In this document: positions 1 through 64,000 of the stretch, in pieces
How positions within the stretch are numbered: position 1 is the stretch's first letter
Layout of the letters: each line of letters starts with the position of its first letter
Source: Bacteroidia bacterium
GTDB lineage: Bacteria > Bacteroidota > Bacteroidia > M30B66
NCBI GenBank assembly: GCA_965279035.1
Contig: OZ257142.1
Coordinates: 608,001 to 672,000, forward strand
Direction: 5' to 3'
DNA: 64,000 nucleotides
Program-made: the position numbers and the translations under genes
Notes under the pieces: generated by a model
Databases searched by the model: none
Seen by the model: the letters and a program-made list of their open reading frames with translations, nothing else
Told to the model about the DNA's origin: nothing

Positions 1-390
1 ATCGAAATACATATTAAATGGAACCCGATATTCATCTTGTAGCATTTCAATTTTCTTCAAAATTTCACGTTCAGAGTACTTTGACTCTGGGGCGAAACTT
101 TGCGTTTGTTGAGGAATATTGAGGAAATACAAATCTTTTGTTGAATCAACAATTGTATTCGTTTTAACTGCTCTACGATAATTATTAATAAAGATGTTTT
201 TCATGATGGTATACAACCATGCTTTCAAATTTGTTTTTTCAACAAATCGATGGCGGTTGCTGATTGCCTTCAGCAGCGTTTCTTGAAGAAGGTCTTTTGC
301 TTCTTCATCATTGGAGGTAAGGTTTAATGCAAAGTATTTTAAGGGCTTGCTTAAACTCAAAACTTCGGAGTTGAATTCAAATGCTGACAT
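1..390 (-). CDS. ECF-type sigma-70 factor, 3' end runs off the window (absent from the ORF track)
   Basis: Manual translation from ATG at 390: MSAFEFNSEVLSLSKPLKYFALNLTSNDEEAKDLLQETLLKA...TNLKAWLYTIMKNIFINNYRR. Region-2 signatures DLLQET and AWLYTI are present; the frame is open to position 1. Confidence 0.9.
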   Translation of the reverse strand, partial: MSAFEFNSEVLSLSKPLKYFALNLTSNDEEAKDLLQETLLKAISNRHRFVEKTNLKAWLYTIMKNIFINNYRRAVKTNTIVDSTKDLYFLNIPQQTQSFAPESKYSEREILKKIEMLQDEYRVPFNMYFD

Positions 391-395
391 CTCGT

Positions 396-420
396 TTTGT
401 TTAATCTTTGAACAAATGTA
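396..420 (-). promoter_or_regulatory. -7 promoter box of the ECF sigma gene overlapped by an inverted repeat (candidate operator)
   Basis: CAAATGTA at 413-420 reads TACATTTG on the minus strand. TTTGTTTA-ATCTT-TGAACAAA at 396-416 is an imperfect inverted repeat. Confidence 0.5.
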
Positions 421-572
421 TTAAACATTATGGGATAATCAACATTCTGTTTAAGAATTAACTTAAAATACATGTACCAACATATATGAAATTCAAGATT
501 AACCATGTAAATAGCTTAACATCAATAAAATAGATTCAACTGAAAAAATGTTAAATTTCATTTTAGGCCATT

Positions 573-611
573 AAAAAATGCTATTGAAGGCAAAAGTTCT
601 TCAATAGCATT
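573..611 (-). terminator. Intrinsic terminator downstream of the carH-like gene
   Basis: 13-bp stem AATGCTATTGAAG (577-589) / CTTCAATAGCATT (599-611); the A-run at 573-578 gives a U-tract on the minus strand. Confidence 0.75.
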
Positions 612-655
612 CGAAAAATTGTTGATTCTATGATTAGATTATTTAAACAGAGAGT

Positions 656-1561
656 TTATTTCTTTTGCTCTGCAATTTCAATTAAGTCGAAAACAGATTT
701 GATATTTGTTACATTTTTCCAATGGAACTTAATTTCGCAGGTTTGTGCGCCAGCAACTAGAAGCTTAGTGCTTCCAATTAAACCAGAGATTTTATCGATA
801 TATGCTACGATAGAATCTGGTGAATAAGCAGCCGTAAAAAATGTCAAAATGTACTTTGGATGGTATTTGTTGCAATAGCTTAAAACATCTTCAAGCGGAA
901 CAGTTTGTCCTAAATAAATTACTCGTTTTCCTCTTACTTTTAATATGTATTTTGAAAACAAGAGCCCGATTTCGTGTAATTCTCCATCGGGAAGATACAA
1001 GAGCCAATCATCAGCATCTGGAGCAGCCACACCCGAATAACCATCCACTGCTACAAGGATTTTTTTGCGAATCATGTTGGTCATGAAATGCTCTTGAAAA
1101 ACACTTGCTTCTCCAGTTCTCCACATGATTCCCACTTTTTGTAAAAATGGAATGAGAATGTTGAGCATCGTTTGTTCAAACCCATATTTTAGGGAACTTG
1201 TACTTATTACTTTTTCAAAACGAGCCTCATCCAATTCAATCATAGCAATGACTAAACTATCGGTCTGCGCTTCAAAAAAATGATCAATCGAAACAGGATG
1301 TTGAACCATATCCTGAATTCGTTTGCAAATTTCATCCTGATTGAGTTTAACCAAATGAGATATTTTTCCTCCATGACGAATCAATAAGGAAATGTTCAAT
1401 AGAATTTTTAACTCTTGATCGTTGTATAAGCGAATGTTTGTATCGGTTCTGTCGGGATTTAGCAAATTGTAGCGTTGCTCCCATATGCGAATCGTATGTG
1501 CTTTTATTCCGGAAAGACGCTCCAGATCTTTTATTGTATATTTTGAAGTCATTGAATGCAT
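656..1561 (-). CDS. carH: MerR-family cobalamin-binding transcriptional regulator (CarH/LitR-like photoreceptor)
   Basis: N-terminal MerR HTH (YTIKDLERLSGIKAHTIRIWEQRY), W-x9-EH motif (WRTGEASVFQEH) and B12-binding E-x-H-x-x-G (ELHEIG). Confidence 0.88.
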   Translation of the reverse strand: MHSMTSKYTIKDLERLSGIKAHTIRIWEQRYNLLNPDRTDTNIRLYNDQELKILLNISLLIRHGGKISHLVKLNQDEICKRIQDMVQHPVSIDHFFEAQTDSLVIAMIELDEARFEKVISTSSLKYGFEQTMLNILIPFLQKVGIMWRTGEASVFQEHFMTNMIRKKILVAVDGYSGVAAPDADDWLLYLPDGELHEIGLLFSKYILKVRGKRVIYLGQTVPLEDVLSYCNKYHPKYILTFFTAAYSPDSIVAYIDKISGLIGSTKLLVAGAQTCEIKFHWKNVTNIKSVFDLIEIAEQKK

Positions 1562-1721
1562 TTCCGATTATTCGCTATAGCACATCACTGAGCGTAATTA
1601 AAATTCTTTGATTCAAACAGATGTACTTTTAAAATGTTTAATCCCATTTAAAAGGAGTTTAAACTAAGCAAAACAAACCTATTTGAATTAGTAAGAGTTT
1701 GAAATGATAAGAATCAGTTTT

Positions 1722-2318
1722 TTATTTTGAATTCGATTGGGAATACAATTTAGCAATGTATTTACCCAATATGTCAAATTCAAGATTCACTTGATTCCCA
1801 ACAATCAGGTTTTTGAGATTAGTATTCTCCCATGTATAAGGAATAATAGCTACTTCAAAGGAATTATTTTCAGAATTAATAACCGTTAAACTAACTCCAT
1901 TCACACAGATTGATCCTTTCTCAACGGTGATAAATCCATTTTTAGCTTCATAAAAAAACTTCAACCGCCAACTACCATTTTCATCCCTTATCTCATCCAA
2001 ACTAGCAGTTGTATCAACATGGCCTTGAACTAAATGGCCATCGAGTCGTCCATTCCATTGTAAACAACGTTCAAGATTAACTTCATCGCCCGTTTTTAAA
2101 TTCGAAAGATTGGTTTTGCTGAGTGTTTCTTTTACTGCTGTGACGAAGTAAAAATCCCCTTCAACTTTAGTTACGGTCAAGCAAACTCCATTATGTGACA
2201 AACTTTGATCAACCTTCAATTCATTCGTAAAAGGACAGGATAATTTAAACGTAGTGTTTTCGGCTTCAACTATACGATCATGCACTTTACCTAAGCCTTC
2301 TATAATTCCAGTAAACAT
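1722..2318 (-). CDS. ribE: Riboflavin synthase (alpha chain)
   Basis: Starts with the diagnostic MFTGIIE at 2318; duplicated lumazine-binding repeats (NGVCLTV / NGVSLTV, VNLE) and GHLVQGHVD. Confidence 0.96.
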   Translation of the reverse strand: MFTGIIEGLGKVHDRIVEAENTTFKLSCPFTNELKVDQSLSHNGVCLTVTKVEGDFYFVTAVKETLSKTNLSNLKTGDEVNLERCLQWNGRLDGHLVQGHVDTTASLDEIRDENGSWRLKFFYEAKNGFITVEKGSICVNGVSLTVINSENNSFEVAIIPYTWENTNLKNLIVGNQVNLEFDILGKYIAKLYSQSNSK

Positions 2319-2319
2319 G

Positions 2320-4938
2320 TTAATTTCCATTTTTAGATGACGTTCCAATTACTTGGATTGCTCCTTTTAACGTTGATGTTTGAATTCCATCCAATCGAAT
2401 TTCATTCACTTTGCACACATAAAAATAAACCCCATCAGGAACTTTTAAACCACTCGAAGAATCTGTTCCATTCCAACCTATTTCAGGTTTGTTGCTGCTA
2501 AATAGTTTATTACCCCAACGATTAAAAACGTCAAATTCGACCGACTCGATAAATGCATATGGAAATGGACTAAACACATCGTTTACGCCATCTCCATTTG
2601 GTGAAAAGGTATTGGGTAAATGATAAACCGGACAATTGTCGACACATGTTCGAATGAGAGGACTTTCGTTCATAAACGAATCTACTGCAGCTACTGCATA
2701 ACATCCCGCAATTGAACTCCCAGGAAAATGAATGAAACTCAGTTGCTGTCCTAAAGGAAATTCGTTCAATAAAACCAAAGTACCGGAAGTAGTTTCTGAA
2801 CGATAAATTCGGATTAATACCACATCATTATAACATGTCGAATCGGTCGGAAAATTCCAATGAATTGTATTTTTTAATGAATCACAGTTTGCTTCAACCA
2901 ATGTTTCAGGAGGACAAGGCGCTTGAGTATCTTTTGCACTTGTACAAACTTCTTGAGAAAGATTGAGTATCGGATGAATAAAACCATTGCCACTGTATGC
3001 TCCTACCGATTTCACCCGATAACAATAGGAAACGCCATTTGCTAATCCAAGATCTGAGTAGCTTTTCGTTTTACTATATCCAATGGAGTCAAACTGGATT
3101 GCACTTGGTGTTTTTCGGTACACTATAAACGAATCGTTTTGCCAAGGAACTGAAGTTTGCCAAGTCAAATTCACTTGATTATCGCTTCCGCTTGCCGATA
3201 AATAAATGGATGAAGCGGCTTGACTTTGTCCAACTAAAACCGGATTTCCGGGACTCAAATTCCGAAGCCCAATACGGTAAGTCCATGTTGTTTCAATGGT
3301 ATTCAAAGCAGATGAAATATCGCTGTATGTTGTATCATTTAAGTTATCGAGCGAATCAACCGGAGAAAAAAGATTCCCGTTCATTCCTTGAGCACGCTCT
3401 ACTATGTATCGGAATGGCCCAGGAAATTGAATGGTATCAATTGCTGTAGGTTTTGACCAAGCAATATCTACCTGTGCATTAGAACTTTGAGTTGAAATAA
3501 TACTCACATTCGTTATGACTGGAAGTATTTTGTCGAGTTGTACACAGGTTTCATTCGATGCATAACTCTCGGCACCATCGGCAAATACAGCAATGACCAT
3601 ATAACAATAGGAAGAGCCCGGTAATAATGGTCCCTGATCAGTATAAGTTAAGGTGGATAAACCCGTTACATTACTTAAGAATGTATAACCAGTATACGCT
3701 GGAACACCCGTTTCACAAGGATTTGATGTATATCCATAAAACCCTGATTTACGGTAAATGGCATATCCTATCGCTTGTTCGCAAGGACTTTGTTCCCACG
3801 TTAGTACAACTGATGTGTTTTGACTTACTGCTAGCAAACTTTCTGGAGCCTGAGCAACAACACGAATTTGCATGCTTTCAAAATCTGCCAAATTCGGGTT
3901 TCCATTATCAATCACTTTAAAGCTAAACTGATAAGGTTGTTTGCGCACATGCACACAGGATGTTTCCCAAATAAATTGCTGATTTACACTACCCAATTGG
4001 GTAACAGGAGCAAAAACGGCATTTCCGGGAGCTGGAAATTGAAATGGGCCACCCGTCGCACTTAATGTAATAGATTGTTGAGGGCTATCCGGATCAGATG
4101 CACTAACAGTGAAGTTGAGTATAGTTCCTGCATCAACACATAAATCGGGAAGTGGAACAATGGTCGGAGGTAGATTATTACATGGAACAACGCTAATTTG
4201 CATATCGCGTGTAACTGAACCGATGAGAATACCATGTCGCCATTCTTCTATGACAAACGCTACATTATATTCTCCTATCCCGCTTGGTAATGGGGAATCC
4301 CAAACTAAATCTCCAGTTATTGCATCTAAACTAAAACTGTTACTCGCTATTGGTTGATTGAATCCCGGAATGACTAAACCTCCTTCACCACGACAATCAA
4401 CTAAATGATACGAAATACTATCCCCATCGGGATCGAACGCACCTGGATTGTGAATGAAGATCTGACCTGGGCAAGCTTCGTCGATGGGAGGATTTAATAA
4501 TTGAACTGAATTATTGATTCCCAGAAAGGGATTGATGACTAGTTGGGTAGAAACATAAAAGGGAATGTTTACCGAATTGGGAATATTTACCAATCCACCA
4601 TTGCGATTAGGGTCTTCAAAACTGATTGTATAGATTGAAGGCCCAGGATAAGTATGAACACCAACGTAAATATTTTTCTTGATCGATGGGGCAACCAATT
4701 CACCCATGCCCGATCCGTTAATTCTAGGTATGGTATCTATAGATCCATCGCCCCAACTTATGCCCAAATCAGGTCTGTCGGCAGGGCTATCTGATTTGGT
4801 ATAGGTAATAATCGTGGCTTCATATTGAAAACCACCGAGGTGGCGATACGTAATTTCTCCAGCACGATTGTGCGTAGCATGAAGCAAACTACTTATGAGT
4901 AGTCCGAAAAGCAATAAAATCAGCTGACCGGTGCGCAT
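2320..4938 (-). CDS. Secreted multidomain (FN3/Ig-like) protein with T9SS type-B (gliding motility-associated) CTD
   Basis: Signal peptide from MRTGQL (4938), N-terminal HNRAGEITY motif, FN3-like repeats, C-terminal PNTFSPNGDGVND...FNRWG...DGVYFY. Confidence 0.85.
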   Translation of the reverse strand: MRTGQLILLLFGLLISSLLHATHNRAGEITYRHLGGFQYEATIITYTKSDSPADRPDLGISWGDGSIDTIPRINGSGMGELVAPSIKKNIYVGVHTYPGPSIYTISFEDPNRNGGLVNIPNSVNIPFYVSTQLVINPFLGINNSVQLLNPPIDEACPGQIFIHNPGAFDPDGDSISYHLVDCRGEGGLVIPGFNQPIASNSFSLDAITGDLVWDSPLPSGIGEYNVAFVIEEWRHGILIGSVTRDMQISVVPCNNLPPTIVPLPDLCVDAGTILNFTVSASDPDSPQQSITLSATGGPFQFPAPGNAVFAPVTQLGSVNQQFIWETSCVHVRKQPYQFSFKVIDNGNPNLADFESMQIRVVAQAPESLLAVSQNTSVVLTWEQSPCEQAIGYAIYRKSGFYGYTSNPCETGVPAYTGYTFLSNVTGLSTLTYTDQGPLLPGSSYCYMVIAVFADGAESYASNETCVQLDKILPVITNVSIISTQSSNAQVDIAWSKPTAIDTIQFPGPFRYIVERAQGMNGNLFSPVDSLDNLNDTTYSDISSALNTIETTWTYRIGLRNLSPGNPVLVGQSQAASSIYLSASGSDNQVNLTWQTSVPWQNDSFIVYRKTPSAIQFDSIGYSKTKSYSDLGLANGVSYCYRVKSVGAYSGNGFIHPILNLSQEVCTSAKDTQAPCPPETLVEANCDSLKNTIHWNFPTDSTCYNDVVLIRIYRSETTSGTLVLLNEFPLGQQLSFIHFPGSSIAGCYAVAAVDSFMNESPLIRTCVDNCPVYHLPNTFSPNGDGVNDVFSPFPYAFIESVEFDVFNRWGNKLFSSNKPEIGWNGTDSSSGLKVPDGVYFYVCKVNEIRLDGIQTSTLKGAIQVIGTSSKNGN

Positions 4939-5031
4939 GGAATTCGGGATTGGAAAGATAAGGATTCCAACGAATGGCGCTTCGAATTGTTGGAAAGCAA
5001 AAACGGGAAGCAAATGCCCCCCGTTTTGTAC

Positions 5032-7245
5032 TTAGTTTCCGAATTGAGAAATAAACTTGAGCCGCATTAAACGAAGCTCGTTTTCTCCAATTTCATCATC
5101 TCCCATTTCCTGAACTGCTGTTGCCATTGAATCGGTTTCTGCCTTGCGGAAATAATCCATGATTTCGTCTTGAATGTCTTCGTCTATCACATCATCAATG
5201 TAATAACTAATGTCGAGGCGTGTTCCAGAATAAACAATCGCTTCCATTTCTTCTATGAGAGCAACCAAGGTGAGTCCTTTGGAAGCAGCAATGTCTTCGA
5301 GTGAAATTTTACGATCAACGCTCTGAATGATGAAAACCTTTTGAGTGGATTTATTGACCACACTTTTCACCACCATATTCAATGGACGATCTACTTCGTT
5401 TTCTTGAACATATTGAGCAATCGTTTCCACAAATTCTTTTCCGTATTTCTCCGCTTTTCCTGCTCCAACACCTGCAATTTGTTTTAGCTCATCGAGGGTA
5501 ATTGGATATTGAATGGTCATATCGACCAAAGATTGCTCTTGGAAAATCACGTAAGGAGGCATATTCATGCGCTTCGCAATTTTACGAGTCAGATCTTTTA
5601 ACATGGAGAAAAGAACTTCGTCTGCAGCGGCGGCACCTTGTCCGGCTGATGCTATTTCATCTTCATCATCTGTATCGCTATAGTCATGATCATCGGTGAT
5701 CATCACTGGATATGGATTTTCGATGAAATCTGTACCCGATTTACTCAAATGAAGCGTTCCGTAGTTTTCAATTTCCTTTTCAAGAAATCCCATGACAACC
5801 GCTTGTCGAATAACGCCATTCCAATACAAGGTAGAGTGCTCAGAACCTTTACCGAACAATTCTATTTGATCGTGTTTGTAGGAAGTAATTGCGGAATCAA
5901 TCGTTCCAGTAAGAATATGATTGATATGCTTGTCCTTGAATTTTCCTTTTAATAATGCAACCGTATCGAGCACAAGACAAATGTCTTCCATGGCATCGAA
6001 CTTTTTCTTCGGATGACGGCAGTTGTCACACATGTTGTTGCAACCACTTTCGTCGTATTCTTCGCCGAAATAATGGAGTAAATATTTACGACGGCACATG
6101 GAAGTTTCAGCATAACCAACTGTTTCGGCTAGTAATTGCTGACCAATTTCCTGTTCTGCAACGTGTTTATTTTTAAGGAATTTCTCGAGTTTTTGAATGT
6201 CGTCGAAGCTGTAGAATGAAAGGCAAACACCTTCTCCACCATCACGTCCAGCGCGACCAGTTTCTTGGTAATAGCCTTCAAGACTTTTCGGCATTTCGTG
6301 ATGAATCACAAAACGTACGTCTGGCTTGTCGATTCCCATACCGAAGGCAATGGTTGCAACAATCACATCCGCTTCTTCCATAAGGAATTTATCCTGATGC
6401 GAAGCACGTGTAGAAGCATCTAAACCAGCATGATATGGAAGTGCTTTAATACCATTCACATTGAGAGTTTCAGCAATTTCTTCCACCTTTTTGCGGCTAA
6501 GGCAATAGATAATTCCTGATTTACCGGGATGTTGCTTGATGAATTTGATGATTTCTTTCGCGACATTTTTCTTCGGACGAACCTCATAATACAGGTTAGC
6601 ACGATTGAATGAACTTTTAAACAGGGTTGTTTCAACCATGTTCAAGTTCTTCATAATGTCCTGTTGCACTTTGGGTGTAGCAGTAGCAGTAAGAGCCATG
6701 ATTGGAACAGTTCCAATTGCTTCTATGATAGAACGAAGCCGGCGATACTCAGGACGGAAATCATGTCCCCACTCTGAAATACAATGCGCTTCGTCGATTG
6801 CGAAAAAGCTGATATTGATTTCTCGGAAGAACTGTACGTTTTCGTCTTTGGTCAAGGACTCAGGTGCTACATATAATAGTTTTGTAACTCCATTGGTGAT
6901 GTCTTCCCGAACGCGTGTGATTTCCGCTTTGTTAAGTGATGAGTTTAGGAAATGTGCAATTCCTGTTGCTCCACCAAAATTCCGTATCGAATCAACCTGA
7001 TTCTTCATCAAGGCAATCAAAGGAGAAACAATGATTGCAGTTCCTTCAGATATTAAAGCAGGCAATTGATAGCACATCGACTTACCACCGCCTGTAGGCA
7101 TGATAACAAATGTGTCGTTGCCATCGAGAATGTTTCGAATGATGGCCTCCTGCTCACCTTTGAACTTAGTAAATCCAAAATACTTCTTTAAATGACCTGT
7201 GAGGTCTATCGTCGTTTCGACAGCTTCCAACATGCTGTTTATCAA
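5032..7245 (-). CDS. recQ: ATP-dependent DNA helicase RecQ
   Basis: MPTGGGKS, DEAHCISEWGHDFRP, TATAT, QETGRAGRDG, Zn-binding CRRK...CDNC, RQC and HRDC regions. The start may be a few codons in (MLEAVE, 7233). Confidence 0.97.
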   Translation of the reverse strand: MINSMLEAVETTIDLTGHLKKYFGFTKFKGEQEAIIRNILDGNDTFVIMPTGGGKSMCYQLPALISEGTAIIVSPLIALMKNQVDSIRNFGGATGIAHFLNSSLNKAEITRVREDITNGVTKLLYVAPESLTKDENVQFFREINISFFAIDEAHCISEWGHDFRPEYRRLRSIIEAIGTVPIMALTATATPKVQQDIMKNLNMVETTLFKSSFNRANLYYEVRPKKNVAKEIIKFIKQHPGKSGIIYCLSRKKVEEIAETLNVNGIKALPYHAGLDASTRASHQDKFLMEEADVIVATIAFGMGIDKPDVRFVIHHEMPKSLEGYYQETGRAGRDGGEGVCLSFYSFDDIQKLEKFLKNKHVAEQEIGQQLLAETVGYAETSMCRRKYLLHYFGEEYDESGCNNMCDNCRHPKKKFDAMEDICLVLDTVALLKGKFKDKHINHILTGTIDSAITSYKHDQIELFGKGSEHSTLYWNGVIRQAVVMGFLEKEIENYGTLHLSKSGTDFIENPYPVMITDDHDYSDTDDEDEIASAGQGAAAADEVLFSMLKDLTRKIAKRMNMPPYVIFQEQSLVDMTIQYPITLDELKQIAGVGAGKAEKYGKEFVETIAQYVQENEVDRPLNMVVKSVVNKSTQKVFIIQSVDRKISLEDIAASKGLTLVALIEEMEAIVYSGTRLDISYYIDDVIDEDIQDEIMDYFRKAETDSMATAVQEMGDDEIGENELRLMRLKFISQFGN

Positions 7246-7690
7246 TAATTATTAAACAAATCGCAATTTCCGAGCACTCTTAACAATGCTTCTTGTGTAT
7301 TGTTATCAATCCGGAAAATTATCGGGTGATTCATTTGCATAAACGCAAAATCATCCTTAAAGATACACTTAATAATCGTTTTGCAAAGAAAATCATTGCC
7401 CTGAGCTAATAATTTTTAATTGACTGATAAGCAGATACTTAAAATACTCCTTTCGGGTTTATCAAACCAAATGATAGAAAAGTTGAAAATCCAAACGTCG
7501 TTTTTTAACACGTTCTTAACAAGAAGCCATTTTGACTATGGGAAAAATCAAAACATAATATCGAAAACAAGGGGTAAGACTTTGGAATCTCAAAATAAAA
7601 TTTGGTAAAAAATGGGTGATTTTGACTGAAATAAACGCATTCTACTCTTGCATCAACGATTCAGATTGCGGATGTTTGACAAAAAAATAC

Positions 7691-8962
7691 ATGTCGCAGG
7701 ATTTTTCTTCCGAACGTGCTAATGCATTGGATAATCAAGATGAACTGAATCATTTTCGTACTCGATTTAGGATTCCTCAATTAAATAATAAAGATTCTAT
7801 CTATCTCTGTGGCAATTCGCTTGGTTTGCAACCAGATTCAATTGCCAATTCTATTAAACAAGAATTAGATGATTGGGCAAACTTAGGTGTTGAAGGTCAT
7901 GTTCATGGTCGTCGACCTTGGTTGAGTTACCATGAGCAGTTTGCAGCTCCATTAGCTCGTTTAACTGGCTCACACGAATCGGAAGTTGTTGCCATGAACG
8001 GACTTACCGTGAATCTTCACCTCTTGATGATTTCGTTTTATCGACCGACACAATCACGTTATCGTATTATATGTGAGGAAAAGGCGTTTCCATCAGACAG
8101 TTACGCTTTGAACTCCCAAGCCGCTTTGCATGGTCGAAAACCCGAAGAAGTGATTCATGAAATTGCACCACGACCAGGACAGGCTCATATTGAATTATCG
8201 GATATACTACAAGCCATTGCTGAAGAAGGTGATCGACTTGCAATGGTCATGATTGGTGGTGTGAACTATTATAGCGGACAGGTGTTCGATATGGAAGCGA
8301 TAACAAAGGCTGGACATGCTGTAGGAGCTATGGTTGGATTTGATTTAGCACATGCAATAGGAAACATCGAATTGAAATTACACGATTGGGAAGTTGACTT
8401 TGCCGCTTGGTGTAGTTATAAATACTTGAATTCGGGACCGGGCAGTGTGGCAGGAATTTATATTAACGAAAAACATGCATCCAATCCCAATACCTTTCGC
8501 TTAGCTGGATGGTGGGGACATGATAAGGAATCACGATTTAAAATGGAGCCGGGTTTTCAACCGATTCCAACAGCCGAAAGCTGGCAAATGAGCAATGCGC
8601 CTGTACTTTCGATGGCAGCACATAAAGCATCCTTGGATATTTTCGATGAAGCAGGAATATCAGCATTAATTGCTAAAAGCAAAAAACTCACAAGCTATCT
8701 CTATTCGCTTTTGCTCGAAGTGCAACAATTACCAGGTTTTGAGGGGATGTTTAGTATCATTACACCCGAAGAGCGTGGTTGTCAGCTTTCCTTATTATTT
8801 CATCGCGAAGGAAAAGCAGTTTTCGATCACCTATTTGCTCAGGGCATCATTGCCGATTGGCGAGAACCTAATGTCATTCGAATAGCTCCAGTGCCTTTGT
8901 ATAATAGCTTTTTGGATGCATTTCAGTTTGCTCAATCATTATCAACTTACACATCAAAATAA
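7691..8962 (+). CDS. kynU: Kynureninase
   Basis: YLCGNSLGLQP, DLAHAIGN, WCSYKYLNSGPG (PLP lysine), GWWGH. Start taken at MSQDF (7691). Confidence 0.95.
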   Translation: MSQDFSSERANALDNQDELNHFRTRFRIPQLNNKDSIYLCGNSLGLQPDSIANSIKQELDDWANLGVEGHVHGRRPWLSYHEQFAAPLARLTGSHESEVVAMNGLTVNLHLLMISFYRPTQSRYRIICEEKAFPSDSYALNSQAALHGRKPEEVIHEIAPRPGQAHIELSDILQAIAEEGDRLAMVMIGGVNYYSGQVFDMEAITKAGHAVGAMVGFDLAHAIGNIELKLHDWEVDFAAWCSYKYLNSGPGSVAGIYINEKHASNPNTFRLAGWWGHDKESRFKMEPGFQPIPTAESWQMSNAPVLSMAAHKASLDIFDEAGISALIAKSKKLTSYLYSLLLEVQQLPGFEGMFSIITPEERGCQLSLLFHREGKAVFDHLFAQGIIADWREPNVIRIAPVPLYNSFLDAFQFAQSLSTYTSK

Positions 8963-8968
8963 TCGAAT

Positions 8969-10306
8969 ATGTCGAAGCCGAATAAAATAACAATTGCAGG
9001 ATCTGGACTCGTTGGTGCCTTACATGCAATTTATATGAAACGTCAGGGATTTGATGTGGAACTGTTTGAGCGCCGCCCTGATTTAAGACACAACCGAATT
9101 AGTGCTGGAAAGTCAATCAATTTGGCACTTTCTGATCGCGGCTTTCGTGGTTTGGCTGGAGTTGGTATAGAAGAAGATATTCGTTCCATAAGTATCCCTA
9201 TGTACCGTCGGGTGATGCATGATGTGAACGGCAATCTTACGTTTCAACCCTATGGTAAAGATGGACAGGCAATCTATTCTGTATCGCGAGGCGGATTGAA
9301 TTGTATGTTGATGGACTTAGCTGAAGCATCAGGAGTGAAAATCCATTTCAATTATAACTTACTAAGTGTTGATTTGAATACATCTCGAACGACGTTTGTT
9401 GGAGAAGATGGAATGGTGAAAATAGATGCTGACTTTTTAGTGGGCGCAGATGGTGCCTATTCGGAAGCGCGTAATGAATTGGAAAAAACACCTTGGTTCA
9501 ATTATTCTCAATACTATATTGAATACGCTTACAAAGAATTAAGTATTCATCCGAATAATGATGGAACTCACAAATTAGAGAAAAACGCACTTCATATTTG
9601 GCCTCGTAAAGACTTCATGCTTATTGCTCTTCCCAATTTAGATGGAAGTTTTACACTTACTTTATTCTATCCTAAAACGGGAGAGCGTTCATTCGATTCT
9701 TTAGATACTCTTGATAAAGCAGAAGCATTCTTTCGAGAAAACTTCTCGGATGCCTTGGATCTGATGCCTCATTTCCGCGAAGAATATGCTTCCAATCCAG
9801 CAGCAGCAATGGTTATTGTTCGTTGTTTTCCATGGAGTTGGAAAGATAAAATGATGCTTATTGGTGATGCAGCACATGCGATTGTTCCATTTTTCGGACA
9901 AGGGATGAATTGTGGCTTTGAAGACTGTTTCGTGTTTAATGAATTGCTCAATGAGCACACCGGCGAATGGGGAGATTTATTACGTAAATACGAAATTGCC
10001 CGTAAGCCAAATGGAGATGCGATAGCCGAATTAGCACTCAACAATTTTATCGAAATGCGTGATCGGGTTTCGGATCCTATATTCTTGTTGCAAAAAAAGA
10101 TTGAAGCGCGTTTCAGCAATAAATATCCAGCTAAGTGGATGCCTTTGTATTCGATGGTAACATTCAGTCATATTCCCTATAGCGAAGCTTTGGCTTTGGG
10201 CAAAAAGCAAGAAGCCATCATGGAAAAAGTGATGAAGTTATCAGATATTGAATCGAAATGGGATTCGGAGGAAGTAGAGAAGTTGATGCTGGAGCAATTG
10301 AATTAA
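8969..10306 (+). CDS. kmo: Kynurenine 3-monooxygenase
   Basis: GSGLVG FAD motif, GKSINLALSDRG, LHIWPR, GDAAHAIVPFFGQGMNCGFED; directly follows kynU. Confidence 0.93.
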   Translation: MSKPNKITIAGSGLVGALHAIYMKRQGFDVELFERRPDLRHNRISAGKSINLALSDRGFRGLAGVGIEEDIRSISIPMYRRVMHDVNGNLTFQPYGKDGQAIYSVSRGGLNCMLMDLAEASGVKIHFNYNLLSVDLNTSRTTFVGEDGMVKIDADFLVGADGAYSEARNELEKTPWFNYSQYYIEYAYKELSIHPNNDGTHKLEKNALHIWPRKDFMLIALPNLDGSFTLTLFYPKTGERSFDSLDTLDKAEAFFRENFSDALDLMPHFREEYASNPAAAMVIVRCFPWSWKDKMMLIGDAAHAIVPFFGQGMNCGFEDCFVFNELLNEHTGEWGDLLRKYEIARKPNGDAIAELALNNFIEMRDRVSDPIFLLQKKIEARFSNKYPAKWMPLYSMVTFSHIPYSEALALGKKQEAIMEKVMKLSDIESKWDSEEVEKLMLEQLN

Positions 10307-11535
10307 GCCGCTTCTTTTAAGGATTTAGCTTTTAACTCTTCGTAATCATCCGCATTCATAATACGCGAAGCCGCCCAAATGCTGATGATACAAGCTGCTA
10401 TTGCAATATATCCTACATAAGGATAATGTTGAAGTTTTCCAGCGCCATCTTCGGTCACAATTGCTCCAGCCATAAATGCAGCTATACCGGATGAAGTTTG
10501 TTGTACCGAAGAATTAAAACTCATAAAACTGCCACGATTCTTAGGTTGAGTTGTTGAGGTAATTAATGCCATAGCAGGTACAACGCGTCCGCTGATAACA
10601 ATAAAGAAAAAGCTAGTTACGATTAATGCCATCCAAACTGGGACAACAGGCATGTTAGTAATTAGAAACAATGGAATGGTTGCGAATGCCGCAAAGATTG
10701 CAAACACCTTGAACTTCCCAACTTTATCAGCCAGTTTGCCAATTAAAGGTGCTGCAAACACTGAACAGAGTCCACCAAAGAGGTAGATATAAGTGACTTC
10801 TATTTGAGTAAAACCTACATTTTTTTCCATGTAAGCAGCTATGAATGGGATGATGGAAAATTGCGATAACATCAATAAAGCCATCAACAGTAAAGCCTTT
10901 CGTTGATTGCTATTATTGAGCAAATTGGTAAAGACTGTTTTGAGTTGAGGTCGGTTCGATTTTACTTGAATATGACTATTGATATTAGGAATAAAGCGAA
11001 GTATTAAAAAGGCAATCAAAACACCAACAGCAGCGATGAATAAAAACGGTGCATGCCAACTGTAGATGCTCGCAAGGTAATTTCCGAACGGTACGCCAAA
11101 AACAGATGCAAGAGAAAATCCGGCAGTAACCATTCCCATGGCAGAAGCTCTTCGTTCGTTTGGAATGACATCACCCACAATGGATAAAATCAAAGTGCCA
11201 AGCAATCCTCCAAAAGCACCTGTGAAAATTCGTGCAGCAAGCATGAAAGCATAATTAGGAGCAAAAGCACAAGCCAATGTTCCTAACAAGAAACCGGTAT
11301 AACAAACGAGTAAGATTTTCTTCCGATCGAAATTATCTACGAAGAAGGCACCTGCAAAACCAACAATACCCGCAGTGATAGTATATGCCGAAACGATGAA
11401 CCCAAATTCCTGCGGTTCGATTTTGAACAAGCGCATGAGTTGATTCCCTAATGGCATGATGATCATAAAATCCATCACATGTGTAAACTGGATAAATGCC
11501 AGCGTTAATAGGATACTATACTCTTTACGACTCAT
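10303..11535 (-). CDS. MFS transporter (DHA1-like)
   Basis: About 12 hydrophobic segments; motif-A-like DNFDRK and GKLADKVGK. Confidence 0.9.
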   Translation of the reverse strand: MSRKEYSILLTLAFIQFTHVMDFMIIMPLGNQLMRLFKIEPQEFGFIVSAYTITAGIVGFAGAFFVDNFDRKKILLVCYTGFLLGTLACAFAPNYAFMLAARIFTGAFGGLLGTLILSIVGDVIPNERRASAMGMVTAGFSLASVFGVPFGNYLASIYSWHAPFLFIAAVGVLIAFLILRFIPNINSHIQVKSNRPQLKTVFTNLLNNSNQRKALLLMALLMLSQFSIIPFIAAYMEKNVGFTQIEVTYIYLFGGLCSVFAAPLIGKLADKVGKFKVFAIFAAFATIPLFLITNMPVVPVWMALIVTSFFFIVISGRVVPAMALITSTTQPKNRGSFMSFNSSVQQTSSGIAAFMAGAIVTEDGAGKLQHYPYVGYIAIAACIISIWAASRIMNADDYEELKAKSLKEAA

Positions 11536-11663
11536 GAAATGGATGGAGAATCAAACGAAATTGCTCGTCCGAATGGATTGGGATTTTCGGATTGCAAAGA
11601 AAGTAGAAACTAGACAATCGGAATGTTAAAAAGTTCGATCGATAATAGATTAGGTAAAAACCC

Positions 11664-11692
11664 AAAAGCCGCCTCCTGTTAAAGAAGCGGCC
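11664..11692 (-). terminator. Intrinsic terminator after the T9SS cargo pair
   Basis: Minus strand reads GGCCGCUUC-loop-GAGGCGGCU followed by UUU. Confidence 0.65.
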
Positions 11693-11714
11693 TCGAGCAC
11701 ACACAATAAAATCC

Positions 11715-13529
11715 TTAGTTCTTAATAAAACGAGCAGTGCTAGTTTTTTCTGATGTCATCATTCGTATCAGATAGATACCAGCTTTAAGATTGTTAAGGT
11801 TGAGTTGGTGTATTTGGTCAGGGTTAATTTTTAGGTTTTCAGTTTGAACTATTCGACCATTTAAGTCGAGGATTTCCAGTTGAGCTAGTTTCGCTAGTTG
11901 AGATTTAGACCAAACGATACTTAGGTTATCTTGAGCTGGTGATGGGAATACAGTAAAGTCAGCTGATTTGCCTGTTTTTTCTATTGATTCACAATTTACT
12001 ACCACAACGTTAATTGGTGAAGAATTGAGTGTATTTACTGCATCGGTAGCCGAAAGAGAATAGGTGCCCGATTCAGATACTGTTAATGTTGTATCATTAA
12101 GAACACCAATATCTACTCCGTCTTTTTTCCATTGATAGGTAAAGCAATCGCTCGGTTGGATAATAGTTAACAGCGTTTGATTTCCAACACAAATTGTATC
12201 CGGACCAGTATTTTGGATCTGCAGAATCTCCTCGATTAGTTTGATACGAGTAATACCTACAAAGCCAATTGATAAAGTCCCAATAATCAATTCATCATCG
12301 TTTTCAAAATAGGCGCATCTGAAAGTTGTGCCATCTAACTCTGTATAAGCCGCATACCCCGTTCCTTCAAAACTTGTGTCATAGTTTCCCTGCTCATCCA
12401 TGCGATAAATGACTCCTTTAGCTTGTCCAAAAGCAAACGAACCTGAGCCCATACACCAAAATCGATTTTGACTATCCCGAAACATAAAATGTCCGGCTTC
12501 TTCATTATTCGTTCCTGGATAATCGATCAAATCATTTATGCCATCTAAAGTATAGCTTGAATCGGGTGCACCTGTATCATCTAATTTGAAAATCTGTAAA
12601 TCGCCTGTTGCGTTGGTATGAGAATTAAATCCCCAAACTGTACCATTTTCTCCTGAAAAACTTCGGTTTAAATAACTATTTGTAGAAGGAATACTGGATA
12701 CTGCAACTCCATTTGTACCGTATGTTGTAACAAGTTCACCTAATGAATCTAGTTTAATAGAAACTATTCTAGCCGGACTAAAATCTGATGAATAGACGAA
12801 GCGCATAGATCCATCTGTATCGTAAATACCGGGTGAGCTATAACCATTAATTGGTAATGGGGTGGATGGATATGGATACACAACGGATGGATGAAATGTA
12901 GGATCAACACTACCATCTATTAAATAGCGTCGTGCAATATTTTTCGTATCACCACCATTAATATTTCCTGTTTCCATACCATAAGCAACCACTTTACCAT
13001 CCTCTTGAGCTAGGAGTTGAGTATAAAAAGAGGAAGAAACGGGATTTGTACTCACAGATTCAACCAAATGACCATTCCCATTGAATGTAGAATCAGGATT
13101 GCCATTGGAATTGAAACGAGCCACATAAGCTCTAATTGAACTATAGCCATTATCAGGAGCTTCACTTCCACATACATAAAATTTGTCGCCTTGTTTCAAA
13201 ATGCAATTCACAGTATTGCGCTGACTGAAAACCCATTTCTTCACCCCATTTAAACCGAATGTGCTGTCAATACTACCATCTGAATTAAACTGCATGAAAA
13301 AAATGTAAAATGCATTGTATGTTCCATCATAAAGATCTCCAACAATGAGGTGTTTATTTTCTGCTGTTTTGAAAATCTCTCTTGGTGAGTAATTAACAAC
13401 ATCATCAAATGTGGTAAGTCCACAGTTATTCCCGAAGGTCTTATCAACTAAGTAATGTTGTTGTGCTTGCGATTTAGTTAGTGAAACTAGGCAAGCCAGT
13501 ATGATGAAATAGAAGGTAGATTTATTCAT
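11715..13529 (-). CDS. T9SS type-A cargo protein with delta-60-like repeats (probable beta-propeller) and an Ig-like domain
   Basis: Signal peptide; repeated 'DGSIDSTFG / NGNPDSTFN / DGSVDPTF / GAPDSSY / GNYDTSF' units; CTD VFPSPA...GIYLIR...FIKN. Confidence 0.85.
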   Translation of the reverse strand: MNKSTFYFIILACLVSLTKSQAQQHYLVDKTFGNNCGLTTFDDVVNYSPREIFKTAENKHLIVGDLYDGTYNAFYIFFMQFNSDGSIDSTFGLNGVKKWVFSQRNTVNCILKQGDKFYVCGSEAPDNGYSSIRAYVARFNSNGNPDSTFNGNGHLVESVSTNPVSSSFYTQLLAQEDGKVVAYGMETGNINGGDTKNIARRYLIDGSVDPTFHPSVVYPYPSTPLPINGYSSPGIYDTDGSMRFVYSSDFSPARIVSIKLDSLGELVTTYGTNGVAVSSIPSTNSYLNRSFSGENGTVWGFNSHTNATGDLQIFKLDDTGAPDSSYTLDGINDLIDYPGTNNEEAGHFMFRDSQNRFWCMGSGSFAFGQAKGVIYRMDEQGNYDTSFEGTGYAAYTELDGTTFRCAYFENDDELIIGTLSIGFVGITRIKLIEEILQIQNTGPDTICVGNQTLLTIIQPSDCFTYQWKKDGVDIGVLNDTTLTVSESGTYSLSATDAVNTLNSSPINVVVVNCESIEKTGKSADFTVFPSPAQDNLSIVWSKSQLAKLAQLEILDLNGRIVQTENLKINPDQIHQLNLNNLKAGIYLIRMMTSEKTSTARFIKN

Positions 13530-13550
13530 GGTGAAAGGTGTATTCAGAAT

Positions 13551-16500
13551 TTATTCTTTGATGAATCGAATGGTTTGTGCGTTTTCGGAATCAAGAACTC
13601 TCAGAAAATAAAGTCCAGGTTTTAGATTCGAAATGGAGATTTGAAAAAGTGAAGTGTTGTCAAGCTGCATACTATTAGCCGATTGAAGCTTACCAGTAAT
13701 ATCAGTCAGTTCGAAACGGATGTTTTTACTTGTCCAATCATCTCCAAATGCAACCGTTAACAAATCTGTTGCTGGATTTGGATAAACTACTGGAATACTC
13801 TTAAATGCAGAAGCGGTTTCTTGAATTGCTTTTTCGGAATGGATTTCTTCCGAAGAGAATAAAGGTCCATTGAAGGTTTTGCAAGACGGAGCTGAAGTTC
13901 CGCAAGCACTTACTGCACGAACACATACCGTAACCGATGTTGAGCCCGAGTTAAGATGAACTACAATGGATGTGCTGCCTTGTCCACTAACTATGGTTCC
14001 TCCCGTTACAGTCCAATTGTAAGACGAAGCACCAGAAACGGCTGTTATTGAAACTGGAGCAGTTAAAGCAATGATGTTTATAGTTCCAACAGTAATAGTT
14101 CCAGGACTAGCAGGAGTTCCTTGTAATAATAAACTCGATTCATTGTTGGTACATGCCGTTGGGGAAATTGCTTTTACTTTCAGAAATCCAGTTACAAAAT
14201 TGGATGGAATATTCAGCGTGATGGAGTTCCCTGTTACCGAACCAACTGGTGTTGCTCCTGGAGGAATTGTCCATTGAAAAGAGGTTGCTCCTGCTACAGT
14301 TGCAACAGAATAAGTTCGAGTAACTCCGCATGCATTTGTTGCCGTTCCTGAAATAGCACCTGTTGCAGGTAAAACGTTAAGAATAGTGACAGTTTGTGTT
14401 GAACTAACCGAAGAACATGTTCCCGATGCTGGAATGGTGTATGTAACGGTGAATGTACCTGCAGTACTAGACGATGGTGTGATAACTCCTGTTGTTGCAT
14501 TAATCGTTAATCCAGCTGGTGATCGTGTAAAAGTTCCTCCTGTTACACCTGTTATCGTAGGAGTTTGAGCGCTATTCGATTTGCAAAAACTGGCTTGTGC
14601 ATATGAAAATGCTGCCGAAGGGCTTGGTAAAATTGTGACAGTTGTTTGTGTTTCAAACTGAGCACATCCACCATTATTAAACACCATATATCGAACGATA
14701 TAAGTCCCAGGAGTGCTTGCAGAAGGTAAAATTGCTCCTGTGCTAGTGTTGATATTTAGTCCGTTTGGAGAAGCCGAATAGACTCCACCTGCTACGCCTG
14801 TTCTTGTAACATTTACGGCAGTAGTATTGGTTTTACAAAATGAGCCAGTATAGCTGATTGTAGCCAAATTGCTCCGACTTACGTTAATTGTTCCAAGTAC
14901 CGTTTTATTGCAGAAAAGCGAGAAGAATTCGCAGGTAATTTGTCCAGAAGTAAAGCTGGGAGCGAAGTTCAAGCTAACTTGTGCGGTATTGTCTTGTCCT
15001 GCAAAACTAACTCCTGCCGGAAGTGTCCAAATGATTACTGCTAACTGAGTTCCAGTAGCGAAGCCACCATCATTGATGCTATATTCGGCAGTAACTGCAC
15101 CACTAGCTTGTAAGCAAGTTGAACCAAAAATATTTTGTGCAGGATTTTGAAGAAGAGTTACTGTTATTGGGTTCGAAACCACTTGAAAGCAATTGCTGAC
15201 TTCGCACGTAACTACTTCATTATTTACAGGATTATTTATAGATAATATAGTGCCTTGTCCAGCATTTACTCCATTACGTTTCCATTGTAAAACTGAACCA
15301 GGCGCAACATTACTAGTACTTGCAGTGAAGGAGATAATGGATCCAACACATGTAGGATAGGTTGAGCTGGAAGTAATAGTAATTATACCCGGAGCAGGAG
15401 TATGAGCAGGGAAAGTACATTGAGCACTAATTGTACTTCTTGCCATTACATCGCGCCCACCATTGATATCGTTTTGTGTTAGGTTTTTCTTACTAGCACC
15501 AACACTAATGGATGAGGCCATCACTTCTGCTGATGTATTTTTTGTATGAGCTAATTGTTGCAAATGCCCAACTTCATGTAATGCAACCGTTTCGAAATCT
15601 ATTTGTCCAGCACCTGCATTTCCTGCTCCTAAATTCCAAGCAAAGTTAGCTGGAGCTGTACTAAAAATAATGTCTTGTTGAACCGTTATGCTTTTCTGAT
15701 TGGTTCCTGTTCCACAAGTAGCAATAAAATTTTCTCCTCTACCAGCCACTCCCGGAGGAAGCGGAGTTTGAACATCATCGGTAATTACATTAATACCATC
15801 AGAACCTGTTTCACGAACAGCCGTTGTTGAATTTGAAATACTCCAATTTACTTGAGTAGCACAATTCCACTTAGATATTACCCGAGTAAAAGTTGGTATT
15901 GCATCTACACCTAAGGTTTGAAACTGATTGTTGAATTGAAATGTATATCCTCCACTAGCGTTTTGACCAGTTAACGTCATAATTAACGAAGTGTCGTTCG
16001 GTGTACCGAAATTATTAAACAAAGCATAAGGAACGGTGATTGAACCTGGGCTTAAACTAGCTGTTCCTCCTGCTGGTGTTACTCGAACTTGTCCAGTGGC
16101 AGCTGCATTTGCAAAGTCATTCCCAGCAGCTAAACGCGATGGTACCATGACACGAATTTGTGCATCCGACCAAGAAACATAATCCTTAGCTAAAGGCTGT
16201 ACAAAATCATTACTAGCCGTTGTAAATTCTACAAATCCAGTTCCTCTTACGGCACCAAATCCACTTCCGTTGATGGTTAAAATGCTGCGTGTTCCAGCTG
16301 TTATGTTTGTTGGAGAAAGTGATGAAACAGTTGCTGCAGTCGATCCAATTACATGATCATGGGGAAGAACGAGTGATGGATGAATTTGTCGATAACCACT
16401 TCCTGTATGTTCGTTAACTACCAATTGAAGTTCTTCAAGATTTTTAAAACGGTGAAATGGATCTTGAACAGAAAAATCATTTTTGTTAATGCGATAAATG

Positions 16501-16910
16501 CCTTGTAAAGATGCAGTTACAGCAAAAGTATTTTCGTGACGTTGAATGCCTTTCCAATGCTTTGGAACTTCTTGTAATAGAAGGACTATCTGTTCGTCAA
16601 TCGCTAAATCAATGCGATCAGAAAAAATGTGATCCATTCCATCGACAGTTCCACCTTCGGTTATTAACGTAATGGTGGAAGGTGAATTTCCTTTCCAATC
16701 TTCTAATACTCGAATTTCACTATAAGTATAGATCCGTGTTTTTTGCTCATTCCAATGAGAAACAGTACTGCTAACTTCAGCTAGAACAATGTGCTTGCTC
16801 TCATTCATCACTTGACCAAAGGGCAAGCGAACAAGATTACAATGCATTTCTTGAGCATTTAAACCTAACAATGTGATGAGCGAAAATGCGATGGAGAATA
16901 GATACTTCAT
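13551..16910 (-). CDS. T9SS type-A cargo metzincin (matrixin-like) metalloprotease with IPT/TIG and PKD-like repeats
   Basis: HEVGHLQQLAH zinc motif with Met-turn (AEVMA); TIG domain (LTINGSGFG...SWSDAQIRVMVP); tandem Ig-like repeats; CTD VYPNPA...GLYFLR...FIKE. Start taken at MKYLF (16910). Confidence 0.85.
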   Translation of the reverse strand: MKYLFSIAFSLITLLGLNAQEMHCNLVRLPFGQVMNESKHIVLAEVSSTVSHWNEQKTRIYTYSEIRVLEDWKGNSPSTITLITEGGTVDGMDHIFSDRIDLAIDEQIVLLLQEVPKHWKGIQRHENTFAVTASLQGIYRINKNDFSVQDPFHRFKNLEELQLVVNEHTGSGYRQIHPSLVLPHDHVIGSTAATVSSLSPTNITAGTRSILTINGSGFGAVRGTGFVEFTTASNDFVQPLAKDYVSWSDAQIRVMVPSRLAAGNDFANAAATGQVRVTPAGGTASLSPGSITVPYALFNNFGTPNDTSLIMTLTGQNASGGYTFQFNNQFQTLGVDAIPTFTRVISKWNCATQVNWSISNSTTAVRETGSDGINVITDDVQTPLPPGVAGRGENFIATCGTGTNQKSITVQQDIIFSTAPANFAWNLGAGNAGAGQIDFETVALHEVGHLQQLAHTKNTSAEVMASSISVGASKKNLTQNDINGGRDVMARSTISAQCTFPAHTPAPGIITITSSSTYPTCVGSIISFTASTSNVAPGSVLQWKRNGVNAGQGTILSINNPVNNEVVTCEVSNCFQVVSNPITVTLLQNPAQNIFGSTCLQASGAVTAEYSINDGGFATGTQLAVIIWTLPAGVSFAGQDNTAQVSLNFAPSFTSGQITCEFFSLFCNKTVLGTINVSRSNLATISYTGSFCKTNTTAVNVTRTGVAGGVYSASPNGLNINTSTGAILPSASTPGTYIVRYMVFNNGGCAQFETQTTVTILPSPSAAFSYAQASFCKSNSAQTPTITGVTGGTFTRSPAGLTINATTGVITPSSSTAGTFTVTYTIPASGTCSSVSSTQTVTILNVLPATGAISGTATNACGVTRTYSVATVAGATSFQWTIPPGATPVGSVTGNSITLNIPSNFVTGFLKVKAISPTACTNNESSLLLQGTPASPGTITVGTINIIALTAPVSITAVSGASSYNWTVTGGTIVSGQGSTSIVVHLNSGSTSVTVCVRAVSACGTSAPSCKTFNGPLFSSEEIHSEKAIQETASAFKSIPVVYPNPATDLLTVAFGDDWTSKNIRFELTDITGKLQSANSMQLDNTSLFQISISNLKPGLYFLRVLDSENAQTIRFIKE

Positions 16911-16959
16911 GATTGAATAATTTTCAATCAAAGTAACGTGGATGCGGAAAGCGTGTAAA

Positions 16960-16975
16960 TAGCTAATATTAGCTA
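16960..16975. promoter_or_regulatory. Perfect 16-bp palindrome, candidate response-regulator binding site
   Basis: TAGCTAATATTAGCTA lies between the response regulator stop and the metalloprotease start. Confidence 0.55.
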
Positions 16976-16994
16976 GCTAATTAGTAGATGATTT

Positions 16995-17636
16995 TTATAC
17001 CAAACGTTCTTTTAAAGCTTTGGCAACGGCTTCACCCATTGAATGCACGTGTAATTTATCGTAAATATTACGGATATGGGCATTTACTGTATGGTAGCTC
17101 AAATCTGCTTTTGCTGCAATCATTTTATAGCTAAGCCCATCTACGAGTAGAGCAAGAATTTCAACTTCTCGAGCAGTAAGGGTGTAATCTTTTTCGGGTG
17201 TGTTTTTGACTTGTTGCTTGAAGAAAAGGAGCACTCGTTGGGCAATGGCAGGAGTCATTGGCGAACCTCCTTCAACAGCATCGCGAATAGCTTCTATGAT
17301 TTTTTCGGGCGATGCTTTTTTGAGGATATAACCACTTGCTCCAGCCATGATGCTTTCGAAAATCTGATCATCGTCTTCAGAAACAGTTTGCATAATAACC
17401 GCTAACTCAGGATGCTTTTTTCGAATGATAGAAACACCTTGAATGCCATTCACATTCGGCATTTCGATATCCATCAATACTACGTCGGGCTGAGTTTCAT
17501 CGATCACTTCTACTACGCGACTACAATCTTCAAATGCACCACAAAATTCCAAATCGGGATATAGGGAAATTAACACACGTAGACTATCGCGGCGGGGAGC
17601 GCTATCATCGAAAATGATTACCCGAGTTTTTTTCAT
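16995..17636 (-). CDS. NarL/LuxR-family response regulator
   Basis: Receiver domain (FDD, LMDIEMP, GYILK) plus LuxR HTH (LTAREVEIL...HIRNIYDKLHV). Confidence 0.95.
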   Translation of the reverse strand: MKKTRVIIFDDSAPRRDSLRVLISLYPDLEFCGAFEDCSRVVEVIDETQPDVVLMDIEMPNVNGIQGVSIIRKKHPELAVIMQTVSEDDDQIFESIMAGASGYILKKASPEKIIEAIRDAVEGGSPMTPAIAQRVLLFFKQQVKNTPEKDYTLTAREVEILALLVDGLSYKMIAAKADLSYHTVNAHIRNIYDKLHVHSMGEAVAKALKERLV

Positions 17637-17671
17637 TCGATAAAAATACCTGCATTCTGTGAACTAACAAC

Positions 17672-20600
17672 TCATTTCGCCTCCCTAATTCTTGCTACGG
17701 GTAAGAGTATGGTAATATGTGTTCCTGAGCCAATTTCAGATTCAATCGTGATTTCACCTTGTAATTCAGCCACACGATTTCGCATGTTCCTAAATCCATT
17801 TCCCCCTTTGGTTTCGATCTGTTGAATGCCTTTACCATTATCTGAAAAAAGCAAAATCAAGGTGTCGTTTTTTAGTTGAACCGAAATGTTGAGTTCATTT
17901 GCTTCGCTGTATTTAGCTGCATTATTGATGATTTCTTTTGCAATAAGGAAGATGTTTTTACGCGCATTCATCCCAATATGCATATCATTGGCAAGCTCAT
18001 TTACATAATGAACTTCCATATCGGATGCTTGCAAAACTTCCATACAATGCACTTTAATTCGGTTGAACAAGCTCTGAAGTGTATCATTATTCGGATTGAT
18101 ACTCCAAACAATATCACTCATTCGATCCATCGTTTCGGATGCGTTTTTATTGATTTGATTTAGTAATTCTGGAACAGAGTCAGGAGAAGCTTGCATGCGC
18201 TCCATAGCAACTTTACTATATATGTTGATACTCGAAAGGGAAGCACCAACATCATCATGCAAATCACTACTAATTGTATTTCTTACGAGTTGTAGCTTTT
18301 TCAATTGATTTAATCGGTACCAATAAATTGCATAAACAATTCCTGTAACACTAAGGATTACTAAAATGCGAAACCACCATGTTTCCCAATAAGGTGCTGA
18401 AATATGAATTTTCAAATGTGTAACATCCGACCAATTTCCACCATCAACGCGTGCCTTCATTTGGAAGTCGTAATCCCCTCCATGCAGATCAGTATAATCG
18501 GCGTAGTTCTTTGTATGAGAAATAATCCAATCATCATTCACTCCAACGAGTTTACTGGCATATTCAATTCTTTCTTTAAACAGGTAAGGGAATGATGAAA
18601 ACTCTATGGTTATGAAATTTTCATTGTAATTAAATTCAAGTTCCCCGTTTGATGGAATGCCAATTTCTTTATCGAATAATTTGATAGAAGTGATGACTGG
18701 TTGTTGGACTAATTGATTCAGTTCCTGTGGCTTAAATCCATAAAAAAAAGTCTTCCAAAAAAACCAAATTCGTCCATCAGGCCCTTTGTATCCTGAACTC
18801 GAAAACAAAGGAACATCTTGAATAAAATCTTGATTTACCACTCGAACAAAACGATCGCTTTTTCTTAAAGAACCAATTCCATTGTTGGTTGTAAATAGGA
18901 TATCTCTATTACCACTATCTAAAATGCGATAAACATAATCACCTACGAGCCCCGTGTGACGGCTCAAGTAGCTCATTGATTCGGTTTTGAAATTCCAAAT
19001 ACACAATCCACCACCATGTGTTCCGATGAAGAGGTTATCGGCATCAGAATGTAAGGCATCTACCACTCCATTAAATCGTGGAAATCGTTTAGTAGTTAAA
19101 TATGGGCTGAATGATTTAATTGTTTCATCCCATTTCCAAACACCATCACCACCGTTAAATCCGATGAACAAACCCTGATTCGATTCATGAATGCAAATCA
19201 ATCCGGATTTAGGCCATCTGATTTCTGGTTTTTTGAAACTCGCATGATAAAACACCTTTCCATTCCAGGTTTCAAAACCAGTTAAATTTCCTTTCCAAGT
19301 GCCAATCCAAAGCCGGCCTTGGGAATCGGTTTGAACAAACTGTAGAATGTCGCGCTTAAAGCTAAAAGCTATGGTATCAGTAAGTTCTCGAAAACGGCTC
19401 ACACCTAAAGTGGTACGGTCAATTTGAAGGATGCCTTCTGAATGTCCAGCTAACAAAATGGAAGTACCTGGTACATCATACAAACAACTCAGTGATTTAA
19501 CATCTATATCGGGCAATTGGAGTTTTTGACGGACTTCGGTTTTTAGATCGCTTCGATATATTCCATCGGAAGCAATTAACCAACATGCAGCGGTATCGAC
19601 AATCAAGGATTTTATCACCCAATCATCAGGAATTCCTGTAAACCAATGTAATTCGTGGTTTTGGGTTTTAGCATTGCGGGCAAAAAGACCATTACTAGTT
19701 CCTATCCATTCGATATTGCGAGAATCGTTTAAGACACAAATCACTTTCACTTTTCCAATATTCCTTGGGTATTCCAAGGTAAATGGTGCAGAATAAAAAC
19801 GTTGATCTTGTGTGGAAATAAAAAAAGAAGCCTCATCCCAAAAGCTAAATAATAATGCTTGATGATCGCTCGAATAAAGCATTCGATTGGGCATTTTTTC
19901 TCCTAGTTGACAGGAAATTCCCCAATCTTTTAGTTGTTTAGTATGAGGATTGAATGAACATATATGAGTCGAAATCTCATCAACTAGCCAAATGGTTTGA
20001 TTATTATCTACTGCAGCTATGGCGAGCCATTCGTGAGTAAAAACCTCCCAATTTTCCGGATTGAAATTTTTTGAGAAGATCTTTCCGGTTTTTGCTTGAT
20101 AATACCAAAGCTCTCCAGCTTGATTTAACCACAAGCCTTGATGTTGGGAATCTTCATATAAAAAAACTTTTAGTACGCTCTTTTCTTTTGAAACACCGGG
20201 GAGTTTAATGGGTTGAAATGCTTGATGGGATGGCGTATACAAGAACATTCCTCCTTCGGTTGTACAAAGTACACTTCCATCGGGATTGACAATCAGTTGG
20301 TTAATCCGATTGGAAGCTGTTATTAAGAACCGATCAACATGCAACTGATAATGCTCAAATGTTTCTTTAATAGGATCAAAAACATCTATGCCCGAACCGT
20401 ATGTGCCAATCCAGATTTTTCCATCGGGTGCTTCTGCCAAACACTTGATTGTATTGCCACAGAGCGAATTTGTGTCAGCGGGATTGTGAAAAAATTGCTT
20501 TACTTGATGTCCATCAAAACGGTTTAAGCCTTCGGAAGTGCCAATCCACAGATACCCATTGGAATCTTCTAAAAGTGCATTACATGTATTGGAAGAAAGT

Positions 20601-20782
20601 CCATCGCTAATCGAAAAACGATGGTAAAACTCCTTGACTGACTGGGCTGGAGCAAGTAAAGCTGTCAATAGAAGACAGAAACAAAAAGTGAAGTGAAGAA
20701 TTTTAGGACGAACTGAATCGTTTTTATTACTGCTTATGAAGTAGGACTTATTAATATTTAAACCATCATCAGGGCAATCCAT
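17672..20782 (-). CDS. Sensor histidine kinase with periplasmic beta-propeller/Y_Y_Y region and HisKA_3-type kinase (start uncertain)
   Basis: Reg_prop repeats (LWIGT, DGLSSN), YTDLHGGDYDFQMKA, TM helix PYWETWWF, H-box DLHDDVG, N-box EIINNAAKYS, DNGKG. Confidence 0.92.
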   Translation of the reverse strand: MDCPDDGLNINKSYFISSNKNDSVRPKILHFTFCFCLLLTALLAPAQSVKEFYHRFSISDGLSSNTCNALLEDSNGYLWIGTSEGLNRFDGHQVKQFFHNPADTNSLCGNTIKCLAEAPDGKIWIGTYGSGIDVFDPIKETFEHYQLHVDRFLITASNRINQLIVNPDGSVLCTTEGGMFLYTPSHQAFQPIKLPGVSKEKSVLKVFLYEDSQHQGLWLNQAGELWYYQAKTGKIFSKNFNPENWEVFTHEWLAIAAVDNNQTIWLVDEISTHICSFNPHTKQLKDWGISCQLGEKMPNRMLYSSDHQALLFSFWDEASFFISTQDQRFYSAPFTLEYPRNIGKVKVICVLNDSRNIEWIGTSNGLFARNAKTQNHELHWFTGIPDDWVIKSLIVDTAACWLIASDGIYRSDLKTEVRQKLQLPDIDVKSLSCLYDVPGTSILLAGHSEGILQIDRTTLGVSRFRELTDTIAFSFKRDILQFVQTDSQGRLWIGTWKGNLTGFETWNGKVFYHASFKKPEIRWPKSGLICIHESNQGLFIGFNGGDGVWKWDETIKSFSPYLTTKRFPRFNGVVDALHSDADNLFIGTHGGGLCIWNFKTESMSYLSRHTGLVGDYVYRILDSGNRDILFTTNNGIGSLRKSDRFVRVVNQDFIQDVPLFSSSGYKGPDGRIWFFWKTFFYGFKPQELNQLVQQPVITSIKLFDKEIGIPSNGELEFNYNENFITIEFSSFPYLFKERIEYASKLVGVNDDWIISHTKNYADYTDLHGGDYDFQMKARVDGGNWSDVTHLKIHISAPYWETWWFRILVILSVTGIVYAIYWYRLNQLKKLQLVRNTISSDLHDDVGASLSSINIYSKVAMERMQASPDSVPELLNQINKNASETMDRMSDIVWSINPNNDTLQSLFNRIKVHCMEVLQASDMEVHYVNELANDMHIGMNARKNIFLIAKEIINNAAKYSEANELNISVQLKNDTLILLFSDNGKGIQQIETKGGNGFRNMRNRVAELQGEITIESEIGSGTHITILLPVARIREAK

Positions 20783-20790
20783 TTCAAAAT

Positions 20791-22908
20791 TCAGCTAAGG
20801 ATTTGAAATGCGATAAAGGCCGAAAGCCAAGCCAGTACACCCATGTAAGTAGTTTGAGCTATTGCCCATTTCCAACTTCCCGTTTCACGAATTACTACCG
20901 CTATAGTGCTCATACATTGCATAGCAAAGGCGTAAAATAAAATCAATGCTATAGATGCAGCTGGGCTGAATAATGGCAAGCCTGTTTTGTCATTTACATC
21001 GCTCATCATGCGTTGGCGTAATGTTGATTCATCATCATCGCCTCCGGCTCCATATATCGTAGCCATGGTTCCAACAAAAACTTCCCGAGCGGCAAATGAC
21101 GTAACTAAGGCAATTCCAATTTTCCAATCAAAACCGAGCGGAGCAATAACAGGCTCAATCGTTCTTCCTAAAATACCCGCATACGAATTACGAAGCTTTT
21201 CAGATGAAATCGCATTGGCAGCTTGTTCTTCACCCATTTGCTCAATCACAACCGGATTGGTGTATTTTTTCTCAATTTGCTCAAAACGATCACCCGGTCC
21301 GTAGGAAGACAAAGCCCACAGAAGAATCGAAATAGCAATAATCACCTTTCCTGCATCGCGAATAAAAACCCACACTTTTTCACCCATGGTATGCGCTACT
21401 ACGCCCCATTGAGGCATGCGGTAAACGGGCAGTTCCATGATAAAGTAGCTACGTTCGCGTGAACGGATAATCCATTTTAAAATCCAAGCTGTTCCCAAAG
21501 CAGCTAAAAACCCAAGTAAGTACAAGCCCATCATGATGAGCCCTTTCAAATTGAAAATTCCGATGTGTTTATCAGGAACTGCAATGGCAATGAGCAAAGT
21601 ATAAACTGGCAAACGAGCCGAGCAACTCATGAGCGGTGTGACCAATATGGTAATGAGTCGTTCTTTCCAATTCTTAATCGTTCGTGCCGACATAATTGCC
21701 GGAACAGCGCAAGCAACACCACTGATAAGCGGAATAACCGATTTCCCATTGATACCAAACTTACGCATAAGCCTATCCATGATGAAGCTCACGCGTGCCA
21801 TGTATCCCGAATCTTCGAGTACTGCGATAAAGGCAAATAGGATGGCGATTTGTGGAATAAACATGAGAATTCCGCCTAATCCCGGAATAATTCCCTGAGT
21901 AATTAAATCGTTGAGTTTACCTGACGGAAGTGTTTCTCCAATGAAGGCACCTGATTTCTGAAATAAGCTATCGATGAGATCCATGGGATATTCGGCCCAA
22001 GAAAAGATAGCTTGAAATAGTAAAAACAAAATGGTGAGAAAGGTTAGAAATCCCCAAACCGGATGTGTAAAAACATCATCCAATTTCATCGAAAAACGCA
22101 GAGCTCGAGTGATGGTAACCTGAGCCAGACAGTTTTCGAGAATGGTTTGAATCATTCCATAACGACGAAGAGATTCTTCACTTTGTAATCCAAATGGAGT
22201 AAGATTATCTTCAGCTAATAATTTTCGCAAGTCGGGAAGTGAGCGTTCCGACTGCAAAAGATCGTAGTTCGCAGCTGTTAAGTATGCTTCATATGCGGAA
22301 GAAATTCCGGTGCTTTTCTGTAATTTTTCCATCACACCCGGATGATAATCGGCCGGATTGTCGAAGGTTTTCATCGCCCCAACTTGTACTTGGAAAATGG
22401 CTTGTTTTATTTCGGAGATTCCTTTTTTCTCACGCGCATTCACCTGAATAACTGGAATTCCCAACTCTGCAGCTAAACGAACGGTATCGAGTTTTTGGTG
22501 ACTTCGTTCGAGAATATCAATCATATTCACCGCTAAAATCGCAGGTAAACCAAGATCAATCACTTGGAGACACAGTAATAAAGAGCGTTTCAGATTAGAA
22601 GCATCTGCCACAATCAGCACCATGTCGGGGAAATCGGGCGATTGATGATTCGTTAATACTTTGAATGTTTCGAGCTCGTCGAGCGATTTAGGAAACAAGC
22701 AATACGTTCCCGGTAAATCGATGAAATTAACGGTGCGACGGCTTTTGTCTTTTGGATGAAACATCCGCACTTGCCCAGAGTGCTTTTCAACTGTAACTCC
22801 AGGAAAATTACCCGTTTTCTGATGCAAGCCTGTTAACGCGTTGAAGAGCGTTGATTTCCCACTATTGGGATTTCCTACCAGGGCAATATGAATGGGTCTA
22901 TCTTCCAC
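20791..22908 (-). CDS. feoB: Ferrous iron transporter FeoB
   Basis: GNPNSGKST, GNFPGVTVE, DLPG, NMID GTPase motifs; gate motifs ACAVPAIM and MSCSARLPVY. Confidence 0.97.
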   Translation of the reverse strand: MEDRPIHIALVGNPNSGKSTLFNALTGLHQKTGNFPGVTVEKHSGQVRMFHPKDKSRRTVNFIDLPGTYCLFPKSLDELETFKVLTNHQSPDFPDMVLIVADASNLKRSLLLCLQVIDLGLPAILAVNMIDILERSHQKLDTVRLAAELGIPVIQVNAREKKGISEIKQAIFQVQVGAMKTFDNPADYHPGVMEKLQKSTGISSAYEAYLTAANYDLLQSERSLPDLRKLLAEDNLTPFGLQSEESLRRYGMIQTILENCLAQVTITRALRFSMKLDDVFTHPVWGFLTFLTILFLLFQAIFSWAEYPMDLIDSLFQKSGAFIGETLPSGKLNDLITQGIIPGLGGILMFIPQIAILFAFIAVLEDSGYMARVSFIMDRLMRKFGINGKSVIPLISGVACAVPAIMSARTIKNWKERLITILVTPLMSCSARLPVYTLLIAIAVPDKHIGIFNLKGLIMMGLYLLGFLAALGTAWILKWIIRSRERSYFIMELPVYRMPQWGVVAHTMGEKVWVFIRDAGKVIIAISILLWALSSYGPGDRFEQIEKKYTNPVVIEQMGEEQAANAISSEKLRNSYAGILGRTIEPVIAPLGFDWKIGIALVTSFAAREVFVGTMATIYGAGGDDDESTLRQRMMSDVNDKTGLPLFSPAASIALILFYAFAMQCMSTIAVVIRETGSWKWAIAQTTYMGVLAWLSAFIAFQILS

Positions 22909-22914
22909 GAGAAA

Positions 22915-23145
22915 TTAAACGTGTTCTTCGACTAATACGGTTGAAGCTTCTAAAAGCCGAATACTGATAAGTGAACCGGAACAAGCGAATGCTATCGGAT
23001 CTCCTAGCGGAGCTTTGCGAATCATGGTGATGCGCGTGCCGGGAATGCAACCTAATTCGATGAGCTTGAGCGATATTTCTTCGTCGGTAAATCCACGAAT
23101 GATAGCAGATTCGCCAATAGGGACATGAGAAAGATCAGCCGACAT
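22915..23145 (-). CDS. feoA: Ferrous iron transport protein FeoA
   Basis: 76 aa, LIELGCIPG...APLGDPI, directly upstream of feoB. Confidence 0.95.
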   Translation of the reverse strand: MSADLSHVPIGESAIIRGFTDEEISLKLIELGCIPGTRITMIRKAPLGDPIAFACSGSLISIRLLEASTVLVEEHV

Positions 23146-23155
23146 GATTGCTTGT

Positions 23156-23185
23156 TTAGAATGATTCTAATTAAGTGCGAAAGTA
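23156..23185 (-). promoter_or_regulatory. feoA promoter: -7 box plus perfect 7-1-7 palindrome (candidate Fur-type iron box)
   Basis: TTAGAAT-G-ATTCTAA at 23156-23170; TACTTTCG on the minus strand at 23178-23185. Confidence 0.7.
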
Positions 23186-23231
23186 CAAATTTCGCGAGGC
23201 AAACTCCGAAATGAGAAAAAGAAAATGTGGC

Positions 23232-23381
23232 TTAGCAGAATGAAGGATTCAAATGCTTCTCCACCATTGCAATACGCTTCTTTTTGTGATGGTCCGGACA
23301 ATCGCATTTCTTTTTAAAGAGCTTGCAACCGGGCGTAACTAGAATGGTAATCAACACAAATAGAGGCAGGATTTTTCTCAT
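23232..23381 (-). CDS. Unannotated 49-aa putative lipoprotein
   Basis: MRKILPLFVLITILVTPGCKLFKKKCDCPDHHKKKRIAMVEKHLNPSFC*: basic N-terminus, hydrophobic stretch, lipobox-like TPG|C. Confidence 0.6.
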   Translation of the reverse strand: MRKILPLFVLITILVTPGCKLFKKKCDCPDHHKKKRIAMVEKHLNPSFC

Positions 23382-23415
23382 GATGGAATTAGAACGCGAA
23401 AATTAGGGAATCGTT

Positions 23416-24033
23416 TCAGCGCTGCAAAACTTTAAAGGCAATATCGCGTCCGAGTCCAGAAACAAACGCCAATTTCCCCCAAATCATCGCTAGATTTTCT
23501 AAGGGCAATTCCATCTCAGGTCCACCCACATCAAATGCTCGAAAACCCGCTTCTTTTGCTAATTGTAAAACTGTTTGTTTATCTTCTGGATAACGTCCAC
23601 AGATAAATAAATCGGCTACTTGGTCACCATAGTTGGGATTGTCCATGTTTTCTGCACCAATCATATTAAAAGCCTTCACAATATGATCGTTACCACAAGC
23701 AGCTAAAATGGCTTCAGATGTTCGGTAAAATCCATCAGGCTTTCTGAAAACAGCATTCATCGCGTCAATCAGCAGCTTGCCATCTATATTTCCTAATTGC
23801 TTCACTACATCAAACGTCGCATCTGCAGGAACTGCTAATAAAATTATTTCTGCTTTGGACGCTGCTACTTCAGGCGCATGTGCCGAAATTAATTCGGGAT
23901 TCAATTGTACCAAACTGCGAATCGAATCATTCAAAGGATTTCGAGTTCCAAGAAAAATTCGATGTCCAGCATGTGCCCAAACTTTGGCTAAGCGACCACC
24001 AATGTTTCCAGTACCAATAACTGCTATATTCAT
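23416..24033 (-). CDS. NADP-dependent oxidoreductase, F420_oxidored family
   Basis: Rossmann motif GTGNIG, LLAVP, IDAMN, IVKAFN. Start taken at MNIAVIG (24033). Confidence 0.85.
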   Translation of the reverse strand: MNIAVIGTGNIGGRLAKVWAHAGHRIFLGTRNPLNDSIRSLVQLNPELISAHAPEVAASKAEIILLAVPADATFDVVKQLGNIDGKLLIDAMNAVFRKPDGFYRTSEAILAACGNDHIVKAFNMIGAENMDNPNYGDQVADLFICGRYPEDKQTVLQLAKEAGFRAFDVGGPEMELPLENLAMIWGKLAFVSGLGRDIAFKVLQR

Positions 24034-24108
24034 AAGTATTTCGAACGATTTAACTAAACGAATGTATAAAAATAGAGGCTTAAGCAATCAGATTATTAGC
24101 TTTGTGCC

Positions 24109-24816
24109 ATGCGTTATGTATTGTCTTTTGTGATTCTGTGCATTACAGGAATTGTTTCCCTTGCACAAACCGATAATATGGGAGTGGGAACTTTAACTCC
24201 CGACCCTAGTGCCAAATTAGAGGTAAGCTCAACCAGTAAAGGATTTTTAGCTCCTCGTATGAGTTCGGTTGAGCGATTGGCAATCCTCAATCCCGCTCAA
24301 GGCTTACTTGTTTTCGACCTTACAACTAACACGTTTTGGTATTTTAACTCTGGAAGTTGGACCGAATTAATCACCCAACTACCTGCTGCGCCTTCTACTA
24401 TTTTATTCAGCTCGTTTAGTCAAACCGGAATTGCCGGAAGCGCTGAAGCAATCATGGGATCGTATGTGATTCCAGCTAATACGCTTGATGCAAATGGACA
24501 AGCATTTCTGGTTCATGCATTTGGTTTACTTACAACCGACACCGCTTTAGTTCGACTGAAATTTTCAGGTATTGAGTTGCCTTTCCAAACTTACGGACAA
24601 GGTTTTTGGGAACTCACTTGTCGGGTTTATCGAACATCTGCCAACACGGCGAAATGCGCTGGAACATTGGTTGTGAATGGAAGTTCAAGCACCTTCGTTT
24701 CTCAACCAGCATTGGATTTTAGTGCAGCCATTCCTTTCCAAATTACCGGACAACAAGTTCAGCCTGTGGTCAATGGTGTGAGTATGGAAGGATTTGAAAT
24801 TACTCGAATCCGTTAG
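24109..24816 (+). CDS. Secreted protein with a Bacteroidota fibre-like N-terminal module and beta-rich C-terminal head
   Basis: Signal peptide, then MGVGTLTPDPSAKLEVSSTSKGFLAPRM...GLLVFD...FWYFNSGSW. -7 box TAGCTTTG at 24097-24104. Confidence 0.65.
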   Translation: MRYVLSFVILCITGIVSLAQTDNMGVGTLTPDPSAKLEVSSTSKGFLAPRMSSVERLAILNPAQGLLVFDLTTNTFWYFNSGSWTELITQLPAAPSTILFSSFSQTGIAGSAEAIMGSYVIPANTLDANGQAFLVHAFGLLTTDTALVRLKFSGIELPFQTYGQGFWELTCRVYRTSANTAKCAGTLVVNGSSSTFVSQPALDFSAAIPFQITGQQVQPVVNGVSMEGFEITRIR

Positions 24817-25776
24817 TTATTTCCCGGCTAACACATCTTCAACCCAACCTTTTCCCCAATTCTCGATTTCGGACTGCGACCATAATTCGGGATAGAATAT
24901 CCGTTTTTGGAAACGCGGAGGAAGGTATTTCTGCCAGTTAGTTCCACCCGTTGCTTTGATGTCTTCCGGATCACGTTGGAGATAACGAACAGCGCTTTTG
25001 TAATGTGAAAGCGGCCAATTGATGTTGACTAAAATGTCGAAGGCGCGCATGGCCAATTTCATGTCACTTAAATCAGCTCCGTTTTTTTCTAATTGACGAT
25101 ACACAGCATATATGTTCGATTGAACGTTGCTCTCGGCCAACTCGATTAGTTGCTTGCTATATTTCTTCTCGAATTGCTCCAATGTGAGTGTTTTCTTTCC
25201 AGTAGCCAATTCGGTAGCTCCAGCTTGCCAATAGATATATTTGAATTGTTCGGCGATACTTGATTGAGTTCCTTCAAATTTGGAACGATAGTCTTTATCA
25301 ACTAAATGAATAAAATCGGTGGCAAAAATCTCCACCATCCGATACTGTGCACTTTGAAAACCAGATGCAGGTAAAAGCGACATACGGAACTGCAGAAACT
25401 GCTCTCGATCCATTCCATCCACCATCACTTCAAACGAATGGGTTAGATTCATGAAATAACGATTCACGCGTTTCAAACGGTTGATGGTAAACTTTAAATC
25501 AGGTTCCGATTGTGCACCAATCTGCTTCAACTCATGTAAACTGAGCTTAAAATATAACTCAGTTATCTGGTGATACATGATGAAGATTTCCTCGTCGGGA
25601 AAGCTTGTACGTGGATTTTGAAGACTCAACAAAGTATCAAGATGTATATAATCCCAATAAGTGAGAAAATCGGCGTGTAGCAAGCCGTCGAGATAGGAAC
25701 GTAAATCCTGTCCCATGGCTGCATATTTCTTCTGCAAAAGATCGATGCGGGAAAGGATGTCTTCGGAAATTTCCAT
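24817..25776 (-). CDS. kynA: Tryptophan 2,3-dioxygenase
   Basis: YWDYIHLDTLLSLQ, DEEIFIMYHQITELYFK, LPASGFQSAQYR, TGGT. Confidence 0.93.
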   Translation of the reverse strand: MEISEDILSRIDLLQKKYAAMGQDLRSYLDGLLHADFLTYWDYIHLDTLLSLQNPRTSFPDEEIFIMYHQITELYFKLSLHELKQIGAQSEPDLKFTINRLKRVNRYFMNLTHSFEVMVDGMDREQFLQFRMSLLPASGFQSAQYRMVEIFATDFIHLVDKDYRSKFEGTQSSIAEQFKYIYWQAGATELATGKKTLTLEQFEKKYSKQLIELAESNVQSNIYAVYRQLEKNGADLSDMKLAMRAFDILVNINWPLSHYKSAVRYLQRDPEDIKATGGTNWQKYLPPRFQKRIFYPELWSQSEIENWGKGWVEDVLAGK

Positions 25777-25876
25777 TCTTTAGCGTGATTGAGGTAGGGC
25801 AAACATAGGTAAAAAGGTAGAATAGAATGAGCCATTTCGAGGTATTCTATCCGAATTACGGTTGAGAAAACCAGCC

Positions 25877-26440
25877 TTATTTTTTCTTCAAAAAGCAATC
25901 TTTCACGTGATCGTTTACCATGCCAGCAGCTTGCATATATGCGTAACAAATGGTAGTGCCAACAAAGGTAAATCCGCGTTTTTTCAAAGCTTTGCTCATC
26001 TCATCACTTTCGGGCGTGGATGCAGGAATTTCGCTCGTCGATTTACGTTTCCCATCGAGTGTTTTGCCTCCAGTAAACTGCCAGATATACGCATCGAATG
26101 TTCCATATTCTTTCTGGATTTCAAGAAACGCTCGTGCATTTTTGATTGTGCCGTCAATTTTCAAGCGATTTCGAATGATGCCTTCATCTTCCATCAACAT
26201 AGCCACATGTTCTTCGGTGAACTTGGCCACTTTTTTAGGATCAAATCCAGCAAATGCATTTCGAAAACCTGCTCTGCGATTGAGTATTGTTTGCCAACTC
26301 AAACCAGCTTGAAAGCTATCAAGCACAATAAATTCAAAGTGTTTGCGGTCGTCATGTACCGGAATTCCCCATTCGGTATCATGATATTCTCGCATGTTTT
26401 CAGTTTTCATGCACCAGCCGCAGCGGATCAGTTCGCTCAT
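25877..26440 (-). CDS. tag: DNA-3-methyladenine glycosylase I
   Basis: RCGW, YHDTEWG, FQAGLSW, IIRNRLKI, GMVNDH..C. Confidence 0.96.
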   Translation of the reverse strand: MSELIRCGWCMKTENMREYHDTEWGIPVHDDRKHFEFIVLDSFQAGLSWQTILNRRAGFRNAFAGFDPKKVAKFTEEHVAMLMEDEGIIRNRLKIDGTIKNARAFLEIQKEYGTFDAYIWQFTGGKTLDGKRKSTSEIPASTPESDEMSKALKKRGFTFVGTTICYAYMQAAGMVNDHVKDCFLKKK

Positions 26441-26561
26441 CGTTCATTTTTTAAATGCGGAAAATACCAAATTCATCTATGAACAATCGTGTTAATGAAT
26501 TTTAATCTCTTATAATTTCTACTAATTACTCATGCTCTATCTTCGCACGAAATCCTTTCTC

Positions 26562-28079
26562 ATGCTCCGATTGCTCACCGGGGTTTTTGTGCTCCTTGGA
26601 AATTTTCTTTTAGCGCAAACATCCTCCATCATTTCTCAAGAGGCATTCTTCCAAATTCCTGGAAGAGAATTACCTGCAACAAGCGATATTTCTGCAAAAG
26701 TTCAAGGATCAGCAAGTCCCGATTCTATCTTTTTTGATGTGTATGTGACCGATGATCAAGTTCTTCCCAATACAGCTGGCACAGGCGATCGTATTGAAAT
26801 TTGGTTTGGATCACCTTGGGTAAATTTTAGCGATTACATCATCGGAGAAAAAGGAAAGAAAACCTTTGTCTTTCGCAATACAGCCGAAGCGGGCGATGAC
26901 GCTAATTTGGAGCGTTTTGTTCGCGATGCCGATTATCCCAAAGGGAAACTGAAAGATGCTGAAACAGGTAAAGATGTAAAACCTGTAGTTCCCGATGCAA
27001 GTAGTTTACGCAGGGAATATGTGTTTTTCGGTATGACGCGTTTTGGTTTTTCTGCCTCACAACAAGCCGCTAAACAACTCGATCGAGATAAATATGGTCC
27101 ATTTGAAAAGCAAACAGGTTTAACATTGGATGATTTATCGCCATTTGTGAATTATACAGTCACGAAAACCGCTACTGGATTGCATTATCATGTTTCCATG
27201 CATAACCATTGTTTGGGTTTTGGAAGAGCACTTTCGATGAATAAAATGCGATTTGTGGTGGATGTGATAGACGTTGATCAAGGCGAAGAAAAAGAACAAA
27301 CCATCAGTTCTTCCGCTAACCGATTTTATGGAAGACCATTTTATTTTAATCAAGCTGAATTGCCGTTTCATTTGAATATCATGCCTTTGGCTGTTCCCAA
27401 TAAAATCATCGAACGGATGCAAATCAATCTCGATGTAATTTATTCAGGAGGAACTTGGAAAGCATTTGGTTTTAATAGCGGTGGAATTGTTTATGCCAAA
27501 GACTTTGTATCAGAAGCACTAAGCGAGTTCTATTTTTATCCAATACAGCTCAACTTTTATCCATCTACACCAAAACAAGAACAGGCGTTCGACCGACTCG
27601 ATTTAATGTATGATGATGTGAGTATTTTCCGTCAACACGAGGTATACATTCTCATCAACAATCAGATTTATTCAGGGAAAGACTATCGTTTTTCTCATTC
27701 CATACCCAACAATTTCTTTAACACCGTTTTCAAATTACCTGATGGAAATATTGCCATGGTACTTTATGACTATGAAGCCGTTGATCCACTAGGTTTTGGT
27801 AAATATGGAAATACTGCCGATGAGTTTATTTTTATTGAGAAAATAACGGCAAATGGAACCGAAGCGCTTTTTAATATTGGACAACGTATCGAAGCTTCTT
27901 CCACTTTGGTTGTTGGAGAAACAAATCAACTCAAGATCACTAACGTAAAAGAAGTGACATACGCTTGGGTTGAATTTGGGAAACTTTTCGAAGTGCGAAT
28001 TAAAGGGCTAACATCTGAATCTAGCCGCACCTTGCGATACCGAATTGATGAATTTGGTAAAGTGATCGACTCGAAATGA
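26562..28079 (+). CDS. Hypothetical exported protein, possible N-terminal DOMON/CBM9-like domain
   Basis: Signal peptide from MLRLL (26562; -7 box TATCTTCG at 26538-26545); segment IFFDVYVTDD...GDRIEIWF. Confidence 0.6.
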   Translation: MLRLLTGVFVLLGNFLLAQTSSIISQEAFFQIPGRELPATSDISAKVQGSASPDSIFFDVYVTDDQVLPNTAGTGDRIEIWFGSPWVNFSDYIIGEKGKKTFVFRNTAEAGDDANLERFVRDADYPKGKLKDAETGKDVKPVVPDASSLRREYVFFGMTRFGFSASQQAAKQLDRDKYGPFEKQTGLTLDDLSPFVNYTVTKTATGLHYHVSMHNHCLGFGRALSMNKMRFVVDVIDVDQGEEKEQTISSSANRFYGRPFYFNQAELPFHLNIMPLAVPNKIIERMQINLDVIYSGGTWKAFGFNSGGIVYAKDFVSEALSEFYFYPIQLNFYPSTPKQEQAFDRLDLMYDDVSIFRQHEVYILINNQIYSGKDYRFSHSIPNNFFNTVFKLPDGNIAMVLYDYEAVDPLGFGKYGNTADEFIFIEKITANGTEALFNIGQRIEASSTLVVGETNQLKITNVKEVTYAWVEFGKLFEVRIKGLTSESSRTLRYRIDEFGKVIDSK

Positions 28080-28171
28080 TTTTTTAGGAATTACCGCACC
28101 CGTAAAGGGTTGTATGTTGATTCATTTCTAGCGTTATTTGCCCCTCACAAATTGAAACCGTTCCCCAAACT

Positions 28172-30355
28172 ATGAAACGTTTAATTATTATCTGTCTCGT
28201 ACTTGCAGGTATGTCGTCTCAACACGTTGCTCGCGCCGACGAAGGCATGTGGCTTCCGCTGTTGCTCAAGCGATTGAATTACGACGACATGAAGAAAAAA
28301 GGCTGTAAGTTGACTGCCGATGAAATCTATAACATCAATACTTCCAGTTTAAAGGATGCTGTTGTGATGTTAAGTGGTGGTTCCTGTTCGGCCGAAGCGA
28401 TATCATCACAAGGTCTTTTACTTACCAATCACCACTGTGGATACGAAGCTATTCAAACCAATTCGAGTGTAGAACACGATTATCTCACCAATGGTTTTTA
28501 TGCAAAATCGCATGCAGAAGAATTGCCTTCAGGTGGTATTACTGCTTCATTCCTTGTTCGTATTGAAGATGTAACTCAACGCATTTTAGCTGAATTAAAT
28601 CCTTCTATGAGCGAAGGTGAGCGTACTGCAAAAGTGCGTCAGCTTTATAAAACGATTGAGAAAGAAGCTACCGAAGGAACTGGCTATGATGCAGCAGTAA
28701 AAGGCTTTTTTGATGGAAATGAGTTTTACCTTTTTGTTTACGAGACCTTTACAGACGTACGTTTGGTTGGTGCTCCACCTGAATCGGTAGGAAAATTTGG
28801 TGGCGATACCGACAATTGGATGTGGCCTCGTCATACAGGTGACTTCAGTTTATTGCGAGTTTATGCTGGACCAGACAATAAACCTGCTGCATTTTCACCC
28901 GAAAATCAACCCTATAAACCCAAGCATTTTCTTCCTGTTTCATTAGATGGTGTGAAAGAAGATGATTTCACTATGGTGATGGGATATCCAGGAAGAACTG
29001 ATCGTTACCTTACTTCGTATGGTGTTCAAATGGCTTTGGATTTAAGCAATCCAGCTGTAGTTAAAATCCGCGACAAGAAGTTGAAGCTCATGAAGGAAGA
29101 TATGGATGCTAGTACCGAAATCCGTATCAAATACGCTTCAACATACGCTCAAACAGCCAACTACTGGAAGTATTTTATTGGACAAAGTCAGCAATTGAAA
29201 AACAACGGTGTTGTAGAAAAGAAAAAAGACTTAGAAAATAAGTTTCAAACCTGGGCTGGTCAAGATCCTCAACGACTTGCTAAATATGGTTATGCTTTGC
29301 GTGATTTAGAAACCGCATACAACGACATGCGAAAAGTTACGCTACTTCGTACATATTTGAACGAGGCGATTTTGCAAGGTGCTGGTGTTCCGTTTTTTGC
29401 TTATCAAATGAGCCAGTTGAAGGAAGTAATTGGCGATACGAGCAATCCTGCTGGTGTGGCTGAAGCCATAGCTGAAGTTCGTGAAGCAGGTAAAGGATTT
29501 TACAAAGACTTTAATCTAGGAACAGATAAAAAATTGTTAGAGGCAATGCTTCAACTCTATTCTGAAGGAATTGCCAAAGAACAACAACCTGCTCTTCTCG
29601 ATTCTATTCGTTTAAAATACAATGGAAATTTCAAAAGTTATGTGGAAGATTTATATGCACGTTCTGTATTTTCTTCTATCGATAAATTCAACAATTTCTT
29701 AGATAATCCAACGGTTGAGGTTCTTGAAAAAGATCCCGCTTCTGAATTAAGCTCTGCTTTCTTGAAGAATTTTATCACGAATTATCGTCCTCAAATAACA
29801 GAGATACAATCGCGTATCGACAAAGGAAACCGTGCTTTTGTAGCTGGTTTACGTGAGATGATGCCCGATAAAAAATTCTACCCGAATGCGAATTCAACCA
29901 TGCGCTTAACTTATGGACAGGTGAAAGACTATGATCCACGCGACGCAGTTGAATATCTTGAATTTACTACCCTTAAAGGAGTAATTGAAAAAGAAGATGC
30001 ATCAAATCCTGAATTCTACGTTCCAGCTGGATTAAAAGAGTTGTACAAAAATAAAGATTACGGTATTTATGCCGAAAAAGGGGAAATCCACACCTGCTTC
30101 ATTTCTACCAACGACATTACCGGAGGAAATTCTGGAAGTCCCGTTATTAATGGGAAAGGTCAACTTATTGGTTGTGCTTTTGACGGGAATTGGGAAGCCA
30201 TGAGTGGAGATATTTTCTTTGAAGACAAAGTTCAAAGGACCATTTCTGCCGACATTCGTTACATTCTTTTCCTTATTGACAAATTAGGTGGAGCAGGTAA
30301 CATTGTTGACGAAATGCAACTGATGCGTAAAGGTAAAATTGTGAAACGATCTTAA
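28172..30355 (+). CDS. dpp7: S46 dipeptidyl peptidase, DPP7-type
   Basis: ADEGMWLP, TNHHC, DNWMWPRHTGDFS, TGGNSGSPV. AFDGNWE has Gly at the position where DPP11 has Arg. Confidence 0.9.
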   Translation: MKRLIIICLVLAGMSSQHVARADEGMWLPLLLKRLNYDDMKKKGCKLTADEIYNINTSSLKDAVVMLSGGSCSAEAISSQGLLLTNHHCGYEAIQTNSSVEHDYLTNGFYAKSHAEELPSGGITASFLVRIEDVTQRILAELNPSMSEGERTAKVRQLYKTIEKEATEGTGYDAAVKGFFDGNEFYLFVYETFTDVRLVGAPPESVGKFGGDTDNWMWPRHTGDFSLLRVYAGPDNKPAAFSPENQPYKPKHFLPVSLDGVKEDDFTMVMGYPGRTDRYLTSYGVQMALDLSNPAVVKIRDKKLKLMKEDMDASTEIRIKYASTYAQTANYWKYFIGQSQQLKNNGVVEKKKDLENKFQTWAGQDPQRLAKYGYALRDLETAYNDMRKVTLLRTYLNEAILQGAGVPFFAYQMSQLKEVIGDTSNPAGVAEAIAEVREAGKGFYKDFNLGTDKKLLEAMLQLYSEGIAKEQQPALLDSIRLKYNGNFKSYVEDLYARSVFSSIDKFNNFLDNPTVEVLEKDPASELSSAFLKNFITNYRPQITEIQSRIDKGNRAFVAGLREMMPDKKFYPNANSTMRLTYGQVKDYDPRDAVEYLEFTTLKGVIEKEDASNPEFYVPAGLKELYKNKDYGIYAEKGEIHTCFISTNDITGGNSGSPVINGKGQLIGCAFDGNWEAMSGDIFFEDKVQRTISADIRYILFLIDKLGGAGNIVDEMQLMRKGKIVKRS

Positions 30356-30375
30356 AATTCACAAACTCTAAATCG

Positions 30376-30409
30376 AAAACGGAAGTCAAACAATGGCTTC
30401 CGTTTTTTT
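30376..30409 (+). terminator. Intrinsic terminator after dpp7
   Basis: AAAACGGAAGTCA-AACAA-TGGCTTCCGTTTTTTT. Confidence 0.85.
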
Positions 30410-30454
30410 ATGCTTTTATTTTCGGTATTTTACAATCTCTATCAAACTTACCAC

Positions 30455-31084
30455 ATGAAACGGATTATTTTCTTTGCCTTTTTGCTTTTACCAGCACTTG
30501 GCTATTCTCAGGTAAGCAAACCAGGAAGGGTTTCTCTAGGAGTTCGATCTACGATGAGTTTATTTAATCACGGAAATGTAAAAGACTTTGGATATGGAAT
30601 GGGAGGGCATTTTCGAGTTCAGCTTACCAATCGAGTGAATACAGAATGGTTTGCCGATTATTTAACGAACAATTCTGGTAATTCTGGTTATCGTCAGGAT
30701 GGACATATTGGTTGGTCGGTCATGTATTATTTAGTTGAGACGAACGATTTTCAGCGAAAATTCACACCATATATTGTTGCAGGACATTGTTTCGACTATT
30801 CGAAATTAACGGTTCGTCCTGATGGAAACAATAATGTCTTAGTGGCCTTGCCACAAACCGGAACCCGTTGGACATCAGCAATTCAAACAGGTATTGGAAC
30901 ACATTATAATATCAGTTCTAAATTCGATATTTCTCTAGCAGCTCAATACATGATGCATTTTGGAAAAGATTTAGAAGTAGAAGAATCACCTGTTAGGCAA
31001 GTTGTTGTGGAATTCGCTCACAAAGGAATAGAAGGACATTTACTGATCTCATTAAGTGCTAACATTAAACTTGTCAGAGAATGA
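30455..31084 (+). CDS. Outer-membrane beta-barrel protein (small OmpA/PorT-like barrel)
   Basis: Signal peptide MKRIIFF...YSQ; amphipathic strands (FGYGMGGHFRVQL, FTPYIVAG, IQTGIGTHYNI). Confidence 0.7.
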   Translation: MKRIIFFAFLLLPALGYSQVSKPGRVSLGVRSTMSLFNHGNVKDFGYGMGGHFRVQLTNRVNTEWFADYLTNNSGNSGYRQDGHIGWSVMYYLVETNDFQRKFTPYIVAGHCFDYSKLTVRPDGNNNVLVALPQTGTRWTSAIQTGIGTHYNISSKFDISLAAQYMMHFGKDLEVEESPVRQVVVEFAHKGIEGHLLISLSANIKLVRE

Positions 31085-31647
31085 AAAAGCATCTTATCGT
31101 TTTTTTTAGTCTGCTCGTTTATTATTCGGCTAATTCGCAAGGAACTTTTTCCAAAACACATGGATTTAGATGGATGGGAACTTTTGCACCGGGCGTTTTT
31201 ACTGCGAATGGAGCAACATCCATCTATTTTGCTGGCGATTGGGATTATTACTTCAACGAACATATTTCGATGAATGGTGAAGGGCAGTATTTTCTTTCAA
31301 AACTATCAGGAAACAGCAGCATAAACAGTTATCATGCTTTGCTTTGGGGAATGAATTATCACTTCACTCTAAACAAACAACTCGATCCTTTTTTTGGTAT
31401 GGAACCCGGTTTGGGCTTTGTTGATGGTGTTCGACTTTTAGGGTCTAAACCCAGGAAATTTGAAACAGTTCCGCTCATTACTTTTTCGGCAGGAACCAAC
31501 TTTTATGTTGGATCCATCTTTCACTTCTTTGTAAAAGTCCGCTATCTTCAAGGACAATCTCTTTCTGCAACCGATTACCATCTTTCATTAAGCGAATTCC
31601 GATTTATGGCTGGTTTAGGACTGAACTTAGGAATCAAAAAGCGTTGA
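31081..31647 (+). CDS. Outer-membrane beta-barrel protein
   Basis: Signal peptide; strands WDYYFNEHISM, LDPFFGMEPGLG, FRFMAGLGLNL; 4-bp overlap with the upstream gene. Confidence 0.7.
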   Translation: MKKHLIVFFSLLVYYSANSQGTFSKTHGFRWMGTFAPGVFTANGATSIYFAGDWDYYFNEHISMNGEGQYFLSKLSGNSSINSYHALLWGMNYHFTLNKQLDPFFGMEPGLGFVDGVRLLGSKPRKFETVPLITFSAGTNFYVGSIFHFFVKVRYLQGQSLSATDYHLSLSEFRFMAGLGLNLGIKKR

Positions 31648-31648
31648 A

Positions 31649-32392
31649 TTATTCACTTAGAGTTGATGGATATTTCATCTTGAGGCCATCTAAATATTCA
31701 ACAATTATTGATGCAATGAGAAAATCCTTGTACCAGTTTTGGTCCGATGGAATGATATGCCATTTAGCACTTTCGCTACATTCTACAAAAATATCCTCTA
31801 ATGCTTCTCGGTATTGGGGCCAAAATTTCGCCTCGGCTAAGTCAGAAGCTTTGTATTTCCAACGTTTCTCAGGGTTTGATAAACGTTCCTCAAAACGTTC
31901 ATTCTGCTCTTCTTCCGAAATATGGAGATAGAATTTCAAAATATGCGTTCCGGAATCTCTTAATAATGCTTCCCATGCATTGATATGAGCAAATCGACGC
32001 TTGATATTTTCCATTGGCAATAAGCCATGAACTCTTGGTACAATTACATCTTCATAATGCGAACGATTGAAAATTTGAATCATTCCTAATTCAGGTGCAT
32101 GTTGATGAATTCGCCATAGGAAATCATGCGACTTTTCTTCATCAGTTGGAACTTTGAAAGCCTTCACCAAACATCCCATTGGATTCACTCCACTGAATAC
32201 ATTTTTCACAGCACCATCTTTTCCTGAAGCATCCATCCCCTGAATGACAATCAATAAACTATGCTTCTTTTCAGCATACATTACTGCTTGTAATTCCCGC
32301 AATCTGATTTGCAGCTCTTCTAATTTCGCTTTGGTTACGTCTTTTTTATAATCCTTAGGTGATTTTGTTGAGATACTTAATAGATGCGACAT
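31649..32392 (-). CDS. ppk2: Polyphosphate kinase 2 family protein
   Basis: QGMDASGKDG Walker A, HDFLWR, FNRSHYEDV, KFYLHIS. Confidence 0.93.
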   Translation of the reverse strand: MSHLLSISTKSPKDYKKDVTKAKLEELQIRLRELQAVMYAEKKHSLLIVIQGMDASGKDGAVKNVFSGVNPMGCLVKAFKVPTDEEKSHDFLWRIHQHAPELGMIQIFNRSHYEDVIVPRVHGLLPMENIKRRFAHINAWEALLRDSGTHILKFYLHISEEEQNERFEERLSNPEKRWKYKASDLAEAKFWPQYREALEDIFVECSESAKWHIIPSDQNWYKDFLIASIIVEYLDGLKMKYPSTLSE

Positions 32393-32395
32393 GTG

Positions 32396-33673
32396 TTAGA
32401 TAATTAAATGAATGATAGTGCTTAAAATACTCAGTGAAATAAGGATGATCATTCGTGGAATTGTGAGTTTATACACACTTTCGGATGCCCAAATTCGAAT
32501 ATAGATTGTTTTTAAAATGGTATTACTCAAAATGGCCAACAAACACGAGGTTACTAAAAATTTCTCAGGAGTAACAAATTGACCTTGAAAGAGATTCATT
32601 AAGAAAGGGTCGATATCGGTAAATCCGATCACTATCGCTAGGAAATTCAACCCGGAATCACCAAAATACTCAAGACAATATTGAGAAATTATCGAAAACA
32701 AGAGATAAAGTCCCGAAAAGATGATCGCTACTTTTAATTCTAAAGGATTGTTTTCTAGTGTTTCGGGAGCAGGAATAGTAGCGATTTCATCTTCCTTTTT
32801 TCGTGTTAATAATAGACCTGAAATTCCCGCGAATAAAGCAATTCCGAATAGATAGGGGATAAGTTGAATTGCTAATTCGGGATTGAAAACAAAGGCCAAA
32901 ATCCCAACTCGAATATACATTGCCGCATTGGCGAATAAAATTCCTGCAGCATGAGATAATGGACGATTTGTATGTGTTTTACTTTGTCTTGACAAAACAA
33001 TTGTAGCTGCCGTACTGCTATAAAACCCCGCAAGTGCGCCCGAAATCTCTTCGCCACCTTGGGGAAAAATGAACTTGCGAATGAGATAACTCGCATACGA
33101 AATCCCAGAAATAACAACAACAGCTAAGTAGAGATTGTAAAAGGAAATTTGGTCAAAACCAGGAATGGGTGTCGTAGGAACTATAGGAAGGATAAGTCCA
33201 GCCATTGCTAGAAATTTGGCTAATGTGATAAATTCATCATCAGCTGTTTTGCTAATCAATCCTTTGAAAAAGCCCTTCATCTCGGTGAGAATAAGAACTC
33301 CGATAACCAAAATGAGAACTAAACTATTGGGTAAAAGAACGATGCAAGGTCCTAAACTGTATGTTATTAATGCAACAACAAGGCTTGTGATGCCCATATG
33401 TTGTAGTTCTTTACTTCTTTGATAATAATAAACGCTCAGCCAAAGTCCAATAAGTAAACCTCCGCCTGTAAATAATCGCCATTCAATAGGATCGAGTCGA
33501 AAGAGGATAAAACCGAGTATTCCGATGAATGCAAAAGTTCGATCGGTGCCGAAAATTGTTCCTCCTTGTTCGTTCGAATGCAGGCGTCTTTGCTCTAAAC
33601 CAATGAGTAAAGAGAAAATTCCTGTTAGCAATAAATTTAATACATCCGATGGAATACGATCGATAAATCCCAT
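32396..33673 (-). CDS. MgtC/SapB-like (DUF4010-type) membrane protein
   Basis: LIGLEQR, FGTDRTFAFIG, VISGISYASY, GFYSSTAAT; many TM segments. Confidence 0.8.
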   Translation of the reverse strand: MGFIDRIPSDVLNLLLTGIFSLLIGLEQRRLHSNEQGGTIFGTDRTFAFIGILGFILFRLDPIEWRLFTGGGLLIGLWLSVYYYQRSKELQHMGITSLVVALITYSLGPCIVLLPNSLVLILVIGVLILTEMKGFFKGLISKTADDEFITLAKFLAMAGLILPIVPTTPIPGFDQISFYNLYLAVVVISGISYASYLIRKFIFPQGGEEISGALAGFYSSTAATIVLSRQSKTHTNRPLSHAAGILFANAAMYIRVGILAFVFNPELAIQLIPYLFGIALFAGISGLLLTRKKEDEIATIPAPETLENNPLELKVAIIFSGLYLLFSIISQYCLEYFGDSGLNFLAIVIGFTDIDPFLMNLFQGQFVTPEKFLVTSCLLAILSNTILKTIYIRIWASESVYKLTIPRMIILISLSILSTIIHLII

Positions 33674-33707
33674 TCAATAAAAGTAGTGTTTATAGACGAT
33701 TCAGCAG

Positions 33708-35246
33708 CTATCCTGCCCAGTTTTCACGATCCAAACTTCGAAGTTGAATTGCCTCTGCTAAATGTGACAAATCAATCGAACGTGATCCTTCTAAATCGGC
33801 AACAGTGCGCGCTACTTTCAAGATACGGTCGTATGCTCTTGCCGATAATGACAAACGTTCCATGGCTGTTTTTAGCAATTGATTTCCTTCAGGACTAATC
33901 TGACACCAGTTTCGAAGCATTCTCGAATTCATTTGTGCGTTACAATGCACTCCGGGTACTTCTTCGAAGCGTTCTTTTTGAATATTTCTTGCGTGAATAA
34001 CACGTTCTCTGATTGACGAACTCGGCTCAGAATTTCGTTTAGCAGTAAGTTCATCAAACTTTACAGGCGTTACTTCAACATGCAAATCAATTCGATCCAA
34101 CAGAGGACCTGAAACGCGGTTGAGGTATTTCTGAACGATACCAGGTCCGCATACACATTCTTTCTCCGGATGATTATAATATCCACATGGGCATGGGTTC
34201 ATCGAAGCAATAAGCATAAAACTAGCGGGATATTCAACAGTAGATCGTGCTCTTGAAATGGTTACGATACGATCTTCCAAAGGCTGACGCATTACTTCCA
34301 ATACGGTGCGTTTAAATTCAGGAAGTTCGTCAAGAAATAGAACACCATTATGAGCTAAGGAAATTTCACCTGGTTGGGGATGTCCACCACCTCCAACTAA
34401 AGCAACATCCGAAATAGTATGATGTGGGTTTCGGAATGGACGAGTAGAAAGCAATGCGGAGTTTTTCCCCAACTTCCCTGCAACAGAATGAATCTTTGTT
34501 GTTTCGAGTGCTTCTTCTAATGTAAACGATGGAAGAATGGAAGGCAATCGTTTTGCTAGCATCGTTTTACCTGCACCAGGTGGTCCAATAAGAATGACAT
34601 TATGCCCACCCGCAGCAGCAATTTCCATCGCTCTTTTAATATTTTCCTGACCTTTTACATCCGAAAAATCAACTTCAGAAAATAAACGAGCTGCAGCAAA
34701 TTCAGCTTCCGGATCAATCTGAATTTGTTCAAGTACATCTTCTCCCGAAAGAAAACGAATTACTTCTGATAAATTTCCTGCACCGTAAACTTCCAAATCA
34801 CTTACAATGGCGGCTTCACGTGCATTTTCCGAAGGTAAAATCAATCCTTTGAAACCTTCCGTTCTTGCTTGAATGGCAATAGGAAGTGCACCTCGAATTG
34901 GTAAAATCCCGCCATCAAGCGACAATTCTCCCATAATGAGATATTCTGAAAGTCGGTCAGAAGGAATTTGTCCAGATGCAGCTGCAATTCCCATAGCGAT
35001 AGTTAAATCATAGGAAGAACCTTCTTTTCGGATATCTGCAGGAGCCATATTGACTACAATTTTCTTCCCCGGCATACGATATCCATTGAGATTAAGCGCT
35101 GATTCGATTCGTTGTTGACTCTCTTTTACGGCGCTGTCGGGTAATCCAACAAGAAAAAATTTGATTCCTTGAGTTACCGTAACTTCAACTGTAATTGTTG
35201 TAGCATGAATGCCAGAAACGGCACTGCCAAAGGCTTTCACAAGCAT
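33708..35246 (-). CDS. comM: YifB/ComM Mg-chelatase-like AAA+ ATPase
   Basis: [62 protein letters not shown]. Confidence 0.95.
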
Positions 35247-35330
35247 AATAAATAATAGATTAAAATAATAGCGTACTAAAACCTAACGCATTTCAGGCCC
35301 GGAACGGCACCAAAACGATATGAAACGAAT

Positions 35331-35906
35331 TTACATCATTCGTTCAATTCCACCAATAAGACTATGAATTACTTTGATGTGAATTTCTTGCGCCCGATCG
35401 GCATATTCTGATTTGGGAGCACGAATCTCAATATCACAAATCCCAGCTATTTTTCCTCCGTCTTTCCCGGTAAGCGCCACAACGAACATTCCTTTTTCCT
35501 TTGCTACTTCGATAGCTCGAATAATATTTATTGAATTCCCGCTAGTACTTATAGCCAACAAAACATCTCCTTTGTTTCCTAGAGCACTGATGTAGCGAGA
35601 AAATATTTCATCAAAACCATAATCATTTCCAACGCAGGTAATATGCGAAGGATCAGAAATAGAAATGGCTGGTAAAGCAGCTCGGTTATTACGAAAACGT
35701 CCACTTAATTCTTCTGCGAAATGCATGGCGTCGCACATAGAACCACCGTTTCCACAGGAAATAATTTTGCCACCATTTAAAATGGAATTTCCCATGGCTT
35801 GTGTTGCGGATTCCACTTTTTTCAGGTTCTCTTCATTTGAAAAAAACTGCGAAAGCACTTCCGATGCTTCTACAAATTGCGCTTTGATGTATTCTAACTG
35901 CGTCAT
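35331..35906 (-). CDS. gmhA: D-sedoheptulose 7-phosphate isomerase
   Basis: [33 protein letters not shown]. Start MTQLEY (35906) overlaps the upstream stop (ATGA). Confidence 0.95.
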
Positions 35907-36271
35907 TCTTCTTCGTCGTATGGCAAGTAGATGAAACCGGCATTCTCTTTTATCAAGGCAAACACACACACAAATTTGCGTGGGTCTTTGTAATTTTTTC
36001 GGAATGCATCAAGTTTTTCTTCACGTACAATTTTCCGACTTACAAATTCTTCTAATGTAGAAGCGTTGATGCTCCATTCAAGCGCTAATTCTTCTTTATC
36101 GATGATTTGTTTTCCAAGATTTACTTCTTCACGCGAAGCAATAAATAATGGGTATTTTGATACCTGATTATCAAGTATCTCTTCGGCAATTTCTCGAATA
36201 GATTCTTTATAAATCTGCAGGTTTTGATTGAGTTCCTGGAGGTCGGCGGCGTGTTCTTTTGTGTCGAGCAT
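35903..36271 (-). CDS. Hypothetical protein
   Basis: 122-aa ORF translationally coupled to gmhA; no motif recognised. Confidence 0.75.
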
Positions 36272-36291
36272 TAGGGCTGCAAGTTAAGAAA

Positions 36292-37071
36292 TCAATGCTC
36301 CTGCTTTTTACTTTGCTCTATTAGAAAACGCAATTTGACATATTTCTGAAGCGTGTAGTGTGCAGTAAATCGTGCAATCACCCAACCGTAATACCCATCT
36401 AAGAAACCTTTCCTAAGAATGAAATCTCGAAAAAAAGCAAATCCTGAGCGGATATGAAGGTCAAACCAAGTCGCTTTTTTATTTCGTTTAAAATAGGCTT
36501 GAGCTGCAATTTCAGAGAAGTAATTCAGTTTGCGCACATGTTCTTCGATTGTGTAATACGAATAATGGTAAAGATCACCCTCTAAATGCAGCGTTTTTTC
36601 AGATTCAATTGGACTCGCTTTATCATGCGGATTTATTCCTGACCATCGTACTTTTCTTCGGTCGAATAATCGAAGCTTTGTATCCGGATACCAACTTCCA
36701 TGACGAATCCAATGTCCGCAATAATTGCTTAAACGGTTCATGGTAAAGCAAGAAACTGTTGAGTTTTCCTTCGCTTTTAGGAGTGATGTTTTTAATTTTT
36801 CAGATACTTCTTCATCGGCATCTAATGATAAAATGAACTCGTTTGAAGCCTGATCAAGTGCATAGTTTTTTTGTTCAATATGTCCTTGAAAAGCATGTTC
36901 AATAAATCGTGCCCCCAGTTTTTCTGCTATCTCTTTGGTTTTATCTGTCGAAAACGAATCAACTACAACAATCTCATCTACAATGCCTTGCAATGAATTT
37001 ATGCAACGAGCAATGTTTCGTTCTTCGTTGAATGTAATGATGACTGCAGAGATTTTATGCATAGGATTCAA
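36292..37071 (-). CDS. Glycosyltransferase family 2 (WaaE/KdtX-like)
   Basis: ISAVIITFNEE, VVDSFSTDKT, LSLDADE, WYPD, GFLDG. Confidence 0.92.
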   Translation of the reverse strand: MNPMHKISAVIITFNEERNIARCINSLQGIVDEIVVVDSFSTDKTKEIAEKLGARFIEHAFQGHIEQKNYALDQASNEFILSLDADEEVSEKLKTSLLKAKENSTVSCFTMNRLSNYCGHWIRHGSWYPDTKLRLFDRRKVRWSGINPHDKASPIESEKTLHLEGDLYHYSYYTIEEHVRKLNYFSEIAAQAYFKRNKKATWFDLHIRSGFAFFRDFILRKGFLDGYYGWVIARFTAHYTLQKYVKLRFLIEQSKKQEH

Positions 37072-37098
37072 ACCTACTAAAAATGAGTAGATATAAAT

Positions 37099-37127
37099 AA
37101 AAAAGTCTGCCCGTGCGTGGGCAGACC
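37099..37127 (-). terminator. Intrinsic terminator after the XRE regulator
   Basis: AAAAAAGTCTGCCC-GTGCGT-GGGCAGACC. Confidence 0.85.
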
Positions 37128-37148
37128 TTCTATGGTGATGGTTTGTGA

Positions 37149-37667
37149 TTAAGATAAAAGTTCAACAATACGCTCAAGGCCTTTGTTGTAGTTTGTTATT
37201 TGATTTGCATCCAATTTTCGAGATGCAAGATTAGAAGAACAGTCTTTTAATACGTCAACAAAACTTCCAATATTTACATTGTTGTTTTCAAACATATTAC
37301 GAACAACTGCTTTGGTATTCAGTTCTTTACTTTCATCATATAAGTTAATGATCTTACGAAGCAAAGCTACTTCAGAATCGTTTGTAGATGAAGAAGATCC
37401 ACTAAAACCTTGTTGTACACCTGAACCTGGAATATTTAATTTTCGATCTAGGCTATCTGATTCTCCATTTAAGTAACGGATGAAATCATTCAACTCAATA
37501 TCGAATATTTTTGATAAATCCGAAAGTCTGTTAAGACTTAATTTGGTAACGCCACGCTCAATTTTTGAATAAGCACCCACTGTAATATCAAGTGCTTTAG
37601 CGACATTTTCCTGACTCATACTTTTGGAAACGCGAATGAGTCTTAAGCGTTCTGCTTGTTTTTTCAT
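37149..37667 (-). CDS. XRE-family HTH regulator with an uncharacterised C-terminal region
   Basis: RLRLIRVSKSMSQENVAKALDITVGAYSKIERG, then a Ser/Gly-rich linker and a helical tail. Start taken at MKKQ (37667). Confidence 0.85.
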   Translation of the reverse strand: MKKQAERLRLIRVSKSMSQENVAKALDITVGAYSKIERGVTKLSLNRLSDLSKIFDIELNDFIRYLNGESDSLDRKLNIPGSGVQQGFSGSSSSTNDSEVALLRKIINLYDESKELNTKAVVRNMFENNNVNIGSFVDVLKDCSSNLASRKLDANQITNYNKGLERIVELLS

Positions 37668-37849
37668 ATATAAAATGATAGATGGTTGATTGACAAAAAT
37701 ACAAACTTTGGAATCTTCTAATGCAATAAATCGATAATTGGACAAAAAAATAGCTACAAATAGACCTTTCTAGCACAGGTGATTTTTTACATGTCAGTAT
37801 ATCAGTATTTTGCAAACATGAAAAACCTCTTAAAAATTCAAAAATCCTT

Positions 37850-37872
37850 AAAAAATACCCCTTCGGAGGTAT
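37850..37872 (-). terminator. Terminator-like hairpin with no upstream minus-strand ORF
   Basis: Minus strand reads AUACCUC-CGAA-GGGGUAU-UUUUU (7-bp stem including one G.U pair). Confidence 0.45.
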
Positions 37873-37951
37873 ACTCTATCCCAATTTGTTATTTTTTGCA
37901 TTTAATATAAAGTGCACTTTAGTAGAATTATTAAACCCATAGCAGGGGCTC

Positions 37952-37972
37952 TATTTGGAATCAATTCAAATA
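37952..37972. promoter_or_regulatory. Degenerate copy of the feoA-type palindrome upstream of hemA
   Basis: TATTTGGAATCAATTCAAATA; hemA -7 box TAATTTTG at 38025-38032. Confidence 0.45.
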
Positions 37973-38048
37973 AGTTATAGGCTGTGCTTTGACAATTCAA
38001 TGACATTCTTCCTAACAGTTGACGTAATTTTGTGATCTAGATTTTATT

Positions 38049-39293
38049 TTGAAAGAATTCAAAGTCATAGCATTTACCCATCGTCAAACTCCACTCGACC
38101 AAGTTGGACGATATCATATTGATCCAGATTTACGTGTTTCTAAATTGCAAAATCTCAAAGAGATAATGCAGCTTGATGAACTACTTTATCTGAGCACCTG
38201 TAATCGCGTAGAATTTGTATTTCTAACGGAACTTTGTTTTGATCAAGATTTCCTAATTCGCTTTTTTCAAACACTTTCTCCTACTTGGAGTTCAGACGAT
38301 ATTAGTATAACACTTAGTCAAGCTCAACTTATGGAAGGTGAGCAAGCTATTCGACATTTATTTCATGTTGCAGCTTCTTTAGATTCCCTTGTGGTGGGCG
38401 AACGTGAAATCATTACTCAGGTTCGAACTGCTTTTGAAGATTCTTCCAAAGACAAATTAAGTGGAGATTCAATTCGGCTTCTTTTGCGCAAAGTAATCGA
38501 ATCGGCCAAAGACGTTTTTACTTCAACACCAATCGCACGCAATCCAGTTTCTGTTGTATCGCTAGCTTACCGTCATCTTCGTTCTTTACATGTTAAATCG
38601 GACGCTCGTTTTTTAATTATTGGTGCTGGACAAACAAACAGTAATCTCTGCAAATACCTTCACAAACACGGATTTCGGAATTTTACAGTCTTTAACCGAA
38701 GTCTGCCCAAAGCCGAAGAGCTAGCTAATAATATTGGTGGTGTTGCATTGCCACTTGATCAGCTTCAATCGTTTAATAAAGGATTTGATGTTCTCGTTGC
38801 TTGCACAGCGGCTGCTGATCACTTGATCAATACCGAAACATACAAACACATCCTTCAAGGTGAAACCGACACGAAAATCGTAATCGATTTGGCAATTCCA
38901 TACGATGTTGATCCTCATATCTACAAGGAATTTAAAGTAACACCCATTTTAGTTGAAAGCTTGAAGCAAGCTGCTGAAGAAAATCTTGCTTTACGTCGCA
39001 CTGCCTTAGTTCAATGTGAGGAAATTATCGAAAAACACCTCGCTGAATTTCGTTCCATGTTTCGTGAACGATTGATTGAACGTGCCATGAAAGATGTTCC
39101 TAGAAAGGTGCGTGAAATTCGTGAACACGCTACAAATAATGTATTTGCGAAAGATTTAGAAGGACTCGATGACGCCTCTCGCGAATTGTTGGAGAAAATG
39201 ATCTCCTACATGGAGAAAAAATACATCAGCGTTCCCATGAAAATGGCAAAGGAAATTCTGCTGGATCAACACGAATCATGGCAAGAAAAGTAA
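38049..39293 (+). CDS. hemA: Glutamyl-tRNA reductase
   Basis: LSTCNRVE, SLDSLVVGEREIITQV, IIGAGQ, IDLAIP; TTG start. Confidence 0.95.
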   Translation: MKEFKVIAFTHRQTPLDQVGRYHIDPDLRVSKLQNLKEIMQLDELLYLSTCNRVEFVFLTELCFDQDFLIRFFQTLSPTWSSDDISITLSQAQLMEGEQAIRHLFHVAASLDSLVVGEREIITQVRTAFEDSSKDKLSGDSIRLLLRKVIESAKDVFTSTPIARNPVSVVSLAYRHLRSLHVKSDARFLIIGAGQTNSNLCKYLHKHGFRNFTVFNRSLPKAEELANNIGGVALPLDQLQSFNKGFDVLVACTAAADHLINTETYKHILQGETDTKIVIDLAIPYDVDPHIYKEFKVTPILVESLKQAAEENLALRRTALVQCEEIIEKHLAEFRSMFRERLIERAMKDVPRKVREIREHATNNVFAKDLEGLDDASRELLEKMISYMEKKYISVPMKMAKEILLDQHESWQEK

Positions 39294-40834
39294 TCATTGG
39301 TTCAAGAGGAAGTGATCTTGCACTGTGGCAAGCACATTTTACCAAAAAACAACTGGAAGATTTAGGACATCCTGTCGAAATCATTATCATTAAAACACGC
39401 GGCGATCAGATTCAACACCTTTCATTTGATAAAATTGAAGGGAAAGGATTTTTCACCAAAGAACTCGAAGAAGCCTTACTCGCTGGTGAAATCGATTTAG
39501 CTGTTCACTCTCACAAAGATTTACCTACTACATTTCCTCCTGGACTTACCATTGCCGGCGTTTCCTATCGCGAAGATTGTTCTGAATCGCTACTCATTCG
39601 TCCCGAGTCATTGGATGAATCTCAATCATTATTACTTAAGAAAAATGCGCGCATTGGAACTTCTTCTTTCCGCCGTCGCTCTCAACTTCTTGCCCTTCGA
39701 AATGATTTGCAAATAAGCGATCTCCGAGGAAATGTTCCTACACGTGTGGATAAACTTCGACATGGAAATTATGATGCGATCGTTTTAGCTTCAGCTGGAT
39801 TGAATCGTCTCGCATTGGATTTAAGTGATCTCAAACGTGTAATTCTTTCACCTCATTTTTTTGTTCCTGCACCAGCACAAGGTGTTTTGGCTTTTCAAAT
39901 TCGTGAAGAAGATGTAGAAATGAAACACATCGTATCGCGAATTCATCATGAGGATGTTTCAATGGCAATTTCTGCCGAACGTGCGGTTCTCAACCGTCTT
40001 GATGGTGGCTGCCTTTTACCTTTGGGTGTTTTTTGTCAACCTATTTCTGATGGCTACCGACTTTGGGCTTCTTTACAACCATTAGATGGAAAGCCATTTC
40101 GACGAATTTATATCCAAGGGAAACAGCCGGAACAACTTGCTCAACAAGCCCTAGATGTATTAACACGAACAGAATCTCGTCATGTTTTTATAAGTAGAGA
40201 AGCTGAGACTTCAAGTGCATTTATAGATCAGGTTCGAGATTATGGATTTGAAGTAAATGCATTTTCACCGCTTCAATTCGAAGCAATTGAAATTCGAACT
40301 TTGCCACTTGCTGATTGGGTTTTCTTTTCCAGTCCTCGATCAGTGGAATTCTTTTACAATCAACATATTCAATTACCAGTTCATTGTCGAATTGCAGCCT
40401 TGGGTTCAGGAACTCTCTCAGCCTTAAATGAGCTTGGTTTGCATGCCGATTTTATTGGAAGCGATGAGGATACTCATACAACAGGAATTTCATTTTCTAA
40501 AATTGCGAAAGGAAAAACAATCGTATTCCCTTGTGCGGAACAAAGCCTTCGGTCAATACAAACTGTATTAGAAGAAAATGCGGATGTTCACGATTTGCCA
40601 GTTTACCGCACCTCATCAAAATCAACTATCGAAAAAGTAAATGCTGATATTTGGGTATTAACGAGTCCTTCTTCGGTTGAGGCACTTCAAAAGCAATTTG
40701 ATATTTCGAAACACTCCTTCGTGGCTATCGGACAAAGTACAGCTGCTGCTTTATATAAAGCTGGCGTAAAACAGGTGCACATTGCGCCTTATACTAATTT
40801 GCAATCTCTCGCTGACTTAGTATGTGGAATTTAA
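39278..40834 (+). CDS. hemC: Fused hydroxymethylbilane synthase / uroporphyrinogen-III synthase (HemC-HemD)
   Basis: IGSRGSDLALWQ, KGFFTKELE, AVHSHKDLP, GTSSFRR, LRGNVPTR, GGC. The last ~220 aa are HemD-like (VFFSSPRSV, ALGSGT, VYRT, LTSPSSV, AIGQSTA). Confidence 0.9.
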   Translation: MARKVIIGSRGSDLALWQAHFTKKQLEDLGHPVEIIIIKTRGDQIQHLSFDKIEGKGFFTKELEEALLAGEIDLAVHSHKDLPTTFPPGLTIAGVSYREDCSESLLIRPESLDESQSLLLKKNARIGTSSFRRRSQLLALRNDLQISDLRGNVPTRVDKLRHGNYDAIVLASAGLNRLALDLSDLKRVILSPHFFVPAPAQGVLAFQIREEDVEMKHIVSRIHHEDVSMAISAERAVLNRLDGGCLLPLGVFCQPISDGYRLWASLQPLDGKPFRRIYIQGKQPEQLAQQALDVLTRTESRHVFISREAETSSAFIDQVRDYGFEVNAFSPLQFEAIEIRTLPLADWVFFSSPRSVEFFYNQHIQLPVHCRIAALGSGTLSALNELGLHADFIGSDEDTHTTGISFSKIAKGKTIVFPCAEQSLRSIQTVLEENADVHDLPVYRTSSKSTIEKVNADIWVLTSPSSVEALQKQFDISKHSFVAIGQSTAAALYKAGVKQVHIAPYTNLQSLADLVCGI

Positions 40835-42040
40835 TTATTCCGATTCAAGTTCATTAATAGTCAGCCAAGCCATCAATCCCATTCCAGTAATCAAGGCTTC
40901 TTCATTGATATCGAATGTGGATGTATGAACTCCTGATGTAAAGGCACCATTGTCGCCTGCTGTTCCCAATCGATAAAAACATGCAGGATATTCTTGGGCA
41001 ATCCAGGCAAAGTCTTCGGCGGTCATTCGTTTTTGCAATAATTCCACATTCTCTTTTCCAAGAAAGTCTTCTGCTGCTAGTTGACAACGATTAGTTAAAG
41101 CTTCATTATTGTCAAGAACCGGATATCCTTTTCGAATTTCTACCTCGGCTTTTACTCCAAATGCATGAGCTGTTTCGATGCATATTCGGTGGATGTGTTC
41201 ATGAGCTCGCATTCGCCAATGTTCGTCCATTGTTCTGAATGTTCCTTCCATTTTTACTTCATCTGGAATCACATTGGTAGCACCATCGGCAATGACTTTT
41301 CCAATGGATAAAACAGTTGAAACTCCTGGTGCAGCTAGTCTGCTTGCAATTTGTTGAAGGGCGATGATTAAATGTGCCGCAGCTAAAATGGGATCATTTA
41401 CTTGATGCGGCATAGCACCATGTCCACCTTTGCCTCGAACTGTAATGTATATTTCATCAGTAGAAGCCATGTATTTACCTGCACGAAAACCTACTTTTCC
41501 CGCAGGCAATGAAGGAAATACATGTTGAGCCAAAACGGATGCTGGTTTTTTATCATCAAAAATGCCTTCTTCCATCATCAATCGCGCACCTCCTGGTAGT
41601 TTTTCTTCTCCGGGCTGAAACACTAGAAGGACTTCACCTTTCCATTCACTTCTTAGTTTTTGAAGGATGATTCCGGCACCTAGGACACAGGCCGAATGAA
41701 CATCATGTCCACAAGCATGCATCACACCTTTATTCACCGAGCAATAATCACTTGAATTTATTTCTTGAATTGGTAACGCATCCATATCGCCTCGCAAGGC
41801 AATGGTTTTTCCGTTTCCATTTCCTTCTATCAGGGCGCGAATACCCGTACCAACCCAACCAGATGTAAACGGAATCGCATATTCGTTGAGTTTGGTTTGA
41901 AGAAAGGCACTGGTCTCATTTTCTTCGAATGATAATTCAGGATGTTGATGAATATGCCTACGTATATCACGAATCAATGGAAACAAACTCTTGGCTTCTT
42001 CCTGAATGCACTGTTTTAATTGTTCTTTGGAGATGCTCAT
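40835..42040 (-). CDS. M20D amidohydrolase
   Basis: RRHIHQHPELS, LRGDMDALP, MHACGHD, FQPGEE, AEDF. Start MSISKE (42040) overlaps the upstream stop. Confidence 0.92.
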   Translation of the reverse strand: MSISKEQLKQCIQEEAKSLFPLIRDIRRHIHQHPELSFEENETSAFLQTKLNEYAIPFTSGWVGTGIRALIEGNGNGKTIALRGDMDALPIQEINSSDYCSVNKGVMHACGHDVHSACVLGAGIILQKLRSEWKGEVLLVFQPGEEKLPGGARLMMEEGIFDDKKPASVLAQHVFPSLPAGKVGFRAGKYMASTDEIYITVRGKGGHGAMPHQVNDPILAAAHLIIALQQIASRLAAPGVSTVLSIGKVIADGATNVIPDEVKMEGTFRTMDEHWRMRAHEHIHRICIETAHAFGVKAEVEIRKGYPVLDNNEALTNRCQLAAEDFLGKENVELLQKRMTAEDFAWIAQEYPACFYRLGTAGDNGAFTSGVHTSTFDINEEALITGMGLMAWLTINELESE

Positions 42041-42423
42041 TTGGTAAAAATCATTTTCAAAGCGATTAATAAAATGAACACTCCAAATATTTTTCTCAGC
42101 ATGGATTCTTCTATGTTTACGGCTATTTTGGAGCCTAGCCAAGCACCAATTACGAAGGTTGCTCCTATAATCAAACTGTATTTAAAATTGAGGCTTCCTT
42201 CTTTGTAGTAATTGATGGCTGCCATAAATCCAACTGGCATAAGTAACATTCCAATCGAAACACCTTGCGCTTGTTGTTGTGTCATACTTAAAAAATAAAC
42301 GAGTGCTGGAACAATGATAATTCCACCACCAATTCCAACCATTCCACTCGCAATGCCTGCAATTATTCCAATAATGAGTAAGGTAATGATGATCGTCAAA
42401 TCCATAGGTTTTTTATTAGGCAT
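42037..42423 (-). CDS. Half-size TauE/SafE (sulfite exporter family) membrane protein
   Basis: SGMVGIGGGIIIVP, AQGVS; about 4 TM segments. Confidence 0.85.
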   Translation of the reverse strand: MPNKKPMDLTIIITLLIIGIIAGIASGMVGIGGGIIIVPALVYFLSMTQQQAQGVSIGMLLMPVGFMAAINYYKEGSLNFKYSLIIGATFVIGAWLGSKIAVNIEESMLRKIFGVFILLIALKMIFTK

Positions 42424-42426
42424 GTT

Positions 42427-45400
42427 TCAAAAATCTGTCGTGAAAGAAAGGTAATAAACAGCAGGTAACAAAGTTCCATCTTCTAGTCCTCGCGCCATAT
42501 CAAATCGGACAAAATACCCTAAAATACGTGTTCTAAGTCCGAAGCCAAAGCCCGCAACAATGGGTTCTCGTTGGTTTTTAAGAACGACTTTGATGGGACC
42601 ACTTTCGATGGTTTTTTGGTTAAAAGTATTGTTTTCAGAATAAGGTGAAGAACCTGTAAATGCAGTTCCAACATCTGTAAAACCTACTACTTGGATGTTG
42701 TTTAGTAAGTCCGATTTTAAAGGATATTTTGCAAAATAACGCACCATATTCCAGCGAAGTTCTCCATTGAAAACGGCGAAGCTAGATCCGTTCCGAATAT
42801 TCTGATAAAATCCTCGTACGTTGGTTCCAAGTGTTTGGAAAATATAATGTTGTGAAGGATCATCTGCCACAGAGTTATCAAATTTTGGAATAAACCAAGA
42901 ATCAACTCCACCAAGATAAAACATCAATTTATTCGGCCCAAACGACGTAGCTCCCGCCAAACGAGCAGCCCAAATCATTTCACGCATGATTCGACCATAT
43001 TGTCGAAAATCAGCACCCAAAATAGTAACTGAAGCTTTGGCAGCATTCAGTTGATGAAAATGTTCTGCAGTGATTTTTAAGCGCGTTCCCGTCATCATAT
43101 TCAAACCCATTGGGAATGAATTATCTAATACAAATTCGGTTTTTAATTGTGCCCAATGTGAATACGTGGTTGGACGTGAAAGTCTTGCCAAATCAGTAGC
43201 TAAAAAAACTGAACGATCGTTTCGATACGAAAGGCTTCCATCAATTCGTGAAACTTCAGAAAATGGATAGGATAATTTTCCACTTATTGTATGAACGAGA
43301 ACTCTAGAACCATCATTGGTATTGGATTGTAAGCCCTGACGGTGAAAAATTAGTGTTCGATCGAGCCGTTTTTTCATCGACTGAAATGCCAGCAAATATT
43401 CATTTCCCGTTAAATTCCCAGCAAGTCGAAGGCCTCCCGTTATGCGAAAATCTTCAAATAAATCGGCTAAGCCAACTCGAAAAAGTCCATTGATTGCTGG
43501 GTTTTGATAATCACTTCCTGTATAAGGTTGATAGGTGAGATTTAAAAATCCGCGATCTATCTGAGTCACTAAATAATCTTGGTAATAGGCTGTTTCATAC
43601 AAACGTTGGCGAGTGAGTTTAAACGTATCTTGATTTGATATTGCCGGAGCATTGGGTGTGATTAGATCGGATTTGACAGTTTTATCATCACCGAAAACCA
43701 CAATTCGCCTTACTTTGGAACTACCCACCGATTTTTGTTTCGGCTTTTCTTCGGCCTTCTTAACCGTAATTGGATTTAGTTGCATCGCCCATGTAGTTGT
43801 TGGTAATGCAGCTGTTTTTACTAAACCAGAATCTAACTTTGTTTGAAGAATACTGGTTCTTTGATTCCGTTCAATTAATTCTACAATTTTCCCTTCGGAG
43901 TTAATGCAGTGTTCTAAAATGCCCTGTTTGTAATTGGTTTGAGGGTTTGATACAAGAAAATATCGGTAATGAATTAATGTATCTATATAGGCTATACTAC
44001 TGTCGAAATGCGCTGTATAACGATTGACTATACCATTTTGATCGCTCAAATAGATAAGTTGATTGTTGCTTAAAGGAATTGCCTGTTGTTCGTGGATGAG
44101 AGGAGTAAAAGTGAGCCTGCGTACTACCTCTTCTTTCAAAAATGGATTAATCAGAAAAAGATCATGTGCTGCCAACGGAATTAGTGGTGTATTGCTTGGC
44201 ACATTCAACGAATCACTTGGCCTATTGGAGCTGAAAAGTATTCGCTCTCCATCAGGCATCCAAGCGGGATTCGATTCGTCCCATTCATCATGCGTGAGCG
44301 CTTGAAACGTATTGGAAATATTGTTGAATAGAAAAAGATCTGTTCGTCCATCTTTCAAGGCAATCATGGCCATGTTTTTCCCATTGGGAGCGATGGAAAG
44401 ACTCATTACTTTTTGAACTTGATCGAGGAATTTCCGCTGGATAGAACCATCTTTTACAGAATAAAAATTCAAACGCAGTCGACTCTTAAATTCATCGCAA
44501 TACACCAAATATTCTCCATTTGGATGCCACGTCAACACAGGATAACTCATGTCGTTCAAGGTTGGAAGTTTCTTCCCAATTCGCATGATTTTTTTACGTT
44601 TTCCTGTTTGGTTGTCTTTTAGGAAAAGGACGTTTTTACCAAACTCATTCCTCACCCAAGCCAAGTACTTTCCATCTTGACTTAGTTTAACTTCTCTGTA
44701 AATGGCTCCTTTTCGATAGCGTCCAGAAATGAGTTCACCTTTGTTTTCTTGGTAAAGCGTATCACTAAAAAAATAACGTTTGTCGTAATAATGAATCCAT
44801 TCTTGAGTCAAACTTCTAATACCAATCCCTAAAACCAATTCAAATCCAGTATCAACACTACGACTAACACGCGTCATTTCAACAATTTCGGGGATAACTT
44901 TTGATCCATACGTTGCAGCGATATAATGCCAAATAGATTCTCCTGCTATGGCAGCATCGTCTCCTTCGATGTGGTTGAATTTCAAAAATCGCCCACTAAT
45001 AATTCCATCTCGAACTTGATCATCAGTTCGTGTATTCCATGGACGGCTCATCCAAGACACTAAACCTTTATGAAACCAATCGGGAATATTGAGTAAGGTT
45101 GAACTTCGAAGTCGATCACGGAAGTCACTCCCATAAAGGAATTCATTCACAAACGATTCTGCAACACCCGATCTGATTTGTTCTGCAAAAGCGACAGTTC
45201 CTTTTTCATAATAAAGCAACACTTTGCTACCTACCATGCGTGTTGTGCCACCTAAATTATTCTGGCTTTGACCACCAAGTCCAACATTGCTTTGTTTTAA
45301 ATCCGAAAGCCGATCAAAAACGAGTAATTGCAATCGGTTTTCTAGCGTGTAATCGAAGAGTTGTTCGTATTCCGATAAGGTGATTTGTGCAGTTTGAGCA

Positions 45401-45591
45401 ACACGTTTTGAGAGCTCTTTTCCTCCTGAATAAAAATAAACGTCCATACGATCGTAACGGTAAAACGACCATTCTATCGGCTTATACTGAATTCTGTTTT
45501 TCCCAAAATCCATCCTCGACCCATTGTAAAACTGAGCGTTGACGGGAAAAGCAAACAGAATAAATAAAATGTGGACAGCTAATTTTCGCAC
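42427..45591 (-). CDS. Omp85-superfamily protein with TolB/PD40 propeller region (WD40-Omp85-like)
   Basis: Signal peptide, FGKNRIQY N-terminus, PD40-like repeats (LSQDGK, WHPNG, IAPNGK, PAWMPDG), C-terminal barrel with the VRGF motif and terminal Phe. Confidence 0.75.
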   Translation of the reverse strand: MRKLAVHILFILFAFPVNAQFYNGSRMDFGKNRIQYKPIEWSFYRYDRMDVYFYSGGKELSKRVAQTAQITLSEYEQLFDYTLENRLQLLVFDRLSDLKQSNVGLGGQSQNNLGGTTRMVGSKVLLYYEKGTVAFAEQIRSGVAESFVNEFLYGSDFRDRLRSSTLLNIPDWFHKGLVSWMSRPWNTRTDDQVRDGIISGRFLKFNHIEGDDAAIAGESIWHYIAATYGSKVIPEIVEMTRVSRSVDTGFELVLGIGIRSLTQEWIHYYDKRYFFSDTLYQENKGELISGRYRKGAIYREVKLSQDGKYLAWVRNEFGKNVLFLKDNQTGKRKKIMRIGKKLPTLNDMSYPVLTWHPNGEYLVYCDEFKSRLRLNFYSVKDGSIQRKFLDQVQKVMSLSIAPNGKNMAMIALKDGRTDLFLFNNISNTFQALTHDEWDESNPAWMPDGERILFSSNRPSDSLNVPSNTPLIPLAAHDLFLINPFLKEEVVRRLTFTPLIHEQQAIPLSNNQLIYLSDQNGIVNRYTAHFDSSIAYIDTLIHYRYFLVSNPQTNYKQGILEHCINSEGKIVELIERNQRTSILQTKLDSGLVKTAALPTTTWAMQLNPITVKKAEEKPKQKSVGSSKVRRIVVFGDDKTVKSDLITPNAPAISNQDTFKLTRQRLYETAYYQDYLVTQIDRGFLNLTYQPYTGSDYQNPAINGLFRVGLADLFEDFRITGGLRLAGNLTGNEYLLAFQSMKKRLDRTLIFHRQGLQSNTNDGSRVLVHTISGKLSYPFSEVSRIDGSLSYRNDRSVFLATDLARLSRPTTYSHWAQLKTEFVLDNSFPMGLNMMTGTRLKITAEHFHQLNAAKASVTILGADFRQYGRIMREMIWAARLAGATSFGPNKLMFYLGGVDSWFIPKFDNSVADDPSQHYIFQTLGTNVRGFYQNIRNGSSFAVFNGELRWNMVRYFAKYPLKSDLLNNIQVVGFTDVGTAFTGSSPYSENNTFNQKTIESGPIKVVLKNQREPIVAGFGFGLRTRILGYFVRFDMARGLEDGTLLPAVYYLSFTTDF

Positions 45592-45646
45592 ACGTATGCG
45601 TTTTGGTAAATGTATGAAAAGCCCTTTATTTAGTGCATCTTACGCT

Positions 45647-46285
45647 ATGCTTCATCTTCATCATTTTACGTTCAATCCTTTTCAGGAAAATACTTGGCTC
45701 ATTTGGGCTGATAATCTTGATTGTTTCATCATCGATCCAGGATGTTATTCTTCGGCGGAGAAGCAAATTCTCAAACGTTTTATCGAAACAAATTCATTGA
45801 ATCCCATACGACTCATCAATACTCATTGTCATATTGATCATGTCCTTGGAAATCCGTTTGTTCATATGACGTATGGATTAAGCCCCGAAATTCATTCGAA
45901 AGAATTGTCCTTGTTATTGGCGGTTGAAGAATATGGGAAAATGTGGGGCATACAATCAGAGCCACAACCAGAACCTATATTAAGTTTAGATTCATTGGAA
46001 GATGCATTCCTTGGAGATGAGCGAATACAACTATTGTTCACACCTGGACATTCACCGGGAGAAATTTGTTTGTATTCTGAAACAAGCGGATTTGTTATAG
46101 CTGGTGATGTTTTATTTCAAAATAGCATTGGAAGAACCGATTTACCGGGTGGTAATATGGATGTTTTATTGAACAGCATTCGAACTCAATTATTTACTCT
46201 GCCCGATACAACTCAGGTTCATTGTGGGCACGGAAATTCAACCCAGATTGGATATGAACGTTTACATAATCCATTTTTGAGATAG
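45647..46285 (+). CDS. MBL-fold metallo-hydrolase (YcbL/glyoxalase II-like)
   Basis: THCHIDH, TPGHSPG, GDVLF, GRTDLPGG, CGHG. Start taken at MLHLH (45647). Confidence 0.93.
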   Translation: MLHLHHFTFNPFQENTWLIWADNLDCFIIDPGCYSSAEKQILKRFIETNSLNPIRLINTHCHIDHVLGNPFVHMTYGLSPEIHSKELSLLLAVEEYGKMWGIQSEPQPEPILSLDSLEDAFLGDERIQLLFTPGHSPGEICLYSETSGFVIAGDVLFQNSIGRTDLPGGNMDVLLNSIRTQLFTLPDTTQVHCGHGNSTQIGYERLHNPFLR

Positions 46286-46320
46286 CTCAAAATCCCTATT
46301 AAATTTGTTTACCCAACTAC

Positions 46321-47232
46321 ATGAAACCAAAAGGAAAAAGTACGGCCTATCTTGAACTTCATACCGCTGTATTTCTTTTTGGATTTACAGGAATTCTCGG
46401 TCGTTTAATTTCGCTCGATGCCGGATTGCTTGTGTGGCATCGCCTCTGGATGACGGCTGTTTTGATGTTTATTTACGTAAAATATATTGGGAAATTTAGG
46501 TTGCTACATTGGAAAGAAATACTACGCATTGCAGCGATTTCTCTAGCCATTGTATTTCACTGGATCCTTTTTTATGGTGCAATAAAATTAGCTAGTGTTT
46601 CGGTGGCGATGATTTGTTTGTCATCAATCACTTTGTTTACTGCTTTGCTAGAACCAATACTGTTTAAAAAATCATTCTCCCCAGTTCAAATTATCTTTTC
46701 TGTTTTAGTCATTGTGGGAGTTTCCTTTATGGCGCAAGATCAACAAGAGCACGTTGTAGGAATCATGGTTGGCTTGGCTTCCGCATTTTTTAGTGCCTTG
46801 TTTACCGTTCTAAATAAATCCATTATAAGTCGTTACGATTCACGTTTGCTTTCCTTGTATGAAATGGCTTTGGGATTTGTTTTATTAACGTTTTTAATGC
46901 CATTAGTCGATATGTGGCTTCCCTTAGGAAACTGGATGCCGGTTCCTAGCGATTGGGGATATTTAATTCTGTTGAGTTTCTTCTGTACTGTTGTTGCCTT
47001 TAATCTGTCCTTAAGTTCGTTGAGGTCGATTAGTGCTTTTACGGTAAATTTAGCGATCAATCTCGAGCCGGTATATGGAATTGCCTTGGCCTTCTTGGTT
47101 TTCCAAGAACATAAATTATTAGGTGCAGGATTTTATATTGGAGCAGTAATTATTTTAGCAACTGTGCTCGGAGAAGTTCTTTGGAAACGTAACAGAGAAA
47201 AGAAATTCGCAACTACCAAGGTGAAAATTTAA
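46321..47232 (+). CDS. DMT/EamA family transporter
   Basis: About 10 TM segments in two EamA repeats (FTALLEP, INLEPVYG). Confidence 0.9.
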   Translation: MKPKGKSTAYLELHTAVFLFGFTGILGRLISLDAGLLVWHRLWMTAVLMFIYVKYIGKFRLLHWKEILRIAAISLAIVFHWILFYGAIKLASVSVAMICLSSITLFTALLEPILFKKSFSPVQIIFSVLVIVGVSFMAQDQQEHVVGIMVGLASAFFSALFTVLNKSIISRYDSRLLSLYEMALGFVLLTFLMPLVDMWLPLGNWMPVPSDWGYLILLSFFCTVVAFNLSLSSLRSISAFTVNLAINLEPVYGIALAFLVFQEHKLLGAGFYIGAVIILATVLGEVLWKRNREKKFATTKVKI

Positions 47233-48367
47233 TTCCGAAAAAGATCCCATTAAGTGTATAATCGAAACCTTCCAACGTTTCAATTCTTTTTTCGTGAGTT
47301 GCCGAAATATAAGCGTTAAGCTTTCTATTGGGAAACCAGTTAAGTGATGCCCCTATGCGCGATTGGGTGATGTCATACGAATTGTTGATCAAGAAACCAT
47401 TGTTTTCGATGATGTTTCGTGTATTCCCAGAATAATAATCCAAGCCCAACCAGAATTTGTTGGATATTCTAATTTGGATAGAAGGCTTATGTACCCAATT
47501 GATTGAACTGTTTTGCTGTTGTGAAATCACCTGGTATTTAAAGATTACAGTGCTATTTCCCTCGGGATACCATGTTATTCCTGCCGTTTCTTGAATTTGA
47601 TTATCGTAATTCATATTACCAGCATCCACATTCAAATCAACATCCCAATTGCTAATCGATTTTCGAATTCCAAATCCTCCAACTTGATGTTGCAAAAAAT
47701 GTTGGCTTTTATCATTATAGTTCACCACAATATCGAGGTAGGAGAAATTACCTCGAATAGAAAAACCCGTTCGATTTTGCCAGTTTACATATCCCGAATA
47801 CACCTGTTGTTTGACTAGCGAATAATAATTCGATTGACCAATATTGGAATAGGCAGCATGAATAAAAAGAGATGGATGTGGCGACAAATTAACTCCAAAG
47901 GAGCTATATTTTAAATTACCAATTGCGTCACTATTACTGTTTTTAGAACCTATATCAGCTGTTATGGAATTTAAAGATTCTGTTTTATAACGAGCTTGTT
48001 TTGTTGCTCCTAAGTTCAACAATTGTTTGCCAACAAGGACTGCTTCCTGAGTTCTCCCACATTCTCTCAAAGCAGCTTCTAAATACAAAAGAGAAAAAGT
48101 ATCTGCCGAATTTAAACGTGTAGCTCGCCGAAATTCATCTATTGCAATTCGGTATTTCTTCAATCGAAAGGCTGCTTCTCCAAGTCGATATCTTAAAAAG
48201 TAATATTCTTGACCACTTACCTTAATTAAATCTTTTCGATGATTATACAGCGAATCCCATTGTCCACCAAGATACCATGTGTATGAAGTTAATTCAGGAT
48301 CAGCCTCGATTGTCTGCGCAGAAACCCTTCCAACCAAGAGAATAATAAATAGAAATAAAACACGCAT
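47213..48367 (-). CDS. Exported protein with N-terminal TPR-like helices and a probable C-terminal beta-barrel
   Basis: Signal peptide from MRVLF; YRLGEAAFRLKKYRIAIDEFRRATRLN; beta-rich remainder ending FFGIKFSPW. Confidence 0.65.
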   Translation of the reverse strand: MRVLFLFIILLVGRVSAQTIEADPELTSYTWYLGGQWDSLYNHRKDLIKVSGQEYYFLRYRLGEAAFRLKKYRIAIDEFRRATRLNSADTFSLLYLEAALRECGRTQEAVLVGKQLLNLGATKQARYKTESLNSITADIGSKNSNSDAIGNLKYSSFGVNLSPHPSLFIHAAYSNIGQSNYYSLVKQQVYSGYVNWQNRTGFSIRGNFSYLDIVVNYNDKSQHFLQHQVGGFGIRKSISNWDVDLNVDAGNMNYDNQIQETAGITWYPEGNSTVIFKYQVISQQQNSSINWVHKPSIQIRISNKFWLGLDYYSGNTRNIIENNGFLINNSYDITQSRIGASLNWFPNRKLNAYISATHEKRIETLEGFDYTLNGIFFGIKFSPW

Positions 48368-48429
48368 CGGCGACAAAGATGGTTCAATCACCGAAGAGTT
48401 TAAAATGAAAAAATATTTAATAATTGAAT

Positions 48430-48476
48430 TTATCCAACACTTCCTTCCAAACGAACGGAATTAGTTTTTGTGCTTC
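48430..48476 (-). repeat. Degenerate direct-repeat copy of the sufB 3' end
   Basis: 45 of 48 positions identical to 49823-49870, including the stop codon; two substitutions and a 1-bp deletion. Confidence 0.92.
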
Positions 48477-48550
48477 CTCAGCAAACCAGAATGTAGAGAT
48501 TTTGGTTGACAAATATGTTTCTATGTAAGCATATTGGATTACAATAGTGA

Positions 48551-48580
48551 ACAAATGTAAATAATATCATTTACATTTGT
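48551..48580. promoter_or_regulatory. Perfect 12-bp inverted repeat containing back-to-back -7 boxes (candidate operator and bidirectional promoter)
   Basis: ACAAATGTAAAT-AATATC-ATTTACATTTGT; TACATTTG on + (48572-48579) and on - (48552-48559). Confidence 0.7.
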
Positions 48581-48602
48581 GTGTTAAAAATTCATGTGCC
48601 TT

Positions 48603-49064
48603 ATGAGGACAACGAAAAAATTACTTGTTGAACAGCTAGATAGAAAATTGAAACCCTTTTTTGGAACAGAGAAAGTTATTGTTCCAGATCAAGGATGGAT
48701 AAACAACATTAGAAAAACTCTAAATATGACATTAGAGCAATTGGGCAGTAAGCTAAATGTAACTCGACAAGGAGCAAAAAAAATTGAAATGAGTGAAGCG
48801 CAAGGAACAATTTCATTGAAATCAATGAAAGAAATTGGAGGAGTTCTAAATATGCAATTCGTATATGGCTTCGTACCAAAAGATGGTTCGATAGAAAATT
48901 TGATAAACCACAAAGCCGAAGAACTTGCTAGAAAAATTGTTTTGCGAACAAATCAAAATATGAAACTAGAAAACCAAGGAAATACTGAGGAGCAAATAAT
49001 AAGGGCAATTAACGATTTGACAAATGAAATAAAAAGAGAATTGAATAAATCTTTATGGGATTAG
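48603..49064 (+). CDS. Mobile mystery protein A (XRE HTH)
   Basis: VPDQGWINNIRKTLNMTLEQLGSKL...EMSEAQGTISLKSM...FVYGFVP...MKLENQ, ending LWD; overlaps the Fic gene. An alternative start at 48594 is possible. Confidence 0.9.
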   Translation: MRTTKKLLVEQLDRKLKPFFGTEKVIVPDQGWINNIRKTLNMTLEQLGSKLNVTRQGAKKIEMSEAQGTISLKSMKEIGGVLNMQFVYGFVPKDGSIENLINHKAEELARKIVLRTNQNMKLENQGNTEEQIIRAINDLTNEIKRELNKSLWD

Positions 49065-49651
49065 AACTCGAATATGAAGACGGGCAAACACCGTTAAGTG
49101 AAGAAGAAAAAGAAGGATTACGATTAAAAACAATTACTACACATGGCGAATTAGATGAGCATGAACAGTTAAATATTGAGAAAGCGATTGAATGGACAAT
49201 AAAAACAAAATTCAAAACGGAAAAAATATTAACCGAAGATTTTATAAAACTACTTCATAAAAAAATGCTCGGAAATGTTTGGACCTGGGCAGGAGAATTT
49301 CGAAAATCAGAAAAGAACATTGGAGTTAAATGGGTGATGATTAGAATTGAATTGAAGGCACTACTTGAAGACACAAAGTATTGGATAGAAAATAAGACTT
49401 TTTCAGATGAAGAGATTGCAATTCGATTCAAACACCGCTTAGTAAATATTCATTGCTTCCCGAATGGTAATGGGCGACATTCAAGAATAATGGCAGATAT
49501 AATTATGGAATCAATATTCGGAAATGAACCATTTTCATGGAATCATTCCAATATGGTTAAAGCCAATCAAACTAGGAAAAACTATATAAATGCAATACGA
49601 GAAGGCGATATAGGAAACATTCAACCCTTAATCGACTTTGCGAAAAACTAA
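49055..49651 (+). CDS. Mobile mystery protein B (Fic domain)
   Basis: GQTPL, LHKKMLGNVWTWAGEFR, Fic motif HCFPNGNGRHSR. Confidence 0.92.
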   Translation: MGLELEYEDGQTPLSEEEKEGLRLKTITTHGELDEHEQLNIEKAIEWTIKTKFKTEKILTEDFIKLLHKKMLGNVWTWAGEFRKSEKNIGVKWVMIRIELKALLEDTKYWIENKTFSDEEIAIRFKHRLVNIHCFPNGNGRHSRIMADIIMESIFGNEPFSWNHSNMVKANQTRKNYINAIREGDIGNIQPLIDFAKN

Positions 49652-49822
49652 TAATCTGTAGATATAAGCACAGGATAGAAAAGTCAAACTTTCTGATTCA
49701 TTAATTCATCCTATTTTATCTGGACATTTATTCAATGAATCCATTCTACTCACTTTATTAAGTTCTTCAACTGTGTGAAGTTTGGAGATTAATGTAAACT
49801 GCTAAAATGACTTAGGCTTCAA

Positions 49823-51271
49823 TTATCCAACACTTCCTTCCAAACTAACGGAAAGTAGTTTTTGTGCTTCTACTGCAAATTCCATCGGTAATTGTTTCAA
49901 AACCTCTTTGCAATATCCATTTACTATTAAGCCAATGGCTTTCTCAGTATCAATTCCACGTTGTTTACAGTAAAACAATTGGTCTTCACCAATCTTAGAA
50001 GTAGTGGCTTCGTGTTCAACAATGGCGGTAGGATTTTTTATTTCAATGTATGGAAAGGTGTGCGCTCCGCATTGATCACCCATGAGCAATGAATCACATT
50101 GAGAAAAATTACGCGCATTGGCTGCTTTCAGACTGATACGAACTAATCCACGATAACTATTTTGACTTTTACCAGCAGAGATTCCTTTGGAGATGATGGT
50201 GCTTTTCGTGTTTTTGCCCAAATGAATCATCTTGGTTCCGGTGTCGGCTTGTTGCATATTGTTGGTTACTGCAACAGAGTAAAATTCACCCACCGATGAA
50301 TCTCCTTTCAAAATCACACTTGGGTATTTCCAGGTGATGGCTGAGCCTGTTTCTACTTGTGTCCAGGAAATTTTTGCACCATATCCAGCGCATATGCCTC
50401 GTTTGGTAACGAAATTAAAAATTCCTCCAAGGCCGTTTTTATCACCTGGATACCAATTCTGAACGGTGCTGTATTTTACTTCTCCTTTTTCTTGTGCAAT
50501 AATTTCTACAACGGCAGCATGAAGTTGATTTTCGTCACGCATGGGAGCTGTACAACCTTCCAAATAACTCACGTAAGCGCCTTCTTCAGCAATAATTAAC
50601 GTGCGTTCGAACTGACCTGTTCCGGATGCATTGATACGGAAATAGGTAGATAATTCCATAGGACAACGAACACCTTTAGGAATATAACAAAATGAGCCAT
50701 CAGTAAATACTGCAGAATTCAAGGCTGCATAGTAATTATCTGTATAAGGAACCACCGAGCCCATATATTTCTGGACTAATTCGGGATGATCAATTACCGC
50801 TTCACTAAAGGAGCAGAAAATTATTCCTAGCTCGCCCAGTTTTTCTTTGAATGTGGTTTTTACCGAAACCGAATCAATTACTGCATCTACTGCAACTCCT
50901 GTAAGTCGCTTTTGTTCGAGAAGTGAAATGCCCAGTTTTTCGAATGTTTTACGAAGTTCCGGATCTACTTCATCTAAGCTATTGAGTTGTTTTGTTTTCT
51001 TGGGTGCAGCATAATAGATTATGTTTTGGAAATCTATTTTCGGATAATGCACATGTGCCCAAACTGGTTCTTCCAATGTTATCCAATACCGATACGCCTT
51101 TAATCGGTAGGCCAACATCCATTCTGGTTCTTTCTTTTTTGCAGAAATAAAACGGATGATATCTTCATTCAGCCCTTTGGGCGCAGAATCCATCTCGATA
51201 TCAGTGGTAAATCCCCACTTATAATCGGAATTGATGTGCGATTCAAGAATTTCGTTGCCCTCTGCTGACAT
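49823..51271 (-). CDS. sufB: Fe-S cluster assembly protein SufB
   Basis: [52 protein letters not shown]; no intein. Confidence 0.98.
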
Positions 51272-51290
51272 GATTTATATTTAAAAAAAA

Positions 51291-51617
51291 TTAAACGGCG
51301 AAACTTTCTCCGCATCCGCAAGTTCGTGTCGCATTTGGATTATTAAATGAAAATCCTTTCCCATTCAATCCTCCCGAATACTCGAGTACTGTTCCTACCA
51401 AATACAAGAAACTCTTCTTATCAACCAGAATTTTCACTCCCTTGTCTTCAAATAACTGATCTCCATCACGTCGTTCTGCATCAAAATCCATTTTATAAGA
51501 AAGTCCAGAACAACCTCCTCCTTCAACACCAACACGTAAATAACTATCAACTTTATGATTTCCTTCAGTCATTAAGCTCATCAATTTTTCTTTTGCAGTT
51601 TCAGATACTGATATCAT
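51291..51617 (-). CDS. A-type Fe-S carrier (IscA/SufA/HesB family)
   Basis: GGGCSGLSY and NPNATRTCGCGESF. Start taken at MISVSE (51617). Confidence 0.95.
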   Translation of the reverse strand: MISVSETAKEKLMSLMTEGNHKVDSYLRVGVEGGGCSGLSYKMDFDAERRDGDQLFEDKGVKILVDKKSFLYLVGTVLEYSGGLNGKGFSFNNPNATRTCGCGESFAV

Positions 51618-51680
51618 ATTGAATCTATCTTTTCTGTTAAACAAGCAGCTTTCGGTTTAGTTTCAAAAGCAGGGTTTTTA

Positions 51681-51712
51681 TTTAGACTTATTCTAAACAG
51701 ATGGCAAATATA
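51681..51712 (-). promoter_or_regulatory. Fe-S operon promoter: -7 box plus feoA-type palindrome
   Basis: TTTAGACTTATTCTAAA at 51681-51697; TATATTTG on the minus strand at 51705-51712. Confidence 0.68.
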
Positions 51713-51859
51713 CGCATTGACGGGGAGTTAATCAACATCAAGATTTGTTTGTTTTGATAAAATTCAATCAGAAATTTTTCGTTTAGAAATTTTTCATGGT
51801 AACAATTAGAAAGAAAATCCAAAATTCAAAAACTATATTTGTCGAAATAGTCAGGAGAT

Positions 51860-52633
51860 ATGAGTAGTACTGAGGAAACAGAAAAGAAGATTACCCATCA
51901 TTTAGAAGAGTGGTTAAGTGTTACCCAAAATACAGAAATCAATAAAAATATTCAGGGGTTTATTGAATCTGCAAAATCGGCTTTAAATATTCTCGCTAAT
52001 ACACGAGTAGCAGCATTTATTTACGATTATGAGCGTGGAAATTATGCGTATTTCAACAGCTATTTTCCCGAATTAATGAATACCACTTCAGAGAGAATTG
52101 AGGAAATTGGAATCCGAATAATGCAGGAGAGTGTTCATCCGGAAGATTTTATAAAATGCTTAAGTATAACTCGTCGCTCGCTTGCTGTATTTGATTTAAT
52201 GAAAGACGATGAGAAAGAAAGTACTCAGCTACGTTTATTTTTTCGCATTAAAAGAGCAAGTGGCGAATATTTCTGGGTGATGCAAAGTAATCGTCAAGTG
52301 AGATGGAGTAAATATGCACCAACGCTCGACTTAGCATATATCGTAGAGCTTTTCAATGATCATCACCCTATGAAAGTGATGGCTGTTTTGCAAACGAACA
52401 GTCGAAACATGAATATTTTTCCTGATGATGATACTGTTTTGTTAAGTAAGCTCACTATGCGCGAAATGGAAGTACTTCGGCTTGCATCCATGGGGCTTTC
52501 AACAAAAAATATTGCAGATAAATTGGTGGTTTCGGAAAATACAATTAAAACTCACCGACATAATCTAATCAAAAAACTCAAGGTTCGAAATATTGTTCAA
52601 GCTTCGAGTATGCTTGAAAAAATAGTAAATTAA
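51860..52633 (+). CDS. PAS-like + LuxR HTH transcriptional regulator
   Basis: VHPEDF and FRIKRASGEYFWV (PAS/PAC-like); LTMREMEVL...SENTIKTHRHNLIKKL. -7 box TATATTTG at 51834-51841. Confidence 0.88.
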   Translation: MSSTEETEKKITHHLEEWLSVTQNTEINKNIQGFIESAKSALNILANTRVAAFIYDYERGNYAYFNSYFPELMNTTSERIEEIGIRIMQESVHPEDFIKCLSITRRSLAVFDLMKDDEKESTQLRLFFRIKRASGEYFWVMQSNRQVRWSKYAPTLDLAYIVELFNDHHPMKVMAVLQTNSRNMNIFPDDDTVLLSKLTMREMEVLRLASMGLSTKNIADKLVVSENTIKTHRHNLIKKLKVRNIVQASSMLEKIVN

Positions 52634-53289
52634 TACTGATTTTTCATCTCCTGAAAAACAGCTGTTGCCCAACGTTTATATTCAATTCCTGAAGGATGAA
52701 GGCCATCGGTTGCAACAAGTTCATTCGAATGAATTGCTTCTTTTGAACCGACTGTTATATCCACATAATGAACTCCCATTTTAAGGCTAATTTCCTTGTT
52801 GATGGAATTAAACAAATCAATTTCTGTGGCAATAGCTGCCATATCACGATCGGCTGCAAAAGGCGTTGAGCCCCAATCGGGAATAGAAACTACCACTACG
52901 TGATTCTTATTTCCACCAGCAAAATCAATAGCTTGCTGCAATAGTTGTGTAAATTCCTTCCGATAAATCTCTGGAGAATTACCACGATATTGGTTATTCA
53001 CCCCGATGAGCAATGAAACAAGATCAAAAACGCCCTGTGGATTTTGTTCTAAAATAGCAGCTTGTAATTCGTCAGTTGTCCAACCCGTTTTTGCAATGAT
53101 TTCGGGCGATTGAAAATGAACAGTTGATGAGTTTATCCTACTCACAAACTGCATTGGCCAACGTTCTGATTCGCTTACTGCTTCACCGATGGTATAGGAA
53201 TCACCCAGTGCCAGAAATCGAAGCTGCTTTTGAGCTGTTGATTCTATCATTGTCAATAGAAGAATAGAAAATATGAAAATACGACTCAA
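52630..53289 (-). CDS. SGNH/GDSL hydrolase
   Basis: LALGDSYT, LIGVNN, DGLHP. Confidence 0.92.
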   Translation of the reverse strand: MSRIFIFSILLLTMIESTAQKQLRFLALGDSYTIGEAVSESERWPMQFVSRINSSTVHFQSPEIIAKTGWTTDELQAAILEQNPQGVFDLVSLLIGVNNQYRGNSPEIYRKEFTQLLQQAIDFAGGNKNHVVVVSIPDWGSTPFAADRDMAAIATEIDLFNSINKEISLKMGVHYVDITVGSKEAIHSNELVATDGLHPSGIEYKRWATAVFQEMKNQY

Positions 53290-54767
53290 AGTTCTTTACG
53301 CATCCGTGCTACCGGAATATTAAGTTGTTCTCGGTATTTAGCAACGGTTCTGCGTGCTATGTTATAGCCTTTTTCACGTAATACTTTGGCGAGTTTATCG
53401 TCAGTAACAGGATGACTTTTATCTTCTGCAGCCACACATTCTTCCAATATTTTCTTCACTTCACGTGTCGAAACTTCTTCTCCCGAATCGGTCGATAATG
53501 ATTCTGAGAAAAAGGATTTTAGCAAGAATGTACCAAACGAGGTTTGAATATATTTGCTATTTGCAACTCGAGAAATTGTAGAAATATCAAGGAAAACCTT
53601 TTCAGCGATGTCTTTTAAAATCATTGGACGAAGTTTGGTTTCATCGCCACTGAGGAAGTATTCGTATTGATAATCCAAAATGCACTGCATCGTAAGCATA
53701 AGTGTTTGTTGACGTTGCTTAATTGCATCAATAAACCAGCGAGCAGAATCTATCTTTTGTTTAACGAACAAAACTGCATCACGTTGTTCTTTGTCGGATA
53801 CTTTTTTGGTTTTGCTATAATGAATGAGCATCTCCTGATACGTTCGGCTAATTCGAAGATCAGGAGCATTTCTAGAATTAAGTTGAAGTTCTAAAACACC
53901 TTCGTTATTATTCAGAATAAAATCAGGAATTATATGTTGAGTGCTCTTAGGAGAATCACTTTGAGAATTACCCGGCCTTGGATTTAATTTTAAAATTTCC
54001 TTAATCGCAGCTTTTAATTCCGTATCGGTTAATTCTAGCTTCTTGGCAATTTTATCATAGTGCTTGCGCGAAATTTCATCGATGCATTCACGCAAAATCA
54101 CCGCTGCTGTTTTCATCTCAACCGTTTGATGTTCTTTTCGGCGAAGTTGAATTAACAAACATTCCTGTAAATCGCGTGCACCAATGCCCGGAGGATCTAA
54201 TTCTTGGACTTCTTTTAAAAGTCGCAACACATCTTCCTCGCTGGTTAATATGTTTTGTGAAAAAGCTAAATCATCAACGATGGCGCTTATCTCTCGCCGT
54301 AAATATCCATCTTCATCAATGTTTCCAATTAAATACTCTGCTATAGGAAACTCTTCTGCACTCACATCGCGCAAGCCAAGTTGACTCAGCAGTTGCTCTT
54401 GAAATCCTTGTCCACCGGCAAAAGGAATCTCCTTCCGTTCATCGTCTGGACTATAATTGTTCGCTGTTAATTTATATGCAGGTGTTTCATCATCATCGAT
54501 ATAAGCACTTAAATCAAAATCTTCTCGATTCTGCTCCGAATGTGCTTCTTCATCGCCATCGTCTTTCGTTCCAAATGGATCTTCTCCAGCTTCTTCGTCT
54601 TTGACATCATCCGAATCAGTTCCTTCTTCCAAGGCTGGATTTATCTCCAACTCTTCTTTTATTCGTTGTTCAAGTGAAACCGTTGGTACTTGCAACAGTT
54701 TCATCAGTTGAATCTGTTGGGGAGATAATTTCTGCAGAAGTTTCTGCTGTAAACCTTGCTTAAGCAT
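53286..54767 (-). CDS. rpoN: RNA polymerase sigma-54 factor
   Basis: Q-rich region I (LQQKLLQKLSPQQIQ), DPPGIGARDLQECL, RpoN box ARRTVAKYRE. Confidence 0.97.
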   Translation of the reverse strand: MLKQGLQQKLLQKLSPQQIQLMKLLQVPTVSLEQRIKEELEINPALEEGTDSDDVKDEEAGEDPFGTKDDGDEEAHSEQNREDFDLSAYIDDDETPAYKLTANNYSPDDERKEIPFAGGQGFQEQLLSQLGLRDVSAEEFPIAEYLIGNIDEDGYLRREISAIVDDLAFSQNILTSEEDVLRLLKEVQELDPPGIGARDLQECLLIQLRRKEHQTVEMKTAAVILRECIDEISRKHYDKIAKKLELTDTELKAAIKEILKLNPRPGNSQSDSPKSTQHIIPDFILNNNEGVLELQLNSRNAPDLRISRTYQEMLIHYSKTKKVSDKEQRDAVLFVKQKIDSARWFIDAIKQRQQTLMLTMQCILDYQYEYFLSGDETKLRPMILKDIAEKVFLDISTISRVANSKYIQTSFGTFLLKSFFSESLSTDSGEEVSTREVKKILEECVAAEDKSHPVTDDKLAKVLREKGYNIARRTVAKYREQLNIPVARMRKEL

Positions 54768-55012
54768 CGTGATGCAATGTTAGTGAAAATCGGGTTCTGT
54801 CTGTTAAATGCTCTGTTGACAGGAATTTCCAAAAGCAATAATACAGGGTTGAAACGAGAATTTTCTAAGCCTGTTACTTCGCAATGAAATTAAATACCTA
54901 AATTCAACTTTCAATTTTTAAAATTGCTTGATACTTAAATCATCACGTAATAAAAATTTAAAAAGAATAGGGGATGAACCCTTCGTAAGGTGTCTTACGT
55001 TAAAATGAATTC

Positions 55013-55651
55013 ATGAAACGTTTTGCTTCTCGTGTTTTTTCGATCGATGCTTTTCGATTGATGTGTTTGTTGATTCTTGCATTCATGCAGGCAAGTCCTG
55101 TTTTAGGAGGAAATTCACCATCTCACACGCAACAACTACATTATACTGTATATGTGAGTGGAAGTAATCGAGGATCGCTAAACGCTGAAATTATTCGAAA
55201 GGCAGATAAATCCTTTGATATCCGACTTGAAACGAAATTACATTTTCCTTTTACGGATGTTGTTTCTCTGATTCAAGTTCATTATACAGCTCAAGGTTTA
55301 GAGAACGCTTCTTCTCAGAAACACATCAACAACGACTTGAAAGAATATTTTCAAACCAGACGTGCCGAAGGTGGTTATACGGTGGTAGATGTTGATGGAA
55401 ACAAAAGCATTTTCCCCGGAAAAATCCCTTTCAGTGTGGGGCGTTTATATCACGATGAACCTGTTGGAATGAAGGAATTATTCTCCGAACGTCTTGGCAC
55501 ATTTGTTCCTATCCGAACACTCAAAGCCGGCGAATACGAGCTCTTACAACCCGACGGAAAAAAGAATGTTTTCGTTTATCGTTATGGCATCTGTACTGAA
55601 ATGCGCACCGAAATGATGGCTTGCAATGTTCGCTTTGTGCTAACCGACTAA
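55013..55651 (+). CDS. Hypothetical exported beta-rich protein
   Basis: 212-aa ORF with a hydrophobic N-terminal segment; no catalytic motif recognised. Confidence 0.65.
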
Positions 55652-57084
55652 AATTCTAGGTTTTTCGGCGTACGCGGAAATGGTATCACATCGCGGATAT
55701 TTCCCATTCCAGTTACAAACAACACCAAACGCTCAAAACCTAATCCGAATCCACTGTGCGGAACCGTTCCATATTGACGGGTTTCCAAATACCACCACAA
55801 ACTTTCGCGGTGTATTTTCATCTCATCAATGCGGCGACTAAGTTTTTCGTAATCTTCCTCCCGTTGTGAACCTCCAATGATTTCACCAATTCCTGGGAAA
55901 AGAACATCCATCGCCCGTACCGTTTTTCCATCTTCATCTTGCTTCATATAAAAAGCTTTGATGTCTTTTGGATAATTGGTCAGAATTACGGGTTTCTTGA
56001 AATGCTTTTCTACCAAATAACGCTCGTGTTCGCTTTGTAAATCAACGCCCCATTGAACGGGGTATTCAAACTTTTTACCGCTGCGTTCTAAAATGCTGAT
56101 AGCTTCAGTATAAGTCAAACGTTCAAAAGGTTGCTCAGCAACAAAATTCAATTTCTCTAGAAGTGCCATTGGATTGCGATCTTCTTTCTTCATCTGGCTT
56201 TCTTCCTCAATCAGGCGTTTTTCTAAAAATGCCAAATCATCGGCACAATACTCCATTGCATAGCGAATGAGGTATTTGAGGAAATCTTCCGCCAAATCCA
56301 TATTGTCTTCCAACTCGAAAAATGCCATTTCGGGTTCAATCATCCAGAACTCTGCTAAGTGACGAGTCGTGTTTGAATTTTCAGCACGGAATGTTGGTCC
56401 GAATGTGTAAACACGCGAAAGTGCCATGGCTGCTAGTTCCGATTCTAACTGTCCAGAAACGGTCAAGTTTGCATCTTTCCCAAAGAAATCCTGAGTTGAA
56501 TCAATACTGCCATCTTCGTTACGTGGCGGATTTGCAGCGTCTAAGGTCGTTACACGAAACATTTCACCTGCACCTTCAGCATCCGAACCTGTGATAATAG
56601 GAGCGTGGATGTAGTAAAAATGGTTGTCATTAAAATACTTGTGTATCGCAAAGGCTAAGGCATGACGAATACGCAAAATGGCTCCAAACGTATTGGTACG
56701 AGGACGTAAATGGGCAATCTCACGTAAGAATTCAAGTGTGTGTTTTTTCTTTTGAAGGGGGAACTTTTCAGCATCGGCCTCACCTAAAACTTCAATCTTG
56801 CTTGCAGAAAGATCGACTGCTTGTCCAGCACCTTGCGATGCAACTAAATTCCCTGTAACACGAAGGCTACAACCTGTTTGAACTTTCTTTAACAGCTCTT
56901 CGTCGAACTTTGAAAGATCAGCAACGATTTGAAGATTATGGATGGTTGAACCATCGCTCAATGCTATAAAGGCAATGTCTTTATTGCCACGTTTGGTTCG
57001 TACCCAGCCGGATACAGTAATTTCTTGGTTTTCGGGTTGGGTTATCAACCAATCGGCAATTCGTTTTTGATGCAGCGCACTCAT
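55648..57084 (-). CDS. asnS: Asparagine--tRNA ligase
   Basis: GWVRTKR OB fold, [39 protein letters not shown]. Confidence 0.97.
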
Positions 57085-57138
57085 AGGTTATAGCTATTGA
57101 AGGCGCAAAAATAGTTCTTCCAATGGAATTCAAGCCCA

Positions 57139-57651
57139 TTAACCTTGAAGCAGTTTCAAATGTGCAGTATGATGCTTGCCATGCCAGCTATATAAAGCAG
57201 ATAAATAGGCAATCGAACGTGTGTATTGATACTGAGGATGGGTAAACATGCGGTGAAAATCAAGCTCTTGCAAACGATCGAGCAGATAAACCAAATGAGC
57301 ATGTGTATTTTCTATCAAATCGAGCGAGAATGAAATAGGCATCTCATAATCGCTTAAGCGTGCCCATTTTTCTTCATTATAAGGTTTGATGGTTGGATTA
57401 TCTTCTGTCAAAGCAAGTTTTAATCGAATCAAGCAGTTGATATGAGAATCCGCCACATGATGAATGACTTGCTTCCCAGTCCAACCTTCGGGGCGATAAG
57501 GCTTTGATAATTGTTCATCGCTTAAGGAATTTGCTACTTCTCGTATTTCGGATGGCAAAGAACGAATGGAATCAATCCAGCCGCGAATATCTTCCATTGG
57601 ATACGTTTCGGGCACAACCAACTTGCCTATGGGAAAACGAAGATGTTCCAT
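57139..57651 (-). CDS. YfiT/BstA-like DinB-family thiol transferase
   Basis: LRFPIG, PYRPEGWT..QVIHHVADSH, LTEDNPTIKPY, WHGKHH. Confidence 0.88.
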   Translation of the reverse strand: MEHLRFPIGKLVVPETYPMEDIRGWIDSIRSLPSEIREVANSLSDEQLSKPYRPEGWTGKQVIHHVADSHINCLIRLKLALTEDNPTIKPYNEEKWARLSDYEMPISFSLDLIENTHAHLVYLLDRLQELDFHRMFTHPQYQYTRSIAYLSALYSWHGKHHTAHLKLLQG

Positions 57652-57653
57652 GA

Positions 57654-58166
57654 TTAGTTTGCTTTTGAACTGTCGGTCTTTATACTGAGCTTATGCTTTT
57701 TTGCAAAATCTTCTTGATTCCGTTGAAAATTGGCAATTAAATCCTCACATTTTTTATCAATCTGTTTGTACAGAATTTCCAAACGTGCCTCATCTCCTTC
57801 GGAATATAAACTATCAGGTTGCGAAAGAATCTTTTCTGCATCGAGGTATTCTTTTTTCACCAGATTCTCATAGCCTTCTAACATAGCAATAGCCGATTGT
57901 CGAAATGAATCATCGCCATCGTATGCTTCCATTTTACGAACCTGATTTAATGAAGCTTCAATTTGTCTTTCGAGCTGTTGATGACGCATTTGCATCTCTG
58001 CTTCCACATACGAACTGAAAGCATCTTGTAATTCATCTGATTTTTCAATCACCCGAATCTGTTGAATGACTAAAGAATCGTTATAGACTTCGGGCTTAAT
58101 AGATGGACCAGAGCATGCGCTAATGAGCATACAGAAAAAAAGACTACTCAGAAAGAAGGTTTTCAT
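57654..58166 (-). CDS. Helical lipoprotein of unknown function
   Basis: Lipobox ISA|C followed by predicted helical-bundle sequence. Confidence 0.75.
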   Translation of the reverse strand: MKTFFLSSLFFCMLISACSGPSIKPEVYNDSLVIQQIRVIEKSDELQDAFSSYVEAEMQMRHQQLERQIEASLNQVRKMEAYDGDDSFRQSAIAMLEGYENLVKKEYLDAEKILSQPDSLYSEGDEARLEILYKQIDKKCEDLIANFQRNQEDFAKKHKLSIKTDSSKAN

Positions 58167-58198
58167 AATGACAAAGAAAGCAATTCATTCCGTCCAAT

Positions 58199-58230
58199 AA
58201 AAAAAGCCTCCCATTTCTGAGAAGCCTTTT
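58199..58230 (-). terminator. Intrinsic terminator after the fasciclin gene
   Basis: Minus strand reads GGCUUCUCA-GAAA-UGGGAGGCU-UUUUUU. Confidence 0.8.
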
Positions 58231-58252
58231 CAATTGATTGGTTGTTTTAACT

Positions 58253-58810
58253 TTAATTCGATGGAAGAAGAACTGCATCAATTACGTTTATGACTCCATT
58301 CGATTGATTAACATCTTCGATTGTTATGTTTGCTACAGTTCCTTTTTCATCTTTTACAATGAAGTTTCTTTCTCCATTCATCATCACATACAATTTGCCT
58401 CCACTTAATGTTTCAAGAACTGCTGTTCCGTTTCCTGCTTTAATTTTTGCAGCCAAGGTGCGACTATCTAGTTTTCCAGCTACAACATGATAGGTGAGAA
58501 TCTTAGTGAGTTGTGCTTTGTTCTCAGGCTTCAACAACGTTTCAACTGTACCTGCTGGTAGATTTTCAAAGGCATCGTTCGTCGGTGCAAATACGGTTAA
58601 TGGACCTTTTTGTTGAAGCGCATCTACTAATCCTGCAGCTTTAACTGCTGCAACAAGTGTTGTGTGATCCTTTGAATTGACTGCATTTTCAACAATGTTT
58701 TTGGTTGGATACATGGTCATTCCACCAACCATGGTGTTTTGTGCTTGAAGTGAAAATCCCGCTAGGGTAATTCCTGCAATGAATAGTGCTGTTTTAATGT
58801 GAGTTTTCAT
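58253..58810 (-). CDS. Fasciclin (FAS1) domain protein
   Basis: HTTLVAAVKAAGLV, TVFAPTNDAF, ILTYHVV, SNGVINVIDAVLLP. Confidence 0.95.
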   Translation of the reverse strand: MKTHIKTALFIAGITLAGFSLQAQNTMVGGMTMYPTKNIVENAVNSKDHTTLVAAVKAAGLVDALQQKGPLTVFAPTNDAFENLPAGTVETLLKPENKAQLTKILTYHVVAGKLDSRTLAAKIKAGNGTAVLETLSGGKLYVMMNGERNFIVKDEKGTVANITIEDVNQSNGVINVIDAVLLPSN

Positions 58811-58866
58811 AGAGCTGAAAGTTTAGAAGTATGTTTTTTTGGTGTTTGAAATATTCTGCTTTCAGC

Positions 58867-58891
58867 TACGGAAGGGAGTGAGCGTTTGGAT
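58867..58891 (-). promoter_or_regulatory. Candidate ECF promoter of the fasciclin gene
   Basis: Minus strand ATCC-N17-CGTA, about 56 nt upstream of the ATG. Confidence 0.5.
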
Positions 58892-58964
58892 TTTTATTAG
58901 AGAAATTAATTTATAACAAACTGGTAATCAAGCACAAAAAAGCTGTTTTTTTCATAAAAGGCAT

Positions 58965-58988
58965 AAAAAAAGCCGGACAAGCCGGCTT
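58965..58988 (-). terminator. Intrinsic terminator after the anti-sigma gene
   Basis: AAAAAAAGCCGG-ACAAG-CCGGCTT. Confidence 0.75.
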
Positions 58989-59006
58989 AAAAATTAAATT
59001 GATTGT

Positions 59007-59801
59007 TTATGAAACTGAACCAAGAGCAACCAATTTTTCTAAGGTGGGACTTGGACTTCCTCCTTTTTTCTCAATTGTTATAGCGAACGCTTGTGCTTGA
59101 AGCAATTGAGGAATTGACTTAGCCAATTGAAATTGTCCAGTTTCTAACACACCCATATCGATTGGTTTGCCATCTACTAATGCCCAAAGTTGATATTGCT
59201 TATCAGCAGCAAGAAGGGGCAATTGTGTAGTAGAAATGAATACTTGTTTATCGGAATCTTTAAGAAAAACAACAGCATTCTCCCCAGGAACTTTGGTTTT
59301 ACTTGATAGAAGAATTTTACGTGTATCGGGTGATGAAATATCGGCTAGGTAATTTGTATTGGTTGCTAAGCGTTTATTGAGTTCGGCTACTTGTTGATTG
59401 GAACGAGAAACTTGCTCCTCTAATTCCGAAATACGATTGCTGAATTGGATATTTCTATAAAATAAAACACCCGTCGATAGTACAAGAGCAACACTAGCTG
59501 CAACAAGCCAAATGGGATATTTTGGTCGAATTTCGATGATTTTGCTTTCCTGCTTTTCTTCCAAAGTAAACTCATCTTGAAATGGTAGATTGTCGAGCAC
59601 TTTGGCCTTTAATCGCGCATCAGGATCTTTTGCATGAGCTAAAGAGAAAGCATTCAAGCCTTCTTGAATCGCATGGAGTTCTCGTTGAAGTTCAGGCCAT
59701 TCACGTAATTTCAACTCCACATCCTTCATTTCTTCAGGAGTGAGCGCATTTAGAGCATAAAGTTCTAAAATGCCAGAGTCGATGTATTCTTTCGTGTTCA
59801 C
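59007..59801 (-). CDS. RskA-like anti-sigma factor
   Basis: YIDSGILELYAL, single TM helix, C-terminal YQLWAL...AFAITIEKKGGSPSPT. Confidence 0.9.
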   Translation of the reverse strand: MNTKEYIDSGILELYALNALTPEEMKDVELKLREWPELQRELHAIQEGLNAFSLAHAKDPDARLKAKVLDNLPFQDEFTLEEKQESKIIEIRPKYPIWLVAASVALVLSTGVLFYRNIQFSNRISELEEQVSRSNQQVAELNKRLATNTNYLADISSPDTRKILLSSKTKVPGENAVVFLKDSDKQVFISTTQLPLLAADKQYQLWALVDGKPIDMGVLETGQFQLAKSIPQLLQAQAFAITIEKKGGSPSPTLEKLVALGSVS

Positions 59802-60349
59802 AGTGTGTTGAATATAGATCGAAGTTTTAAGATGGCGTTGCGAGCTCGTGTTTTTACTGTTCCAAGAGGAAGGTTAAGTTCTTCGGAGATTTCAATTTGA
59901 GTATATCCTCTAAAATACATGTAATCTAATATCTCCCTAAGTTCATTGGGTAAATCATCGACTAGCTTTCTTAAACCAATTTGATCTGTAGAAATGCCTG
60001 TAAATAATTGGGAACTCAATACAGGTACGAGATCATCGAAATTTCGGTTTTTTTGCTGCTGCTTTTGTTCAGACGAACGAAGCTTATCGATGCATAAATT
60101 GCGTGTAAGCTGCATCATCCAAGTATATAAACGGCCTTTAGATGCATCGTAAGATTGAATGTTATTGAATATTTTTAAAAACAATTCTTGAAGTAAATCT
60201 TCAGCAGCTTCTTCGGGCGAAATCATGCGCGCAATAACTCCATACAACGCGGCTTTATAATTATCATAGAGATATTCAAAAGCGGAACGATTTTTTTGGC
60301 AGAGTGCATCTACCAAAACAGATTCGATTTTATAATCAGGCTGATTCAA
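59798..60349 (-). CDS. ECF sigma factor (SigK-like)
   Basis: AFEYLYDNY, AEDLLQE, GRLYTWM, PLGTVKTR; coupled to the RskA-like gene. Confidence 0.92.
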   Translation of the reverse strand: MNQPDYKIESVLVDALCQKNRSAFEYLYDNYKAALYGVIARMISPEEAAEDLLQELFLKIFNNIQSYDASKGRLYTWMMQLTRNLCIDKLRSSEQKQQQKNRNFDDLVPVLSSQLFTGISTDQIGLRKLVDDLPNELREILDYMYFRGYTQIEISEELNLPLGTVKTRARNAILKLRSIFNTL

Positions 60350-60409
60350 GCGGTTGGGTAGCGCTAAAGTATCAGTTAATTGAATGCAATCAACTTAACA
60401 GAAACCAAT

Positions 60410-61846
60410 TTAATCTTGATGCACCCAACGTACAAACCAACTCGATCCATCATTCAACAAAATCTGCGAGAAATACCATCCTAGAGCCAATTCACTCGTG
60501 TTTAATTTGACTTGTTTTGAGGAGTATTCAACTTCCAATTGCATCAATCTTCCTTGACTATCGCGGGTTTGGATGCTTTGAATTGTTTTAGGTGAGCTAA
60601 TTTGGATGAAATTATCAGCAGGATTAGGGAAAACACGAATTTCAGCTAAATAGGCCGATGTACTCAAAAGCGGCTCATCACAATTACTTTGCTCGATTGC
60701 AACAATCCGATCGGAGAAAAATTCGGCAATCTCACTAACACGCGCTGAAGCTCCCAGTATAGAATGTCCCGCAGGATCTTGTAAACAATTAGGACTGCCA
60801 TTTTGGACAATGGCATTAAACACTGTTAAAGGATTGCTAACATTAGCAGCTTTTTGCGCAATAGAGCAAGATCCCGAAGCCCAAGGCATATTCCAAACGT
60901 GTGCACATCCTAAAAAGCCAAAAGGATCAAGGCAATTATAACTTAAGGAAGCCATAATAGGCGTTGTATTGCAATCAACTACTACATCAGTCGTTTGATG
61001 AAACAAATACAATAAAGGTTCTTCTCCAACAGATTGCTCAAATAGATTTCCCAGCATCCCACCGTAAAAATTAGCAATGCCTTTTACTTGAGAAGTATGA
61101 CCGTTGAGTGCAATCGTACCTTCAATATCGCCTAAATCGGGACGAGTACGACTAATGCTAGAGCCGGCAGAGTTAAAATAATCGTGGCAATAGGCAAGTG
61201 AATTGGATGGACCGGGAGCATCACTCAAAACACCAGCGGAATAGGGTTTTTCGTTGGGTGAATCAAGAAAAGCGGTAGCTAAGGCATTAAATCCTCCGGC
61301 GCTCACACCAGAGAGATAGACATTTTCTGTACATACTGAATCCAAGTTAGCTCGCCCTTTTAGAAAGCGAATGGCACCTTTCACATCCTGCATTCCACGA
61401 TAAATGGCACGAATAACTTCATTGGTATCGGCCGGATAGACACAATTTCCTTCTAGCGTAACAGCTGTGCAGGTTGCGGTATTACTTCCTCCATTGGGAT
61501 TGGGGTGAAATCCTAATCGGTAACTTACCGATGCAACTACATAACCCCGACTAACAAAATGAGGCGCTAAAAGCTGAATGTCGTTATCGTTGCGGTTGCC
61601 GGCAATCCATGCACCACCGTGGATGAGAACAATAAGTGGCCGATGGATATTTTGATCACCTACAGGTTTGTATAAGTTGAGGTATAACTCAACCGGATTT
61701 CCTGCATAGTTGATGGACGTTCCGTAGGGAATATCGAATTCGGTTCGATAGCTGTATTGCTCGCTTGTGTAAGCCGATTGAGACTTTCCTATGAGGGCAG
61801 AAAATGCAATAACTACAAGTAGTATAAAACGAAACATCCAATTCAT
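60410..61846 (-). CDS. T9SS type-A cargo alpha/beta hydrolase (HSL-family esterase-like)
   Basis: IHGGAW oxyanion motif, SYRLG, GVSAG nucleophile motif, CTD VFPNPA...GWYF. Confidence 0.85.
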   Translation of the reverse strand: MNWMFRFILLVVIAFSALIGKSQSAYTSEQYSYRTEFDIPYGTSINYAGNPVELYLNLYKPVGDQNIHRPLIVLIHGGAWIAGNRNDNDIQLLAPHFVSRGYVVASVSYRLGFHPNPNGGSNTATCTAVTLEGNCVYPADTNEVIRAIYRGMQDVKGAIRFLKGRANLDSVCTENVYLSGVSAGGFNALATAFLDSPNEKPYSAGVLSDAPGPSNSLAYCHDYFNSAGSSISRTRPDLGDIEGTIALNGHTSQVKGIANFYGGMLGNLFEQSVGEEPLLYLFHQTTDVVVDCNTTPIMASLSYNCLDPFGFLGCAHVWNMPWASGSCSIAQKAANVSNPLTVFNAIVQNGSPNCLQDPAGHSILGASARVSEIAEFFSDRIVAIEQSNCDEPLLSTSAYLAEIRVFPNPADNFIQISSPKTIQSIQTRDSQGRLMQLEVEYSSKQVKLNTSELALGWYFSQILLNDGSSWFVRWVHQD

Positions 61847-61896
61847 GAAAGCAATTTACAGTTTTTCAGAAACAACCTTTATAGCATTGGTCACGC

Positions 61897-61936
61897 AAAA
61901 AAAATCCCGTCTTGCAAGGAGGCGCAAAACGGGATT
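61897..61936 (-). terminator. Intrinsic terminator after hppD
   Basis: Minus strand reads AAUCCCGUUUUGC-loop-GCAAGACGGGAUU-UUUUUU. Confidence 0.85.
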
Positions 61937-61954
61937 CCGAACTGAATCAAAAAC

Positions 61955-63091
61955 TTAAAGCGTACCGCGACGTTCTTGTTCACGTTCGATAGATTCGAAA
62001 AGGGCCTTGAAATTTCCTTTTCCAAATGCACGAGCACCGCGGCGTTGAATGATTTCATAGAACAAAGTCGGACGATCTTCTACCGGCTTAGAGAAAAGTT
62101 GAAGAAGGTAACCTTCGTCGTCACGGTCAACTAAAATGTTGAGACGACGAATTTCATCCATGTCTTCATCTATATCACCAACACGCAATGAAAGTTCATC
62201 ATAATACGTTTGTGGAACTTCTAAGAAATCAACACCACGACGACGTAATTCTGCAACAGTTTCGATGATGTTATCGGTTGCTACAGCTATGTGTTGAACA
62301 CCTGGTGTTTGGTAAAAATCAAGATATTCTTCTACCTGAGATCTTTTCTTTCCTTTAGCAGGTTCGTTGATTGGGAATTTGATAAACTCATTGCTATTGG
62401 TTACCACTTTCGACATCAAAGCAGAATATTCGGTAGAGATGTCTTTATCGTCAAACGAAACGATAATTTTAAAACCCATCACTTCTTGGTAGAATTTCAC
62501 CCAAGTATTCATTTCGCCCCAGCCAACATTTCCAACACAGTGGTCAACGAACATTAATCCAACAGGTTTTGATGGAATTTGAGGTTCTGCTTTTTCATAG
62601 CCGGGCATAAAAACACCCGTGTAGTTTTTTCTTTCTACAAACGTGTGAATTGTCTCTCCATACGTGTAAATACTTGCTGTACGAACTTCACCAAATGCAT
62701 CGGTTTTCACTTCAAGAGGAGCATGCATTTTGGCACCGCGTTTAACAGTTTCTTCTAATGCCTTAGCAGCATCATCAACCCAAAGTGCTAAGATTTTAAC
62801 ACCATCGCCATGTTTTTTCACATGGTCAGCAATGGGACCATCGGGCATTAAAGAAGCTGTTAGGACAAGACGAATTTTACCTTGACGTAATACATACGAT
62901 GCGCGGTCTTTTACACCTGTTTCTGGTCCAGCATAAGCGATGAGTTCATAGCCCCATGCGCTTTGATAGTAATAGGCAGCTTGTTTGGCATTACCTACAT
63001 AAAATTCAACATAATCGGTTCCCAACAAAGGAAGGAAATCGGCAGCCGCAGCGTTTGTTGCTTGCGGAGATAGCGTTTGTGCGTTATCCAT
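61955..63091 (-). CDS. hppD: 4-hydroxyphenylpyruvate dioxygenase
   Basis: HGDGV, DHCVGNV, KFPINEP, GVQHIA, GYLLQLFS, FGKGNFKALFESIE. Confidence 0.97.
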   Translation of the reverse strand: MDNAQTLSPQATNAAAADFLPLLGTDYVEFYVGNAKQAAYYYQSAWGYELIAYAGPETGVKDRASYVLRQGKIRLVLTASLMPDGPIADHVKKHGDGVKILALWVDDAAKALEETVKRGAKMHAPLEVKTDAFGEVRTASIYTYGETIHTFVERKNYTGVFMPGYEKAEPQIPSKPVGLMFVDHCVGNVGWGEMNTWVKFYQEVMGFKIIVSFDDKDISTEYSALMSKVVTNSNEFIKFPINEPAKGKKRSQVEEYLDFYQTPGVQHIAVATDNIIETVAELRRRGVDFLEVPQTYYDELSLRVGDIDEDMDEIRRLNILVDRDDEGYLLQLFSKPVEDRPTLFYEIIQRRGARAFGKGNFKALFESIEREQERRGTL

Positions 63092-63110
63092 GATGATTTG
63101 GTTTTATTGC

Positions 63111-64000
63111 TTAGTTGTAATCAGGTTCCATCCAAGAAAGGAAGTACTTATCGTCGTTTATTTTTAGCGCAGCTTCAGTTACCATTAAAGGCTTGAATGT
63201 GTCAACCATAACGGCATATTCCTGCGTGTCTTTTTTACCAATACTGCGTTCCATCGCACCAGGATGCGGACCATGAACAATTCCCGCTGGGTGAAGAGTG
63301 AGATGCCCTTGTGCGATGTCGTTACGGCTCATGAAATCACCATCTACATAATATAACACCTCGTCAGAGTCGATATTGCTGTGATTGTATGGTGCTGGAA
63401 TCGCTTGTGGATGATAATCGTACATGCGTGGCACGAAGGAACACACGACAAAACCAGCCGTTTCGAATGTTTGGTGAATAGGTGGTGGCAAGTGTACTCG
63501 TCCGGTTATCGGTTCGAAATTCTTGATCGAGAATGCATACGGGTAATTATATCCATCCCATCCAATTACATCAAACGGATGAGAACCATACACGTAATGA
63601 TGTAACACACCCTGCTTCTTCACTTTGATGATAAAATCTCCTTTTTCATCGTGAGTTTCGAGGTTTTCTGGGCGACGAATATCGCGTTCGCAGAAAGGAG
63701 AATGCTCTAATAATTGTCCGAAGTAATTCCGGTAACGTTTAGGAGTATAAATAGGAGAGAACGATTCCAAAAACATCAATCGATTATCTTCTCCGTCAAA
63801 TTCGATTTGATAAATCATCCCGCGAGGAATAATCAAATAATCACCATAAGCGAATTCAAGCGTTCCAAGGAAAGTACGTAAACGACCTGTTCCTTTGTGA
63901 ATGAAAAGCATTTCATCGGCATCCGCATTCTTGTAGAAATACGTGCTCATTGATTTACGCGGCGCCGCTACTCCTAAATGCACATCCGAATTGACTAACA
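63111..64000 (-). CDS. hmgA: Homogentisate 1,2-dioxygenase, 5' end outside the window
   Basis: NADADEMLF, HPFDVIGWDG, HLPPPIH, PYNHSNIDSDE, LHPAGIVHGPHPG. The frame stays open past 63983 to the window edge. Confidence 0.93.
   Translation of the reverse strand, partial: LVNSDVHLGVAAPRKSMSTYFYKNADADEMLFIHKGTGRLRTFLGTLEFAYGDYLIIPRGMIYQIEFDGEDNRLMFLESFSPIYTPKRYRNYFGQLLEHSPFCERDIRRPENLETHDEKGDFIIKVKKQGVLHHYVYGSHPFDVIGWDGYNYPYAFSIKNFEPITGRVHLPPPIHQTFETAGFVVCSFVPRMYDYHPQAIPAPYNHSNIDSDEVLYYVDGDFMSRNDIAQGHLTLHPAGIVHGPHPGAMERSIGKKDTQEYAVMVDTFKPLMVTEAALKINDDKYFLSWMEPDYN

Follow-up and report, generated by a model that had tools for sequence, protein, structure and literature searches.

A mobile mystery A/B cassette without a recombinase lies between two copies of the sufB 3' end in a Bacteroidia genome

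We wanted to investigate how a pair of genes encoding mobile mystery proteins A and B came to lie between two copies of the 3' end of sufB. The locus belongs to a stretch of 64,000 nucleotides from a Bacteroidia bacterium (contig OZ257142.1, positions 608,001 to 672,000), which was analysed as a whole and is called the window. Mobile mystery proteins owe their NCBI name to a sporadic, evidently mobile distribution without a known vehicle. In the titles and abstract openings of the literature using this name, the name was incidental to the subjects treated. An earlier note on this DNA had proposed that the pair entered by recombination at the sufB terminus, leaving an att-like scar. We followed up this proposal by computational analysis.

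The features of the locus are collected in Table 1. Reading frames, profile matches and base composition agreed with the earlier description of an AT-rich pair of HTH and Fic genes as the sole content of the repeats. The insert between the repeats is 1,337 bp long, has a GC content of 0.29-0.35 (vs 0.36-0.43 outside) and encloses only the A and B genes, oriented against sufB. The two genes overlap by 10 nt, and both score above the curated cut-offs of their families. The TGTAA-N10-TTACA pattern was matched four times in the window (0.45 expected). Two of these matches lie upstream of A, where an inverted repeat was also found, and repeats of a similar kind (GTAAAC..GTTTAC) were detected upstream of A at other loci. 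In the spacer behind B we detected no terminator and no structure (fold z-score -0.14 vs shuffles), and the spacer and its surroundings contained no RNA family of note (Rfam) and no tRNA. This spacer is kept at ~85% identity in a contig from another study and may be DNA that travelled with the cassette. Gene X marks the native downstream side of sufB. Its start aligns with that in the relative L001, and no Pfam family was found for it. SufB of the window shares 94% amino-acid identity with SufB of L001.

Table 1. Positions of the features at the sufB locus, numbered along the window.
Feature	Position	Strand	Description
Gene X	47213..48391	-	From the ORF list; probable true start ATG 48367; signal-peptide-like N-terminus
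Orphan (distal) sufB-end copy	48430-48485	-	First base is that of the stop codon; 1-nt deletion and 5 substitutions; out of frame
Cassette promoter/operator region (putative)	48486..48593	+	Palindromes TGTAA-N10-TTACA at 48524-48543 and 48556-48575
Mobile mystery protein A gene	48594-49064	+	TIGR02612, 133.9 bits (cut-off 122.6); HTH_3 (XRE-type)
Mobile mystery protein B gene	49055-49651	+	TIGR02613, 244.1 bits (cut-off 124.4); Pfam Fic; PADLOC PDC-S04 3.8e-22
AT-rich spacer, B stop to sufB stop	49652..49822	.	171 bp; not common to other cassettes
Proximal sufB-end copy	49823-49879	-	Functional final 19 codons of sufB, stop codon counted
sufB	49823..51271	-	NF008773, 904.8 bits; intact, 482 aa
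sufA/IscA-type gene	51291-51644		TIGR00049; precedes sufB

The claimed repeat of the sufB 3' end was recovered by repeat search, blastn and alignment. The repeat search paired 48430-48460 with 49823-49853 (31 nt, 97%) and 48459-48485 with 49853-49879 (27 nt, 85%). The spacings of these two blocks are 1393 and 1394, therefore the copies differ by a 1-nt indel. Blastn gave 93.75% identity over 48 columns. In the global alignment 51 of 57 columns were identical, with exact blocks of 23 nt and 15 nt, as had been claimed. The orphan copy runs directly into the native spacer toward gene X, and its translation ends in FAEEAQKL before going out of frame (ORF 48417-48554), which matched the earlier reading. 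The six differences between the copies were not clustered (P = 0.26) and include a frameshift and non-synonymous changes. Synonymous states specific to the lineage are common to both copies, and their full set was present in 0 of 7 other sufB ends.

Such a repeat could have arisen by chance or through misassembly. The chance expectation for an exact 23-mer pair is 2.9e-5, and the 23-mer had no further occurrence in the 64 kb on either strand with up to 3 mismatches. In each of three runs of a single sample, which is probably the source, one contig covers the whole of 47400-50900 and shows 0 differences. Another contig, from a run belonging to a different study, covers 49598-50253, that is, the end of B into sufB, at ~85% identity and so crosses the B-sufB junction. 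The same bracketing design was found at other loci, as described below. The contigs make an artefact unlikely, and with the other evidence they leave this reading effectively refuted.

We then compared the junction between sufB and gene X with that of relatives. In all six relatives keeping gene X, the end of sufB lies 60-125 bp from the gene X homologue with no cassette between them, and the window is 1,393 bp longer at this junction. Therefore the cassette is a derived insertion, and the earlier claim of entry at the sufB terminus agrees with the empty sites. The contigs across the cassette, which drop rare forms, contained no circle, empty-site form or excision joint. The sufB 3' end had also been proposed as a general hotspot for cassette capture. 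We searched 401 sampled Bacteroidota genomes with a degenerate pattern for the final seven sufB codons, which decayed copies would escape. The pattern matched the sufB end of 237 genomes, and in none of them was there another copy close by. Two matches were found in G001, G163 and G425, on different contigs or ~700 kb apart. The reversed control pattern had matches in ~20 of the 401 genomes. On these counts the hotspot was rejected.

The bracketing design was observed well beyond the window. Of 110 loci fetched, 107 have A and B as neighbours, and a contig end cuts most of the others. We compared the 600 bp upstream with the 600 bp downstream of A/B. Local DNA repeated in direct orientation brackets the pair in 18 of the 85 homologous cassettes (13 distinct), with scores of 19-161; the maximum among 503 mismatched control pairs was 16. 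Blastn detected bracketing repeats of at least 40 bp in 17 of 84 eligible loci. Non-bracketing pairs at equal spacing numbered only 5 in 558,517 bases, and two of these five were further copies of arms, as we call the repeated segments. The other 67 of the 85 cassettes have no bracketing repeat, so either the repeats decay or another entry route exists. Relatives of one such cassette, L026, were too distant for comparison with an empty site.

The targets vary by locus, from the end of a tRNA-Leu to the 3' or 5' termini of further genes. The arms are variable in length (44-288 bp), and no motif was evident among the targets. No conserved core motif was seen by eye at the arm ends of 14 pairs, and a RYYYAAC-like heptamer at the start of the window arm is at chance level by our estimate. 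In L101 the arm consists of the tRNA-Leu 3' end and its terminator. A second empty site was found for L028, where both flanking gene ends are duplicated: two relatives hold a single copy of the 288-bp arm, and the flanks overlap by ~271 bp. An apparent third copy of the L028 arm on another contig proved to be the end of a paralogous gene. Arrays were found in L057 and L047. In L057 a SoFic-type gene and the A/B pair are set apart by the 5' end of a Zn-ribbon gene, which occurs there three times, and L047 has a 220-bp repeat in three copies. From copy to copy within these arrays, the limits of the arm vary by no more than a few bases.

The att-like reading of the earlier note fits this family, as homologous cassettes are bracketed by copies of their own local targets and three loci have a replacement gene end. 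In L064, L109 and L120, the insert contains the final codons of the intact gene (WNVNL, KRK and ATKLGVNLGFDL, each followed by the stop codon). The orphan copies of L064 and L109 each continue into a different tail (LNKSL and KKK, again with the stop codon) and native downstream DNA. The cassettes are discrete units: on the B side their mutual homology always stops at the B stop codon (+0 to +3), and on the A side it reaches 38-146 bp upstream of the A start. In the window, DNA homology with other cassettes begins at 48556. In 6 of 14 loci the right arm begins at -7 to 33 bp from the B stop codon, and the left arm stops 106-159 bp upstream of the A start in 10 of 14. The nearest relatives of the cassette also adjoin suf genes: L047/L048 precede a suf operon, and L115 and L120 are found where a SufD-type gene ends. 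An exact block beside a diverged block was significant in 5 of 14 arm pairs (L053, L057, L076, L082 and L101). At the window locus this pattern was set aside as a mark of the crossover point (P = 0.26).

As had been claimed, the cassette encodes no recombinase, and none was found among the 52 ORFs of the window. Among the scanned neighbours of other cassettes, which were 93 of the 162 nearest flanking ORFs with GTDB loci and near-duplicate contigs left out, integrase domains were detected in 2 of 93 and an IS200-type transposase in 1 of 93. In L126 a tyrosine integrase precedes A by 115 bp, and the L078 cassette has an integrase fragment next to it. Terminal inverted repeats were absent, the score being within the shuffled range in 14 of 14 bracketed inserts. 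With no such repeats, and with direct repeats of 44-288 bp instead of a short duplication of fixed length, the inserts do not resemble DDE/IS-type transposons or MITEs. The A/B pair had no match in 50,697 phage records, and it is common cargo of other replicons (253 plasmid records).

Further, we analysed what the two proteins may do. Protein A (156 aa) has an HTH domain and a conserved C-terminal helix (residues 111-130), in which E126 is invariant; no solved structural relative was found for it by sequence. Class I Fic proteins are outlined as having the motif HxFx(D/E)GNGRxxR and an inhibitory helix [S/T]xxxE[G/N], whose Glu meets the motif arginine (PMC5033356). The corresponding stretch of protein A is N122-M-K-L-E126-N127, with no S or T at the first position. 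Protein B carries H133-C-F-P-N-G-N-G-R141-H-S-R144, in which H133, F135, G138, N139, G140, R141 and R144 are invariant in 46 sequences, and has a distant match to FICD structures. Unlike the usual class I toxin, it has N (N137) where D/E is usual. The predicted A-B complex had an ipSAE of 0.70 (best control 0.00), a prediction that may lean on solved FicT-FicA complexes. Among solved complexes, 58 of 80 attained this ipSAE, compared with 2 of 110 mismatched pairs. The pLDDT of the partner was at least 88, and the runs shared at least 95% of contacts. In the model, residues 111-130 of A contact G138, G140, R141 and R144 of B, with E126 meeting R141 and residues 122 and 125 of A meeting R144.

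These predictions place the helix of A on the Fic active site of B. Protein A is likely an antitoxin and autorepressor, and protein B is likely a toxin or defence effector. Most likely, the pair is a class-I-like Fic toxin-antitoxin or defence module, to which we would ascribe toxin-antitoxin activity. It resembles class I Fic toxin-antitoxin pairs (VbhT/VbhA, EcFicT/EcFicA), as those are outlined in PMC5033356, in that the Glu-bearing helix of a small upstream partner would, according to the prediction, cover the Fic-motif arginines. Unlike VbhA and EcFicA, protein A is larger (156 aa), has an HTH domain and carries the motif N-x-x-x-E-N.

How, then, did the cassette enter? We give somewhat better than even chances to a Campbell-type single reciprocal crossover of a minimal recombinase-free cassette of 1,337 bp, made up of the operator region, A, B and the 171-bp tail. 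A circular cassette, or an equivalent ends-in linear form, would have carried its own copy of the final ~57 bp of a sufB, and this copy would have recombined with the resident sufB end. The proximal copy would have kept sufB complete, and the second copy would have been stranded on the far side by the native downstream spacer, now out of frame. The crossover would have been made in trans, because the cassette encodes no DNA enzyme. Its agent could be host homologous recombination on short homology, which we slightly prefer, or an unlinked site-specific recombinase. The insertion is probably old, being common to a relative at ~85% identity, and would now behave as a fixed resident. A would repress the operon through the two palindromes, and its Glu-bearing helix would block the active site of B; addictive behaviour of the pair would explain its persistence after insertion. 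Several points stand against such a crossover. The cassette-borne sufB copy requires an earlier event joining a sufB end to the cassette. The longest exact block is only 23 bp, which is at the lower limit for RecA-type recombination. Most sampled cassettes (67/85) have no repeat, no mosaic was detectable in sufB (P = 0.20), and the 171-bp tail is unaccounted for.

At this locus taken alone, the unclustered differences between the copies fit equally well with another origin, in which 57 bp were copied in situ, as a long target-site duplication by some trans-acting insertion machinery or by replication template switching, and the orphan then decayed. The frameshift and non-synonymous changes are as expected of decay, and the lineage-specific synonymous states in both copies point the same way, as do the variable arms at targets without evident common motif and the exactly one copy at empty sites. 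We nevertheless consider this origin improbable, as it cannot yield the gene ends in the inserts of L064, L109 and L120 that differ from the native tail behind the orphan. It also does not account for the reuse of arm limits in arrays or for the lack of terminal inverted repeats, and we know of no bacterial transposition system with duplications of such length. The functional last codons inside the insert and another tail on the orphan copy (three loci) are the reason why we prefer a Campbell-type crossover over a staggered-cut duplication. More improbable still is a one-sided homologous import, in which a linear donor (the 3' part of sufB with the cassette after it) was anchored in sufB and its other end became attached by illegitimate joining at a point 57 bp into the recipient sufB end. 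The highly conserved sufB is a good anchor, and the closest relatives of the cassette lie by suf genes (L047/L048, L115, L120). In a sliding comparison, identity to the L047 sufB climbs to 84-85% over the final 250 bp, from 66-79% in the rest of the gene. This rise was not significant and no breakpoint was found at informative sites (max-chi-square permutation P = 0.20), so an imported sufB 3' end was rejected. Such an import also cannot make the L028 structure with both flanking gene ends duplicated, and it leaves the arrays unexplained.

The remaining alternative is decay: an integrase-bearing island entered the sufB 3' end, and everything except A/B and two att copies was later deleted. CIMEs are outlined in exactly this way, as elements that keep attL and attR and have lost the integrase, being decayed ICEs/IMEs with a known cognate integrase (PMC5704250). 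The integrase in L126 and the integrase fragment beside L078 would fit, as would the frequency of the pair on other replicons (253 plasmid records), and the 171-bp spacer could be a leftover. Against this, decay would have had to halt independently at the same limits in 13 distinct loci whose targets differ. The right and left arms keep close to the B stop (6/14) and to a narrow range before the A start (10/14), and the B stop codon is exactly where homology between cassettes stops. The 237 matched genomes had no second sufB-end copy nearby and so no island targeting sufB. We regard decay as unlikely. The three routes of the earlier note (mobilisation in trans, homology-driven capture and the remnant of a larger island) are all still live, and narrowed.

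More broadly, the A/B pair may be the cargo of a recombinase-free mobile element. It could be a small circle that carries a piece of the gene end of its last host, or adjacent conserved DNA, and that re-enters by homology and retargets via new flanks, or it could be served by an unrecognised, unlinked cassette-capture recombinase acting at arbitrary Bacteroidota gene ends. We put this forward tentatively, as a possibility with the odds against it; if true, a homology-hitchhiking addiction module or a capture recombinase would explain how the pair spreads. The window finding itself is modest, namely a single insertion, old and fixed, that put what is probably a Fic toxin-antitoxin or defence module next to an essential iron-sulfur assembly gene. 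Its wider value is a structural signature for chromosomal entry of the pair, since about one fifth of the sampled cassettes lie between copies of their own target. Some cassettes supply a replacement gene end and some are arrayed with other defence-type cassettes, and none of the 14 bracketed inserts has inverted repeats. The question of movement thereby becomes testable, as recA-dependent versus recombinase-dependent integration of a 1.3-kb circle.

Several known systems share parts of this design. Staphylococcal SCC and pseudo-SCC cassettes enter at the 3' end of rlmH (orfX), one fixed target, with serine recombinases (Ccr). As in SCC/pseudo-SCC, the cassettes described here have no recombinase of their own, are bounded by repeats of a conserved gene end and form arrays, and SCC is moved in trans. 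Unlike in SCC, the targets vary by locus and no recombinase was identified. Integron gene cassettes are likewise small units, either poor in promoters or self-contained and often toxin-antitoxin pairs, arrayed without their own recombinase. They differ in that the repeats here are pieces of the neighbouring gene (sufB coding sequence) and not attC palindromes, no integron integrase is present in the window, and the 3' region lacks structure (z -0.14). Campbell-type insertion-duplication leaves direct repeats of a homologous fragment of any length or sequence without a dedicated recombinase, as a laboratory outcome and with large episomes, and the insert described here is flanked by direct repeats of the same sort. 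We know of no account in which such integration is the natural lifestyle of a 1.3-kb toxin-antitoxin cassette. Pick-up of adjacent host DNA occurs in capture of the F-prime or specialised-transducing type.

The closest known kind is the CIME of streptococcal ICE/IME biology. Like a CIME, the cassette lacks genes for integration and transfer, A and B being the sole genes enclosed by the repeats. Putative attL- and attR-like copies comprising a housekeeping-gene 3' end flank it, and the related loci L057 and L047 show tandem accretion at one site. Unlike the CIMEs outlined in PMC5704250, no cognate integrase or parent element was found for it. Also, one and the same 1.1-kb cargo is found at many targets between differing arms, and decay gives no reason to expect this. 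The earlier note had called the cassette a candidate for an undescribed system. This went too far, because integrase-less attL/attR elements are known as CIMEs, at least in outline (PMC5704250). What looks new is that the mobile mystery pair recurs in this bracketed design at numerous, differing targets.

We confirmed every detail that an earlier note had given of a repeat at the sufB end and of the gene pair enclosed by it (coordinates, exact blocks, low GC and frameshift). The two sufB-end copies have exact blocks of 23 nt and 15 nt in common; five substitutions and a 1-nt deletion set them apart. The 23-mer had no further near match across the 64 kb, and the chance expectation for such a pair was 2.9e-5. 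GC was 0.29-0.35 between the copies and 0.36-0.43 outside, and the distal copy lost the reading frame past ...EAQKL. The enclosed genes A and B, which with their operator region we call the cassette, overlap by 10 nt. In this clade the gene next to sufA-sufB is an unrelated secreted/outer-membrane-type gene, and sufC, sufD and sufS are not there (window 47213-51644); the nearest genome carries a SufD-like gene on a separate contig (G001:C254).

Features at the sufB end of the window
Feature	Position	Strand	Remarks
gene X	47213-48391	-	matches no known family
distal sufB-end copy	48430-48485		repeat of the last 57 bp of sufB (49823-49879)
mobile mystery protein A	48594-49064	+	TIGR02612, HTH_3 domain
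mobile mystery protein B	49055-49651	+	TIGR02613, Fic domain
sufB	49823-51271	-	last 57 bp (49823-49879) form the proximal arm
sufA	51291-51644	-	upstream of sufB

Gene X was used as a query against the genomes of 185,579 species. One close relative was found, locus L001, with amino-acid identity of 63% for gene X and 94% for SufB. At this locus sufA-sufB is directly followed by gene X; the gap to sufB measures about 90 bp and holds no cassette. Gene X was matched in 10 of 60 relatives of the L001 genome. The six best of these (E of 1e-29 or better) all had the sufB end 60-125 bp before gene X. The adjacency of sufB and gene X is therefore ancestral, which makes the window's additional 1,393 bp, by this comparison, a derived insertion. 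The proposal that the cassette is a true insertion at the sufB terminus was thus borne out by the empty site in 6/6 well-matched relatives.

The window assembly is sound. Region 47400-50900 was carried whole by a single contig in each of three runs of one sample, which is probably the source, with 0 differences. In another study's run, a 656-bp contig led from the B end through the spacer into sufB with about 85% identity to the window. The insertion is therefore common to at least one diverged relative, and it is old and no recent jump. No cassette-skipping contigs were seen among the contigs, which cannot reveal rare excision. A 1,108-bp contig of that other study's run (X1, bioreactor sludge) was 96% identical to 48556-49623, but the 40 bases left of 48556 were unlike the window, which suggests that cores were exchanged between cassettes.

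Further, we surveyed the family. Of 401 Bacteroidota genomes sampled, 41 had TIGR02613 above its cut-off, with one copy each, and a metagenome scan with B yielded 80 loci at 63-86% identity. For all 85 loci with enough flank, the 600 bp before A were compared with the 600 bp after B. Scores of 19-161 were obtained in 18 loci, window included, while the maximum over 503 mismatched pairs was 16; the remaining 67 stayed at null level, with no bracketing repeat signal. Five near-identical contig pairs among the positives were collapsed, which left 13 distinct cases, and L120, whose left arm is truncated by the contig start, is a fourteenth (an arm being one copy of the direct repeat). Only 5 non-bracketing repeat pairs of equal spacing occurred in 558,517 bases, and 2 of them were extra arm copies.

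The repeat units were spaced by 1,245-1,833 bp. The left arm ended 106-159 bp before A in 10/14 cases, and the right arm started -7 to 33 bp past the B stop codon in 6/14. Homology between cassettes of different loci was always limited by the B stop codon and by a point 38-146 bp before A. The window fits these limits on its left side (108 bp before A) and has 171 additional bases on its right side, between B and sufB. This spacer had no sequence match in other cassettes, and no structure, terminator or RNA family was detected in it. Terminal inverted repeats were found in none of the 14 bracketed inserts, and recombinase or transposase domains in none of 52 scanned window ORFs. The 93 cassette neighbours scanned (drawn from the 162 nearest flanking ORFs, with GTDB loci and near-duplicates left out) were ordinary housekeeping genes, with integrase domains in two of the 93 and an IS200-type transposase in one.

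The arms are pieces of the DNA adjoining each cassette. They are the 3' end of sufB in the window, of a SufD-type gene in L120, of a GNAT gene in L064 and of a small gene in L109. The L028 arm covers 288 bp where two convergent genes meet and takes in both 3' ends; that of L101 consists of the final 25 nt of tRNA-Leu with the terminator, and those of L057, L053, L076 and L082 come from 5' ends of adjacent genes or from the DNA upstream of them. The L028 flanks overlap by about 271 bp in the empty site of two related genomes, which therefore has a single arm copy. Between B and its right arm L028 has a 372-bp spacer with a group II intron domain (RF00029, 2116-2192, minus strand, 47.1 bits, gathering score 40). 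L098 (300-410, 1840-1965) has the same cassette and right-side tRNA-Leu-end relic as L101 (40-185); its left side is without intact tRNA and its repeat is 105 bp vs 81 bp. Arms therefore change after insertion.

Long direct repeats of a target may come from in-situ duplication or from a Campbell-type crossover with a carried target copy. In L064 the intact GNAT gene extends beyond the left arm, so that its end, ...MEQWNVNL*, lies in the insert, while the orphan (stranded, non-functional) copy after B ends ...MEQLNKSL* and runs into native downstream DNA. The intact gene of L109 terminates ...FRKRK* within the insert; its orphan ends ...FRKKK*, then a terminator. In L120 the insert includes the SufD-type gene's final 12 codons. 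Duplication in situ cannot give the functional gene and the orphan different tails. Such tails are what a crossover with a diverged, cassette-borne gene-end copy yields. As we read these sequences, the three loci decide for crossover at the family level.

Two arrays lead to the same conclusion. L057 carries about 72 bp, the opening 20 codons of a Zn-ribbon gene, three times over; these copies, whose limits agree within a few bases, divide a SoFic-type Fic gene from A/B. In L047 a 220-bp repeat stands in three copies. The L057 array (2757-7085) is of defence type and consists of a TIR-like gene, the SoFic-type gene and the A/B pair before the Zn-ribbon gene; its copies lie at 3974-4030, 5312-5383 and 6714-6785, one after the SoFic-type gene and one after A/B. 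The L047 repeats (3649-6825, also in L048) are non-coding, 89-90% identical and without an Rfam family match. They delimit two cassettes immediately upstream of an Rrf2-sufA-fdx-sufB-sufC operon, and copies one and two run into paralogous ORFs of 119 and 133 aa.

On the basis of the tails and arrays we take the window structure as the product of a single reciprocal crossover, in which the resident sufB end would have recombined with a cassette-carried copy, essentially as proposed earlier. The case from the window alone is weaker than that from the family, as the two sufB copies have lineage-specific synonymous states in common, their six differences are unclustered (P = 0.26) and sufB is without significant mosaic (P = 0.20).

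The other part of that proposal, the sufB 3' end as a capture hotspot, did not stand. The final seven codons of sufB, written as a degenerate pattern, were matched in 237 of 401 Bacteroidota genomes, and none of the 237 had a second match nearby. The window site is, to judge from these genomes, one among many targets of this family and no special trap. Cassettes of this lineage stand beside suf genes in four contexts: the sufB end (window 49823-51271), upstream of the suf operon (L047/L048) and a SufD-type gene end at two loci (L115:961-1710; L120:1288-2586). In our judgement this adjacency probably goes beyond chance placement; it could reflect spread via homology in highly conserved suf genes.

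The crossover could have been made by host homologous recombination: arms vary by locus with no common motif visible, no sufB-targeting element was seen in the 237 genomes, and most young pairs have exact blocks of 23-69 bp. It could also have been made by an unlinked site-specific recombinase, as cassette limits are sharp, arrays reuse arm limits, and gene ends and tRNA ends are classic targets. A decayed island, i.e. a cis-mobilizable element (CIME) in the strict sense outlined in PMC5704250, is a less likely alternative; decay would need to halt at identical limits in 13 loci.

Palindromes TGTAA-N10-TTACA lie directly before A (48524-48543, 48556-48575), two of 4 matches in the window vs 0.45 expected. 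Other family members have two to four GTAAAC..GTTTAC-type palindromes at the equivalent position. In 46 aligned pairs, the B Fic motif H-x-F-x-N-G-N-G-R-x-x-R and E126 of A, within a conserved M-K-L-E-x-Q stretch, were invariant. The predicted A-B complex reached ipSAE 0.70 vs 0.00 for the best of 3 controls, a score that may be partly due to already solved class I Fic complexes; this mark is reached by 58/80 solved complexes and 2/110 mismatched pairs. Partner pLDDT was at least 88 and contacts agreed by at least 95% between runs. In the model, A residues 111-130 rest on G138, G140, R141 and R144 of B. B matches the PADLOC candidate defence family PDC-S04 (3.8e-22) and, distantly, FICD structures; sequence search found no solved relative of A. 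The pair is present on 253 plasmid records, with no match among the phage records searched. In our reading A/B is a Fic toxin-antitoxin or defence module under its own control, with its activity inferred.

Literature using the name 'mobile mystery protein' has its subjects elsewhere, judged by titles and abstract openings, and searches for direct repeats or target duplications at toxin-antitoxin cassettes gave work that was, by its titles, unrelated. The combination of sufB, attB, integrase and genomic island was not found in the literature searched. The main value of these results is a family-wide signature for the mobile mystery pair. In class I Fic toxins/antitoxins an inhibitory Glu contacts the arginine of the Fic motif, according to PMC5033356, and the modelled placement of A on B is predicted to be alike. 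As a whole, the object is an integrase-less element flanked by att-like copies, a kind already known.
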